This document shows, piece after piece, positions 1-64,000 of a stretch of 64,000 nt of DNA. The notes beneath the pieces were generated by a model that saw nothing but the letters and a program-made list of their open reading frames with translations, was not told the DNA's origin and did not search any database. Positions within the stretch are counted from its first letter, which is position 1. The number at the start of each line of letters is the position of its first letter. This DNA comes from Octopus vulgaris (lineage: Eukaryota), in NCBI GenBank assembly GCA_951406725.2, contig OX597815.1, positions 169,012,001 through 169,076,000 on the forward strand, written 5' to 3'. Made by a program: the position numbers and the translations under genes.

Positions 1-577
1 CCTCTTATCCGATATTTCCTTCCCTTTTCAAGATGGAACGGCATACTTTTATGAAGATTTTAGCTTTTAGGAAGATTATAGCAGGTTGAACGACGGTTTA
101 GAGCAATGGTTCTCAATACTTTTGACTTCGTTGCATACTGAAGATCGAACAAAAAAGTCACTGGTACATAGAAATTTAAAACTTACTGGCGCACTTCATA
201 TAAAATGTTTAGGCGTAGCAAGAAATTTTCTTCCCAACTACATAGTTCCGGGTGCAGTCCCACTGCGTGGTACCTTGGACAAGTAACTTCTACTATAGCT
301 CCGGGCTGACCAAAGCCCTGTGAGTGGATGTGGTAGACAGAAATTGAAAGAAACCTGTCATGTGTGTTTGTCCTCACCACCACCACTTGACACACCGGTG
401 TTGGTTTGTTTACGTCCACGCATTATATCGATTCGGTACTTATTCTCTTGGTCTTTTTTTAAAGAGATCAAGAGAATAAGTACCAAACTTGAAAAAAAAG
501 AAGTACTAGGGTTGATTTGTTCGGCTAAACCCTTCAAAGCGATGCCCCAATATGGCCGTAGTTCAATGACAAACAAA

Positions 578-954
578 TCTCTATATATAAAGCTGAAGTT
601 GTCTGTGTATGGCAGATTTGGTAGCCTTCAACTAACACTATCTCCTCCGAGACCCTGCGGCGCAAGTTGACAAAAATTGAGAGTATGATAGAAGAAGGCT
701 TGCTCTTCCTTCTGTAGAAGAAAAAATTCAAATCGGACCATGTTAACACCAAAAATTATTTACATCAAAAAGGTGATTTTTTCTCTATGAAAATCCCTAT
801 TTTTTACGATTTTTTGACTGCTGTGTCGCCATTTTTTGAGGTATTTCAACCAGAAAAATGTTCACAAGCTACATAATGCAAAATTTTTACTTTTCAAAAA
901 TTCCAATTCTAAAGGGTCGAAACAAACCCGAGCAACGCCGAGCGATACTGCTAG
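578..954 (+). mobile_element. Non-autonomous Helitron, inserted into a SINE tail
   Basis: A|TC...CTAG|T termini and a GC-rich subterminal hairpin-like segment CCCGAGCAACGCCGAG. A second copy is at 50299-50670. Confidence 0.8.
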
Positions 955-1696
955 TAAAATATAGTTATAATTCAGAAAGAAAAAAAGAACATAGGAAAAT
1001 TATTGCTTGTTTTGTTCTATTAAGCATAGTTGTTGTATATAACAAAATTAGGGATAACTCGTTTTTCAAGATACCGAACCATTAGTATCGATTTCCTAAA
1101 GCCTTAAAATTGTATATTTTACTTCTTTGCCGCACCTTAAAATACTTTTTTCACTATATTGCTGTTGATTCATTGTGGTGCAAGTTGTTTTAAGGAGGGT
1201 GCAGTTTCAAATGCCGTGAAATTTGCTTGCAATAATGCATAAATAACCGGCTTAGTAACCTAACTGACTGGTAGTTGATTTAATTGAATTGGGTCAAAAT
1301 TGCTTTTCGATCATTTCTGTGTCTAACAGTGCTGGTTTCGATAAATTCGGAAAAACCCCAAACTGCGAATCTAATTATTAATAACATTAACCTCGGTGTT
1401 TAGTGTTTTCCGCAAATCCAGTATTAAGTAGATCACTTTTCATTGTTGAAAACCTCAGTCGAAATCCAGGCTGTGCTCATTCATACGCCCATGCGTTTTT
1501 TTACAATTGAAGAAAAAATGTACATGCATACATATTATATGTATGTTTGTACGAGTATCCTTCTACTTAATAATAATGAAATTATTGTATACAGTGCTCA
1601 GGTGCACTTGTTTATATATATATAAATACACACACTTCTACATGTTTATAAACACACACTTCTACTTGTTTACACACACATACACGCGCGCACGCA

Positions 1697-2036
1697 CTAG
1701 CTGAGTATCCCGTCGTCACCGGGCAAATTTCGCAATAGAATAACTTAGCGGGAATTTAAAACATTTTTGTCTCCATACCCTTACAAATGACGAGGAGCTT
1801 TTTATGGAGAAAAAAAATTTGGAAACACTTCTGGACCGATTTTGTTCGATTTTTTTTTCGCCTCTACACTTAAAAACGATGGGAGAAGCCGTGAGGGTAA
1901 AAAAAAAAGACATTTGATATTGGCGATCAGCATTACAATCTCCACTTCCTTTATTTTTAAACAGAAAATGAAACATAATTTTAAAAAAAAAACAATATTT
2001 TTTAAGCAACAACAAAAAAAAAATGTAATTTAAAGA
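1697..2036 (-). mobile_element. Non-autonomous Helitron candidate
   Basis: CTAG end with hairpin CCCGTCGTCACCGGG. Possible 5' TC at 2035-2036. Confidence 0.5.
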
Positions 2037-2791
2037 TTTACCCCTTCCCCATCAAGCGATTGATGTGCGTGTGTGTGCGTGTGTGTGTGTGTGTGTAAGA
2101 AAAAAGATTTACTGAGAGAAAAGGGTACTACTGAAGAAGAGTGGTCCCGGTGCGCGCACTCGCGTAGTCGCGCATCCGCGCTACCTAGTCGTGACTAGTC
2201 GATCCTAACTTTGTGCTTTTGTATTTTATTTACTTTGTTTAGAAAATTATTTACTCTGTGTTTTTGTGTTTTATTTACTTTGTGTAAAAAAAATATTTAG
2301 GTACTTGTCTATTGTCGTGGTCCCGGTTTCGCACACGCGAATTCGCGCGCGCGCGCCAGACGTAGGTACTCGATACTCGAGATCCTACGAGGTGACTTGC
2401 GCATGCGCAGTGCAGAATTCGCGCATGCGCATTAACCCCCCTAAAAAAAAAGGTGTTGGATTTCACTAAAAATATATATGTGTGTGTGTGTGTGTGTATA
2501 TATATAACATTTTCAATTTTACACAAAAAAATTACATAGTCGCTTTCCTCGCGGATTTACAGATAAATGAATTAATTACTATTTTACAGAATAAAATTAA
2601 TGAATTAATTATATAAATTAAATAATTCTTGAAAATTAATTAATATTAATAATATTTTTTGAACAAAGTAAATAATTTATAAAACTTGGTTAATAATTTT
2701 TTTTACACAAACGCGAACGTATATAATTTGTGAAACTTTTTTTTTTTACAGACGTATATAATTTGGTAAACTTAATGAATTAATTTCTTCT

Positions 2792-3210
2792 CATCATCAT
2801 CATCGTTTAACGTCCGTTCTCCATGCCAGCATGGGTTGGACGGTTCGACCGGGGATCTGGGAAGCCAGAAGGCTGCACCAGACTCCAGTCTTATCTGGCA
2901 ATGTTTCTACAGCTGGATGCCCTTCCTAACGCCAACCACTCCGAGAGTGTTGTGGGTGCTTTTTACATGCCACCCGCACAGGTGCCAGGCGAGGCTGGCA
3001 ACGGCCACGGTCGGATTGGTGCCAGTCGAGGCGGCTCTGGCATCGGCCACGATTCGGATAGTGCTTTTTACGTACCACCAGTCCAGGGGTCCTGGCATTT
3101 GCCGGGTGCCACACTTGCCCCAACATGTCTTCGCAAGCAAAGGGGGTTGGCGTGGGTGCCTGTCGTGGGATGAGGTTCGATATCAACTTCGCTTGCCTCA
3201 ACAGGTCTTT
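2792..3210 (-). mobile_element. RTE-tailed retroposon with (GAT)n tail, in left foldback arm
   Basis: Ends in ...GGACGTTAAACGATGATGATG on the minus strand, the same 3' end as many dispersed copies in the window. Confidence 0.8.
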
Positions 3211-4259
3211 GTGTATAAATGTATAAATTTTTCGCACTAAATTCTTTCCGTAGAATTTATCAAAAAACGCGCAAAATTATTCCGTAGAATTTATCAAATT
3301 AAAAAACGCAAAATTAATATATTTTTTGAAATTGCAAATTATTTAGAATATAAAACAAATGAAGTTAAATTTTAAAAATAAATGTCATATACTTATACTC
3401 TGTAAGGTGCTGTGTTCACACTTCAATTTACTATTTTCTAGAAATGTTGCTTTTCTAATTGAAACAATTTTTCTCAATCTCCATTTAAAAGTCCATCATG
3501 CCTCTTGAGCCATATCAAAATGAACAACTTTGAATTACGCGGCGGCGGTGGTGGTGTGAGGTTCTAATTTTTTTTTTTGATCTCTCTTTGCCCCCTCTTT
3601 ATCTCAGTTGTTCATTCCGCTAATATTTAGAAAAATTTTCGCGCCCAATTTTTGTTGTCGCGGGAAAAGATGAACGATTTAAAATAAATATATCTTAATT
3701 GTAGTGTGAGAAAGTATATATATTCTGATGACAAAATATATTATCTTTCAAAAACATCCCAAATTTATAGACTATATCGTGTAGGTTTAAGAAATATATA
3801 TATATATATATATAAGAGAATGAAACATCTTTCATCTGTCTCCCCACCACACCTCCATCTAGGGGGGCAAAAAGAGATCAGAAAAAAAAATTAGAACCTC
3901 ACACCACCACCACCACCACCACCGCCGCCGCGTAATTCAAAGTTGTTCATTTTGATATGGCTCAAGAGGCATTATGGACTTTTAAATGGAGATTGAGAAA
4001 AATTGTTTCAATTAGAAAAGCAACATTTCTAGAAAATAGTAAATTGAAGTGTGAACACAGCACCTTACAGAGTATAAGTATATGACATTTATTTTTAAAA
4101 TTTAACTTCATTTGTTTTATATTCTAAATAATTTGCAATTTCAAAAAATATATTAATTTTGCGTTTTTTAATTTGATAAATTCTACGGAATAATTTTGCG
4201 CGTTTTTTGATAAATTCTACGGAAAGAATTTAGTGCGAAAAATTTATACATTTATACAC

Positions 4260-4677
4260 AAAGACCTGTTGAGGCAAGCGAAGTTGATATCGAACCTCAT
4301 CCCACGACAGGCACCCATGCCAACCCCTTTGCTTGCGAAGACATGTTGGGGCAAGTGTGGCACCCGGCAAATGCCAGGACCCCTGGACTGGTGGTACGTA
4401 AAAAGCACTATCCGAATCGTGGCCGATGCCAGAGCCGCCTCGACTGGCACCAATCCGACCGTGGCCGTTGCCAGCCTCGCCTGGCACCTGTGCGGGTGGC
4501 ATGTAAAAAGCACCCACTACACTCTCGGAGTGGTTGGCGTTAGGAAGGGCATCCAGCTGTAGAAACATTGCCAGATAAGACTGGAGTCTGGTGCAGCCTT
4601 CTGGCTTCCCAGATCCCCGGTCGAACCGTCCAACCCATGCTGGCATGGAGAACGGACGTTAAACGATGATGATGATG
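4260..4677 (+). mobile_element. Mirror copy of the RTE-tailed retroposon, in right foldback arm
   Basis: Near-identical reverse complement of 2792-3210 at the equivalent arm position. Confidence 0.8.
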
Positions 4678-5569
4678 AGAAGAAATTAATTCATTAACTT
4701 TACCAAATTATATACGTCTGTAAAAAAAAAAAGTTTCACAAATTATATACGTTCGCGTTTGTGTAAAAAAAATTATTAACCAAGTTTTATAAATTATTTA
4801 CTTTGTTCAAAAAATATTATTAATATTAATTAATTTTCAAGAATTATTTAATTTATATAATTAATTCATTAATTTTATTCTGTAAAATAGTAATTAATTC
4901 ATTTATCTGTAAATCCGCGAGGAAAGCGACTATGTAATTTTTTTGTGTAAAATTGAAAATGTTATATATATACACACACACACACACACATATATATTTT
5001 TAGTGAAATCCAACACCTTTTTTTTTTAGGGGAGGGGTTAATGCGCATGCGCGAATTCTGCACTGCGCATGCGCAAGTCACCTCGTAGGATCTCGAGTAT
5101 CGAGTACCTACGTCTGGCGCGCGCGCGCGCGAATTCGCGTGTGCGAAACCGGGACCACGACAATAGACAAGTACCAATATTTATTTTGTGTTTTATTTAG
5201 TTTGCCAGGTAGTCGTTGTAGGATCGACTAGTTACAGCTAGCTAGTGCGGATGCGCGACTACGCGAGTGCGCGCACTGGGACCACTCTTCTTAAGTAATA
5301 CCCAGAAAAGTATTCTGTCCAATGAATTAGCTTTTACAGACCTTCTTTAAGTCACCTTGTCGCCTTAATGAAATTCTTTACACACATGAACACACTCATA
5401 CACGTACGCACACAGCGCGATGTACATATAGGGAAATATTGAGAGAGAGCGGGAAGCTTACAATAAGAAAAGCGAAATATGAAAGAGATAGACAAATAGA
5501 GTGATCTTTTCTGTTGCTTGTCACAGATACTGAAACTTTAAAAGCAAGTGAAAATTTTCAAATTTGGTA

Positions 5570-5940
5570 TATTACTCTTTACTCTTTTACTCTTTTACTT
5601 GACTGCGGCCATGCTGGAGCACCGCCTTTAATCGAGCAACTCGACCCCGGGACTTATTCTTTTGTAAGCCCAGTACTTATTCTATCGGTCTCTTTTGCCG
5701 AACCGCTAAGTAACGGGGACATAAACACACAGACACACAAACACACACACGCATATATATATATATACATATACACTACGGGCTTCTTTCAGTTTCCGTC
5801 TACCAAATCCACTCACAAGGCTTTGGTCGGCCCGAGGCAATAGTAGAAGACACTTGCCCAAGATGCCACGCAGTGGGACTGAACCCGGAACCATGTGGTT
5901 GGTAAACAAGGTACTTACCACACAGCCACTCCTGCGCCTA
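5570..5940 (-). mobile_element. tRNA-derived CORE-like SINE (family A)
   Basis: A box TGGCTGTGTGG, B box GGTTCAGTCCC, CORE-like CTTGGGCAAGTGTCTT, central (CA/TA)n and a (TAAAAGAG)n tail. About 20 copies in the window. Confidence 0.85.
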
Positions 5941-6404
5941 CATATTGATGTAGATTTTTGGGTTTTTTTCTTTTTTTTCGCTGAATCCGATTTTGTAATT
6001 TTAGAAATATGTTACAATCAAAAAACTGGATTTGGAAGCTAAACATTTTGTGCGCGATAGCTGTGTAACATAGAATGAAAGTAAATATTACAAAACGAAG
6101 TTTTAAACAAAACGAAAGCAATGCGCGAGAGATAATACAGAGAGAAAGAGAGAGCGAGAGAGTATGGTAAATATGTACAGAGAGAGGGAAAGGCGTAAAA
6201 GAGGGAAAAGAGAGAGCTTGATGGTTAGCAAGAGTAAGAGATTTGTCGGTTTAAAAATTGAGTCATTTCTCGTAGCAATTTATATTTTTTTGATTATTAT
6301 TTACGAACAACCTTCTCTTTGGAACACAGATTTCAAAACCAAATTCGTTTCAGAGCCTTTCAGGGGCGGGGGCTAAAGGCACATACATAACCACATATAC
6401 TCTC

Positions 6405-6582
<178 letters not shown>

Positions 6583-7619
6583 GTGGCACTGACGATTTCG
6601 AAATTCGAAAGAAACAAAACTACTGTTGCAAATAATATCGGTTTCAAATTTAGGCACAAGGCTAGCAGCAAGCTCGGGAAAGAGGGTAAGTAGATTACAT
6701 CGACTCCAGTGCGTAACTGGTACTTATTTTATCGACCCCGAAAGGATGAACGGCAAAGTCGACCTCGGCGGAACACGCATGTAAGTAATATTATATCGAG
6801 TTCCTCAAGGAACTTGGTCAGATATAGAGAAACCAGTCTTTCTTAAAGTCAGTAATGTAATTGTAACGCTTTCACGTGATTAGTTGAAGGGAAAGAGAGG
6901 AGAAAGAAAAGAGAACAAGGCGAAGAGGGAGAAAGAAGCGTGCTTGACGTGAGATAGAAGGAACGTAATATTTATTACGTGGTTAAAAAAGTTAGTTGAA
7001 GGTAGAGGAGGGGAGTTAAAAATATAATCTGAGCAGAGGGGTGATGTTCTGATGGTAAGGTTAAAGGAAGGCAGAGAGAAGAGGGGAGAGGTGGTGGTGG
7101 TGACTGGATAGTAAAAAGTGTATTTTTTAAAATTGAACTAAGGTTTTTTTTTATATCACTTATCTCTTAATGCATGCGCAAAAGTGCAATTCCATGAAAT
7201 ATTCACGCTTATTTACGTGGCAGATATATGGAATTTAACTAAAGGTTTATCATATGTACGGCGATATATATATATATTGTTTTGTTTAAGGGGAAAATGG
7301 GAAAATAAGAGTGAATATCTATTTTATGAGTGCTGTGTATTAAGCCTATAAAATTGCCCATAAAGTATATAAAGTGTATATATAAGGTGCATTAAGTAAT
7401 CATCGTATTCCAATTTCTTTCACTTTTCAGTGAGTAGCAAATGAGTCATTATCGTTCCATATAGACACAACACAGTCTACGCTTTCAGTTTTTCTTTTCT
7501 TTCTTTTTTTTTGATAAAGTTTTCAGAAATAACCCAATAGGTTTATATTCACGGATCCCGCTAGTGTTGATAAATTCATTTTTAAAAAAACCAGTTTAGT
7601 CATTTAAAAACATATGAAA

Positions 7620-8175
7620 TCTGTTAATTTACTTACTGTGGCGTCAGAATTTTCGTCGCTGCTCAACTGAGACCTGATCACACAGCGCTCCACTGATTTA
7701 AAATAATGGTTTCTCCAATTAAAGATTCCAGGAATGCCGATTCCGAAGTTCTATTTTCTCAGAGTTAGTCCCTCGTAGATTCTCGTTGTCTCTCCAATGT
7801 TTTGACGACCTAATTTTCAGGAAACTCGAATGTTTGCTTGGTCATTGTCAGACTCTTTCCAGAGTCCCGCAACCAGGCTGCTTTGCCCAGGCGGTTAATG
7901 GGAGAGTCACTGCTTCCGTAGCCGAACGGAACAAAACCCTGAAGTATAGGGACCTGGCGATGAACTATCTCTTCCAGTCTAGTCTGTGGCGTTTTGAGGA
8001 GCTGGGCTGCTAAAGACGAAGTTCTTGCCATTGTTGGTGGCTCGCCTTACCGAGGGTGCTTGGCTTTTCCAACACCTTAGCCTCGCCATCACCCGTGGTA
8101 ATGCCACGAGCGTGTTGGCTTGTTTCAGTAGGTTCGGGTGTGGGACCAAATAAAGCACTTGGTGCTGCATTGATA
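7620..8175 (+). mobile_element. Short deletion derivative of the CRE-like element
   Basis: Homologous to 13350-13510 and 14230-14500 (DDLIFRKLECLL, AERNKTLKYRDL), joined by deletions. Confidence 0.8.
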
Positions 8176-8329
8176 TCTTTTTTCTTCTTTATCTTTCTCC
8201 TTTTTTTTTTTGTTTTTCGTTTGTATAAATTATTCAATGAAATATTTCATTCTATACGCATTCAATAAATTAATCGATATATATTATTTTTATTTTTTAC
8301 ATTGTTTGTGTAAGAAGCCATCGATATAT

Positions 8330-10265
8330 ACTCTTTTATTCTGTTACGTGTTTCAGTCATTTGACTGCAGCCATGCTGGAGTACCGCCTTTATAGTCGAA
8401 CAAATCGACCCCAGAGCTTATTCTTTGTAAGCCTAGTATTTATTCTATCGGGTCTCTTTTGCCGAACCGCTAAGTTACGGAGATCTAAAGGGGTGAACTT
8501 GGCCCTGAAATGGGGGCTGCACACAATTGAGATCCGGACGGATTCAGCCACTGTGCTTGGCTGGGTAGGATCGGTGATCACCGGTGAAAAGAGAGTGCGG
8601 ACGAAAGGTGCCGCGGAGATGTTAGTGAAGCGCCGTCTAGGAGTTCTAGGTGAATTGATCGCCGAGTTCGGACTGAAGCTGAATGTGGTTTTCGTGCCTT
8701 CGGAGAAAACAGGGCGGACGCACTGACCAGGGTGAAACGAGCGTGGTTGGAAGAACCGGAGGAGGCCCGGAAAGGGATAGCTGCGACGTGTCGGTTGGAT
8801 GACTCCGAACTGAAGAGACTGCACACTATGCATCACCTGGGTGTGGACAGGACCCTGTATCTGGCGAAGAAAATTGATGCTGACGTCACTAGGAGAAGCA
8901 TCCGGAAGGTGGTCGGGAGCTGCGACAGGTGTCAGTCCATCGACCCTGCTCCGTGTGGGCATGAACAGGGAAGCCTTTCGGTGGAGCAGAACTGGAAAAG
9001 GCTAGCTGTGGATGTGACGCACTACCGTCAGGGAATGTACCTCTCCATGGTCGACTGCGTGCCAGGCCGGCTGGCCATTTGGAGGGAGTTAAGAACGGGC
9101 ATTGCTGATGAGATCGCGTAGATCCTGAACGGGATATTTTTAGAGAGAGGTCCCGTGGAAGAACTACTGATGGACAACGGGGCGGCGTTTCGTTCGGAAG
9201 CATTGAGGGTTATGCTTGATCGGTGGAATGTGCGTCGCTTGTTCAGAGCAACGTATAGGCCGAGCGGTAACGGGATCGTGGAGAGGCACCATCGGACAGT
9301 CAAGGCCATAGCGGAAAGAGGGCACATTTCGCCGCTTGAAGCAGTTTTTTGGTACAACTTGTCTCCCCGATCCGGACAAGCTGAGGAATCTGTGCCGCAG
9401 AGAGCTGTGTTCAAATATGAATGGAGGCACCCGAGCAAAGCGCCGGAGGGTCACGAGGAAGAGAAGGGACCCGTTCGCGTGAAAATAGTGAGGAAGTCTG
9501 AGTTAAGCCACCAAAGGCGCGCTGTACGTCTCAATGGAGTAGAGGAAGGGTGACGGCGGTCAATTCCAGAAACAACGTATCCGTGGATGGAATGCCGCGA
9601 CACGTCTTGGACCTTCGTAGGATTGTCGCTTCGACGGACGACGATTCTGGAGAGGGGGAGAACGAGGTGCCCAGCTTGAGAAGATCCCTCCCGGTTGCAT
9701 GGTGGACTACGACATGGAACGGAGAGATTGTGATCTTTAAGATCAGGGTGGCGTGTGGGATGACGTCAGCAGCTGGGTGCGTTGACCGGAAGCTGGGGCA
9801 ATCGGAAGGGTCAGCAGTGAGGCGTGCGCATCAGCGGGGATTTCGGCCTTTCCAACGTGGGTCATCGAGGTGTTAAGACGTGTGAAGACGTTGCTAAGGT
9901 TGGGTGAAGCAGCTGCTATCTTTAGCGTTCGGGTCGGGGCTGTGACGAAGGATTCGTTACCACTGAAGGGTCTCTATCGGAGCGAAGAGAAGGTAGGTGC
10001 CTTTATATATCAACTATTTCGCACACACCACACTAAACACACCAGCATCGGTTGTCAAGCAATGCTGGCGGGACAAACAGACACACAAACATATATATAC
10101 AACGGGCTTCTTCCAGTTTCCGTCTACTAAATCCACTCACAAGGCTTTGGTCGGCCCGAGGCTGTAGTAGAAGACACTTGCCCAAGGTGCCACGCAGTGG
10201 AACTGAACCCGAAACCATGTTGTTAGTAAGCAAGCTACTTACTACACAGCCACTCCTACGCCTAT
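8330..10265 (-). mobile_element. Family A SINE split by the Gypsy fragment (8330-8480 and 10034-10265)
   Basis: The two halves join at TAAGTTACGG / TAAACACACCAGC, with only a few bases missing. Confidence 0.8.
8482..10032 (+). mobile_element. Gypsy/Ty3 LTR retrotransposon 3' fragment (RNase H end, integrase, PPT, 3' LTR); disabled
   Basis: RNase H-like IEIRTDSATVLGWV; integrase HHCC (HTMHHLG...CDRC) and D (AVDVT), D (MDNGAAF), E (GNGIVERHHRT); stop and frameshifts. LTR TGTGG...CCACA at 9754-10032 follows a purine-rich tract. Confidence 0.9.
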
Positions 10266-11006
10266 ATATATTTTTATTTCATTTTTTACATCAGAAGCTA
10301 AATTGTTTGTGTAGGAAGCCATCGACACCAAAAGGTGATACTTCTCAAATTTCTTTCAACTTCCACTATTGGTATTCTGCCAATGTTCCTATTATTATTT
10401 TTATTATTTCTTGAGGTCGGTTACCCGGTTTCTATGGCGAGATCGAGATCATAACACTCGCTTTGAAGGGGACACTAGTTCGTTGCAGGGTTCGAAGCCA
10501 ACTTTGAGAAGAGAGGACTTTTACATCGACTCCAGTGCTTCACTGGGACTTTATTTTATCCACCCCGAAGGGATAACAAAGTTGACCTCGGTGGGATTTG
10601 AACTCAGAACGTAAAGGGCCGGTTAATTGCCGCTAAACATTTTGTCCAATGTGCTAACGATAACGCCAGCTTGTTGCTTTTCTTTTAATATACGTATACG
10701 TAATATAAGGATTGAGTAATTTAGTTCCGAGTACAATCTTGCTGCAGGCGACTACTTGCCACAGCACCGACCTAATATAAGCGAATATTTAACGCATCAC
10801 CGCCTGACTTTAGTTATTGACCCAACCCTTTTCTCATGACTCCTGTAAAATCCAAACACGTCTTTGCTAGATATACCAGTTGAAATTTGACTTTATATTC
10901 CGATTTGTATTTGAAGTGTTGCAACTGTGACTACGAAGCAGTTCATCATATTACATTTATTTCTTTTTTGCTAATATTTAAACAAGACAAATAAACTTTA
11001 ATATGT

Positions 11007-11052
<46 letters not shown>

Positions 11053-11106
11053 ACACATCACACATACACAGATGCATCAATCGAACCCTTATAAACAGCC
11101 CCCTTT

Positions 11107-11282
11107 GGGGTACTACTTAAGAAGAGTGGTCCCGGTGAGCGCATCCGCGCTAGCTAGTCGTGACTAGTCGATCCTACAACTACTACCTAGCAAAGTAAAT
11201 AAAACACAAAGTAAGGATCGACTAGTCACGACTAGCTTGTGCGAGTGCGCGCACCGGGACCACTCTTCTTAAGAAGTACCCC
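11107..11282. mobile_element. Intact short Merlin-like MITE (same family as 2124-5302, opposite orientation)
   Basis: TIR GGTACTACTTAAGAAGAGTGGTCCCGG/CCGGGACCACTCTTCTTAAGAAGTACC, flanked by the 8-bp direct repeat CCCCCTTT. Confidence 0.85.
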
Positions 11283-12249
11283 CCCCCTTTGGTCCCTACA
11301 ACCTATATAAAACTTTCCACCGCCTCCAGAGGTCGTGGGGTGGTACCTCCCACTTTGTGAAGCACTGATTTAGAGGAAAGCTTTTATATGATCACAGAGT
11401 AGTTGAGTTCTAATGATGGAAATTAATTTTTTATTGCATGTGTTCAGTGAAAGCTGAAGAAACATATTAAATGAAATAGTCTTATCAAAGAAGAGCGTTA
11501 TAGTTTGCTTGAAATATTTTGATATAGAAGTAAATTGAATAATGAAGACAGAGGGGTTTTTGCGATACGAAAGAAAAGTTAAATAACCTTTATATGTGTC
11601 AGGCATAAAGGCCCACCAGAAATGGATGGCTTAAAGAAATAAAAGTTTACGTAGATTCTGTTATTTTGATTGCTGTTTATTAAAATTAAGAATATGATTC
11701 TCGTCAATTAAGGCAAACAATAGGTTTTCTAAAATTTACAAATTTCAGAAAAGCCCAATGTTTTATTTCATTTTCAGAACTATAAATGTACTGCCTTCTT
11801 AAATTTCTTTCAATTCTTAGCACGTAAAAATAATTTCAAATTGTTTTCCAGAGATTTAAAAAATATATATGTATTGAATGAAATTTTTGCAATCTCTTGC
11901 TTATTTGAAATTTGAAATAGTTTAAGAAAAAAAAAAAGAAAGAAAGAGTGGAACATTGTTAATTATAAAATCAGAAAGAATATTATTAAAAAGTTCCTCT
12001 CGTTTCCTACACAAATGCAAGAACAAAAAGATTAAGGCCAGTTAACGCGAACTAATTTATAAGCATTTAAAATTTTTGTATAAATTCGTAGAAATGCTAG
12101 CTCACCTTTAAACTGTATTCTCTGCACCCGTACAAGTCGTTATTTGAAGACCATCAAATGTCAGTTGTGTAGTCGAAGTTACCACATGAGCTACGTCGGT
12201 ATTATTAAGGTTCAAGTCGAAAGTTTTTCTATCTGAACATGCAACCGAT

Positions 12250-14544
12250 GTTACTTCAGCTCTGACATCCTTAGTAGGACAACTTTGCTCTGAAGTCCAG
12301 ATCCCCGTTAAAGAGTTTGCCGCCGCCCTCCAGGGTTTGTCCAAACTGAAGCTCGTCAGTCGGATTTCTAAGAGTACTCGAACTTGTTTCACCCGTGTTC
12401 TCTCGAAACTGCTGAAGAATGTCTGCCTATCCAACAACAACACGGATTGGCAAAAACTGTTCCTGTTCCCTTTGGTCTCCCTCCACGTAACGAATGGGAA
12501 TAGTGGATCCTTCACTTCTTCCCTAAATCGCAGTTCGAGCTGTTCGAATCTACCCTAACTACTGGTCATCTCAGGTCGATCATCAGGTCAACCCCGAACA
12601 ATGGTCGACCACCTAACTTAAAGAAGGCTGTTAATGCTAAACTCAGTGAATTTGACATTAAAGGGGATGTTCGCCTTCTTTCCTATTTGTCCTCCCTCGT
12701 CCATTGTACCTCAACCAACTGAAGGAGAAACATCCTCCGGCCCTTCCAGATGATTACCTACACTGGTCCGATCCACTAAGATTTCTACGACTCATCTTCA
12801 CTCCTGACAATGTCAGAAGGGCAACTGACTGTTTTCCAGCTGGTTCTGGCGCTGGGGTCGATGGCTTACGACCTCAGCATCTCAAGGATGGTATCTCCCT
12901 GTCAGCTGGTGATGCTGGGCTCGAACTCTTGGAGAACCTTACACAGTTTATAAACTTGTTCTCGTCCGAGAGTGTCCTTGCCTACATTCGTCCCCTGTTC
13001 TTTGAGGCCAAACTTTTAATCTCACCAAATCCAACGGTGACCTCCGCTCCTATAGCAGTTGGTTGTACTCTGCGACGGCTCACAGCACAAGTGTGCCTGA
13101 CCTCATAGCTGACCTAGCCGACCAAATGCGAGCTCTGGTTCCTAAACCACCCAACTTCGCATGAGCAGACTACTAAACTATCTGCTGACTCCCTCTCCTC
13201 AATCGCGATTTCGCCTTCATCAGCGTGGTGCTCCCCAATTACTGACCTAGCTTTCGAGTCCATCTCTAGGTCCAAATTGGTTAAACTCGAACAACTTTTA
13301 AAAAACCTTGAATTGAACCTCACCAAGGTTTTTTTATACTTAGGAATTACTTGTCAATTCCTAAGCTATTGCATTTTCTGAGAGTTAGTCCCTCTTACGG
13401 ATTCCTGTCGTCCCTCCAATACTTTGACGATCTAATCTTCAGGAAACTCGAATGCTTGGTCAATGCCAAACTCTTCTCAGACACCCGCGACCAAGCTGCT
13501 TTGCTCAAAGGGTTTTTGTGGGGGGGGGGGGGGGTCTAGGTCTGCGCAAGTGCTCGTCTTTATCGCTTCCCTGTTTTCTTACCTCCATCCACGCTTGCTC
13601 CCCTTTGGTAGGCAACATGCTCTCCTCCTCCAACGTGGACTAATTCCAACTGAGAGATAGATAAAGTTCTATTACCCTGGAGAGAGCTGGGTTTGTCAGT
13701 TCCGGTTACAGTGGAGGATAGACGAAAACAGAGAGTATGGGATAATCTGCGTTCAGGTTCCACTTTCAACTATCTCCTTGACCAATCTGATCAATTTTCA
13801 AGGTGTCACCTACTTTCAGATAATGCAAAATTCTCAGGGGACTGGATTGATGCCCTTCCTGTGGCCAACAATAGTGGTCTACTCAGTCTAGATGAATTCC
13901 GCATCTCCATCGCACTCAAAGTGGGAGCTGACGTCTTCAGGGGACTGAGATGCTGATGTGGTAGGCCCCGCGACCCCACAGGTCTTCACGGTCTGTCTCG
14001 CCGCCAAATGCTTGTCGCTTCGCTCGTCACACCGAGCTAAACCTAATCATTGAGCGGGCTCTGGCTTGGATTAATATCCCCTCAGTTCTGGAGTCGTCGA
14101 GGTTATCCAGAAGTGATGGAAAGAGACCGGATGATCTTACCCTCTGTCCCTGGGTTGAAGGTAGGTACCTCATTTGGGACACCGCAGTCTGCGATTCCGT
14201 TGCTCCCTTCCACAACCTGGATGATGCAAGTAATGGGAGGGTCACTGGTTCTGTAGCCGAACGGAAGAAAACCCTGAAGTATCGGGACCTGACAGTGAAT
14301 TCTATCTTCCAATCTGTAGCATTTGAGACGTTCGGAGCGACTGGGCCACTAACCGCCAAGTTCTTGTCAACGTTGGCAGCTCGCCTCGACGAGGTGTCAG
14401 TTGATGGCCCGTAAAGGCGCTTGGCATTCCCAACGCCTTAGTCACGCCATCACCTGTGGTATTGCTGCGAGCGTGCTGGCTTGCTTCAGTAGGTTCCGTT
14501 AAACCCTGTGATGTGCGACCAGCTGCTGTGATAAAAAAAAAAAA
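12250..14544 (+). mobile_element. CRE-like non-LTR retrotransposon with restriction-like endonuclease; internally deleted and decayed
   Basis: GSGAGVDGLRPQHLKD and PIAVGCTLRRL (RT N-terminal part); RHTELN...DGKRPD..LTLCPW..GRYLIWD...AERKKTLKY...FETFG (RLE domain); poly(A) tail at ~14533-14544. The 5' end is approximate. Confidence 0.85.
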
Positions 14545-15409
14545 TTATAAGATACATCAATGTTACATCACTTATAATTATCAGACATAAAATTGGCTTA
14601 AAAGTAGGAGTACTTGACCAAACTCGGCAATTAGATTGGAAAATGCTGCTTTTTTTTTCTTAATTTTGAAACTGAAAATCTATTTTCGAAATTGTTTATG
14701 TGTAGAAGAAAAGGCTGGTTCTTTTATACAACTACTCGTAGGAATCGTGGATGATATCATTAACATCGATGAACTGACTGAAAGGAATTCAGTGGCACGG
14801 CACGAGCGCTGAAACTGCAGTAAACTCCCTTACATCGTTGAGATTAATTCATAATTCCTTACTGTAACGAACCAATGCATTACTTTCTAGAACTTATGTA
14901 TTGCTGGGTAATAAATAATTAAATGCTTTCGGTGGTATTCTAATTCCTATATTTTCGTTTATTATTTTAAAAAAATATAAAATAAACCAAAAGCACCTCA
15001 CAAAAATCGGAATTGCTATCATCTTTTTATTATAATTAGGATTGTATTACTTTTATTTCATTTCAAAGAAAACTACTTCGCTTTTGCTTAATTGTCGAAT
15101 TTCCGGCAAATTAATCTTTGCTGACTTCAGTCGTTTCACTTTCTGTATCATAAAATAAAACATCCTCCACTTCACTGTTTGTGAAAATTAAATCTAGTGT
15201 TGTGATTAATATGAGTCGGTTCATTAATGTGCTGAATAAGACCTATAATGCTGATAAAATCTTGCACTCATTCTTCCTGATTATCTTGATTCATATCATT
15301 CCAATATTTCACAAAGTATAAAATCTAACATTTCTGAAAACTGATTCGTTTAAAGGGAAAACATGAGAATTTATCATTAGAATTTGGAAAATAATAGAAA
15401 TATGCATCT

Positions 15410-16640
15410 AATGGACTCCAGGAGTAGTTTTTGACTGAATAATTGTTATCTTATATTTAATAGTAACTAATTGGGCAACCCCGCCCTGCACTTTCTTGCT
15501 CACAACAGTTGATCGATCTGTTCTCAAAATATGATATTTTCCGGTCAAACGGTAGAAAGCTTCCTCAAATCTATGTTTAAGTCAAGATTCAATAATCATG
15601 AAGACATAATTTAGATATAGTGTCGTTAAAAATAATATTGCTCTTGATTGCATCTGCTACGATAGTTTAGTAAAAAGAAGTGCAATTTCGTATTGGGTGT
15701 TTTTTAGTTTAATTTACACTCAGTTTGCAGACTTTCAGTTTGTTTTCCCATGTCTTTTTTCTGAAAAACGGAATTGTATTGAGAGTCTCGCTGGATAATT
15801 TTATAATTCCTGAAGATCAAAATGGTTTTTCTGATCGTCAACCCGGCACGTGACTCCGACTGGACTCTTACTGATATACGTTACCTCCAATCACAAAAAA
15901 AGGCCTATATTTGCAGCAGATATTTTCTTTCAGTCGGCAACACGAGTCTTGAGCCTATCTGACATTGGTACCTAGCCGCGTTGTACAAGAACACGAACTT
16001 CATGATCCTGAACTTTCACGCTAACTCTTCACATACCTCGTTCTCCAAAATATAACCCACTTCCAACTTGTCGCACAATTGATCGATCTTTTTTTTATCT
16101 CTGCATCTGTATATATATATTTTTTATGGCAGAATATTGTTTCAGTTAAGATTTTAGAATGTTGAAAATGATTTATTGATTTGTCCAGCAACACAGGCGA
16201 GATGAAGTCGATAAATGAATCTGATTGTCTTCAGCGAAACTCCTTGCTACAGTCTGTTTTGCCAAACTGCCTGCTACTGAGATTCAAAGTTTTTGTCAGA
16301 AAACTGGTCGCTGCACTTACATATACGTCCCATTTTAAAGAGAATATCTTTACTACCATCTATATAATACAATGTATCAATATAGATACAATATGAGTGA
16401 AAAGATGACCACACTTGTAACGTCTTTTCATTACTTAACATTGGGGTCTTTTTATTGGCGTAGCCAGGATAGGAAGCAAGCTCGACATTTTTCAGTCTGT
16501 TAGAAAGTTGGTGTTATACTCAGCTGGGAGACTTTGCTACAAAACGGGCTCTGCTATTAGTTAATAGCATGAAAACACATACAGATCTACAGTGTACTTC
16601 GGACAGTTTTTAAGAGGTGGCAGAGATATCAGATGTAATT
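15410..16640 (-). pseudogene. Possible compact or decayed gene with cyclic-nucleotide-binding-domain-like peptides
   Basis: AG/GT-bounded segments translate to LISLPPLKNCPKYTVDL (16583-16640), DGSKDILFKMGRI (16321-16359), KIDQLCDKLEVGYILENE or IVRQVGSGLYFGER (16037-16106), TLNTIPFFRKKTWENKLKVCKL (15718-15809) and EEAFYRLTGKYHILR (from 15570). Frames do not join cleanly. Confidence 0.3.
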
Positions 16641-17399
16641 CTGAAATCGTTATTTTGGCAAATTATTAGTGAGAATGTGACGTCACTATCTTGTGGCGGA
16701 TAAATTAAATGTCCACTGAGTCTCAATTCTGCTTCCTGTCGTCTCTCTTAAAGCAAGAAAGATATGTTTGATGTAGGTAGGATGGGCATTTATGAAACAA
16801 AACAATGTGAAATAAAGCACTAACGTAATATTAAATGAAAGACAACAGAGAGTGAAAAGGAAAATTAGGAGAGACAAAATGAAATTTACATGTAAATAAA
16901 GTTGAAAGTATCAGGCCCAAGACTTCTATTTATAAGAAATAGTATTTGAGAGACATTGCAATCGGAAAAAGAAATCAAATGAGAAAGATTCAAAACGAAA
17001 AATAGAATTTTTAAAAAATAATAACTCATCTAAACCTTTATGAACGTGGAGAAAATGGAAATATAGCCCGATTTTACAAGGAAGCCCTTGTACAAATGAA
17101 ATAAAAACATCTGAGAATACAAATAAATTTAAAAACACAAGAATAAATTACAATTAATAAGATTGTTTCAGATTGCATATTTTAAGGGGTGAGGAAAATG
17201 AGAATGTTTAACATTCATGCTTTCCCTCCAATAGTACCGGAGACGTGATTATATGATTAGTATAAATCTAAAGACAATCTTGAAGCTTCGATGCAGAGTG
17301 ACAGTGACCAGATAAAGTAAAGAAGAAAAGAGATCGAGATGACGAACTTAAGTAGCATAGCTTCGTTAATTGATAACAAGTTACATAAGTATTTACTGA

Positions 17400-17761
17400 G
17401 ATGTAGTCAAAACAGCTAATACAGGTGAAAAGTGAGAAAGAGAAGCGAGAATGATAGAGAGAGGGAGAGAAAAGAGAGAGAGAGAGAGAGATGAAAGTGA
17501 AGAGAGAGAAGGGGGAGAAAGAGACTGATTGATAGAAAAGTGAAGAGAGACAGAGTAAAGAGAAGGAATGCTGAGTGAATAAAAGAATAAAGGAGGTGGA
17601 GTAACTGGAAGAGATAGAGAATGTGAACGAGGGAAATGTATAAACGTATAGTGAGAGTAGATGAGGTATAGTAAGAGTTAGTAAATTAGATAAAGTAACG
17701 AGTGGCAGGGAGAATGACTGAAATAGACAGCTAGAGTGGATGAAGTGGTGGATTTCGTTCT
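17400..17761 (+). promoter_or_regulatory. GA-rich putative promoter/5' UTR region of TAPT1
   Basis: Purine-rich (GA)n tract directly upstream of the ATG. Position-based inference only. Confidence 0.35.
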
Positions 17762-17957
17762 ATGGCCGCGTACGGAACCTCTCAGATCAACAACAGTGAA
17801 AATATAACACCCACAGAATCAGGATACAACAGCAATCTAAATCGCCATCAGACAACCGATCTGAACGGTCCAAACGTTGGTCCGTCAGACGTACGTGATA
17901 AAGTTGAGACTGTTTATTCGTCAGTGCATCATGGTGCGAAAATGTTCCCCAGATCAG
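17762..17957 (+). CDS. TAPT1: TAPT1 coding exon 1 (poorly conserved N-terminus)
   Basis: Unique, non-repeat ATG ORF MAAYGTSQ...KMFPRS-G ending at the donor AG|GTTAGT. Its 196 nt give phase 1, matching the phase-1 acceptor of the TAPT1 exon at 59252. Linking the two exons is an inference. Confidence 0.7.
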
Positions 17958-18774
17958 GTTAGTTTACTGAGTAATTATTAACCCAAGTGATTTAGTTTAT
18001 TATATAGACAGACAATAAATACATTGCAATCTATATATATATATATATATATATATTTATAATGTGTGTGAGTATATATGTTTGTATAATTATCTTTCTG
18101 TTGTAATTAACTAGTATATTCATTTCTCTAGCTCCTTTGAGTTATTAATATATTTTTAGATTTTTATTATTTTAATCGGTGGGGGTAAAACCATAAAATA
18201 AGGCTTGACAGTTGCAGTGAGATGGCCTTTATTAAAATAAAATATTGAGCAACCCCCCGTTTGTGAACGATATGTCTTTACTCACTGATGTTAAAATACT
18301 ACCAGTTAAATTTTTATAAAATAAAATAATAATTTTTTTAGTTAATGCACAGATACATATACAGATATATATATATATATATAACTTGCATGTGTGCGAA
18401 CTCGTTTTTTAGAGATCTACGAAAACAAAACATTCGAAATAATCATCGTTCATTTACGAATGGAAAAATCAATTATAGATGATACTTATTCGATTTATGG
18501 TAAACTGTCGATTCCGTCAATCTCGAATGATTTTATATTGTTATATATGTCAATCTGTCATATTGGTTCTTTTTTTAAAATATGCAGTATAGTAGTAAGT
18601 AAGGGTACTGCAAGAAAGACTTTTCCATTTCGTGTACGATAGATTTAGTAACTGAGTTGCAATCCGTATATTGGGCCGTTACGTCAACATTTGTGTACGT
18701 AGCTTCTAGACAAATGTGCATGCACACACAGACAATAAATAACTCGTAGACACATCTACAGAATATCATACCAA

Positions 18775-18820
<46 letters not shown>

Positions 18821-18916
18821 GATTGTATGTGTATATGTGTGTGTGTGTATAATGTGTTTGGTAGGACAAACAGGAGAAATAGAACTCAATACATGCCGAT
18901 AAAATTTTTAAAAAAT

Positions 18917-18957
<41 letters not shown>

Positions 18958-19749
18958 TACACTGATGTATATATATAATACACACACATATAATACAAAT
19001 ACATACAAACACACATGAATATAGTACAAGTGTACTTGGGAATTTCATTTTTTATCTATACTACATCATTTACGGATTAAATGACAATTTTATTATATAT
19101 ATGTTTCTATTTGTTATAATTACTGATGTACGTAGTATATATATGTATATACACACATATGTATGTATACATATGCATACATATATAATTCGTGTATATG
19201 AATTAAGAGGGGAAACGTAGACGCTATAAATACACACATCGATCAAAATACATATTTATTTTTATGGACATAGGGTAAAGAACACCTCTAGATAAATCTG
19301 TGGACTAGGTTTTTTTTCAATTTAATTTATTTATTTGCTACGGAAAAAATAGCAATATTGTTCGTTCACCTATGCACCCTTCGATGCCTTTGATTTTTGT
19401 TTTCTTTTTATATATCTTTGTTTTTGACTTTCCATAATCTGTTTATATCGGTGACTATTCACTTCTAACCATCAACAACAAAAAATAAAAGAAGAAAAAA
19501 TTGGCGATTGTTAATTATAGATATTCGATTTGAAGATCCGAATCTCATAAATAAATAAATAAAACGATCAGATTCCATTTGGAGCAGGTCCTGTTATTCA
19601 CTTCACACCTCCCAAAATGAACTGGGTCATGTTCTTTTACCCTTTTATTTATTTATTTATTTATGTTGCCCCTTCCGGAGTATTAATATAAGAAAATATT
19701 TGCCTCGTCTCTGTCTTTCTCCTTCGCTATATATATATATATATAATTG

Positions 19750-20195
19750 TTATCATCATAATTTAACACCCACTTTCCATGCTGGCATGGGTTGGACGGT
19801 TTGACAGGAATTGGCCAACTGGAAGCTCCCCAGCTTCATATTGTCTATTTTAGCATGGTTTCAACGGCTAGATGCCCTTCTTAACGCCAACCACTTCACA
19901 TGGTGTACTGGGTGCTTTTTTTCACATGGCACCGGCACGTTCTCTTTTTATGTGACACTAGCACCCGCGAGCCCTCAAGGGAAGGACCTCTCGGCTGAAA
20001 GGGACGTAGAGGTCATTCCTGTATTTACTCAGCTTGATGTGTCTTCTCAAGCACAGCCAACTGCCAGGTATCTCGGTCCCTTGTCAATTTCCTCTGTGAG
20101 GTCCAACGTCTGAAGATCCTTTCTCACTAGTTCGTCCCACGTTTTCCTGGGTCTACCTCTCCCAAAAGTTCCCTCTACAATTAGAGATCGGCACT
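19750..20195 (-). mobile_element. RTE LINE 3' end with (GAT)n tail
   Basis: Minus strand translates CRSLIVEGTFGRGRPRKTWDELVRKDL, then the CCATGCCAGCATGGAAAG...TGATGAT tail. Confidence 0.8.
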
Positions 20196-23100
20196 ATTAT
20201 ACTATTATAATATACTTTTTTAAAACTTCTTTATACTATGTATATTTCCCTTCCTTTTCATTGTATACTGTATATATTCTCTTCTTTTTTTATCATTTCA
20301 TTATATGTAACCCCACACACACACTTCATGTCTGTTTTGCATTGTCCCCCGCATCCTCGCCCCTGTGGCAATAAACTATTATTATTATTATTATTAAGCC
20401 AAAACAATACAAGTCATAAGTGCTGAAATATAAGGTAAAAGTACTAACCAGCGAACTATATTTCTTATAACTTGCAGCGTTTTGTCTTTATTAAAAAAAA
20501 TAATAATTAGACACCACACACACACACATACATACATACATACACGTGTCATGATTAGTCCCGTTAGTGATACATACGGAAAATGAAATCTATTTGATAC
20601 TAATTAGAAACCGATTGAACAATCTTATTCTAATGTAAATGATCAAATTAGCAAAAATAAATCTAAGTTCGATTTAAAACCCGAAAGCTAATTAAAGCTA
20701 AGTACACAATAATAATTTTTTTCTTTTTTGTTTACTTCCTGAGAGGGAGTATTCACCGTCGAGTTAGTGGAGTATTTAACCAATTTAGCCAATCGATATT
20801 TTGTAGACCTAATTCGAGTGGGGTAGAATCACTTAATGGCTAATGAGTTTGACTTCATGTGAGGGTTAGTCATCCATACTTATCTCAAAGACTAGAAAAT
20901 GCTTGTTGTGCCGTGTTTTTTTCTTCCAAGGACAAGGTGATATAGGTAAAGTGATCAAGGGTGTCGAAAATGGGTGGACAATTCGCCTGAGTCTAGAAAT
21001 ACAGTTAAATTTTTTAAACATCTTTTTCTTTTTTTAAAAAAAATGAAACAAATTGTTACGAGCAATTGAATGCATTAGAATTACATTTAGTTTTTAGGTG
21101 TTATTTAATTCTGATGTGGAGTAATCAAATATATTCTTTGCGTAATCAACTGGGATTTTTTTAGGCGTTTTAGTTAATATTACAAGCGTGGTAGATTTTG
21201 TTCACCTACATCTTATGTTATTCAACACTGAAATAACATAAGGCTGCATACTAAACAATTTTACTTAGCTCTTAAGTTTTCCATCTCTTAAGAAAGACTG
21301 AAAAAGTTTTTAATTGTATATATTTTTGCTAAATCTGGCTATACGTGTCCCAGTATTACGGTATATTTGAATCTCCTACTAAACTACTTTCAATCTACGT
21401 GTGTATAAAAATGCATACGTGTTATGTATGTTTATACAATATTTTTCTAATGTATTATGGCTATGAGTTTTTAAATTTATTTTTCACGATGTAGCTGTCC
21501 AGTTTCTTTGTTTTACATTATACTTACCTTTTTCTCCACACATTGTATGTAATAATACTTTTTAATAATTTGTACCATAGTCAACTTCGCCTTTCTCCCT
21601 TTTGGGGTCGTTACCGTCAAGTACCACTTGAATATTTAGGGATCTTGTACCTATGTAAGAAATCAGCCATATGCAATAATGTGGAGTTTGGGAAGTAAAA
21701 ATAAGCGGGGAAATGCAACCTATAATCACATCACTCCTCTTGGAATAAGTCGACTGTTGGATTCAGGCAATGTTTTAAATTCTTTTAGAAAGTTTGGTTA
21801 CCAATTCCAGAAATATAAGCAGAAAAGATTAGGCCATGTTTACTATGTTTACAAAATGTCTTTAATTCTCTAAAAACTGAGATGTAGTAATGGATAAAAT
21901 TTTACTGCTAACATCAACTTCAGGATTGGATGTAATTACTAATCTAGAAAGCAGGCATGGCTGGAAGTGCAAAAACATTAAGGTTGTTTCTGTTTTCTGT
22001 TTCTGCAGTGAGCCCAACCTTATCACTATCAATACTAGGTCTTGTTAGGGAGAAATCTAATCCATTATCTGGGTTAAGGCCACCACCTGGCTCTTAGATG
22101 CCTTTAATAGAATGTATTCTGTTGCAAGTATTTGGGCTAGAGTACTGGTCTGAGGATAAATTAGTCTTGAGTTACATTGCAACCACTGAGTCCTGGCTTC
22201 TTTGCCTCCCACTGCCAGAACCTCTGTGAAAGGGTTTTACACATTGCTTTTCTTCTGATTATATCATTAAGAAAAGAATTTAAAAGTTTTGGAAACACCT
22301 GAAACACAAAGAGTGGCTTATGCTTGATAATATTGTAGTTTGAAGTCGGTGTTACCATACCTGTATACACAATAGGCTTGTGAACAGATTAACTCTGAGG
22401 CTCTGTACAAAAGACAGAACTCCAATACGTCATCATTCCATAGAAGTTAGTATATAATTTGCATCAAGCTTACAGTGAACTTTGTAAGTACAAGAAACAG
22501 CTGTCACAGATCCATATCAAGGATGATGCTAAATATACATAGGAGATGAATTGTTTACATGTTCTTAAGACTGCTGAGCTTCATTGCATACAGCCATCAA
22601 AATTGACTCAACTGCTATGACTTTACAAGTTCCAGATTGTGTTCAACATACACAGGGGGGATTTCCCATTAAAATTTAGCATCTCGAGGCTACAAAGATT
22701 TCAACACAGAAATATCTTTTTAAATGAAGTAGCTTGTGAGCAATAAAAGGCTGTTAACACTGATGATATGAGCAGGTTCTATTACAACCTAAAGTCTAAA
22801 CAATCAATTCTACTTGTAGCAGAGACTAAAGAGCCTACATTGCACTGAGTACATGATGTCTGTTCTGTTTTAGATCAGGAAAATCAAGGGGACAGACAAA
22901 GGGACATATATATAATATGGTGATTGCTGATTTAAAAAGTCTTTTGGTACTATTTGCCAATGATTCCTGCAGAATAGTGATCTTGAGACTCAGGGATTCC
23001 AGACAGAAATGTTATTGTACTTGTCCACTTAGGGGGTCTCCCTGTCAATGCAAGCTTGATAACAAGATGGTCAACCAGAAAGTTATTACAAAACAGCAGT

Positions 23101-25309
23101 ACAATGATACAAGCTTACTGGTACTTTTTGATTTTGTGACACACAAACACACGCACATATGTGTGTGGTACAAAGTCATCTCCCTCAATATTACTCCCTT
23201 TTCCATTGAGTGGTTTTGCCTTGCAAGTTACTTGTTAATTTCACTGTTGCTGACGTCATGTAAAAAGCATCCAGTACACTCTGTAAAGTGGTTGATGTTA
23301 GGAAGGACATCCAGCCAGAAACCATGCCAAAGACAGAGTTTGGTGCAATTCTCTGGCTCATAGCATCTGTCAAACTGTCCAATCCATGGCTGTATGGAAA
23401 ACACATTAAATGGTGATGATGATGATATCTGTTGGTATTCTCAACTGCTTAATTTCTTAGGCCTTACTGTCAGCTTTTAGATGACTGAATTGCTTTGCCA
23501 ATACCAACCTGGGCCTTTCCTGCCTTACAGAACTAATACTGTTTATGAGATGGTGATTATAAATAACACTAGATTAACCTTTGGTAGGCATTCATCGTCT
23601 GTGCTATAAACATGATACCAAACACAAAGACAGGTATGTACGAGTCAGTTATACTTCTGTTGTTACTGTATGAGTTAGAAGTTTTGATACCATACAGAAC
23701 ATAAGTTTTCTCCCACAATTTTCATTTCCATATGCACAGCCTGAGCACCAACTGATGTATTTCAGGGAGCAGTTATTTCCTGCTGCAAATTGTATAGAAT
23801 TGAAAGCTTTTGATTACATTGACCCCCCACCTACCCTGTGTTTAACTGGTACTTATTTTATTGGCCCTGAAGAGATGAAAGGCAAAGTCGGCTTCGGTGG
23901 AATTTGAATTCAGAACATAAAGCTGGATGAAATGCCACTAAACATTTTGCTGGTGTGCTAACGGTTCTGTTAGCTTTGCTGCCTTATGTCATCTAATAAT
24001 ATTACAAAGCAAAATGCAAGAAAGAAGCATAAAAAACGAACTTGCAAAAAATAGCTAAGTTGTAATTGATTTTCCCTGGCAAGTTACCTTAGAGTGATTT
24101 TCTGTTGTCCTTTGCAGTCCTATAGGAGAATATAAGCTCAGCATCACAAGCTAACATAGTAGTCCATCATTGATATTATGTCTCTGTTGCTTACATTTGT
24201 TAAATGTACTTCATCTTGGTACCTATTTACAGCTAAATAGAGCAGGTCAATAAAAATGAAAAATTTTAGATTGAGTCACAACGCAGTATCTGTGATAGTA
24301 ATCCAGTGATAAACTAGCATCAGAGTGAGTCTAGTGTTACTTTATGGTTTGATTACTGCTCTCACTCAGAAAGTAAATTCATCATCATCATTTAATGTCC
24401 ATTTTTCATGCTGGTATGGGTAGGTTGGTTAGATTGGATCTCACAGGCCACAGAACTGCATCAGTTTCCAATGTCAGCCTTGGCATAGTTTCTATTGTTG
24501 AATGCCCTTCTTAGCACCAACCACATTATAATGTGTACTGTGTGTGTTTTTTTCATAGCACTGGTACTAGTAAGGTCACCAAGTAACTTGCACAACAGGA
24601 AAATAACAAAAAAAAAATAAAACAAAAAGTTCCCTCAACTGTGTTGCAGTTGATCTTGGATTAATCATCACTATAACACCACCTTTGCTAAAATATAATT
24701 CTAGGAAAAGAAAAATGATGAATATTTATGTGTACATAAATATAAACACATGTATATTTATTTAAATGTGTGTATGTGTCATTGAGTATTTCATTATCAT
24801 CATCATCATTGTATTAAAGTCCATTTTCCCAGGCTTGCATAGATCAGACAAATTTTGTTGAGGCAGATTTTCTACAGGTGGTGTCCTTTCTGTTTCCAGC
24901 AAGGTAGTGTTTCTTCATGGCCAGACACATTTTTCACAGAAGACTACAAACGAACATCATTTGTATGAGAGGGTGATTTGTTTACAACTATCACCTGATG
25001 TTCAAGACAGAGACACAGACATACATATGCATGCATGCATATATATATATATATATATGCATACAACAGCTTCTTTCAGTTTCCATTTACCACATCTACT
25101 CACAGGGCTTTGGTGAGCCTGGGACTATAGTTGAAGACATTTACTCAAGGTGGCACACAGTGGGACTGAACTTGAAATCTTGTGGTTGGGAGGCAAACTT
25201 CTTAACCACGCATCTATGTCTGCGTCTGTATATGTGTATTTGCACATGTGAAGACCGATGAAGTGCTCCTGTTCCACATTGGACTTAGTATGTATACTCT
25301 ACTCAGGCA

Positions 25310-25660
25310 ACAAGGACTTTACTGGTTGCCTATGCATGAATTTTAGCTCCATTGCAAAGAATGTCTCCCATGAAAAACTGGCATCTGAGTAGAGATTCAT
25401 TAGCCATCCCCACAGGTATGCTACAAGTATGTCTGCATAAGGTACACAAAAACCTGTGATATCAATATAGGATCTTTGGAGGGCCTTTCAGACGGCCAAG
25501 TGGGATAGAATATCCTGAACTGGTACCTCAAGACAGGAGAAAAAGAGCTGCTGATGGTTGCTGCTGCAGAAAAGTGGGTATGCATAAAGGAGCATAGAAG
25601 TGTCAGTACGGCAATAACTATACATAGATGTAACCTCTGCAACAAAGACTGTCACACTCC
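25310..25660 (+). mobile_element. Degenerate RTE-clade LINE 3' fragment
   Basis: Decayed C-terminal peptide ending HRCNLCNKDCH, similar in layout to 54290-54650. Confidence 0.45.
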
Positions 25661-25959
25661 AACAAAAACAAAACCTAAAATATGCAACAATAATAACTCA
25701 TGGACAGTTGTGACTGAAAGTGGCAAAAAATGTATATATATTTGCTCATGTAGGATGAAGAAGATCTAGCTGCTATTTTTAGCTGGATGTATGACTGTAG
25801 GAAGGTTCCCTCATTGACATACACACACACGTTTTTGTATGTATATATATGTGTGTGTGTGTGTATATATACATATATACATACATATATATATATATGT
25901 ATGTGTGTATATATATATACATACATACATATGTGTGTGTGTGTGTGTGTAATATATCC

Positions 25960-26430
25960 TCATCATCATCATTTAACATCTGTTGTCCATGCTGGAATGG
26001 GTTGGACAGTTTGACGAGCTGGGAAGCTGCACCAGACTCCAGTCTAATTTGACTTGATTTCTATGGGTGGATGCCCTTCCTAATGCCAACAGTGTGCACA
26101 GGTACTTATGTGGCGCTTCATGGGCTCTTTTATGTAGTACCACATGGGTGCTTTTACATGGCACCACATGGGTCTTTTCACATGGCACCACATAGATGCT
26201 TTTATGTGGCACCAAACAGGTGCTTTTACATGGCACCGCACAGGTGCTTTTACGTGACACTGCACAGGCACTTTACGTGGCATCATCATGAGTGCTTTGC
26301 AACACCAGAGGGGCTGATCTTCACACATCTGCTGCAGAGTATGGGTCTTCTTGGGTACAGCAAGGTACCAGGCATCTCTGTGGTTTGTCATCTTGCTCGA
26401 AAGGTTCAGTGTCCTGAGGTCATTCTTTGG
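25960..26430 (-). mobile_element. RTE-type 3' end with an internal ~24-bp tandem array
   Basis: Same tail as 19750-20195, with about 7 copies of GTGCTTTTACATGGCACCACAT at 26100-26285. Confidence 0.7.
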
Positions 26431-26850
26431 TGTATGTATATATATGTGTGTGCGTGTATACAATATCTAAGTTGGATATCTCTTTTTAACTGCTTTACTG
26501 CATTTAACCACTTTACATCCATTTTGGCACATTTAAAAAGTCCAAGTATATGATTACTGAATTAAACACAGCTAGAATATTTTATTTTACTATACATGAC
26601 AGAACTTTATTCAAGTAAGAATTTCTTGAATGACGAAAACTCATCTAAAAAAAGAAAAAGTAGGGTGGTATTAACCCCTTTACTGCAGAAAGCAGTTTTA
26701 TGTACCTGTCTGTCTTTTGTTTCAAACTATTTTATGTCAAATTTATTGAGAAAATACCAGTTCTATTTTTTAGTAGCTATTTAACATCTTGGCTAGAATA
26801 ACCATGAAATGTAATTTTGCAGCTCAAGACTGTCTTAGGTTTATATAATA

Positions 26851-27171
26851 CTAGCAGCAGTACCTGGCCTTGTGCAGGTTTATTAATACTAAAATACGTA
26901 CAATCACATGAATTCATTGTTTTGGATAAATAGTTTTTTAAAAAAATGTTAACAATCTTCAGTCTGAGAATATATATTTACTTTTATAAAAAATATCAGT
27001 CCCTGCCAAAAAAAACAAAAACAAAAAAAACTGTGACTTGTGACCTTGCTCTTTGAAAGAGGTGCAGCTATGCAAAATTTTGGTTGTCATGGTACATAAC
27101 AGTGCCTGTAACTTGAAGCATACATACAAAGATTCATACATACATACATTTTTTTTTTTTATATATTAAGA
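26851..27171 (-). mobile_element. Non-autonomous Helitron candidate
   Basis: On the minus strand: A|TCTTAATATATAAAA start and CTAG|T end with a degenerate hairpin. Confidence 0.55.
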
Positions 27172-27379
27172 TTAGTTAAGTAGTTGAAACTCTAACAGAA
27201 AAAGACTTCATTCAGGGTATAAATAAAGATATGTTTCTTGTAATTTAATACTTTGTAGCAAGCAACCAGTGGGTATAAAACAACTACTTCATGTATGCAC
27301 ATTTACTACTTGGCTATCAGTGTCTCTATACTGCTCTCTGCTTGTATATATGTGTGTGTTTATACATAACTGTCATAGA

Positions 27380-27885
27380 CACAGGCATGGCTGTGTTGTT
27401 AGGAAGCTTGCTTTCCACCATGTGGTCTTGGGTTCAGCACCCTGGCCAAGTGTCTTCTATAGCTCTGAGCTGACCAAAGCCTTGTAAGTGGACTTGGTAG
27501 ATGGAAACTGAAAGAAGCTTATTGTGTGTGTGTGTGTGTTACCTCTTAAAATCATGCGATAGTTGTAAATGTTAATTGCTGTCATGCAAATGGTGTCGCT
27601 CATTTCTAATCTTCCATGAAAACATGTCTGTTCTGGGGGAAATACTATCTCACTGGGAAACAGGTGATAGTTAGCAACAGGAAGGGCATCCAACCCCAGG
27701 CAACAGGAAGGGCATCCGACCCCAGGCAACAGGAAGGGCATCCAACCCCAGGCAACAGGAAGGGTATACAACCCCAGGCAACAGGAAGGGCATCCAACCC
27801 CAGAAAATCTGCTTCAACAAAATTCTGTCTGACCCATGCAAGCATGGATAAATGGACACTAAAATGACGATGAAGTTGATGATGA
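27380..27885 (+). mobile_element. SINE family D (family A head with RTE-type tail) containing a 26-bp x5 tandem array
   Basis: GCAACAGGAAGGGCATCCAACCCCAG repeated at 27674-27803. Related copies at 24805-25225, 55415-55820, 57780-58125 and 60850-61285. Confidence 0.75.
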
Positions 27886-28017
27886 TTGTCAAATATATCC
27901 TGATTTTTGTTTTAATACTCATTTTAACATGCTGCTATGAGGACAGAGCTGCAGTACAGTATATGATCACTTGATCCTACATTTTCTAGTTTGTCCTGGC
28001 ATTCTACAGTTCTATAT

Positions 28018-28350
28018 TTAAGCAGACTGAGTGCAGATATGAACAGCATATGGGAACCGGCATTAAGGAAGGATAGAAAACTATTAGATTTATAAACCCT
28101 AAAATTCACTCCACGGGCATATGGCACAGTGGTTAAGAGCGCAGGCTACTAACCCCAAGATTCCGAGTTCAATTCCAAACAGTGACCTGAACACTAACAA
28201 TAATAATAATAACATTAGCAATGAGAACCCAGGTTTGAAATTTCCCCAAGACACCTGAAGAAGGCTGGAGGGTATATCAGCCGAAATGTTGTGTTAACAA
28301 CAAACAAGATGAGGACAAATATCTATCAAATGTAAACAATGTAAATAATT
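28018..28350 (+). mobile_element. Penelope-like terminal repeat with tRNA-like head and hammerhead motif
   Basis: ORF end SRLSADMNSIWEPALRKDRKLLDL*, then A/B boxes (28115-28187), (TAA)n and a hammerhead core (28250-28295). A second copy is at 44930-45325. Confidence 0.65.
28250..28295 (+). ncRNA. Minimal type I hammerhead ribozyme motif (degenerate)
   Basis: Stem I GACAC/GTGTT, core CTGAAGA, stem II GGCTG/CAGCC, GAAA, vestigial stem III and a GTT triplet. Confidence 0.65.
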
Positions 28351-31300
28351 GTACTGGCATTGTTATGCGGTGCATTAAGGTGGTGAGTTGGCAGAGTCAT
28401 TAGCACACCAGGTGAAGTCCATCTTTACGTTCTGAGTTCAAATTCCGCCAGGGTCAGCTTTGCTTTTCATTCTTTTTGGGGTTAATAAAATGCATGCCAT
28501 TTGAACGCTGGGGTCAACTTGCCCCTTCCCCCAAAATTGCTGGCCTTGTACCAAAATTTGAAATCATTATTGCATACTGCATTAAGGTGGTGAGCTGGCA
28601 GAATAGTTAGCACACTGAGTGAAATGCTTAATGGCAATTTCTCCATCTTCACATTCTGAGTTCAAATTCTACTGGGGTCAATAGAATAAGTACCAGTTGA
28701 ATACTGGGGTCAATATAATTGGCTATCCTCTACGGAAATTACTGGCTTTGTGCCAAAATTTGAAACCTTTATTTTACAGTACATTCTTACCAGGGCTGTG
28801 GAGTCATTACCAATGGTAAACCATGCCCAGAGCAAGCCGCAAAAATGCATCCCTCCCTCCTAATTACAAAATCCATAATATTATATATTTATTTGTTACG
28901 AGTAATTAATGTTTTAAAGCAATATTTTAGGAATAAATCCTTTACTAGTTTTCATTTACCTGCCAGTTCAGTACAGCCTGTAATTCAAAATATATCTTTT
29001 TTAATGTTTACTTTTACGAAGCCCTTTTTGATGCCCTTTGTAAAAATGTCCTGACATGAATGTAGACATTCCATCATATTGTGTTTACCTTCAATAACAG
29101 CATAAAACGATATGCTGGAGATCCATTTTTACAATTGCAATTTTATAAATGAAGTTCAAGCTTATCGTGTTATGGTCCATTCTGCACCCCACCTTCAAGC
29201 AGCACCCAGGGCATGTGCCTCTCTTGCCCCCTACTCCAGTTACACTACTGGTTATTGCACAAAACCTTCAACCCCACTATATATATATATATATAATCAT
29301 CATCATCATCATTTAATGTCTGCTTTCCATGCTAGCATGGGTTGGACGATTTGACTGAGGACTGGCGAGCCAGATGGCTGCACCAAGCTCCAATCTGATC
29401 TGGCAGAGTTTCTACAGCTGGATGCCCTTCCTAATGCCAACCACTCCGAGAGTGTAGTGGGTGCTTTTACATGCCACCGGCATGAGGGCCAATCTGGCGA
29501 TACTACTGATTTTTCTACACCAAGGTTAACACACTGTAAATTAAACAAATATTAGATTGACTTAATTAAGTGAAATGCAGGTGTCTGTACATCAGGTGAC
29601 TAGTCTGGTGGCTGTGAAGTTACTGCTCGTAAGTTAGTGCAGATTGTAAGAGGTTCCCGACCATCAATGCCTGGAAAGTGGGGGTTCTACCTGTGCTTCT
29701 ATTTGTAATGAGGAATATATTTCTGACATTAATTTATTTGTTCTTTCTACTATAGACACAAAGCCTGAAATTTTGGATGAGGGGGTTTGTCATCAACGCC
29801 AGTGCTCGTTTTATTGACCCTGAAAGGAGGAAAGGCAAAGTTGAAATTGTAAACATAATAATACATGGTTGCTATGAACCATCAAGCTATTGTTCAACAC
29901 CCTAACTTTTTTAAGTTTTTATGCTGAAAGGCTCTAACTTGGCCATTCTGGCTTCTTTTTATATCATGAAAGAAGTTACAAATATTTAAGCTTGTTTCTC
30001 AACCACCCGGTACTGGGTTCAGTTCCACTGCATGGCACCTTGGGCAAGTGTCTTCTGCTATAGCCTCTGGCTGACCAAAACCTTTTGAGGGGATTTGGTA
30101 GACGGAGACTGAAAGAAGCTCGTCATGTGTGTGTGTGTGTGTCTGTGTTTGCAACCCCCCCCCCCACTTGACAACTGGTGTTGGTGTGTTTATGTCCCTG
30201 TAATTTAGTAGCTTGGCAAAACAAGACCAATAGAATAAGTACCAGGCTTAACAAAAAGTAAGTACTGAGGTTGATTCATCATCATCATCATCGTTTAACG
30301 TCCGCTTTCCATGCTAGCATGGGTTGGACGATTTTGACTGAGGGCTGGTGAACCAGATGGCTGCACCAGGCTCCAATCTTGAGAGAGTTTCTACAGCTGG
30401 ATGCCCTTCCTAATGCCAACTACTCCGAGAGTGTAGTGGGTGCTTTTTACATGCCACCGGCATAGGGGCCAGTCAGGCGGTACTGGCAATGACCTCGCTC
30501 GAATCTTTTTACACATGCCACCAACACAGGTGCCAGTAAAGCGACGTTGGTAACGATCACGCTCGAATGGTGCCCTTTTACGTGACACAGCACAGGGTCG
30601 ACTAAAAATATTTCCAGTCGGTGTTCCAGCATGGCTGCAGTTTAATGGCAGAAACAAGTAAAAGATAAAAAAAAAATAAAAGAAAGCATAGTAAAGTGGA
30701 TGTTGAATGATGATGATGATTTTAATTGACTTCAACACTAACAACCTAGCAAGTGTCCTGACCTCACAGCTGGTAGAATTGTATTGTAATTTCATTTACA
30801 GTAACTAATTATTATCTGTTGTAAAGTAAGATGTATTACGGTGTTTAAAAAAAAAAAAGCTAATTAATTAAATGTCTGAGATATTTTAAATAAGATTATG
30901 ACTTTGGAAACGAAAAGAATATTTGATATTCACAACATACTGCATTTCATTTCTGATTGCCATCAGATGTTTTATTTCAATGTGTATTTAATACCTGACA
31001 GAATTCAGTATAGCGATTACAATCTTATTAAATCTTCAGGCATACCTCAAATTATGTCATTTCAAGTTAGGTCTTTTTTGACTTTATGTCATTTTTTAAG
31101 AAATTAATGGGAAAAATAAACCAACTCCAGCTGATTTATCTGACTTTATGTTGGTCTCAATGAACTTATTTAAAATAAAATTTTAAAAGACACCTAAATA
31201 CCAGTACTGAAGTGGAAAATGAAATAAAATACGCGTGAGAATATGTACAAACCATTTATTAAACAGGTATGAGCTAATAAATTTTTTTAAATGTTTTCCC

Positions 31301-31394
31301 ATGATATACCATTTTTAAGTAAAGTCACATGTCTTAGAACCAATTACTGTTGTAAATGAGGTATACCTGTTGAAAAGCCATATAATAATCTTTT

Positions 31395-31598
31395 CTACTT
31401 TAGGCACAAGGCCCGAAATTTTTGGGAAGGGGGCCAGTCGATTAGATCGACCCCAGTATGCAACTAGTACTTAATTTATCGACCCTGAAAGGATGAAAAG
31501 CAAAGTCAACCTCAGCGGTTGAACTCGGAATGTAAAGAAAGGCGAAATACCACTAAGCATTTCGCCCAGTGTGCTCTTTCTGCCAGCTCATTGCCTTA
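31395..31598 (-). mobile_element. tRNA-derived SINE family B (Meta-like central domain)
   Basis: Family consensus B box GAGTTCAAATTCC and domain GACTTTGCCTTTCATCCTTTCGGGGTCGATAAAATAAGTACCAG. Copies at 6630-6775, 10520-10680, 23820-23985, 28377-28765, 35720-36370 and 52737-52920. Confidence 0.8.
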
Positions 31599-31914
31599 AA
31601 GCCATGTAATAATAATACTCAAAGATGTTGAATTCACTATAAATATGAATTTATTTCATGAGGCTTAAATTTTTGTCATACAACTTCAATTTGGTCACTG
31701 ACACAGATCAAGGTATTGTGCAATGAAAATTTTGACACTTTCATTGTTTAAATGTCCATCTTCGCATGCTTGTGTGGGCTAGGTGGAATTTGTTGAGACA
31801 TGTTTTCTATGGTTAGATGCCTCTTTCCTGTTTCCAAGGAGGTAAGGTTCATTTTATTCAAAATATGGAAAGGAATATAATTTTGCAAAAAAGGGGAGAG
31901 AGAGAAAGAAAGCA

Positions 31915-32370
31915 TTAATGCAGCACCAAGTGCTTCAGTTGGTCACACCACCTGGTTCAACAGAACCTACTGAAAGTAGCCAACACACTCATGGCATTAC
32001 CATGGACAATGGCCTGAGGCTAAGGCTTTGGAAAAGCCAAGCGCCCTCATGGGCATCACCTGACACCTTGGTAAGGTGAGCTGCCAATGATGACAAGAAC
32101 TTTGCAAGGTTTGGAGGGAGTGGGTCACTAATGGCAAACACCATAAGGCTGGAAGAGATAGTCCCTGCCAAGTTCCGGTACTTCAGGGTTTTGTTCCATT
32201 TGGCTATGGATGCAGTGACCCTCCCACTTACTGCAGCATCCAGGATGTGAGAGGAAGCAAAAGCATTACATACTGTGACATCCCAGATGAAGTGCCTACC
32301 TCTTACCCAGGGACTTAGGGTAAGAGCATCTGGTCTCTTCCCGTCACTTCTGGATAATCCCACCATCTCC
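31915..32370 (-). mobile_element. 3' fragment of the CRE-like element (RLE domain)
   Basis: GLSRSDGKRPDALTLSPWVRGRHFIWDVTVC...KTLKYRNL, with a 3' end shared with 8130-8175. Confidence 0.85.
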
Positions 32371-33775
32371 TATTTCCCAATGTCCAAACATCTATCATAG
32401 AAGATTGAAAGTAAAAGGCATGCTTCCATGACAGTGGCACTTGCTTACAGCTATCATGTGCTGTCAAGTCAAGGAGACAGTAACATATGTGCGCACACAC
32501 ATATTTGATGGGCTTCTTTCAGTTTCTGTCTACCAAATCCATTAATAAGGCTTTGGTTAGCTTGAGGCTATAGTAAAAGCTACTTGCCAAAGGTACCATG
32601 CAGTGGGACTGAACCTGAAACCATGTGGCTGGGAAGCAAAACTTTTTACCATGTGGCCTTGTGAAATAAATTAAAATTTGGAGTGAATTTAACAGCTTTA
32701 TGCGTTATTATGTGGGTCTTCCACAATATAGTAATTTCAATTTCAATAATGTTTTTCAAGTTTTTTTTTTATTCATTAGCATGGAAAAAATGTGTAGTAT
32801 CCTCAAAACCCCTTCATTTTCAGTCTCTCCTAGATGGAGAGATAATGATATGAGAAGAGAAGCTTAGTATGATTAATGTTTTTTTTTAATTGATGCAGAT
32901 TAAAGTTAGAGGTTAAATTTGAATGCGAAGGAGTTTTTATGAAGAATTCAGTACAGCAGTTACCATATTTGATAGTATAAAAGATAGATGGACATATTAA
33001 ATACGCCCTAATTTCAGTAGCACATGTTCAGGGAAAAATGTTTTTAATGCATTAAAGCATGTGATATAGGCCCCACTTAGTATATAGAACGCAGGGTGAT
33101 TTTGTTTGGAGATATTTTCTTGGGAAAAAAGGGACATCTTATTTGCTATCAAATCCAGTAATGTAGAGTGCAATGAGAGATGGAAAGTTGATCGAGAGAT
33201 CCCTTAAATTGGTTTAGTTAAAGGTGGTTTAAAATTTTATTTTCTTAGTCACACAAGGAATTATATTTCATTAGTTATCAATTTTTAAGTCTTTTTATTC
33301 GTATTTTGCAAGGTAATGTGAGTGAGATTGTATTTCATGTTTGCATTTTGTTGAAGTAAATGTTTTCACATTTGATTCTTTGTGTAACTGCTAACCACTT
33401 GATCATAACAGGATGTTTTAGCTAGTTAGATTGAGGTTGGCAGAGTAATGTACCTTGCCTTGAAATTGTGACTTGTCAACTTCTCCAGTACTCTTTTAAC
33501 TATAAAAAAGGTGTAAAAAACGAACTTAGGAATGTATTTGTGTGCAGTTAAAAAACTAGTAATTTATGATTTATTTAAGAAACAAAATAAATCTGTATTA
33601 ATTCATAGGCATCTCACCTTCTGGTTATACAAACCTTTTGAAAAAATGTAATTGTTTTTATTGTCAATAGTAGTTTGTGTTTTGTTTATATTTATGTTAT
33701 ATGAAGGTAGTAGAACGAATTGTGTTGATAATTTTTGTCTATTTGAGGTTGATAGTGTCCTGGTTATGACTTTAA

Positions 33776-33996
33776 CCCTTTAGCATTTAGATTATTCTGT
33801 CAAATGTAATGCTTATCAATGCATATTGTTTTGAATTAAACATGCATTTTCGTGTAGCTTCAAGATTTCAATGATGCAATTGTTTATTTGTAAGAATGGC
33901 ATTATAGGGTCTGTGTGAGAGGTTGGATCTGGCCAATTTGAACATAAAACAAGTAGAACATTTCAGCTGGATATGACCTGTTTAAATGCTTAAGGG
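33776..33996. mobile_element. piggyBac-type MITE
   Basis: TTAA|CCCTTTAGCATTT...AAATGCTTAAGGG|TTAA. Confidence 0.85.
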
Positions 33997-34551
33997 TTAA
34001 ACTGTATCCAATAGCAGATCATTGGTTCAGGACTTCTTGGGTTTTGAAAAGTGTGGAACCACCTCTTAGCCACTCCTCTATTGTTCACAGGCCTGCTCTG
34101 ACTTGATAGCATCTATCAGGGTCCCAGCTATGGATAAATAGGAAGCCAGAGTACACTGAAATCATGGGATGCAGCATGATGGATATGGACTATTTTGGCA
34201 AATGAACTTATTAGAATCAATGGTGAATATCACTAGTTGCTGAGCGGGTGAACAGACAATGAACTGTCTATTGCCTGGATCAACCAGTTCAGTTAGTGAA
34301 CTACTGCTATCACCTGTAGTCATGGTGGTGTGCACAGGTGAGATACTTCAGCTTAGCAAAAAAAACCAATATGGTTTATTGTTCCAGGCAAGTTACCCAG
34401 TTCGGATTCAAGATTGACAAAATAAGTACTGAGCACGTTTTGGGACTAATTCAATTAACTCTTCTCCTTCCTTACAAATGTATCAGTTTAAGAACATTTT
34501 ACCTTTGTATCAGTATAAGAATTTATTTATGCTATATGCTTCTTGACAAAA

Positions 34552-34723
34552 CTCTCTCTTTTACTCTTCTACTTGTTTCAGTCATTTGACTGTGGCCATG
34601 CTGGAGCACCGCCTTTAGTCGAGCAAATCGACCCCAGGACTTATTCTTTGCAAGCCTAGTACTTATTCTATTGGTTGTCAAGCAATGTTGGAGGGACAAA
34701 CACAGACACACAAACATATACAC

Positions 34724-34758
<35 letters not shown>

Positions 34759-34923
34759 CGACGGGCTTCTTTCAGTTTCCGTCTACCAAATCCACTCACA
34801 AGGCTTTGGTCAGCCCGAGGCTATAGTAGAAGACATTTGCCCAAGATGCCACACAGTGGGACTGAAACCGGAACCATGTGGGTGGTAAGCAAGCTACTTA
34901 CCACATAGCCATGCTTACGCCTG
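34552..34923 (-). mobile_element. Family A SINE
   Basis: Same head, CORE-like segment and tail. Confidence 0.85.
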
Positions 34924-37204
34924 AAATATTATATTGATAGTAACCACCAAATATATTCCAAGTTATATTTTAGTAACCAGTAAACCTATTTTCATCACTG
35001 ATTGAGGCTAGATATACAGTGAACAAACCTTTTGGTATTGTAAACTTTTTGTTTTTAGTTTGTTTAAGGCTTGTACAGCCTAGCCTTTTATCTCTTGTGT
35101 AGTAATTAGCACAGTGATAACAAACTACTTCAAAGTCCATGGTTTTAAACATGTTGCCATCACAAAGTACACTCACCACTCACCTGAATTTTATCCAAAA
35201 ATAATTATCAGTTTTCTTGAGTATTTTCTGTGTTGGTGCTAACATGGTTGTGTGGTTAAGAAGTTCACTTTGCAGCCTTGTGGTTTCAGGTTCAGTCCTC
35301 ACTGTGCTGCATCTTGGGCAAATGCAGTTCTCTTAGAGCCCCAGGCCAACCAATGCCTAATAAATGAATTTGATTGATGTGTATGTGTGTGTGTCTGTGT
35401 GTGTGTATGCCTGTGTGTATGTATGTCTGTGTGTATGTCTGTCTGTGTGTATGTATGTCTATGATTTGTATGTATGTATGTCTGTCTGTGTGATTTGTAT
35501 GTATGTGTGTGTGCATCTTTGTTTTTGTCCCCTTGCTGCTTGATGACTGCTGTTGGTTTCTTTACATTCTTTTAGTAGTTTGGCAAAAAGAAATTCTTAG
35601 AATAAGTACCAGGCTTAAAATAAAAACGGGGTCAATTTAATCAACATAGCCCTTCTAGGCAGTTTCTCAGCATGGCCACAGTCCAATGATCGAAATGAGT
35701 AAAACTGATACAATAATGATTTCGAATTTTGTCACAGGGCCAGTACCTCAACTAGTACTTATTTTATCAACCCTAAAAGGATGACTGGCAAAGTGGACCT
35801 TGGTGGAATTTGAACTCAGAATGTGAAGACAGACGAAATGCTGTCAAGCATTTTGCTTGGTGTGCTAATGATTCTTATTTCGTTATTGCCCACAAGGGGT
35901 TAAACATAGAGGGGACAAACAAGGACAGATAAAGGGATTAAGTTGATTACATCTACCCCAGTGCGTAACTGGTACTTAATTTATCGACCTCGAAAGGATT
36001 AAAGGCAAAGTCGACCTCGGCGGAATTTGAACTCAGAACATAACGGCAGATGAAATACGGCTACTCATTTCGCCCGGCGTGCTAACGTTTCTGCCAGCTT
36101 GCCACCTTGGTGTGCTAATGACTCTGCCAGCTTGCCATCTTTACAGTGTTATAATAGTTTTTTCAACTAAAGACACAAAACCTGAAATTTTGTGGGAGGG
36201 GACTAGTCGATTACATTGTCCCCCCCCCTCAGTCCTCCACTAGTAAACTGGTACTTATTTTATCGACCCTGAAGACAGAGTTGAACTTGACGGAATTTGA
36301 ACTTAGAACATAAAGGTGTTGCTAAGAATTCTGCTTGGTGTGCTAATGATTCTGTCAGCTCGTCGTCTTTACAGTGTCACAATAAAAGGATCAAAGCTCT
36401 TACAGAGCTACTTCACAACCTGATGGGACATCAACTCCTGCATTCAGAGACAGAGGACAGCACCACTCTCAATATGTGGACGGAAGTGCAGGTATGGCTG
36501 TGTGTTAAGAAGTTTGCTTCACAACCACATGGTTCTGGGTTCAGTCTCACTGTGTGGTACTTTGTGAGCAAGTGTCTTCAAAGCCAAAGCCTAGTGAGTG
36601 GATTTGGTAGGCAGAAACTGTCATGTGTGTCTGTGTGTGTGTATGTATTTGTTTGTGTGTGTGTGTGTTTCTGACTTTGTGTCTGTTTGTCCCACCCTCC
36701 CATTGCTTGACAACTGGTGTTGGTATGTTTACATTCTCATAACTTAGCGGTTCAGCAAAAGACCAATAGAATAAGTACCAGGCTTAAAAAAAAAGAAGTT
36801 CTGGGGTTGATATATTCAACTGAAAATTCTTCAAGGCAGTGCTCCAGCATGGCCACAGCCTAATGATTGAAACAAGTGAAAGATAAAAGGTAAAATAAAA
36901 CATGGTATATAGTGAAAACATTCAAACATCATCACTATCTTTCCAGATTGTACTGAATTTCACATCAAAATTTTGGTCCTCCAAAATCTTCTTGGTGTAT
37001 AAGGTGACTTACCTATTTTGGTTGTAAATGTTGGTCAGAAAATTTGCTATTTTGTATGGAGAAAATGTTTTGAGGGGCTTCCCTCGGTCTGTACTATTTT
37101 CCCCAAACGAGATTTATGTGATAAATTTGTGAACTCTTCATCTAATTAACGTATCAGTTTTTATTTACAATAGAGATTTTCTTGGACACTCGCATGCACA
37201 CACA

Positions 37205-37429
37205 CCATATTTTTCAGCATACAAATCAGCATAGTATATAATATAAACATGTAGTGCAAACATTCAAACATTGTCACTATCTTTCCAAATCCTTTTGCAT
37301 TTCTCATGGAACTTTTGGTTCTTTAAAGTTGTCTTGGGATATAAGTCAACCTATCCCTCACCACCTTTTTTTTTTTTTTTGCCATTAATTGTGGTCTGAG
37401 AAATTCAACTTGTATACTGGAAAATATGG
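37205..37429. mobile_element. pogo/mariner-like MITE with an adjacent partial copy (36900-37070)
   Basis: CCATATTTT...AAAATATGG|TA termini. A similar element lies at ~32964-33158. Confidence 0.5.
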
Positions 37430-37497
37430 TACATTCAGAATCCCTTTCATGTAAGCTTTCTCATAACTGAACAACTCTTACAGGAAAATTATATAAA

Positions 37498-37915
37498 TAG
37501 GCACAGGCATGGCTATGTGGTAAGAAGCTTGCTTCCCAACCATATGGTTCTGAGTTCAGTCCCACTGCATGGTACCTTAGGTGAACATCTACTATAGCCT
37601 TGGGCCAACCAAAAGTCTTGTGAGTGGATTTGGCAGACAGAAACTGAAATAAGCCCATCATATATATATATATATATGTGTGTGAGTGTGTATTTAGGTG
37701 TTTGTGTCTGTGTTTATTTCCCTACCATCATTTGACAACCGATGTTGGTATGGTTATGTCCCCATAACTTAGCAGTTCAGCAAAAAAGACCAATAGAGTA
37801 AGTACTAGGTTTACAAAGAATAAGTCCTGGGGGCGATTTCTTTGACTAAAACCCCCTAAGGCTGTACTCCAGCATGGCCAAAGGCTAATGACTAAAATAT
37901 GCAAAAGAATAAAAA
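37498..37915 (+). mobile_element. Family A SINE
   Basis: Full-length, CpG-decayed copy. Similar + strand copies at 211-577, 35237-35705, 36488-36895, 43618-43875 and 63636-64000. Confidence 0.85.
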
Positions 37916-38449
37916 GAAATCTAAAAGAAGAGAAAATGATTTCAATTTAGCAGTAGGAGCATTTGTTTTCATGTTACAGTTTGTATGTAAGGCGTTACGT
38001 TATCAAATATGGTGATTGTCACAGCTAGCCGTGTGGGTTGGATGAATATATTTTTTCCCTCTGCTTCAGGTACAAGATCTGAAAATAAGTAGGAAGCGAC
38101 TAGTTGATTACATCACCCCCAATGCTTAGTTAGTAGTTATTTTATCAGCCCTGAGAGGATGATAGGCTAAGTTGACTGGTGGAATTTGAACCCAGACTGT
38201 AAAGCCAGAAGAAATGCCGATTAGTATTTTGTTTAGTGTGCTAACGATTATGCCATGGTTGGATAGAATGAACATTGTTCATATCTTGTTACTGCTATTG
38301 AACTATGTTCTTCAGTTCCGAAGAAGTATAATTCATCTATGTAACCAATAGATCCATTGCATAATTGATGACTGTTTTGTGTTAGCATGATGTCTTATGC
38401 TTAATTTTCTCATATCTTGTATAAAGAGTATATCCTCACAAAAAGTTTT

Positions 38450-38735
38450 CACACACAAGCAGACAGACACACACACACACAAAGACATACACACGTGCGC
38501 AAAGACATGCTCACACACACTCGCAAAGACACACGCACACACACTCGCAAAGACACACACACATACACGCAAAGACTCACACTCATACAAGCAAAGACAC
38601 ACACATACACACAAAAACTCACACATATACAAAAACTCACACACACACACAAAATTTCACACACACATACACACGCAAAAAGTCACACACACACACAGAA
38701 AAAGTCACACATAACAAAGACTCGTACACACACAC
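38450..38735. repeat. CA-rich minisatellite (CACACGCAAAGA-like units)
   Basis: Direct reading. Confidence 0.85.
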
Positions 38736-39586
38736 ATGGCAGGCTTCTTTCAGTTTCTGTCTACCAAATCCACTCACAAGGCTTTGGTAGGCCTGACGGA
38801 GCCATGAGGTTGGGAAGCAAGCTTCTTACCACACGGCCTATACTAAATTCTATAATTATTTTGCAATTTTAAATTAAACAGTTTTCTGCTGCAGAGATTT
38901 CCAGACAGTATGAAAAGAAAAAAGAAAAGCCTCCTTAGTTAGCATTCTTACTTATCATACAAGGAGTGGTACTTGGCTATTCGTGAACTTTGTCCTAGTT
39001 ATGTATTCTCTGTCATATTTCTATTGATTTGGTAACAGCTGTCATTAAGCGAAACTCTTAAATATGAAATTCAAAAGATAACTGAAAGGTTGATAGTAAA
39101 ACTCATAGTTTTTAAAATGGGGACTATATTTAACTCTTTGACATTTCAACCATTCATATCTGGCTCAAATATTCTACCTGTTTTATGTTCAAACAATATC
39201 TTATCTCTTATACCTACCTTACGATGTCATTTTGAAAAAATAAATAATCACTTGGAAGTCTTAAAACTACAGGATAGTGCATAATTAATTCAAAACAATG
39301 TGAATAGATAAGTATTAAGTATTATTTTTGAAATAGTAAATCTGAATGTTTAATGAGATAAGTCCTCAATTTCTAGTTAACATATGTAAACAAATGACAG
39401 AGTAGTCATATTCTGAATGTGAAACATAATACTAAAGTGCCAAACATGTTGTATCTGTCCAGTTTCCATTATCAAAGTACAGTAATCCTTCAACTACCGT
39501 GGGTGTTATGTTCCAACATACCCCATGATAGGTGGAAATCCATGAAATAGAAACAGTACTGTATTTTTATTTTTTTATTTTTATAA

Positions 39587-39983
39587 TTTACTCTTTTACT
39601 CTTTTACTTGTTTCAGTCATGTGACTGTGGCCATGCTGGAGCACTGCCTTTAGTCGAGCAAATCGACCCCGGGACTTATTCTTTGTAAACCCAGTACTTA
39701 TTCTATCGGTCTCTTTTGCCGAACTGCTAAGTGACGGGGACGTAACCACACCAGCATCGGTTGTCAATGCTAGGGGGACAAACACAGACACACAAACGCA
39801 CACACATATATATACATATATACGACAGGCTTCTTTCAGTTTCCGTCTACCAAATCCACTCACAAGGCATTGGTCGGCCCGGGGCTATAGCAGAAGACAC
39901 TTGCCCAAGATGTCACGCAGTAGGACTGAACCCGGAACCATGTGGTTGGTTAGCAAGCTACTTACCACACAGCCACTCCTGCA
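39587..39983 (-). mobile_element. Family A SINE (young, CpGs retained)
   Basis: Full-length copy close to the family consensus. Confidence 0.85.
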
Positions 39984-40479
39984 TATATTTTATTATAAAT
40001 GCAAAACAACACCACAGAGGAATTGATGTAAGCTTAAACAATAAACCGCGATATGGCAAAGGATTACTGTGATTAAAATTTGGTATTGGTGTAATGTTTC
40101 TTCACTGGTGCAGTTTGCTTTAAATTTATACACACTATTCAACCACTGCATTGATTACCTTCCCTAGCTTTCTTCTCCACTCACCTACCCAACTTATTCC
40201 CATTCCCCTCTGCTCTTTCTGCCATCACACCTCTGCTCTCTATATTTGCACTTAAAAACCAACTGTACACACAACCACAGCCACACACCACAAGGAAGGT
40301 GACAAGAAACTGGAAGTCTACAAAGATAAGATTGTTCCTATGTGCCTGGGAAATTGCAGAAGGTGATTTGCCAAATAATTTAATTACAGCTGCCATGAAG
40401 AGCAATGGTTTCTCCAGATCTGTGGCACAAATAGAGCAGAAGAAGAATGAGTTCATCCGATCTTATGGGTAGTGAAGCA

Positions 40480-41720
40480 ACAACTAAACCAGTCAGCTGT
40501 AGATGTGATATACCTCGACTTTGCCAAGGCCTTCGACAAGGTTGATCATAGCATGATATTTCACAAACTGTGAAACATTGGTGTTACTGGGAAAGTGGGA
40601 GAGTGGCTGCATGATTTTCTGAAGGATAGGAGACAGACAGCTGTCGCCAATGGTGCTCACTCTGAAGAGACACCATTTGCAGCGAAGTCCCACAGGGAAC
40701 TGTACAGGGGCCACTACTATTTATGGTGGCCCTCTCATATGTGCCCTCCATGGTACAGTCAGCCAATCTGACCAGTTAAGCTGACGGCACAAAAGTATCG
40801 CAGACAGTTAGGAACCCAGAGGACTTCATAAAACTGCAGAAATACCTGAATGAAATATACAAATGGGCTAACAAACATAACATGTAAATCAATTCTATGA
40901 AATTTCAGGCACTCCACTATCAGTCCAACACCAGGCTAAAATCAGACCAGAAGGTAATACGATTACAGAATTGGTGCATGACCTAGGGGTTCACTTGAGC
41001 AATAATGCAACATTCTATGCGCATATTACCAAGATGGCAATACTGTGCAGGTGAGTGGCTGGATGGATTTTGAGGACATTCAGAATAAGGAAAAGGGAGA
41101 CCCTGCTACTCCTATGGACTTTCATTCTCAGCTTCTTGGACTACTGCTCCCAACTATGGTTCCCAGAGAGTGTGAAACAAACTGGAACTTGAAGCAATCT
41201 AGCACCAATACACAAAGTAGATTGACTTGATGCAAAAGATGGGCTACTAGGAGAGGCTAAAGGAGTTGAGTCTATTCCCTGGAGAGAAGACAGAGATATG
41301 CAGTAATATATATTTGGAAGGTCTTGGAGGGTTTAGCTTGCAATTTTGGAATTGACAGCTTTACCATTCCTTGAACTGGATGGCACTGCATCATACTAAA
41401 AATCCCGTCTTCCTCATCTAAAATAAGGACATATTACTGCAATAATCTGGGTTTCAAGGGCCCGCAATTGTTCAACATCTTGCCAGGCAACTTTAGAGAT
41501 CTACATGGTGTTGATGTGCAAGTTTTCAAGGAACGTCCGGACAGGTTTCTACCTGAGATACCAGATGAACCCACATCACAGCAGAAGATACAAAGAAGAG
41601 CAGCTCCACCCAACTCGCTACTTCACCAAAAACAATACTGGAAACAACCCCAAGTAATTATAGGTGGTGCACCAGCATAACCTCAGCTACGGGCTGAAAC
41701 CAGTAAGAAATAAAAGAATA
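40480..41720 (+). mobile_element. CR1/L2-group LINE, 5'-truncated RT fragment
   Basis: DVIYLDFAKAFDKVDH, PQGTVQGPLLF and a degenerate (Y)ADGTK; multiple stops; A-rich tail. Confidence 0.85.
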
Positions 41721-43879
41721 TATATGTATATATATATATATGATGGTCTTCTTTCAGTTTCTGTCTACCAAATCCACTCATAAGGCTTTGGTCAGCCTGA
41801 GGCTATAATAGAAGACACTTTCCCAAGTTGCCACACAGTGAGACTGAACCTGGAACCATGTGGATGGGAAGCAAGGTTTTTATGGCACAGCCCAAAAGTT
41901 AACATAAAATCTTGATAGGTTTTAATTCAGTTCATTTTAAAATTGCAAGTTTATATCATAGACAGTGATCTCAGGTGGCATGCCTGTGAGCTAAAGGATA
42001 GAGCTTATTTCGCTACAGCAAGTGGTAAAAAGAATCTCTCTGAAGGTTATAGTATTTGGAAAGAGAAATTGAGTATGTTCTAATGATAGGTAGAGAAACC
42101 AGATTCTAAAATGCTCTCAATGTCAATCATAGAGAAAACTCAACACTATGCTAGCAAATAGGGATAGACAGAGGAACAAACAGAATAATAATGATAAATG
42201 AACGATGTATATATATATATATGTCTGTGTGTGAATAGAATTGTTTGTTTCAGTTGAGCTGAAAATAGAACTTATTTATTTTAGTGGTTAGCATAATAAA
42301 GAAATCAACTGTGAAGACAAATATTTTGACTGTATTCACTTGTGCAGAACAATTGAAAGCATTTTTAGGATTTCCAGGAGGTTAAAAAAAAAAGTTTTGA
42401 TATAACATATATATATATATATATATATATAGACAAATATTACAACACTCCTAGTCACAAACTTTTTCAAGTACAATTGCAGCAACTCGGTCACTCAATA
42501 TACATACAAATGACATACTTAAAAAGATAATCTCCAGACATGACAGGACCAATACATAATTTTACAGGAGAAATGCTTATAATTTAAAAAAATTTTTTAT
42601 CTAAATATTACAATAAAAAGAATATAACATACACTGAATTCTACCCAAGGAAAAATATCTGTCATAAATCTAAATACCAATATGCAGCTGGATATTTTCA
42701 AATACATATTTTTCATTAGTTTGTAGAAAATTTATTTTGTTTAATCCTTTAGTATTCAAATTACTCTGTCATATGTAATTCTTAATCAATCACATTGTTT
42801 TGAATTGATCTTGCAGTATCTTGTAATTTCAAGATTTTGACAATCTGGTCGTTTAGTTTTAATATGACATTGTAAGATAGGTGTGAGAGAGGCCAGATTC
42901 AGTCAGTTTGAACATAAAAGATATAGAATATTTGGGCCTGATATGACCAGTTAAAATACTAAAGGGTTCAGGAGGGGAATACATTGGGATTGGTTTGTCT
43001 CTCTTGTATATTTGGAACATTTGTTTGGTAGTTGAAGAATTTTTGTTGACCCATTCATATACAGAAGATCTGTGTACAAAATTTCATTCATAGATTTAAC
43101 CCATTTACATTTAAGAAGTATTGTTTTTTTAATTGATATGCTACAAAGCAGAAAAATTAAGCTAGTTTAGTATCTTCAGCTTAAAATAGCTAAATTATTA
43201 GTTTGTTTTAAGAATTGGCTGATTTTCAAAAACTAATCTTAGTATTGGGGTACATATATTTGTTACACAAGCATGCACACGCGTGCACACACACATACAC
43301 ACACACATTATTGCTTAGTGTGTATATTTAGTTATAATAGCAATATCGGTAACTCAGTCGAACTGATGTTTTTAGTTAGTTAGCAAGCAGTTATCTGGAA
43401 CCAGAGTGGAAACATCATTAAAGTGGAACAGTTATGAATAAGATGTGTATGTCTTCAGGAAAAAAAAAATAGCCAGTCTTAATCACTATGATGTGTGTTG
43501 CAACCAATGGGAAAATGTGTTCCTATCACACTAGGCTTTATTATATTTTGTAGTATTTTTTGTAATTTAATTTATGTGTGAATGAATGTTTTAAATTTTC
43601 AAAAATTGTATGTTATTCATGTGGTAAGAAGTTTACTCACTAACCACATGGTTCTGGGTTCACTCCCACTACATGGCATCTTGGGCAGGTGTCTTCTATA
43701 GTTCCAGGCTACCCAAGGCTGTGTGAATGGTTTTGTTTGATGAAACTGAAAGAAGCATAGTGTGTGTGTGTGTGTGTTTTTTGTTTGTCTACCACTATCA
43801 CTTGATAACTGGTGTTGGTTTGTTTATGTCCCTGTAACTTAGTGTTTGGCATAAAAGATCAATAAATGAGTACCAGCTG

Positions 43880-44927
43880 ATTCCACCTCTGGTTTGAACC
43901 TGAAAGTTTTATCATTTAAAAACATGTTTAAATGCTTTAAAAAATGGTAGTCAGTGGGTGAAAGATCAGGAGAATATGGAGGATGTAGTAAAGTCTCATA
44001 TCCCAAGTCTGTGAATTTCTGCAGCGTCATTCTTGCAACATGTGGCTTTGCATTATCGTAGAGCAGAAATGGGCCACACTGAATCACCAATGCCAGCCTT
44101 GTTTTTTGCAAGTGAGCATGCATTTCAGCCAGTCAATTGCAGTAAACTCTGGCTGTAAATCTATGGTTGGCTTCCAGAAAGCTGTAATGGACAACATCAA
44201 TTGCAGTCCACTATACAGTCACCATAATCTTTTGCTGACACAATTTTGGCTTTGGGAAATGTTTGGGGGATTCATCACGATCAAGCCATTGACCCGATTG
44301 TTTACGGTTATCATAAAGGATCCACTTTTTGTTACAAATGACTATTCAGCCAAGAAAAGGATCATTGGTGTTTCGCAAAAAGAGCATCAAGTGCACTTCA
44401 AAAAACTCAACTTTTTGATTTTCGTTGAGTTCATGTGGTACCCATTTATTGAGCTCTTTCATCCTACTAATTTTCTGCAGATTGCATGAGACCTTTGCAA
44501 TATCAACACCAAGTCCCTGAGACATCTCTCTGACACTTATTCAACAATTGCTTTCAATTGTTCCTTGTCAAGACTGCATGACCATCCTCTACTTTCTTCA
44601 TCTTCGAAACCACCTTTGTACTGTGCAATCACTTGTGGACCCCTCTCCCCATGCTCTGTTGATATTGGCAGCAGTTTGGGAGGCTTTGTGCCCAAGCTTA
44701 AACTCATGCATGAAAAGTAAGCAAAGGTCTTTTTTTGTCATATTCATAATTAAGGGCCCCTATGCTTCAAGAATGTTTTCTGTCTGAAATAAGTGGAAAA
44801 TTATTAAAGAGCATACATCAATTATTAAGTGTGTTGAAATTTGCCTAAAATATAATTAAAATACTTTGATAAAATTGCATTTCAAAACACAACACTTAAA
44901 GCGGCCATTATTTTCTGAACAACCTAA
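43880..44927 (-). mobile_element. Mariner transposon relic, Hsmar1/cecropia-like DD34D transposase pseudogene
   Basis: KWILYDNRKQSGQWLDRDESPKHFPKP, YDNAKPHVAR and HPPYSPDLSPTDYHFLKHL. TA|TTAGGTTG TIR at 44927. The 3' end is lost next to a SINE. Confidence 0.9.
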
Positions 44928-44929
44928 TA

Positions 44930-45124
44930 CTTTTCTACATTTAAGAGATGTGGAATTATTTTCATTGTTTACATTTGACGGATATTTGTCCTCATCTTGT
45001 TTGTTATTAACACATTTCGGCTTATATAGCCTCCAGCCTTCATCAGGCATCTAGGGGAAATTTCGAACCTGGGTTCTCATTCCTAATGTATTTTTTGATG
45101 TTGTTGTTATTGTTATTATTATTA

Positions 45125-45162
<38 letters not shown>

Positions 45163-45325
45163 ATCACTCGGAATCTTGGGATTAGTAGCCCATGCTTTTA
45201 ACCACTACACCATATGCCTGTGGGCAATTCTGGAGTGAATTTTAGGGCTTATAAATCTAATATTCTCCTATCCTTCCTTATTACAGGTTCTCATATGCTG
45301 TTCATATCTGCACTCGATCTGCTTA
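44930..45325 (-). mobile_element. Second Penelope-like tRNA-head/hammerhead repeat
   Basis: Reverse-complement homolog of 28018-28350. Core CTGATGA-aGGCT..AGCC-GAAA at 45009-45051. Confidence 0.65.
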
Positions 45326-45729
45326 GGAAGTTGTTGTGTCCTAACATATGTGCTGCTTCTTTTAATTTTTGTATTTTCCAATAGTGTTCTCTGCCTATTA
45401 TGATCAGCTATACCCGATTTACTGGAGCTACAGTAGAAGACACTTGCTCAAGGTCCCATGCCGTAGGATTGAACCCTGAATTATGTGGTTGGGAAGCAGA
45501 CTTCTTACCTCACAGCCATAATGGAAATATCTATGTAGCAAATGTATGAAAAGAAATATTTGCACACGTTTGATTGATAAACTTGAAATACTCTATTTCT
45601 TGACACAAATAAGTACATAAATGTTGATCGGTAATAAAATTTATTGATTTATAGTGACCGTCTGTTGATACTTGGTATATAGATGTATATTATTATAAGT
45701 GAGTATTTAAAATACTCTTTAATAAACTA

Positions 45730-46185
45730 TGCTTGCGAGGACCTGTTGAGGTAAGTGAAATCGTTGTCATGGCTGATGACAGTACCACCTGATTGGCACC
45801 TGTGTCAGTGGAAAGTTAAAAGCACCATTCAAGTCTGATCATTGTCAGAGCTGTTGACTGGCTCCTGTGCCGGTGGCATGTAAAAAAACACCATTCGATC
45901 CTGGTTGTTGCCAGTGCCGCCAGACTGGCTCCTGTGCAGGTGGCACGTAAAAAGCACCATTGAGCATGGTCAATGCCAGTACCACCTGACTGGCCCTCAT
46001 GCCAGTGGCACATAAAAGCATCCACTACACTCTTGGAGTGGTTGGCATTAGGAAGGGCATGCAGCTGTAGAAACTTTGTCAGATCAGATTGGAGCCTGGT
46101 GCAGCCTTCTGGCTTGCTAACCCTCAATCAAACTGTCCAACCCATGCCAGCAAGAAAGCAGACCTTAAACGACAATGATGATGAT
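45730..46185 (+). mobile_element. RTE-tailed retroposon with ~65-bp internal repeats
   Basis: Repeated GTGCCGGTGGCAC-GTAAAAAGCACC units followed by the (GAT)n tail. Confidence 0.75.
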
Positions 46186-47627
46186 TTGGGAAGCACAACT
46201 GGAATTAAGGATGGTATTCTGTTTTCAAAATATGATTATCTTCTGGCCGGTGCCATAGTGATTGTTCTACCTAGTAAAATTGTGTAGTCACAATTAAAAG
46301 TAGGTGGCATTGGTGGTGGGTATTAAGTTGCGAAATGTTGTTGATCACTATATGTTTTAGTAAATAAACCAAAGATGGTTGCCAAGAAAAGTATTAGTTA
46401 GTCCAATATCTGTTATAAATAAACATAGAAATAGTAACACTTGTCTGTTGAAAGCAGGTAAACTAATCTTGGTTAGTTTGTTTTGCAGTGGTTAATTGGT
46501 GTGTGTGTGTGTGTGTAAATATATAACAGTATTATATAAGATATATATATATATATTCATTTATTTATATAGATATAAATTTTATCTTTTAGATGTCTTA
46601 GTCATTTAGAATGCGACCATGCTGGGGTACCACCTTGAAAACTAGTTAAATGAATTGACCTCAGAATTTTTTCTTTTTTTTTTAAGTCTGGTACATATTC
46701 TATTGGACTCTTGCCAAACTGCTAAATGACAGGGATGTAAACACACCAACATTGGTTGTCAAGCAGTGTGTATGTGGGGTGGACAGACATGCATACACAT
46801 ATATTCGTGCAATGGGTTTCCTTCAGTTTTCATCTAGTAAATCCTCTCACGAGGCTTTGATCGGCTCGAAGCTATAGCAGAAGACATTTGTCCAAGGTGA
46901 CAGGCAGTGGAAATGAACTGGGAATCATGTAGTTAAGAAACAGACTTCTTACCACACAACCACTCCCATATATATAATAATATTATATAATATATTATAT
47001 ATAAATAATACACACACACACACAAATTATGTCATAGTTCTATACAGGTGCTTGGATACTTAATGTTACCTGAAACATTAGAAGATTATTTATTACGTGT
47101 TAATAATACATGTATAGGTGTTATTGAATTTGTTTCTGTGAATGTAGACATTCTGTGGGGCACTACATTGCACATTACTTGTCTAACAAGTGCTACTTCA
47201 CAACAGAAGTATTGGCACTAAGATGTCATTTGGTCATACATTTATAAATCATCCACTCTGACAAATATGTAAATATACATGCACCTAAGATTTATATCTT
47301 CAGCATCAGATATTTATATATGTTTAAAAGTTGAGAATAAAATGATAAAATCGCTGCATTCATTTTGTATTGTATATCTACACCAGGGATTATTGTAAAT
47401 GTTGAATAAGTTCAGTTACAAAGTTTCACACCTACACAGGTGTACTAGCATAGCAAGCTTTCAGTTTATTTATAACATTTCTAAAGGTAATAGTCTGTGT
47501 GTTTAAAGTATTCAGCTTGTAATTGTAAGGGGCTCATATTTCAAATTCTGTTGGCTTCTGTAAAGAGATTTCTTTGTAAGATTCATAGGGAAAAGTCTGC
47601 TGAAACATTTAAAATATCTTTTATCAT

Positions 47628-48183
47628 TCACCTTTTACTTGTTTCAGTCATTAGACTGTGGCCATGCTGGGGCACTGCCTTGAAGGGTTTTAGTCGAATG
47701 AATCAACCCCAGTGCTTTCTTTCTTAAACCTGGTACTTATTCTTTCGATCTCTTTTGCCAGACTACTAAGTTATAGGGATGTAAATACACCAACATTGGT
47801 TGTCAAGCAGTGGTGGGGAACAGACACAGACACTCACAAACACGCACTCACTCCCTCGCACTCACTTCCTCACACGCATAGACTCACTCACATGCACTCA
47901 CTCACTCACTCACTTACTCACACTCACTCACATGCATACATGCACTCACTCACACACTCTCACTCACTCACTCTCACACACTCTCACTCTCACTCACACA
48001 CACTCACTCACACACACTCTCACTCACATGCACATACACATGATGGGCTTCATTCAGTTTCTATCTACCAAATCCACTCATAAGACCACAGTAGAAGACA
48101 CTTGCCCAAGGTGCCACACAGTGGGACTGAATCTGGAACCATGTGGTTGTGAAGCAAACTTTTTGCCATGCAGCCATGCCTGT
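47628..48183 (-). mobile_element. Family A SINE with an expanded (CACT)n centre
   Basis: SINE halves flank a ~200-bp CA/CACT tract. Another copy is at 46580-46968. Confidence 0.8.
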
Positions 48184-48389
48184 TGACATGATTAAAGGGG
48201 TTTACTTAGTTTTCTTATTTTATATCCTCTATTTGATAGTTAAAATAATTATGTAAATGTGTTTCTGATATTTTCTTTTGACATTTAGTATTAATTTTTT
48301 AATTTCTAATTTTTTAATATCTATCTATATTTTTTAATATAATCTATCAAGATTATATGTAACTATATATAAATAGATATAAATATAGG

Positions 48390-49276
48390 TAGATTGATTG
48401 ATTGATTGATAAAGTAACTGATGGATTGATTGATTGATTGATAAAGTGACTGATGGATTGATTGTTTGATAAAGTGACTGATGGATTGATTGTTTGATAA
48501 AGTGACTGATGGATTGATTGTTTGATAAAGTGACTGATTGATTGATAAAGTGACTGATGGATTGATTGATTGATAAAGTGACTGATGGATTGATTGATAA
48601 AGTGACTGATGGATTGATTGATAAAGTGACTGATGGATTGATTGATAAAGTGACTGATGGATTGATTGTTTGATAAAGTGACTGATGGATTGATTGTTTG
48701 ATAAAGTGACTGATGGATTGATTGTTTGATAAAGTGACTGATTGATTGATAAAGTGACTGATGGATTGATTGATTGATAAAGTGACTGATGGATTGATTG
48801 ATAAAGTGACTGATGGATTGATTGATAAAGTGACTGATGGATTGATTGATAAAGTGACTGATGGATTGATTGATAGAGTGACTGATGGATTGATTGATAA
48901 AGTGACTGATGGATTGATTGATTGATAAAGTGACTGATGGATTGATTGATTGATAAAGTGACTGATGGATTGATTGATAAAGTGACTGATGGATTGATTG
49001 TTTGATAAAGTGACTGAGAGATAGGTTGATTGATAGGGCGAGAAGTTGATTGATAGAGAGGGAGGTTGATGGATAGAGCGAGAGGTTGATGGATAGGTAG
49101 GGCGATGGTTTGAGAGCTAGGTAGGGCGATGGGTTGATGGATAGGTAGGGCGACGGGTTGAGGGACAGGTTGGACAACGGGTTGAGGGACAGGTAGGGCG
49201 ACAGGTTGATGGATTGGTAGGGCGATGGGTTGAAGGATAGGTAGGGCGATAGGTTGAGAGATAGATTGATTGATTG
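48390..49276. repeat. Minisatellite ATAAAGTGACTGATGG(ATTG)n with 20/24/28-bp units, grading into a G-rich variant
   Basis: Direct reading. A 204-bp higher-order block is repeated. Confidence 0.95.
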
Positions 49277-49606
49277 AACTTTTATAATAAGGACACCAAA
49301 TTAAGGTCGAGATCAGCCTACCCATGTATATACTATATACAGACAGTTCCACATATACCCATGCATATGCAGCTGAGTTCAAACACTTACATATACAAGT
49401 ACATGAGCACATCAGTATACACTTACAAGTGGTTGCAGGTGTTTGATCCCACTGTGTAGCCCCTTTTAGTGTCTTCCATAACCTTGGGTCAATGCAAGCT
49501 TTAAGAGATGAGTAGCACCTGTTCTACAATGGTACCCTTAATCCATCACCTAGTTTAAAACTATTGCCTAACCATTGAGTGTCTTTAATGAAGCATATTC
49601 TGTTGT

Positions 49607-50018
49607 TAGCATTTAATCCAGCCATAGCCAGCCCTAATATTCTACCTGTTTTATGTTAAAACTGACCAGATCCAACCTCTCGCACTTATCCTACAATGCC
49701 ATTTTCAAGATAGAGAAATGCACCATTGAAATCTTGAAGCTACTAAATAATGTGTGATTAATTCAAAGGAATGTGAATAAATAAACAATACATTTGACAA
49801 AATAATCTGAACTTTAGACTGTTAAATCGGCTACATCCAGCCCAATTTATTATATCTATTTTATGTTCAAACTCACCATATTCAACCTCTCAGACGTACC
49901 TGACAATGTCCTTGTTAAAATAAACAATAACATCATAATATCTCAAAGCTATGATTAATTCAAAACAATGTGACTAAATAAGCATTACATTTGACAGAAT
50001 AACCTGAATATTAAAGGG
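49607..50018. mobile_element. Head-to-tail dimer of the piggyBac-type MITE
   Basis: Two consecutive ~205-bp copies. The right end is AAAGGG|TTAA. Confidence 0.7.
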
Positions 50019-50117
50019 TTAAATCAACTCCTTAGTTCGAAAATAACTTCTTCTTGTTGCATCAACTCACCAGTCGTGATTTCTTTTTTTTCTGCCTTTT
50101 CCTTTCTGTAAGACTTA

Positions 50118-50981
50118 CCGTAAATCCTCGAGTATAGTCCGCCCTTGAATATAATACGCAGGGTATTTTTAGAAGGCTGAACCTCTGAAAAACCTAAACC
50201 TTTTGTATTATACGCACTCCTTCTCTAACTTGAGTCAAGGACGTCTATATAATGTCCTTGGTTTGTAAAACTGTATATGGTAATGTCCTTTATTATTACT
50301 AGCAGTGTCACTCGGCGTTGCTCGGGTTTGTTTCAACCCTTTAGAATTGGAATTTTTGAAAAGTAAAAATTTTGCATTATGTAGCTTGTTATTCTCTTTA
50401 AGTGAACATTTTTCTGGTTGAAATATACCGGAAAATGGCGACACAGCAGTCAAAAAATCATAAAAAGTACGGATTTTCATAGAAAAAAAGCACCTTTTTG
50501 GTGTTAACGTGGTCCGATTTGAATTTTATCTTTTACGGAATGAAGAGCAAGCCTTCTTCTATCATACTCTCAATTTTGGTCAACTTGCGCCACAGGGTCT
50601 TGGAGGAAATAGTGTTAGTTGAAGACTACCAAACCTGCCACACAGACAATTTCAGCTTTTTATATATAGATTGTATATATAACATAATGCAAATGTGTAG
50701 CTATTTTGTGCATTTTGTTTGCAGAAAATAAAGTAATAACAGTAATAACGTTTAATAAAGGTTGCTTACTGCATGTTATGGATGATTCTTTTATGACTTC
50801 ATTGCTTTCAGGTTTAGCTTAAGGTATTTTCACGCCCAATGTCACAAAATGTGTCTGAAATTTGCCGGACAGCAAATAGAGACTTGGACATTGCTTAGAA
50901 AATATTTTTCATTTTTAACCTCGTATATAGTATGCACTAGGGATTTTGACCTTTAAATTTTAGGGAAAAAAGGATTTACGG
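50118..50981. mobile_element. Tc1/mariner-pogo-like non-autonomous element carrying a Helitron
   Basis: TA|CCGTAAATCCT...AGGATTTACGG|TA. Confidence 0.75.
50299..50670 (-). mobile_element. Non-autonomous Helitron (family of 578-954)
   Basis: Reverse-complement homolog of 578-954 with TC/CTAG ends at an AT target, nested in a pogo-like MITE. Confidence 0.8.
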
Positions 50982-51067
50982 TATAGGTACTTCACCTCTT
51001 CCTTTGATTCAGCTCTAAAATGAAGTTATTTAATAGTTGCAACATGTTTGTAACAACTCTTCTAAGA

Positions 51068-51349
51068 CAGGAGTCCTCAATTACTGCACCATGGACCAAC
51101 ACACGGCTTGGATCATTTGGTACCTGGCTGCACAGAAAGAATATTTGAAAGTTTTGTTGATATTTTATTGGCTGTCACAGTCTGCAGGGTGTTTTTTTTT
51201 TTTTGCATTATAGATGTATTATATATGCAATAATTAAATTATAAATTACGCACTTTATCATGTATTGCTATGCATGTTATCCTACAGTCCACGGGAAAAT
51301 TATCTTGCATGAAACCAGTCCATTATGCTAAAAAGGTTGAGGACAGCTG
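51068..51349. mobile_element. hAT (Charlie/MER1-like) MITE
   Basis: CAGGAGTCCTCAA...TTGAGGACAGCTG termini. 8-bp flanks ttctaaga/ctctaaaa resemble the Charlie NTCTAGAN target. Confidence 0.65.
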
Positions 51350-51494
51350 CTCTAAAAACAATCGTGTAGAAATCAATGGACTGAAAATTATGTTGCCTTT
51401 GTGTCTGAACCGTTCCTTTGTTTTTCCTAATCATTAATGAATGACTTTACAATATTTAAATTATGTAACACACACACACACACACACACACTTG

Positions 51495-51900
51495 TATGCT
51501 TTCTCCCCCTTTCTTCCATCTTTGACTTTTCATTAATATACTCTCTCCCTAGGTTTGCATTTTATTTCTTTTGCTTCATCTCTCTCTCTCACCCCTCGCT
51601 CGATTTCTTTTTTTTTTTTATCTCTTACTTCTCCATCTTTCTCTCTGCTCCCTTTTACTTCTTTCTCTCTCCCTGCTTCTTGTTTCCTTTTTATCTACCT
51701 CTTTTGCTTTATCTTTCAAATTTTCACCTATTCTGTCTTTTTCTTTTTTGTGTTTCAGTTTTTATATTTTTATTCTACTTCTTTCTCCCCTTTATCCCCC
51801 CCACTTTTTTCTCTACTCATTGTCTTTTCATTCTTTTTTATTTCCTATTTTTTTTGTCTCTTTTTCTACTCTCACTATTTTCTCTTTCTTCTATCTTTTC
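51495..51900. repeat. Polypyrimidine (CT/T-rich) low-complexity tract
   Basis: Direct reading. Confidence 0.9.
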
Positions 51901-52948
51901 AAGTTACTTATGTCTCTTGTGTCGTGCCCTTGAGATCTAGTCAACTATCCCAGCTATCTCTCCCATATTACAGATGTGTGAATTACAACATCTGTCTTAT
52001 ATTTAGCCTCTGATGACAACTTACCTGTGCTACCACTTACATAATACTTTTATTATATCTTTGTGCACAAACACATAAGCACAGATCTCCTTCAATGATT
52101 AAGTTTGGTTTACTATTACAAGGTCCTGTGTTCAATTCCTCTGTTCAGCACTTTGAACAAATAACATCTGCCACAGCTTCAGGGTACATCCAGGCATCAT
52201 GAATGAAATTTAGTAAATAAAAACTGTGAAATCTCATCAAATAGCTTGTACTTGTTAGTTCAAAGGTCCAGCCCTGCTAAGCACTGTGTTGTGCTGAGTC
52301 TGCCCAAGGATTGTTAAAAGTGCATATGCCTGTCGGATATACTACCCACTACATTACATAATACAATGGAAAGGTTTTTTTTCATTTATCAAACAAATAG
52401 GGCACTTGTCAAAGTTGCTGGGGTGATGTGGGGTCTGTTTTCACATTCAAATAAGTGTTCAATTAAACACTCACACAAATAAACACGTGCATGGGTTCAT
52501 CATCATTGTCACAATCCTCTTCACCGAATTGTGTATATGTAAATGTTCATATACACAATGTCTGTCTTTCTCTTTCTCTCTCCTTCTCCCCTTCTCTCTC
52601 AAATATGTATCAATATTTCACGTTAGAAATATTTCCAAAGTATTATTTGACAATCACTTTATTGAGAAAGAATATGTTCAATCTGATTTTTTTTTTTTCA
52701 GTAATATCTGCATTTTATAATATTATTTACACAAGAAAAGTGATGAGCTGGCAGAATTTTTAACTCTTTGGGCAAAATTCCGCTAGGCATTTTGCCCATC
52801 TTCCTGTCCTAAGTTCAAGTTCCACTGAGGTCGACTTTGCCTTTCATCCTTTCAGGGTCAAGAAAATAAGTACCAGTTGAGTACCAGAGTCAATGTAATC
52901 GACTTACCCCCACCATCGAAATTGTTGTTACTTATTCTATCAGTCTCT

Positions 52949-53520
52949 TATTTCTTTACTGCCCACAAGGGGCTAGACACAGAAGGGACAAACAAGGACA
53001 GACAAAGGGATTAAGTTGATTATATCGACCCCAGTGCATAATTGGTACTTATTTAGTCGACCCCAGCAGAATTTGAACTCAGAACGTAGCAGCAGACGAA
53101 ATACCTATTTCTTTACTACCCACAAGGGGCTAAACATAGAAGGGACAAACAAGGACAGACAAAGGGGTTAAGTTGATTATATCGACCCCTGCATAAGTGG
53201 TACTTATTTAGTCGACACCGAAAGGATGAAAGGCAAAGTCGACCTCAGCAGAATTTGAACTCAGAACGTAGCAGCAGACGAAATACCTATTTCTTTATTA
53301 CCCACAAGGGGCTAAACATAGAAGGGACAAACAAGGACAGACATAGGTATTAAGGCGATTACATCGACCTCCATGCGTAACTGGTACTTAATTTATCGAC
53401 CCCAAAATGATGAAAGGCAAAGTTGACCTCGGCGGAATTTGAACTCAGAATGTAACGGCAGACGAAATACCATTAAGCATTTCACCTGGCATGCTAATGT
53501 TTCTGCCAGCTCGCCACCTT
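52949..53520 (-). repeat. Tandem trimer of family B SINE
   Basis: Three ~160-230-bp units with identical junctions GACGAAATACC|TATTTCTTTA. Confidence 0.8.
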
Positions 53521-54289
53521 CTATTCTATCAGTCTTTTTTGTCAAAGCATTGAGTTACAGGTGTGAAAACAAACCGATACTGGTTGTCAAGTGGTGGTGA
53601 GACAGACACAGACACTTACATACATTTGTATGACAGGCTTCCATACAGTTTCTATCTCCTCTCAAATTCTCTAATATGGTATTGGTTAACCTGGACAACA
53701 GTAGAAAGCACTTGTCCAAGGTGTCATGCAGTGGGACTGAACCTAAAAACTACATGGTTGTGAAGTGAACTTCCTAACTACACAGCCAGTGTTATTTGTT
53801 TTCTTCTTTTTTTTTTCTAAGATGGCATGATCTGATTTCAGAAAGATTTGGCTGCTATTTCTAGCATGTTGGGTGACCACATAGAGGCTTGTTACTTGTT
53901 AATACCATTGTTATGATTAATGGTTTTCGTGACAGTATTTCATTCCTGATAGCATAAATATCTTCGTGAGTTACGGTTAACTATTTAACATGCATCCTTC
54001 CCATAACATCTAAGCCAGTTTTTCTAATTAGTATACAATCTCTTATATCTTACTAACAATAGATTGTATGTGCTTATGCATGTTAGTGTGTGTGCATGCG
54101 TGAGAGAGAAAGATTTTGTTTTTTTTCATTCTAATATCCATTTTTCCATGCTTTGCCTGGGTCAGATGGAATGCATTGACACAAATTCTTCCTGTCATCA
54201 ATCCTCCCTCATTTCTATGCAAAACACTTTGCTATGATTAGACGTGTTTCTAAATGGAAGTCTTCCCTCAGAGGGCTTAGTCTTTTTTC

Positions 54290-54722
54290 TCAGGGCCCCC
54301 AAGGACATACTCTACGGAGAGCTTGCTAGGGGTACTAGGTCTGTGGGAAGATTGTTCTTACATTACAAGGATGTTTGCAAAAGGGACATGAAGGCCTGCA
54401 ACATCAATATTAGCAATTGGGAAGCAGTTGCCAGCAACCGTGGAGATTGGCAACGTACTGTAGAAGAGGGAACACAAAGGAGTGACAGAGAGAGAGAGAA
54501 GAAATGGAAAGACAAGAAACAACGTCAACAAGAAACTATGACATTACAACCAGCCAGGAACAGTCTTTGCTACATTTGTGGCACCTGCCAGAGGGAGTGT
54601 TTGTCCAGGATAGGACTACACAGCCACAGCAGGAAATGTATTAGGACATGAAATGTAAAAGCTGGACTAGACTATTTTATGCGCAACTCCATTGTCTCCC
54701 GAGACAAAAAGGATGCCAAACA
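54290..54722 (+). mobile_element. RTE-clade LINE 3' end with C2H2 zinc finger
   Basis: PKDILYGELARGTRSVGR...YKDVCKRDMK...WEAVASNRGDW...CGTCQRECLSRIGLHSHSRKC. Confidence 0.85.
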
Positions 54723-54954
54723 ACCAGTAGATATGCCATAGTGAAACTGAATTTGAAACCATGTAGGGGAGCAAACTTCTTAACTAAACAACCATACTTC
54801 TGCCAACATACATGCATGTATGCATATGTACATACACAGCAACAGGATACATACCAACCTAAATGGAGCAAAGCATGCCTGAACTTGGGTTCATAGGGAG
54901 AGAATGTAAATCCTTAGGTCATACACTAAAAATGATCATTATATATAGAACTAT

Positions 54955-55265
54955 TTATTATTTGTTTATGTGCCCTTTTCAAGCCTAGCCAGGCTCGTGT
55001 GCCCGGTTTCTGTGGCATATGTGTTCCTCCCAGCTGGACAGGACGCCAGTCCATTGCAGCATTACTCAAGAAACAGGAAGAAAAAGTGAGAGAAAGTTGG
55101 GGCGAAAGAGTGCAACAGGGGTTGCCACCACCCCCTGCCGAAGCCTCGTGGGGCTTTAGGTGTTTTTGCTCAATTAACACACACACAACGCCTGGTCTGG
55201 GAATCGAAACCGGGATCTTCCAACTATGAGTCCACTGCCCTAACCACTGGGCCATTGAGCCTCCA
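54955..55265 (-). mobile_element. tRNA-derived SINE (further family)
   Basis: Head GGAGGCTCAATGGCCCAGTGGTTAGGG...GGTTTCGATTCCC. Another tRNA-headed SINE lies at ~58260-58605 (+). Confidence 0.7.
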
Positions 55266-55852
55266 CATATGGAACTATAAAAGTCTGTAAAAGATTTAAA
55301 AGAGGAAGAACAAAACAAGATGCTTTCCTTCACAACCTTGCTACCAAATAGGTGGCCAGTTAAAATTTACTCTAAACTGAAAAGAGAAAGAGAACATACA
55401 TAAGTACAGTGGAGGTATAGTTAGAAGTTTGCTTCCTAACAACATAGTTCCATGTTGAGTCCCAATATGTAGCACCTTGGGCAAGTGTCTTCTACTGTAA
55501 CATTAGGCTGACCAAAGCCTTGTGAATGGATTTGGTAGATGGGAACTCAAAGAAGCTTGTTGTGTATGTGTTACTGTCTTGTGTGTGCCTTGACATTGCA
55601 TAATAGTTGTAAATGAGTATCACCATCATGCAAGCAGTGTACTTCGTTTCCAATCTTCCGTGAAAGCATGTCTGGTCATGGGGAAATTATTACCTTACTT
55701 GGAAACCAGTGAGGGTTGGTGACAGTAAGGGCATCCAGCTGTAGAAAATCCACCCAAGAAAATCCCATCCAACTCAACCATACGAACATGGAAAAGTGCG
55801 AGTTGAAATGATGATGATAATGATATATAATATATATATATATATATATATA

Positions 55853-56178
55853 CTAGCAGTTAAACCTAGTTTCACCCGGCCTGTTTGGACGATGTGGGTG
55901 TGTTCATTTTCAGTTAGGCATAATCTATAACAGCATTTCTCAACCTTATCATTTCGAGTCCCCTATTTTGATTGGAGCCTCCAGCTGTATGAAAATTTCT
56001 TTTAGATAGGTTTTAATTGATTTCCTCAGTAAGTATGGGGGCTAGGAAAAAAATACAAACTGCATTCCAATCTATGCACCCGCCTTCACATGTGTGCCAT
56101 TTTTAACACGAATCCACTCAGCCGTTTGGCTGTGAACCTCAAGACAAGAAAGAATGCAACAATCGCCCATGTCCAATT

Positions 56179-56190
<12 letters not shown>
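55853..56190 (-). mobile_element. Non-autonomous Helitron candidate in a (TA)n tract
   Basis: ACTAGCAGT end as in the other Helitrons, flanked by (TA)n on both sides. Confidence 0.45.
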
Positions 56191-56228
<38 letters not shown>

Positions 56229-58802
56229 TTATAAACTGAAACTTTACCACTATTCTCACATTTTAGTTTCATCATCATTATTATTTAATGCTGATTTTCT
56301 ATGCTGGCATGGTCGGACAGTTTAACAGGAACTGACCAGCTGCCCGGGTTCTATGTTTGTTTTGGCATGGTTTCTACAGCTGGATACCCTAACTAACCCC
56401 TGCCACTTTACTGAGTGTACTGAGTACTTTTACGTGGCACCAGCATGGGTGCTTTTTCCATGGCACCAGTACCCATCAACCTGCAAGATTACGATTACTC
56501 AGCTGAAAAGGGATATAAGGGATATACCTGTATGCAAGAACGGCCACGATTTTACTTAGCTTGACGTATCTTCTCAAGCACAGCAAACCACCCAAAGCCT
56601 TGGTCCCTTGTCATCCAAAGCATGTATACATGTGATAGCAGTGGAGTGTACTGAAAAATGATATGAGAGGTCATCAGTTTGTATTTTACCAGTGTCACTG
56701 TGTATTATGGCGTAACAAACTGAACTCTCAAATTACCTGGTTCATCCAGGTACCCATAGTTAATTTGCTACAAATTCCTATTTCTACCCTCATTAGTGTG
56801 CTTTAATTGAAAACTGTCAGTCAGCTGTGACAAATACCTCCAATGTTTACTTTTGTTCTTCGTTCACTGGAGTTAAGGAGTTTAGCCAAATAAAATGAAT
56901 GTTTCTCAGCAACTGTTTTTTTCTAACAATTTTTTTTTTCAGCTGAAACTCAAAAATACAACAATAACAAGGGCCAAAACTTTTAAGAGAATTTAAGAAA
57001 TCTTAAAACGTCTGATGTCAGATAAGTCGTTATTGAATCAGTGGTGCCAAATAAGCGGCACCAAAACAGATGTGCCAAAACATCTCCTACCCATCCTTGT
57101 GGTACTTCATTAGGGAAACTATAAGTGCTGAAAGTGTTGTTTTTGTATCTGGGGTTAGTACTCATAATCTTTTGCAGACCATCCCAGACTTGTGACGTTG
57201 ATGTAGCCAAATGTAGATGGTTAATGTCTGTAGAGAAAGACATGGTCTGTATTACTTGCAGTAGAGTGAACTCCACTAAGATACTTAATGACTTGGTGAT
57301 GGTGTTAAACCAAGCAATGTGCTAGACCTACCATTATTGATTATAACTGATAATTAAAATATTAGGAACTAAACCTGTTTCATACACTTAGTATGCTGGG
57401 AGTTTTGAACTGCTTCGCTCTGCCCTCATTATGTATATATCATACTAATGAGTTCAGTGTGAACTTGAATATAATGCAACATCTACATTTTGTAGCCAAA
57501 ATCAGTAATATATTATATCCTCTTGTTTTTTGGTACATTCAAGTATAATACCACCCACCAGTCTTGACCTTGATGTTTTGTTTTAAATTTCTCACAATAT
57601 ATAAAAGAATTCAACATATGTACACACGTGAAAATTAACACACACAAGCACACTCACAGGCATTTATAAATATATTCAAAAGATGATCATAGTGCTAATT
57701 TTTAAATTAGAAGAAGAAAAAAACTCTACATACTCATATTTTGTATTGAGTTGTGCACATGAGAGTATAAATATATATGTAGCTATATGGTTCAAAAGCT
57801 TTCCTCCTAATGAAGTGGTCTTGGGTTCAATCCCACTGTGCAACACATTGGGCAAGTGTCTTCTACGATCGCTTTGGTTTGACCAAAGCATTGTGAATGG
57901 ATTTGGTAGATGGAAACTGTAAAAAGCCCATCTTGTACATTTGTGTGCATGCGTGCATGTCCTTGTCTAGATACCACATGGATGGTTGTAAACGAGCATC
58001 GTCATCATACAAGCAAGGTTGTTTGTTTTCAGTCTTCTGTGAAAAGCATGTCTAACTACAGGAGATATTACTTTGCTTGGAAACAGGTGAGGATTGACAG
58101 CAAGAAGTGCATCCAACCATAGGAAACATGTCTTGTGGTGGAAGAAAAGGAACTTCTGATTCCTGAAAAAAAATAGAACGGAAGATTGTTTTGATTTGAT
58201 AAGACATTCATTTGTATCTCAGAAATACAAGCACTGGTTCGATTTCACTTCTTTAGGTGAAGTTGCATGGCTCAGTGGTTAGTGTCAGACTCACAATCAT
58301 GAGGTAGTGAGTTTGATTCGGAGACTGGGCTATGTGTTGTGTTCTTGAGCAAGACACTTTATTTCACATTGCTCCAATTCACTCAGCTGTAGAAATGAGT
58401 TGCAACATCACTGGTGCCAAGCTGTTCCAGCCTTTGACTTTTCCTTGGACAACACCAGTGGTGTGGAGAGTGGAGGCTGGTATGCATGGGCAACTTGCTG
58501 ATCTTCTACAAGTGATTTAATTGCCTGGACTTGTGCCTTGAAGGAGAACTTTCTAGATGCAATCCTATGGTCATTCATGACCAAAGGGGGTCTTTACTCT
58601 TTACCTTATTATTAATCAATTTGTTAGTTACTTAACCAACCAACTAATTGATAGTTTGCTTAATCATTCAGTTAATAAATTAATCAGTTGTTTGTCAAAA
58701 TCCTTTCATTGCTATTCACGATGTTATTATTGACACAACGGCTCTCCCAAGATATGATAAAATCTGTTTCAGCATACAAGTCCACATTAAGAATCTTGCA
58801 AA

Positions 58803-59194
58803 TCTTTATATATAAAAGTGAGGTTGTGTGCTGTCTGTTGCCTACGATTTATATTCCTAACTACTCCCAAATTTTGCAGTGCAGTTTAACCAAAACCGGG
58901 TATCTTATAGTCGTGATTCATATCGAGCCCTTCTGGGTATTAGCACGTGTCTACGATGAGTCTACGATTTAAAAAAAGATTTACCATCAATTTTTTCCAT
59001 TTTTAATGCATTTTTGGCATATATAAGGAAGTAACTCTCTAAAAATTTATTATTAAATCTCAGAACGTAAAAAGCTACAGTGAGCCCCCCTTGTGGTTAG
59101 CCATATTGAAATGGCTATTATACTTTACATCTCTAAAAATGCTTATATAGTTATTTCCCTTACAAACCCAAGCAATGCCGGGCGATACTGCTAG
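58803..59194 (+). mobile_element. Non-autonomous Helitron (distinct interior, shared ends)
   Basis: A|TCTTTATATATAAAAG...CCCAAGCAATGCCGGGCGATACTGCTAG|T. Confidence 0.75.
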
Positions 59195-59251
59195 TCAAAT
59201 ATAAAAATGAAACATTAAATTGGATAACATTTTTCTTTTCTTTTCTTGCAG

Positions 59252-59382
59252 GTTTCTCTCTGTTTAGCTATTTCACATCTGAGCTCACTCGAGGTTATGT
59301 TCCGGAGAAAGACCAGAAGAATTTCACAGAGAAACGGAAAAGAATTTATACATTCATAAAGATACCTTTTGAACTAGAACAG
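59252..59382 (+). CDS. TAPT1: TAPT1 coding exon 2 (transmembrane anterior posterior transformation 1 homolog)
   Basis: Polypyrimidine acceptor ttttcttgcag| and donor CAG|gtatgt. Translates (G)FSLFSYFTSELTRGYVPEKDQKNFTEKRKRIYTFIKIPFELEQ, matching the TAPT1 motif ELTRGY...YTERRERVYT.LRIP.ELEK. Downstream exons lie outside the window. Confidence 0.9.
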
Positions 59383-60335
59383 GTATGTAGTTGTATGTTT
59401 TAATAATTTCAGGTAAAAGAAACTGATTCAGAAGTTCGTTTAGCATTTAAATGATATACCCTTTTACTTGTTTCAGTCATTGAACTGTGGCCATGCTGGG
59501 GCACTGCTTCAAAGGCTTTTAGTCAACCGCAGTACATATGTTTAAGCTAGGCGCTTGTTCTGTTGGTCGCTTTTGCTGAGCTACTAAGTTAGTGGGACAT
59601 AAACAAACCAATACTGGTTGTCAAACAGTGGTGGGGGACAAAAATACACACATGCATACATACACACACGCACAGACATGCATCATCATTTAATGTCCCC
59701 TTTTCCATGCTAGCATGGGTTGGACAGTTTGAGAAGAACACAAGATAGGTGGCTGCACCAGGTTCTGTGTCTGCTTTGGCATATGATTTCTAAAGCTAGA
59801 TGTGCTTCCAGGGGAGTGGCTGTGTGGTAAGTAGCTTGCTAACCAACCACATGGTTCCGGGTTCAGTCCCACTGCGTGGCATCTTGGGCAAGTGTCTTCT
59901 GCTATAGCCTCGGGCCGACCAAAGCCTTGTGAGTGTATTTGGTAGACGGAAACTGAAAGAAGCTTGTCGTATATATGTATATATATATATGTATGTGTAT
60001 AGTTGATGCTGCAAATAACTGTTTCTTCCTGACTACTAGATTAATCTAGCACCAAGCTTAATTGCTACTGGGAAAGCTAATATATCAAAAACTTCACCTG
60101 AAGTAATAAATATCAATGACAGTTGGTGGCCAGAATGGTATTTTAAACCTGTTTAGATATAGGAAGTGTGATAGAATTGTAATACTTACATAACTAAAAC
60201 TATGCAGGAGCAAAGATTGCTTCTTAGAGCTGCACAGAATCCTATAAATTTGGCTGTTGTTTTGACACTTGTTATTACAGCTGAATCTGACTTCAAGTAA
60301 TTGCTAATCAGTTAGTTGCCTGCACAAAAGGCTAA

Positions 60336-60527
60336 TACTCTTTTACTTGTTTCAGTCATTTGACTGCAGCTATGCTGGAGCACCGCCTTTAGTCGAGCAA
60401 ATCAAACCCAGGACTTATTGTTTGGAAGCCTAGTACTTATTCTATTGGTTTCTTTTGCCGAACCACTAAGTTACGGGGAACATAAACACACCAGCATCAG
60501 TTGTCAAGCGATGTTAGGGGGGGCAAA

Positions 60528-60586
<59 letters not shown>

Positions 60587-60760
60587 GTATATATACGATG
60601 GGCTTCTTTTAGTTTCTGTCTACCAAATCCACTCACAAGGCTTTGGTCAGCCTGAGGCTATAGTAGAAGACACTTGCCCAAGGTGCCACGCAGTGCGAAT
60701 GAACCCAGAACCATGTGGTTTGTAAGCAAGCTACTTACCACAGAGCCACTCCTGTGCCTC
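60336..60760 (-). mobile_element. Family A SINE
   Basis: Full-length copy. Confidence 0.85.
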
Positions 60761-61299
60761 CACACAGCCACTCCTACACTTAATGTCTTTTTTTTTTTTT
60801 GAAATCACAAGTTTAGTATGTGCACACCCACACCCCTCACACATCACAATCATCTTCATTTTAACACCCACTTTTCCATGCTTGCATGGGCCAGATGGAA
60901 TTTTTTTGACACAGGTTTTCCATGGTTGGGTGCCCTTCCTATCTCCAACCCTCACCTATTCCCAAGCAAGGTAAATATTTCCTCATGGCCAGACACATTT
61001 ACATGGCAGATTGAAAATGGAAGACACAGCTTCTGTGACAATGATGCTTGCTTTACAACTATCACATGATATCAAGAGAGTGAGACACAAAACATACACA
61101 TAAAGGCATATATGTATGTATTTATATACATGATGGGCTCCTTTGTTTTCTTCTACCAAATCCACTGACAAGTCTTTGGTCAGCCTGAGGCTATAGTTGA
61201 AGACACTTTTGCAAGGTACCATGCAGTGTGACTGAACCTGAAACCATATGGTTAGGAAGTGAACTTGTTAACCACAATGCCATGTCTGTAATGCAGATA

Positions 61300-61711
61300 T
61301 ATACTCTTTTAGTCTTTTACTTGTTTCAGTCATTTGACTGTGGCCATGCTGGAGCACCACCTTTTAGACGAGCAAATCGATCCCGGGACTTATTCTTTGT
61401 AAGCCTAGTACTTATTCTATTGGTCTCTTTTCCTGAACCGCTAAGTGACGGGGACGTAAACAGACCAGCATCGGTTGTCAAGCGATATTTGGGGGACAAG
61501 CACAGACACACAAACATATACGCACACACATATATATACATATATACGATGGGCTTCTTTCAGTTTCTGTCTACCATATCCACTCACAAGGCTTTGGTCG
61601 GCCTGAGGCTATAGTAGAAGACACTTGCCCAAGGTGCCATGCAGTGGGACTGAACCTGGAACGATGTGGTTCATAAGCAAGCTACTTACCACACAGCCAC
61701 TCCTACGCCTA
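61300..61711 (-). mobile_element. Family A SINE
   Basis: Full-length copy. Confidence 0.85.
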
Positions 61712-62639
61712 TATGTATAATTTTAGATGAGTTTCATACTGATGTTTTTTTTTCTTTTTGCATGCTGTGCCGGTGGCACCCCGTGCTGGTGACACCCCGT
61801 GCTGGTGACATGTAAAAAGCACCAACTGATCGTGGCCGTTGCCAGCCTCGCCTGGCACGTAAAAAGCACCCACTACACTCACGGAGTGGTTGGTGCTAGG
61901 AAGGCATCTAGCTGTAGAAACACTGCCAGATCAGACTGGAACCTGGTGCAGCCTTCTGGCTTCCCAGACCCCGGTCGAACCATCCAACCCATGCTAGCAT
62001 GGAAAATGGACGTTAAACGATGATGATGATGATGATGATGATTATTTCCGTATTTTGAATGTTATTAATGTAAATTCTTCAATCTCTATTATTTCCAATA
62101 ATCATCAGGTGATGTTCCTGAGTTAGAGAAAGGATTGAACTCAGACACTTATTGGCATGGACTCTACATCCTAAGAAAATTACTGCAACTTAAAAGCTCA
62201 AGTTGAATGCTTAAATATTTTGAAATGACAACATTATTATCCAGTGGTTAGAATATCAGACCCTGTTGGTAAAATAAAGGTTGTAGGGTCAATCTTTGAG
62301 TTTTTTCAGGAATAACACCTGAAGAGACTTGGAGATAATACTGATCTGTGTGTTGATGATTGGAGATTATAGTAATCAATACATTGTCAGTGACACAGCC
62401 AACATGAGGAAATAATCTTAAAAAAAGAAATAAAATGACAAATATCACAGCTTTCAAGTTAGCAATTCTGGCCTTGTAAAAAGCACCCAGTACACTCTGT
62501 ATAAATGTTGGTGTTAGGAAGGGCATCAAGCTGTAGAAGCCATGTCATACCAGATAGTAGAGCTTAGTGCAGACTCTTGCTCACAAGCTCCTGTCAAATT
62601 GTCTAGTCTGTGTCAGTAAAAAAAGTGGATCCTCATGAC

Positions 62640-63082
62640 TGAAGTCCATGCCAGTGAAGTGCTAAGAGCACCATCCAAGCATGATCATTGCCAGGGCCAC
62701 TGACTGGCTCCCATGCCAGTGACATGTAAAAAGCACCATTCAAATGTGATCATTACCAGCGTTGCCTTACTGGCACGTGAAAAGTAACATTCGAGTGAGG
62801 TCGTTGCCAGTACCGCTGGACTGGCTCCTGTGTAGGTGGCACATAAAAAACACCATTTGAGCGTGGCCGTTGCCAGTACCACCTGACTGGCCCTTGTGCC
62901 GGTGGCACATAAAAGCACCCACTACACTCTCAGAGTGGTTGGCATTAGGAAGGGCATCCAGCTGTAGAAACTCTGCCAGATCAGATTGAAGCCTGGTGCA
63001 GCCATCTGGCTCGCCAGTCCTCAGTCAAACCGTCCAACCCATGACAGCATGGAAAGCGAACATTAAACGATGATGATGATGA
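62640..63082 (+). mobile_element. RTE-tailed retroposon with ~65-bp internal repeats
   Basis: 4-5 internal units, then ...GGAAGGGCATCCAGCTGTAGAAA...AAACGATGATGATG. Further copies at 29297-29505, 30276-30600 and 61765-62040. Confidence 0.75.
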
Positions 63083-63357
63083 CAATCATAAGAATTGAAA
63101 GTTTTGTACAAGCAACTCTAATTTTCTAATTCAAAATAGAGAACTACAATGGCTGTATGTCTAAGGTGTTGGACTACTAAGTACATCACACCATTATTTT
63201 GTAGTCTGTTCAGTGAAGCACAACCTTGATGACTCAGTTTGTCTGCCTGTCATGTTCCAATCCTATTTCATGGTTGAATAGTTGGTAATAAGAATATCTA
63301 ATTGTAAAAGCAATAGCTTAAGAAAGAAAAATCATGAGTGATTAAAATCTTTTTTAA

Positions 63358-63575
63358 CCCTTTAGCATTCAAACTGGCTACATCAGGCCTAAACATTCTA
63401 CCTGTTTTATGTTCAAACCAGCCAGATCCAGCCTCACGCACCAACCCTATAATGCCCTTCTAAAAATAAGCAAATATGTCCAGAAAATCTTAAAATTACA
63501 AGATAATGCATGATGGATTCAAAACATTTTGAATAAATAAGCATTACATTTGATAATAATCTGAATGCTAAAAGG
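63358..63575. mobile_element. piggyBac-type MITE (same family)
   Basis: TTAA|CCCTTTAGCATTC...GAATGCTAAAAGG|TTAA. Other copies at ~39134-39357 and 42745-42966. Confidence 0.8.
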
Positions 63576-63772
63576 TTAATAAATATGTAACCAGTATGTA
63601 AACTTTTTATTGATGAAAGTTTATGAAGAAATAATAGGCACAGGCTTGGCTGTGTGGTAAGAAGTTTGCTTCCCAGCCACACGGCACCTTGGGCAAGTGT
63701 CTTCTACTATAATCTTGAAACGACCAAGGCCATGTGAGTGGATTTGGTAGATGGAAACTGAAAGAAGCCTGT

Positions 63773-63817
<45 letters not shown>

Positions 63818-64000
63818 ATGTGTGTGTCTGTGTATATATATATATATCTGTATGTATGCCTTTGTGTTGGTTCCCCAAACTGACTGACAACCAGTGATGG
63901 TGTGTTTATGTCCCTGTAACTTGACAGTTTAGCAAAAGAGAATAATTACCATGATTAAAAAGAAAATAAGCACCAGGGTTGATCAGTTCAACTAAAATCC

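Follow-up and report, generated by a model that had tools for sequence, protein, structure and literature searches.

A foldback element of 2,876 nt is situated at positions 2300-5175 of a 64-kb stretch of Octopus vulgaris DNA, which was analysed as a whole and is termed the window. Two inverted arms account for 91% of its length, its termini read GGTAC...GTACC, and an 8-bp target-site duplication (TSD) brackets it inside an older MITE. The structural features are as follows.

2124-2299, + strand: left part of the host MITE, with a GGTAC end; flank GAGAAAAG at 2116-2123
2292-2299, no strand: left TSD, AATATTTA
2300-3596, + strand: left arm, 1,297 nt
2300-2326, + strand: terminal motif GGTACT-N11-GTGGTCCCGG, common with the host MITE family (pattern search and alignment)
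3597-3860, no strand: unpaired AT-rich spacer, 264 nt
3861-5175, - strand: right arm, 1,315 nt, repeating the left arm in inverted orientation
5149-5175, - strand: terminal motif of the right end, with the same sequence as at the left
5176-5183, no strand: right TSD, AATATTTA
5176-5302, - strand: right part of the host MITE, with an ATACC end; flank CAGAAAAG at 5303-5310
11109-11280, no strand: short relative of the host MITE, carrying no insert

Arms, termini and host MITE

Global alignment of 2300-3596 with the reverse complement of 3861-5175 gives 1,290 matches and 6 substitutions at 1,296 paired sites, a divergence of 0.46% (identity 99.5%), and each of the 20 gap columns falls within microsatellite or homopolymer runs. 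The pair is the longest and best-matched inverted repeat of the window. A preliminary description of this DNA had placed a 2.9-kb inverted repeat at these two intervals; the alignment agrees with it and sets the spacer at 264 nt, and the GGTAC...GTACC ends and perfect 8-bp TSD that it reported were both found. The duplication extends to 8 bp, the ninth base pair being mismatched, and the chance of finding AATATTTA at a fixed second position is ~2.5e-4 under the local base composition.

Drosophila FB elements possess subterminal tandem-repeat arrays, which are absent here: Tandem Repeats Finder detects no array at score 50 inside 2300-5175, where the only direct repeats are short and AT-rich. 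The element is nevertheless Foldback-like in that very long TIRs account for most of it and a transposase domain is missing. Three weak miRNA matches in Rfam are driven by microsatellites and lie far below threshold, and a scan of the spacer with a bacterial promoter model, which is unsuited to an animal, stayed at chance level.

The host MITE spans 2124-5302; subtracting the insert and one TSD leaves 295 bp. Complementarity between its arms is 91% across 85 nt, and its 8-bp flanks agree at all but one position. We infer that the foldback is the younger of the two insertions, judging by arm identity and the quality of the TSDs. The pattern GGTACT-N(9-12)-GTGGTCCCGG has five matches in the 64-kb window and none in 100 shuffles; these lie at both ends of the foldback, at the left end of the host MITE and at both ends of the relative at 11109-11280, while the right end of the host MITE departs from the motif by two bases. 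The presence of the motif at the ends of both the foldback and the host MITE means that the two families share terminal sequence. The terminal 27-mer has no match in metagenome contigs.

Near-perfect palindromes are a known artefact of long-read sequencing, and the junction between spacer and right arm falls within 3785-3937, a segment outside the contig comparison described below. It is nonetheless extremely improbable that the second arm was created by assembly or by a fold-back read. The symmetry ends exactly at the 8-bp direct repeat, beyond which the unmirrored flanks continue as the two halves of the older MITE. The two arms can also be told apart, by 6 substituted sites and by the lengths of several repeats. 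We also note that all four runs compared carry the left-arm base at position 4698, so that the right arm possesses a private change of its own.

Transposase remnant and retroposon within the arms

Six-frame translation revealed the same peptide in both arms, which we took on first translation to be Merlin-like. Each arm holds two short pieces of transposase sequence and one copy of a retroposon.

3958-3987, + strand: remnant piece 1, right arm, WLKRHYGLLN (by-eye comparison)
3996-4055, + strand: remnant piece 2, right arm, RKIVSIRKATFLENSKLKCE, reading toward the right end (by-eye comparison)
3483-3512, - strand: remnant piece 1, left copy, WLKRHDGLLN
3415-3474, - strand: remnant piece 2, left copy, reading toward the left end
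4256-4680, + strand: (GAT)n-tailed retroposon, a SINE or the end of a 5'-truncated LINE, right-arm copy; the 5' limit is approximate
2789-3214, - strand: retroposon, left-arm copy, mirror of 4256-4680

The match was found by short-word searching of the proteins of a Merlin survey, starting from a word of 6 residues. Beyond this seed, 12 of 14 residues also match, for which the rough chance is 2e-13 per position. Piece 2 is identical to XP_029648038.1 at 18 of 20 residues, as counted by eye. Octopus Merlin proteins carry WLKRHGLLN, followed 32 residues on by RKTVSIRKGTFLENSKLKCE (XP_029648038.1; protein supplement of PMC8101967), whereas in the right arm piece 2 starts 8 nt past piece 1 and in a different frame. 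The remnant is N-terminal, deleted and frameshifted, with its pieces in the same order as in the Octopus proteins. In the same supplement the word WLKRH occurs at six places and SKLKC at nine, and among the matches listed, five for each word, all are from Octopus.

Profile and whole-peptide searches did not register the remnant. Pfam gave no match to the arm peptide. A 49-residue peptide, a short single-frame query containing piece 2 only, had no usable match in a word-index search or in the ESM Atlas and no hit at E 0.001 against cluster representatives with phmmer. A possible C-terminal remnant just past piece 2 (HLTEY, compared with HLIEF in Octopus) was set aside as too short, with no exact hits.

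No DDE_Tnp_IS1595 domain is present in the six frames of 2100-5341 by Pfam, and eight motifs of the downstream and DDE regions gave scattered matches in the 64-kb window, all outside the element and none in a Merlin context. Lacking an intact DDE_Tnp_IS1595 domain, the element is non-autonomous. A wider Pfam scan of 53 of the 65 stop-to-stop ORFs of at least 100 residues in the window revealed no transposase and no convincing host exon; the 12 excluded ORFs lie nearly all in microsatellite or tandem arrays. The element had been called non-coding, which holds for intact open reading frames but not for the arms, where the transposase remnant sits.

Terminal 5'-GG, an 8-bp TSD and homology to a Merlin transposase, the last as two N-terminal pieces compared by eye, place the element in Merlin, on the assumption that the remnant and the element ends come from one family. 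The preliminary assignment to Merlin had been drawn from the ends and TSD, and the remnant sequence now adds to it; the same sequence strengthens the earlier reading as a Foldback-like, non-autonomous derivative. One of its details, GGNRM termini, stands insofar as GGTAC fits that motif, while the definition available in PMC8101967 gives terminal GG only.

We consider it very unlikely that the ends belong to another superfamily (Mutator/Foldback, hAT or P), the Merlin fragment having been captured as cargo. In favour of this reading, other superfamilies typically show long TIRs, and the material examined holds no autonomous element joining a Merlin ORF to such ends. Against it, the GG termini and the 8-bp duplication are consistent with Merlin; hAT and P termini mostly start with CA or TA, and 9 bp is the usual TSD length in Mutator. 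The terminal motif also recurs in a second family of the window, whose flanks match at 7/8 bases. Merlin is moreover abundant in Octopus, with 191 Merlin proteins in O. bimaculoides.

The retroposon of ~425 bp has 17 local matches elsewhere in the 64-kb window, at 70-93% identity. A depth rise and loose ends before position 4256 are observed in contigs of public runs; no clean TSD was found for it. Its mirrored presence in the two arms implies one insertion that was copied across. The remnant points outward in both arms, from which it follows that both arms come from the side that lies downstream of where the ORF begins.

Copies in public sequencing runs

Part of 2100-5320 is contained in 20 of the 24 public runs listed, which fall under four organism codes and none of which is recorded as RNA. 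Contigs of four runs (X1, X3, X4 and X13) were compared with 3560-5620, excluding 3785-3937; a bin of zero depth at 3836-3904 falls inside the excluded segment and carries no weight. Bridging of a junction requires 31 letters, contig depth is not equivalent to copy number, and rare variants are lost from contigs.

Outside the retroposon, near-identical contigs of the arms reach depths of 526 and 842 in X4 and 4,673 in X3, and a contig across the 5' junction of the retroposon has a depth of 865 in X4. Contigs at the spacer start reach 224 in X4 and 1,412 in X3; the corresponding values are 7-9 and 29-61 for diverged pieces and 22 and 234 for the bin of unique flank. The ratio of arm to spacer depth is 2.3-3.9 in X4 and 3.3 in X3. 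A rough estimate, which depends on the baseline chosen, is 6-29 spacers and 20-111 arms, or about ten to a hundred arms. These depths point to a multicopy family with two or more arms per spacer. Ratios above 2 mean that other structures share the arms, and the values fit two arms per element together with further derivatives. Older copies, ~90% alike, of the spacer segment 3666-3782 are also present in public runs.

A 426-nt contig of X13 begins with 243 nt of arm and continues into the spacer, and bridges the arm-spacer junction. The spacer-start contigs of X3 and X4, with 5 and 28 arm letters, leave the junction unbridged under the 31-letter rule, and among the contigs listed for the four runs none joins an outer end to the local flank by 31 letters; no second TSD appears among the loose ends listed. 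Joints connecting 4814 or 4815 to 5178 were observed, the 4815 form in all four runs. At these joints an AT-rich motif, which agrees with the true left flank in 19 and 20 of its 24 bases, is followed by the right flank. With sides of only 21-24 nt, they read like interiors of the host MITE in which the target is present once.

A further joint, from 4202 to 4743, has a depth of 1,948 in X3 and 280 in X4 and is absent from X1 and X13. It leaves out the retroposon and its flanks, which suggests a sister form that does not carry the retroposon. The family is accordingly not uniform, and the retroposon may have entered before or after the arms were copied. X1 and X13 also share variants at 3618 and 4109 that are missing from X3, X4 and the window.

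These contigs bear on the possibility that a one-armed Merlin derivative inserted here and that the palindrome was made later at this locus alone, the two-armed form never having moved. Both window arms share a base other than C at 5042 and its mirror 2431, where all depth in the four runs is C. Confined to a single CpG site, this agreement is suggestive of arm-to-arm copying but is not proof of it; together with the 99.5% identity of the arms it is what recent local copying would leave, and the two-armed form has been directly observed at this locus only. One-armed copies would, in contrast, give an arm-to-spacer ratio of ~1 rather than the 2.3-3.9 of X4 and the 3.3 of X3, and both ends stop exactly at the TSD. 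We therefore judge a purely local palindrome improbable. The earlier proposal that the element moved as a unit gains from the perfect TSD, the MITE interiors with a single target and the depth, the two-armed copy being known from one locus.

Origin and relation to known elements

The 2.9-kb element is probably a non-autonomous octopus Merlin transposon in which one end has been copied over the other and which is mobilised in trans. A plausible course starts with a Merlin element that would have lost most of its transposase, leaving the two short N-terminal pieces, and whose region downstream of those pieces a retroposon would then have entered. About 1.3 kb of the downstream end, comprising remnant and retroposon, would next have been copied in inverted orientation over the upstream end; such copying of the downstream end accounts for the outward remnant in both arms. 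The loss of the transposase and the inverted copying are suggested by the anatomy, which is directly visible, while retroposon entry before end copying is our presumed order. Copying may have proceeded by a template switch during gap repair or by arm-to-arm conversion, these repair routes being putative. Read depth suggests that amplification of the symmetric product gave a family that is small and young, and one copy would have inserted into the older MITE with related ends, as the visible nesting indicates. Mobilisation would rely on transposase from intact Merlin copies elsewhere, acting by cut and paste. The low arm divergence suggests youth, although conversion can reset divergence.

Merlin elements are characterized by terminal GG, an 8-9-bp TSD and TIRs of 24-462 bp, the range of the original description as cited in PMC8101967. 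The TIRs of 1,297 and 1,315 nt fall outside this classical range, which is descriptive and not defining. The table of PMC8101967 lists a TIR size of 1,000 bp for the Repbase zebrafish elements Merlin-1_DR and Merlin-N5_DR; long arms thus have precedents in Merlin, and the rarity implied by the preliminary description was overstated. Merlin-N5_DR resembles the present element in its 1,000-bp TIRs, mirrored internal repeats and lack of a conserved domain, as given in that source. The repeats of both zebrafish elements, compared by their table entries, are tandem arrays, whereas long tandem arrays are absent here and 91% of the element consists of arms. With the Merlin superfamily the element shares GG termini and an 8-bp TSD, and with Octopus transposases such as XP_029648038.1 and XP_029646117.1 it shares N-terminal homology. 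It differs in possessing no DDE core, in its TIRs of 1.3 kb and in carrying the coding remnant duplicated in both arms.

Comparable arms have been described in other superfamilies. Galileo, of the P superfamily in Drosophila, has Foldback-like non-autonomous copies with TIRs of up to 1.2-1.6 kb, and its TIRs lengthen through recruitment of internal or ORF sequence and through a second transposable element copied into both, according to PMC4168063 and PMC3573991; the former calls ORF recruitment into TIRs unique to Galileo. The present element is similar in having long TIRs with ORF sequence and a second transposable element in both. This is in contrast to Galileo in superfamily and in the piece recruited, which is the final piece of the ORF in Galileo and here an N-terminal piece that remained once the core had been deleted. 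In mariner, seven MITE sublineages originated when the 5' part took the place of the 3' part (PMC4161770). Those of Drosophila described there (Dromar7, 11, 28 and 36) likewise have one end replaced by the inverted other end, long TIRs and subsequent amplification, but are short copies. Since the remnant points outward, the 5' end here was apparently overwritten by a 3'-side part, opposite to the direction in the mariner MITEs.

Mu killer of maize, as outlined in PMC3440606, combines two copies of one end with an inverted partial transposase gene, and in both respects the element described here is alike. Mu killer is, however, transcribed and silences MuDR, while the present element has ~100 bp of transposase homology, is apparently multicopy and is known from DNA only. 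An analogous role, in which read-through would yield a ~1.3-kb hairpin and small RNAs against intact Merlin copies, appears highly improbable as the identity of the element. The inner 1,271 nt are predicted to fold as one long stem of -903.7 kcal/mol, a value computed without a shuffle control and expected of any such repeat; the cruciform and the ADAR or siRNA substrate raised in the preliminary description are hypothetical. The stem nevertheless contains only ~100 bp of transposase sequence, deleted and diverged, and the ORFs scanned include no host exon around the element. The apparent recent multiplication would likewise argue against strong silencing of its own transposase. Data from X13, which is an RNA run by guess, count neither way: its element-to-flank depth ratio is 24, compared with 32 in X3, 55 in X4 and 388 in X1, all taken from contigs, and no A>G class is listed among its contigs, whose listed T>C places recur in DNA runs.

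Silencing and mobility might also be combined. There is a slim chance that the element represents a mobile animal counterpart of Mu killer, a multicopy Merlin derivative with two identical ends that would still transpose and whose read-through would give a 1.3-kb dsRNA. Such dsRNA, carrying Merlin transposase, terminal sequence and an abundant retroposon, could expose both families to silencing by small RNAs and to editing by ADAR. Rearrangements, too, may be promoted by long palindromes, which can give rise to dsRNA.

The anatomy is a clear and instructive example rather than a new kind of system, and its novelty is modest. It was not described in titles and abstract openings on Merlin together with long TIRs, Merlin together with Foldback, or Octopus together with Merlin and SINEs, a survey mostly of journals other than subscription titles. 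It extends to Merlin a manner of arm building known from Galileo and mariner, including recruitment of ORF sequence into both arms. Transposition of the two-armed form, should it occur, would mean that Merlin transposase accepts two copies of one end.

A young GG-ended family is also a sign of recent Merlin activity in an octopus. Among the molluscs analysed in PMC10294476, Merlin is reported to be mostly restricted to cephalopods. PMC13282606 gives 18 Merlin families for O. vulgaris, and two recent families with 11 insertions and a total of 28,998 bp, ~2.6 kb each, and the family described here may already be catalogued in the transposable element library of that study.

Motifs shared by the foldback and its host MITE

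The TTATTTACTTTG motif is present in the arms of the foldback, the likely non-autonomous Merlin element, at 4785-4815 with a mirror near 2655-2685, and is repeated at 2217, 2262 and 5184 in the interior of the host MITE, the older element into which the foldback inserted. This common motif provides a further link between both families. Further motifs lie in two other parts of the foldback:

2328-2432 and 5041-5147, subterminal block, CpG-rich, with self-complementary GCGCATGCGC motifs
3636-3669, spacer, with TTTTCGCGCCC and GCGGGAAAA

A comparable CG-rich block is situated behind the shared terminal motif in the host MITE. We take the GCGCATGCGC motifs of the subterminal blocks to be NRF1-like. 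The spacer motifs look similar to E2F sites, and the stretch containing them is a candidate for a leftover promoter.

Relatives and variants of the families

Among the public runs, compared as contigs, X1 and X13 have family-level variants at 3618 and 4109 that neither X3 nor X4 shows and that the window lacks as well; this suggests lineage-specific subfamilies. The window also holds a relative of the host MITE:

11109-11280, short, palindromic element of the host-MITE family

CCCCCTTT forms a direct repeat around this element once the ends are set two bases further out; the TSD is ambiguous because of C/G runs on either flank.

Possible coding remnants, and tandem repeats

Pfam matches to RVT_3, Integrase_H2C2 and rve lie in order at 8274-9550 (E 0.048, 0.0061 and 0.0017; weak, all three below cut-off), and the region is probably the pol remnant of a decayed LTR retrotransposon, judging from these domains. 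The weak Myb/SANT-like Pfam match at 40155-40469 (E 0.035, below cut-off) may be a Harbinger-type remnant or may have arisen by chance. Tandem Repeats Finder reported:

48392-49264, GA-rich minisatellites side by side, periods 24-28, 20 and 24
53055-53471, 182-bp unit, 2.3 copies in tandem, 90% matched

Follow-up and report, generated by a model that had tools for sequence, protein, structure and literature searches.

A tRNA-like A/B-box unit in the inter-ORF gap of a Penelope/Poseidon-type retrotransposon from octopus with a minimal hammerhead motif

At positions 28018 to 28350 of a 64-kb stretch of Octopus vulgaris DNA (hereafter the window), a reading frame ends and is followed by a tRNA-like unit with Pol III-type A and B boxes, a simple repeat and a minimal hammerhead motif. 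The original prediction took this arrangement, seen here and once more on the minus strand, for a Penelope-like terminus that might have become an independent, Pol III-driven and self-cleaving SINE or retrozyme. We therefore asked to which element the reading frame belongs, whether the two copies are independent units, and what the tRNA-like unit is doing between a protein-coding end and a ribozyme. Published systems are described below from the available sections of the papers cited.

The segment at 28019–28095 on the plus strand corresponds to the 3′ end of a Penelope/Poseidon ORF, i.e., the C-terminus of a GIY-YIG-type endonuclease, closed by a stop codon at 28093–28095 and matching the relative P0001 at 83% over 18 amino acids by tblastn. 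The second copy retains the last ~52 codons and the stop codon (45249–45407, minus strand; one in-frame stop, aligned part from 45401), 77% identical to P0001 over 43 amino acids. Used as a query, these 52 codons retrieved 98 homologues, with P0001 as the best (79%, E 6e-12), and 93 of them aligned to the C-terminus of P0096; three short ones remained unaligned and two were false matches. P0011 and P0049 were rejected as homologues, being peptidoglycan-binding repeats. In P0096 a reverse transcriptase (RT; RVT_1, E 7e-15) precedes an endonuclease that bears a YxGET motif, and P0099 and P0100, which also join RT and endonuclease, are 68–70% identical to P0001. The window itself has only the endonuclease end, and the RT with C-terminal endonuclease expected upstream of a Penelope-like terminus was recovered in these relatives. 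No Zn-finger-like linker between RT and endonuclease was visible by eye in the alignment of relatives, a trait that separates Penelope/Poseidon from Neptune and Nematis (PMC8557442); the linker-free arrangement, read by eye, therefore points to the Penelope/Poseidon clade.

Atlas look-alikes of P0099 (score 0.97) belong to RT plus HTH_animal clusters, in some of which GIY-YIG occurs on 14–28% of the members. The Pfam GIY-YIG model had no match on P0096, P0099 or P0100, Pfam assigned no family to the 52-aa ORF end, and a word-based homologue search with this end found nothing, as did pattern and protein scans for related loci in viral, metagenome and prokaryote collections. The sole matches of P0096 in a PDB sequence search were two RTs resembling those of group II introns (E 1e-4), and the AlphaFold model of the relative P0027 (pTM 0.28, mean pLDDT 61) was too poor for use. 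P0101, 83% identical to P0001, is labelled Octopus sinensis, and the host of the family is likely Octopus. In nine of 101 relatives the translated sequence also covers the hammerhead or the region behind it, seven times in antisense upstream of the endonuclease and twice in sense, so that ORF and hammerhead end form one element, inserted in inverted or tandem arms. Collectively, the ORF end belongs almost certainly to a Penelope element. At least two sister Penelope families (P0002–P0094) share the endonuclease end and the hammerhead, and seem to differ just upstream of the latter.

Copy 1 is a whole insertion (28004–28350, plus strand) flanked by an 11-bp target-site duplication, with the left repeat at 27993–28003 and the right one at 28351–28361 (one mismatch, 8 bp exact); a duplication as good was found by chance in 86 of 200000 random position pairs. 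An inverted arm at 28005–28022 (minus strand) is the reverse complement of the family 3′ tail, overlaps the body start by 4 nt and is identical to the tail of copy 2 at 15 of 18 positions. Indeed, 382 RNA reads connect 28350 with 28022 through a switch of strand, and the loose sequence that follows 28350 is the family tail. The 3′ end of copy 1 is devoid of this tail, which is thus present at one end only and inverted. The post-hammerhead body (28296–28350) runs up to the common tail-less 3′ end of the family, as delimited by 222, 243 and 198 contigs from three runs that stop at 28350 with unrelated flanks. Copy 1 hence displays the 5′ truncation, inverted arm and optional one-end tail of Penelope/Poseidon; the latter two are described Penelope insertion features (PMC8557442, PMC11167929) and reflect, in Anolis, two reverse-transcription start sites (PMC11167929). 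Between the ORF end and the tRNA-like unit lies a spacer (28096–28114) from which copy 1 lacks 10 nt after 28110, and which, in copy 2 and in the reads, closes with a short hairpin (TGCCC-AC-GGGCA) where the head begins. The (TAA)n-type repeat behind the unit (28188–28214) is variable in length, with ~24 nt absent from copy 1 before 28215. Just upstream of copy 1, about five tandem 24-nt units (27684–27803) occur within a SINE-like repeat.

Copy 2 (45407–44928, minus strand) aligned to copy 1 by blastn at 76% over 375 columns (E 2e-80), with ungapped blocks identical at 85 of 95 and 49 of 58 positions, and these are the only two copies within the window; a weak match at 8283–8303 was rejected as a third. 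After the ORF piece, copy 2 continues with a tRNA-like unit (45166–45219) that keeps its A box (45212–45202) and has lost the B box after the first bases (GAGT), a long (TAA)n/(CAA)n repeat with linker (45090–45165), a degenerate hammerhead (45009–45051) and the 3′ tail, retained in direct orientation (44928–44953). In this hammerhead the core CUGAUGA is intact, stem I reads GATGC, stem II is interrupted by a G.A mismatch, and an in-frame deletion has removed 3 nt from stem III/I; owing to the broken stems I and II and the missing 3 nt, copy 2 fails the hammerhead descriptor. The announced minus-strand copy does exist, therefore, but it is more decayed in its B box and in stems I to III than had been implied. 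A target duplication was looked for around copy 2 and none was found. Copy 2 adjoins a truncated SINE, and ~20 nt between this SINE and the ORF piece (45402–45430, minus strand) match neither and may be filler or an inverted fragment of the element. Beside the copy 2 tail lies a mariner-like fragment (43990–44900), named by eye from translations.

To recover family letters, the reads of a raw RNA run and the contigs of three further sets (four organisms in all) were aligned to 27960–28420, yielding 9474 RNA reads and 37945, 30507 and 19357 contigs, the depths of which give no copy number; a termite-gut run (5% share) was left out of all counts. These thousands of matching reads and contigs indicate a high-copy family; in the O. 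vulgaris assembly, 6.83% of the sequence is assigned to Penelope-like elements (PMC13282606, supplement). Statements on variants, joints and loose ends refer to the 40 of 80, 15 of 121 and 24 of 1548 listed, respectively. Of 4324 reads, 527 carry the 3-nt deletion of copy 2, which accounts for about 1% of contig depth. A few loci dominate the RNA, as indicated by three variants (28067, 28073 and 28105) that are frequent there and reach about 1% or less in DNA; RNA depth was accordingly left unused as a measure of expression.

The minimal type I hammerhead of copy 1 spans 28250–28295 on the plus strand. Stem I pairs GACAC (28250–28254) with GTGTT (28291–28295) and encloses the core CTGAAGA (28255–28261), stem II (28263–28267 with 28278–28282), GAAA (28283–28286) and a 4-nt palindromic stem III (28286–28289), with the cut predicted after 28290. 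G28263–C28282 is the G10.1–C11.1 pair, and A28262, in front of it, the extra base 9/10.1. The minimal-hammerhead descriptor matched once on both strands of the 64 kb, at copy 1, and never in 100 dinucleotide shuffles; stem III of copy 1 is still able to pair through wobbles. The majority letters of reads and contigs (four runs) restore a cleaner motif, namely CUGAUGA (T at 28259 in 2658 of 3089 reads and 75–82% of contig depth), GAAACGUU and a palindromic ACGU stem III. Both the CUGANGA/GAAA motif claimed for this site and the guess made about its stem III consensus were thus confirmed, C at 28287 being the majority letter in 2130 of 4197 reads and in 59, 75 and 80% of contig depth. By its sequence the hammerhead is of the known minimal Penelope type, ordinary and predicted to be self-cutting: it shares with those hammerheads the 5-bp stem I, the extra unpaired base 9/10.1, G10.1–C11.1, palindromic 15.2–16.2, the lack of a loop 3 and the predicted need for dimers, and differs only in a stem II of 5–6 bp as opposed to 7–8 bp (PMC4209133).

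Rfam detected no hammerhead or tRNA over the window or over 28000–28400, and no stem variants, hence no covariation, were seen within the family among the 40 of 80 variants listed; a single compensatory substitution in stem II, of U-A by C-G, was deduced from antisense translations of the sister-family members P0043 and P0007, assuming single-base changes. The hammerhead region folds as a monomer with z −0.9, and the double-hammerhead fold of copy 1 reaches −16.4 versus −28.0 kcal/mol for the minimum-energy dimer, values that neither support nor refute a minimal ribozyme. In the predicted minimum-energy fold of the monomer, an alternative hairpin (28288–28303) occupies the putative cut site together with the 3′ half of stem I, and in this model could keep the ribozyme inactive. 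One RNA run showed no read-end pile-up at the predicted cut site, and no back-joint indicative of circular RNA was found among the 15 of 121 joints listed from a library not made for small circles.

These results answer the first part of the question. Both copies begin inside the endonuclease ORF, copy 1 has Penelope geometry, and neither is a tandem of hammerhead units, both being single. As ORF-bearing Penelope ends with a known type of minimal hammerhead, the two window copies are not the independent SINE or retrozyme that had been suggested.

We then considered where the ORF of the element starts. An ATG at 28221, just after the (TAA)n repeat, opens a putative ORF start (28221–28349, plus strand) that runs through the hammerhead to the body end with one stop, at codon 6, which is a minority letter of the family (1333 of 2425 reads have C at 28236 instead). 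The equivalent ATG of copy 2, at 45080, likewise opens a frame through hammerhead and tail. Each copy has one stop in this frame, at different codons, and the frame is open in the majority letters; the odds are modest, the chance expectation of a stop-free frame being 0.026 per given frame and about 0.08 for three. Differences between the two dead copies fall 4/3/4 on the codon positions, with one silent and eight replacement changes, and are uninformative. An Atlas search with the putative N-terminal peptide gave no usable match and no named homologue, and none of 43 candidates revealed another locus through a frame across the head. If this ATG is the ORF start, the only non-coding stretch of the element would be the 125–170 nt from stop to ATG, and this gap, the promoter/5′-UTR slot, is occupied by the spacer, the A/B-box unit and (TAA)n.

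The nearest characterised system is Anolis Poseidon PAc, in which the hammerhead lies in the first ORF codons, the template must include the first 172 nt of the ORF, and the ribozyme depends on the protein for cutting and is dispensable for insertion in vitro (PMC11167929). The octopus element resembles the Penelope/Poseidon clade, PAc included, in that a GIY-YIG-type endonuclease forms the C-terminus behind the RT and no additional Zn-finger linker is visible between them (PMC11167929, PMC8557442). It further resembles PAc in its 5′ truncation, inverted arm, one-end optional tail and hammerhead near the terminus, apparently within the ORF start, although the putative octopus ATG precedes the hammerhead core by 34 nt, whereas that of PAc is at stem II (PMC11167929). 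Unlike in PAc, its inter-ORF gap holds a tRNA-like A/B-box unit and (TAA)n. In the available sections of PMC8557442 ‘tRNA’ occurs once and ‘pol III’ never, and those of PMC11167929 mention neither. No paper on a Pol III or tRNA-like promoter in a Penelope element was among those listed by the literature searches, and a tRNA-like unit at this position in an element of Poseidon type appears new and apparently undescribed; Repbase or Dfam may annotate the family.

The tRNA-like unit of copy 1 maps to 28115–28187 on the plus strand, taking +1 to be at 28115, 7 nt before the A box. It comprises the A box (28122–28132), an anticodon-like loop CTACTAA (28146–28152) and the B box (28165–28176), both boxes fitting the Pol III type-2 consensus. 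At 28122 this consensus was matched with 0+2 mismatches and a 33-nt gap, and in 20 shuffles it was not matched at all, in agreement with the Pol III-type boxes of the original prediction; with the majority G at 28171 (1196 of 1762 reads) the fit improves to 0+1 mismatches. The boxes are kept and the cloverleaf stems have decayed, with folding z of +0.96 in copy 1 and −1.3 in copy 2, and ARAGORN, run on the window, detected no tRNA at the head. Neither copy 1 nor copy 2 contains a T4 stop, an absence without statistical significance (P 0.55 and 0.34). We infer that the head derives from a tRNA, judging by its two boxes, the distance between them and the anticodon-like loop. It resembles tRNA-derived SINEs, defined by A and B boxes 30–35 nt apart and an A box 10–15 nt from the 5′ end, in the consensus spacing of the boxes, the decayed tRNA body and the simple-repeat stretch, and differs from them in that it is internal instead of 5′-terminal and partnered by a Penelope element instead of a LINE (PMC8969392). 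Indeed, the head lies 96–190 nt inside the insertions, and neither of the two window copies begins with it. The Pol III consensus identified six other tRNA-SINE heads in the window, at 5928(−), 34911(−), 55254(−), 58268(+), 59817(+) and 61699(−); they apparently form three families, one of which has ~20 pieces in the window.

Since the tRNA-like unit sits in the promoter slot, the element may well borrow Pol III. That the A/B-box unit of the inter-ORF gap is the internal Pol III promoter of a Penelope/Poseidon element, and, jointly with this, that both copies are 5′-truncated insertions of such a high-copy retrotransposon, is a reading for which we judge the chances to be about even. Counted in its favour are the identity and insertion geometry of the element, the boxes with 0+1 mismatches, their 33-nt gap, the lost cloverleaf, the open ATG frame and the excess of head depth. 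Against it count the equal mate directions and the missing end pile-up at the head and at the cut site in one RNA run, a confounded depth step, and no clip at 28115 among the loose ends listed; the modest odds of the open frame, the lack of a named homologue for it and the hairpin predicted over the cut site in the monomer count against it too. Intact boxes over decayed stems would equally be expected of a captured and silent SINE head. Furthermore, an mRNA of ~3 kb is hard to reconcile with Pol III, whose transcripts carry no cap and terminate at T runs.

If the boxes do act as a promoter, Pol III would start 7–15 nt before the A box and read through (TAA)n, hammerhead and tail. By analogy with Anolis Poseidon, the RNA started at the head would contain the region for protein binding and reverse-transcription start, i.e., the first ~130–155 nt of the ORF, and the RT-endonuclease could insert copies of it elsewhere, with reverse transcription beginning from either the body end or the tail end. 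Cleavage by the hammerhead, after GUU (28290), would require a dimer and/or the protein of the element. Such a cut would remove the promoter-bearing head and sever the ORF start, and might thus serve as a processing or feedback step, maybe dispensable for insertion. All truncated copies with a retained head would then be potential SINE-like templates.

The main rival to a borrowed promoter is that of a passenger, whereby a tRNA-derived SINE, consisting of the head with (TAA)n as its tail, inserted in the gap of a master Penelope element that is transcribed by Pol II, leaving the boxes idle. We consider this possible, if doubtful. Head plus (TAA)n is a simple SINE layout, and the six further heads show tRNA-SINEs in the same window. 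The abundance gradient also fits ordinary 5′ truncation, with raw-read depth rising by a step of 2.7 from ORF end to head and by a similar 2.5 from head to hammerhead. Characterised Penelope promoters are of Pol II nature. They lie in the pLTR, with a 5′-UTR intron (PMC8557442), and this likewise speaks for a passenger. However, by-eye inspection of both copies and of the loose ends listed revealed no duplication around head and repeat, and the head is identical to the other window heads at only 40–46 of 73–75 columns, so that no donor family was seen. Besides, head and repeat fill nearly the whole gap and leave little room for another promoter outside coding sequence.

Depth and clipping of the contigs bear on another possibility, namely that a separate Pol III SINE-like retrozyme family (head, hammerhead and tail; ~240–290 nt) outnumbers the autonomous element that mobilises it, with the window copies as ORF-bearing relatives; we regard this as improbable. 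Summed contig depth of the head is 5–9 times that of the ORF end (9.1, 5.2 and 5.9 in the three runs), a ratio confounded by the exact-match runs of copy 1, which reach 13–16 nt in the ORF end versus 27 nt in the head. Consistently with such a family, 88 and 89 contigs are clipped at 28128, where the first head letters are kept and then fade into AT-rich sequence (agreement 0.43–0.44), and SINE-like repeats of schistosomes do combine promoter and hammerhead (PMC6765202). On the other hand, both window copies start in the ORF, the window holds no tandem units, and a sharp 5′ end at 28115 is absent among the loose ends listed. The commonest 5′ clip among these is instead 28111 (100, 147 and 81 contigs; 548 RNA reads), which fits a Penelope-type inversion: the letters beyond it fit a fold-back, or inverted duplicate, of the first bases of the head, and suggest a fold-back hot spot at the TGCCC-AC-GGGCA hairpin.

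The tRNA-like unit might also be an RNA processing signal, providing an RNase P/Z-type cut or a protective end and no promoter. Its full tRNA length, partial acceptor-like pairing and position just upstream of a weak ribozyme would suit this role, which nevertheless seems very unlikely to us, given the lost cloverleaf (nothing from ARAGORN or Rfam, and the folding z values above), the promoter boxes being precisely what remains, and the lack of a read-end pile-up in the RNA run.

Promoter and hammerhead are also found together in Schistosoma SM-alpha and Sj-alpha, where a Pol III-type promoter lies upstream of a type I hammerhead as in the octopus copies; after cleavage the promoter therefore remains attached 3′ to the unit before it (PMC6765202). 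SM-alpha and Sj-alpha are, however, non-coding and often tandem, with canonical hammerheads shown to cleave, whereas the octopus element is a protein-coding Penelope with a minimal hammerhead whose cleavage is a prediction from sequence. Animal non-LTR retrozymes similarly have a type I hammerhead, are related to Penelope pLTRs and would use Penelope enzymes; they differ from the single octopus copies, with their ORF ends and tRNA-like unit, in being non-coding tandem repeats that give rise to circular RNAs (PMC7229834; bioRxiv 10.64898/2026.07.22.740005). The available sections of these two papers describe neither a tRNA-like part nor Pol III in retrozymes.

In its widest form, the promoter reading describes an autonomous Penelope/Poseidon element running on a captured tRNA-type Pol III promoter, that is, a Penelope-SINE hybrid. 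Its truncated copies would be self-sufficient templates with promoter, hammerhead and tail and would multiply beyond the parent, and the element would show how SM-alpha-type and tRNA-bearing Penelope parasites arise. We hold this broader scenario to be rather unlikely. Penelope transcription and hammerhead roles are known from very few cases. Were the boxes a promoter, the family would test Pol III drive of a protein-coding retrotransposon, with the prediction of an ORF depleted of T runs, as well as SINE-like budding from a Penelope terminus with no fusion step, and would link the schistosome promoter-hammerhead repeats to Penelope pLTRs. Were the head a passenger, the locus would be an ordinary Penelope remnant.

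Elsewhere in the window, a near-perfect GC-rich inverted repeat (11120–11270) has arms of ~56 nt and an AT-rich loop, and is a possible MITE or element terminus; decayed retroelement-like frames (12108–14414) lie ~0.8 kb from it. Translations read by eye further revealed decayed LTR-type integrase frames at 8400–9900 and a LINE-like 3′ end at 54238–54651.
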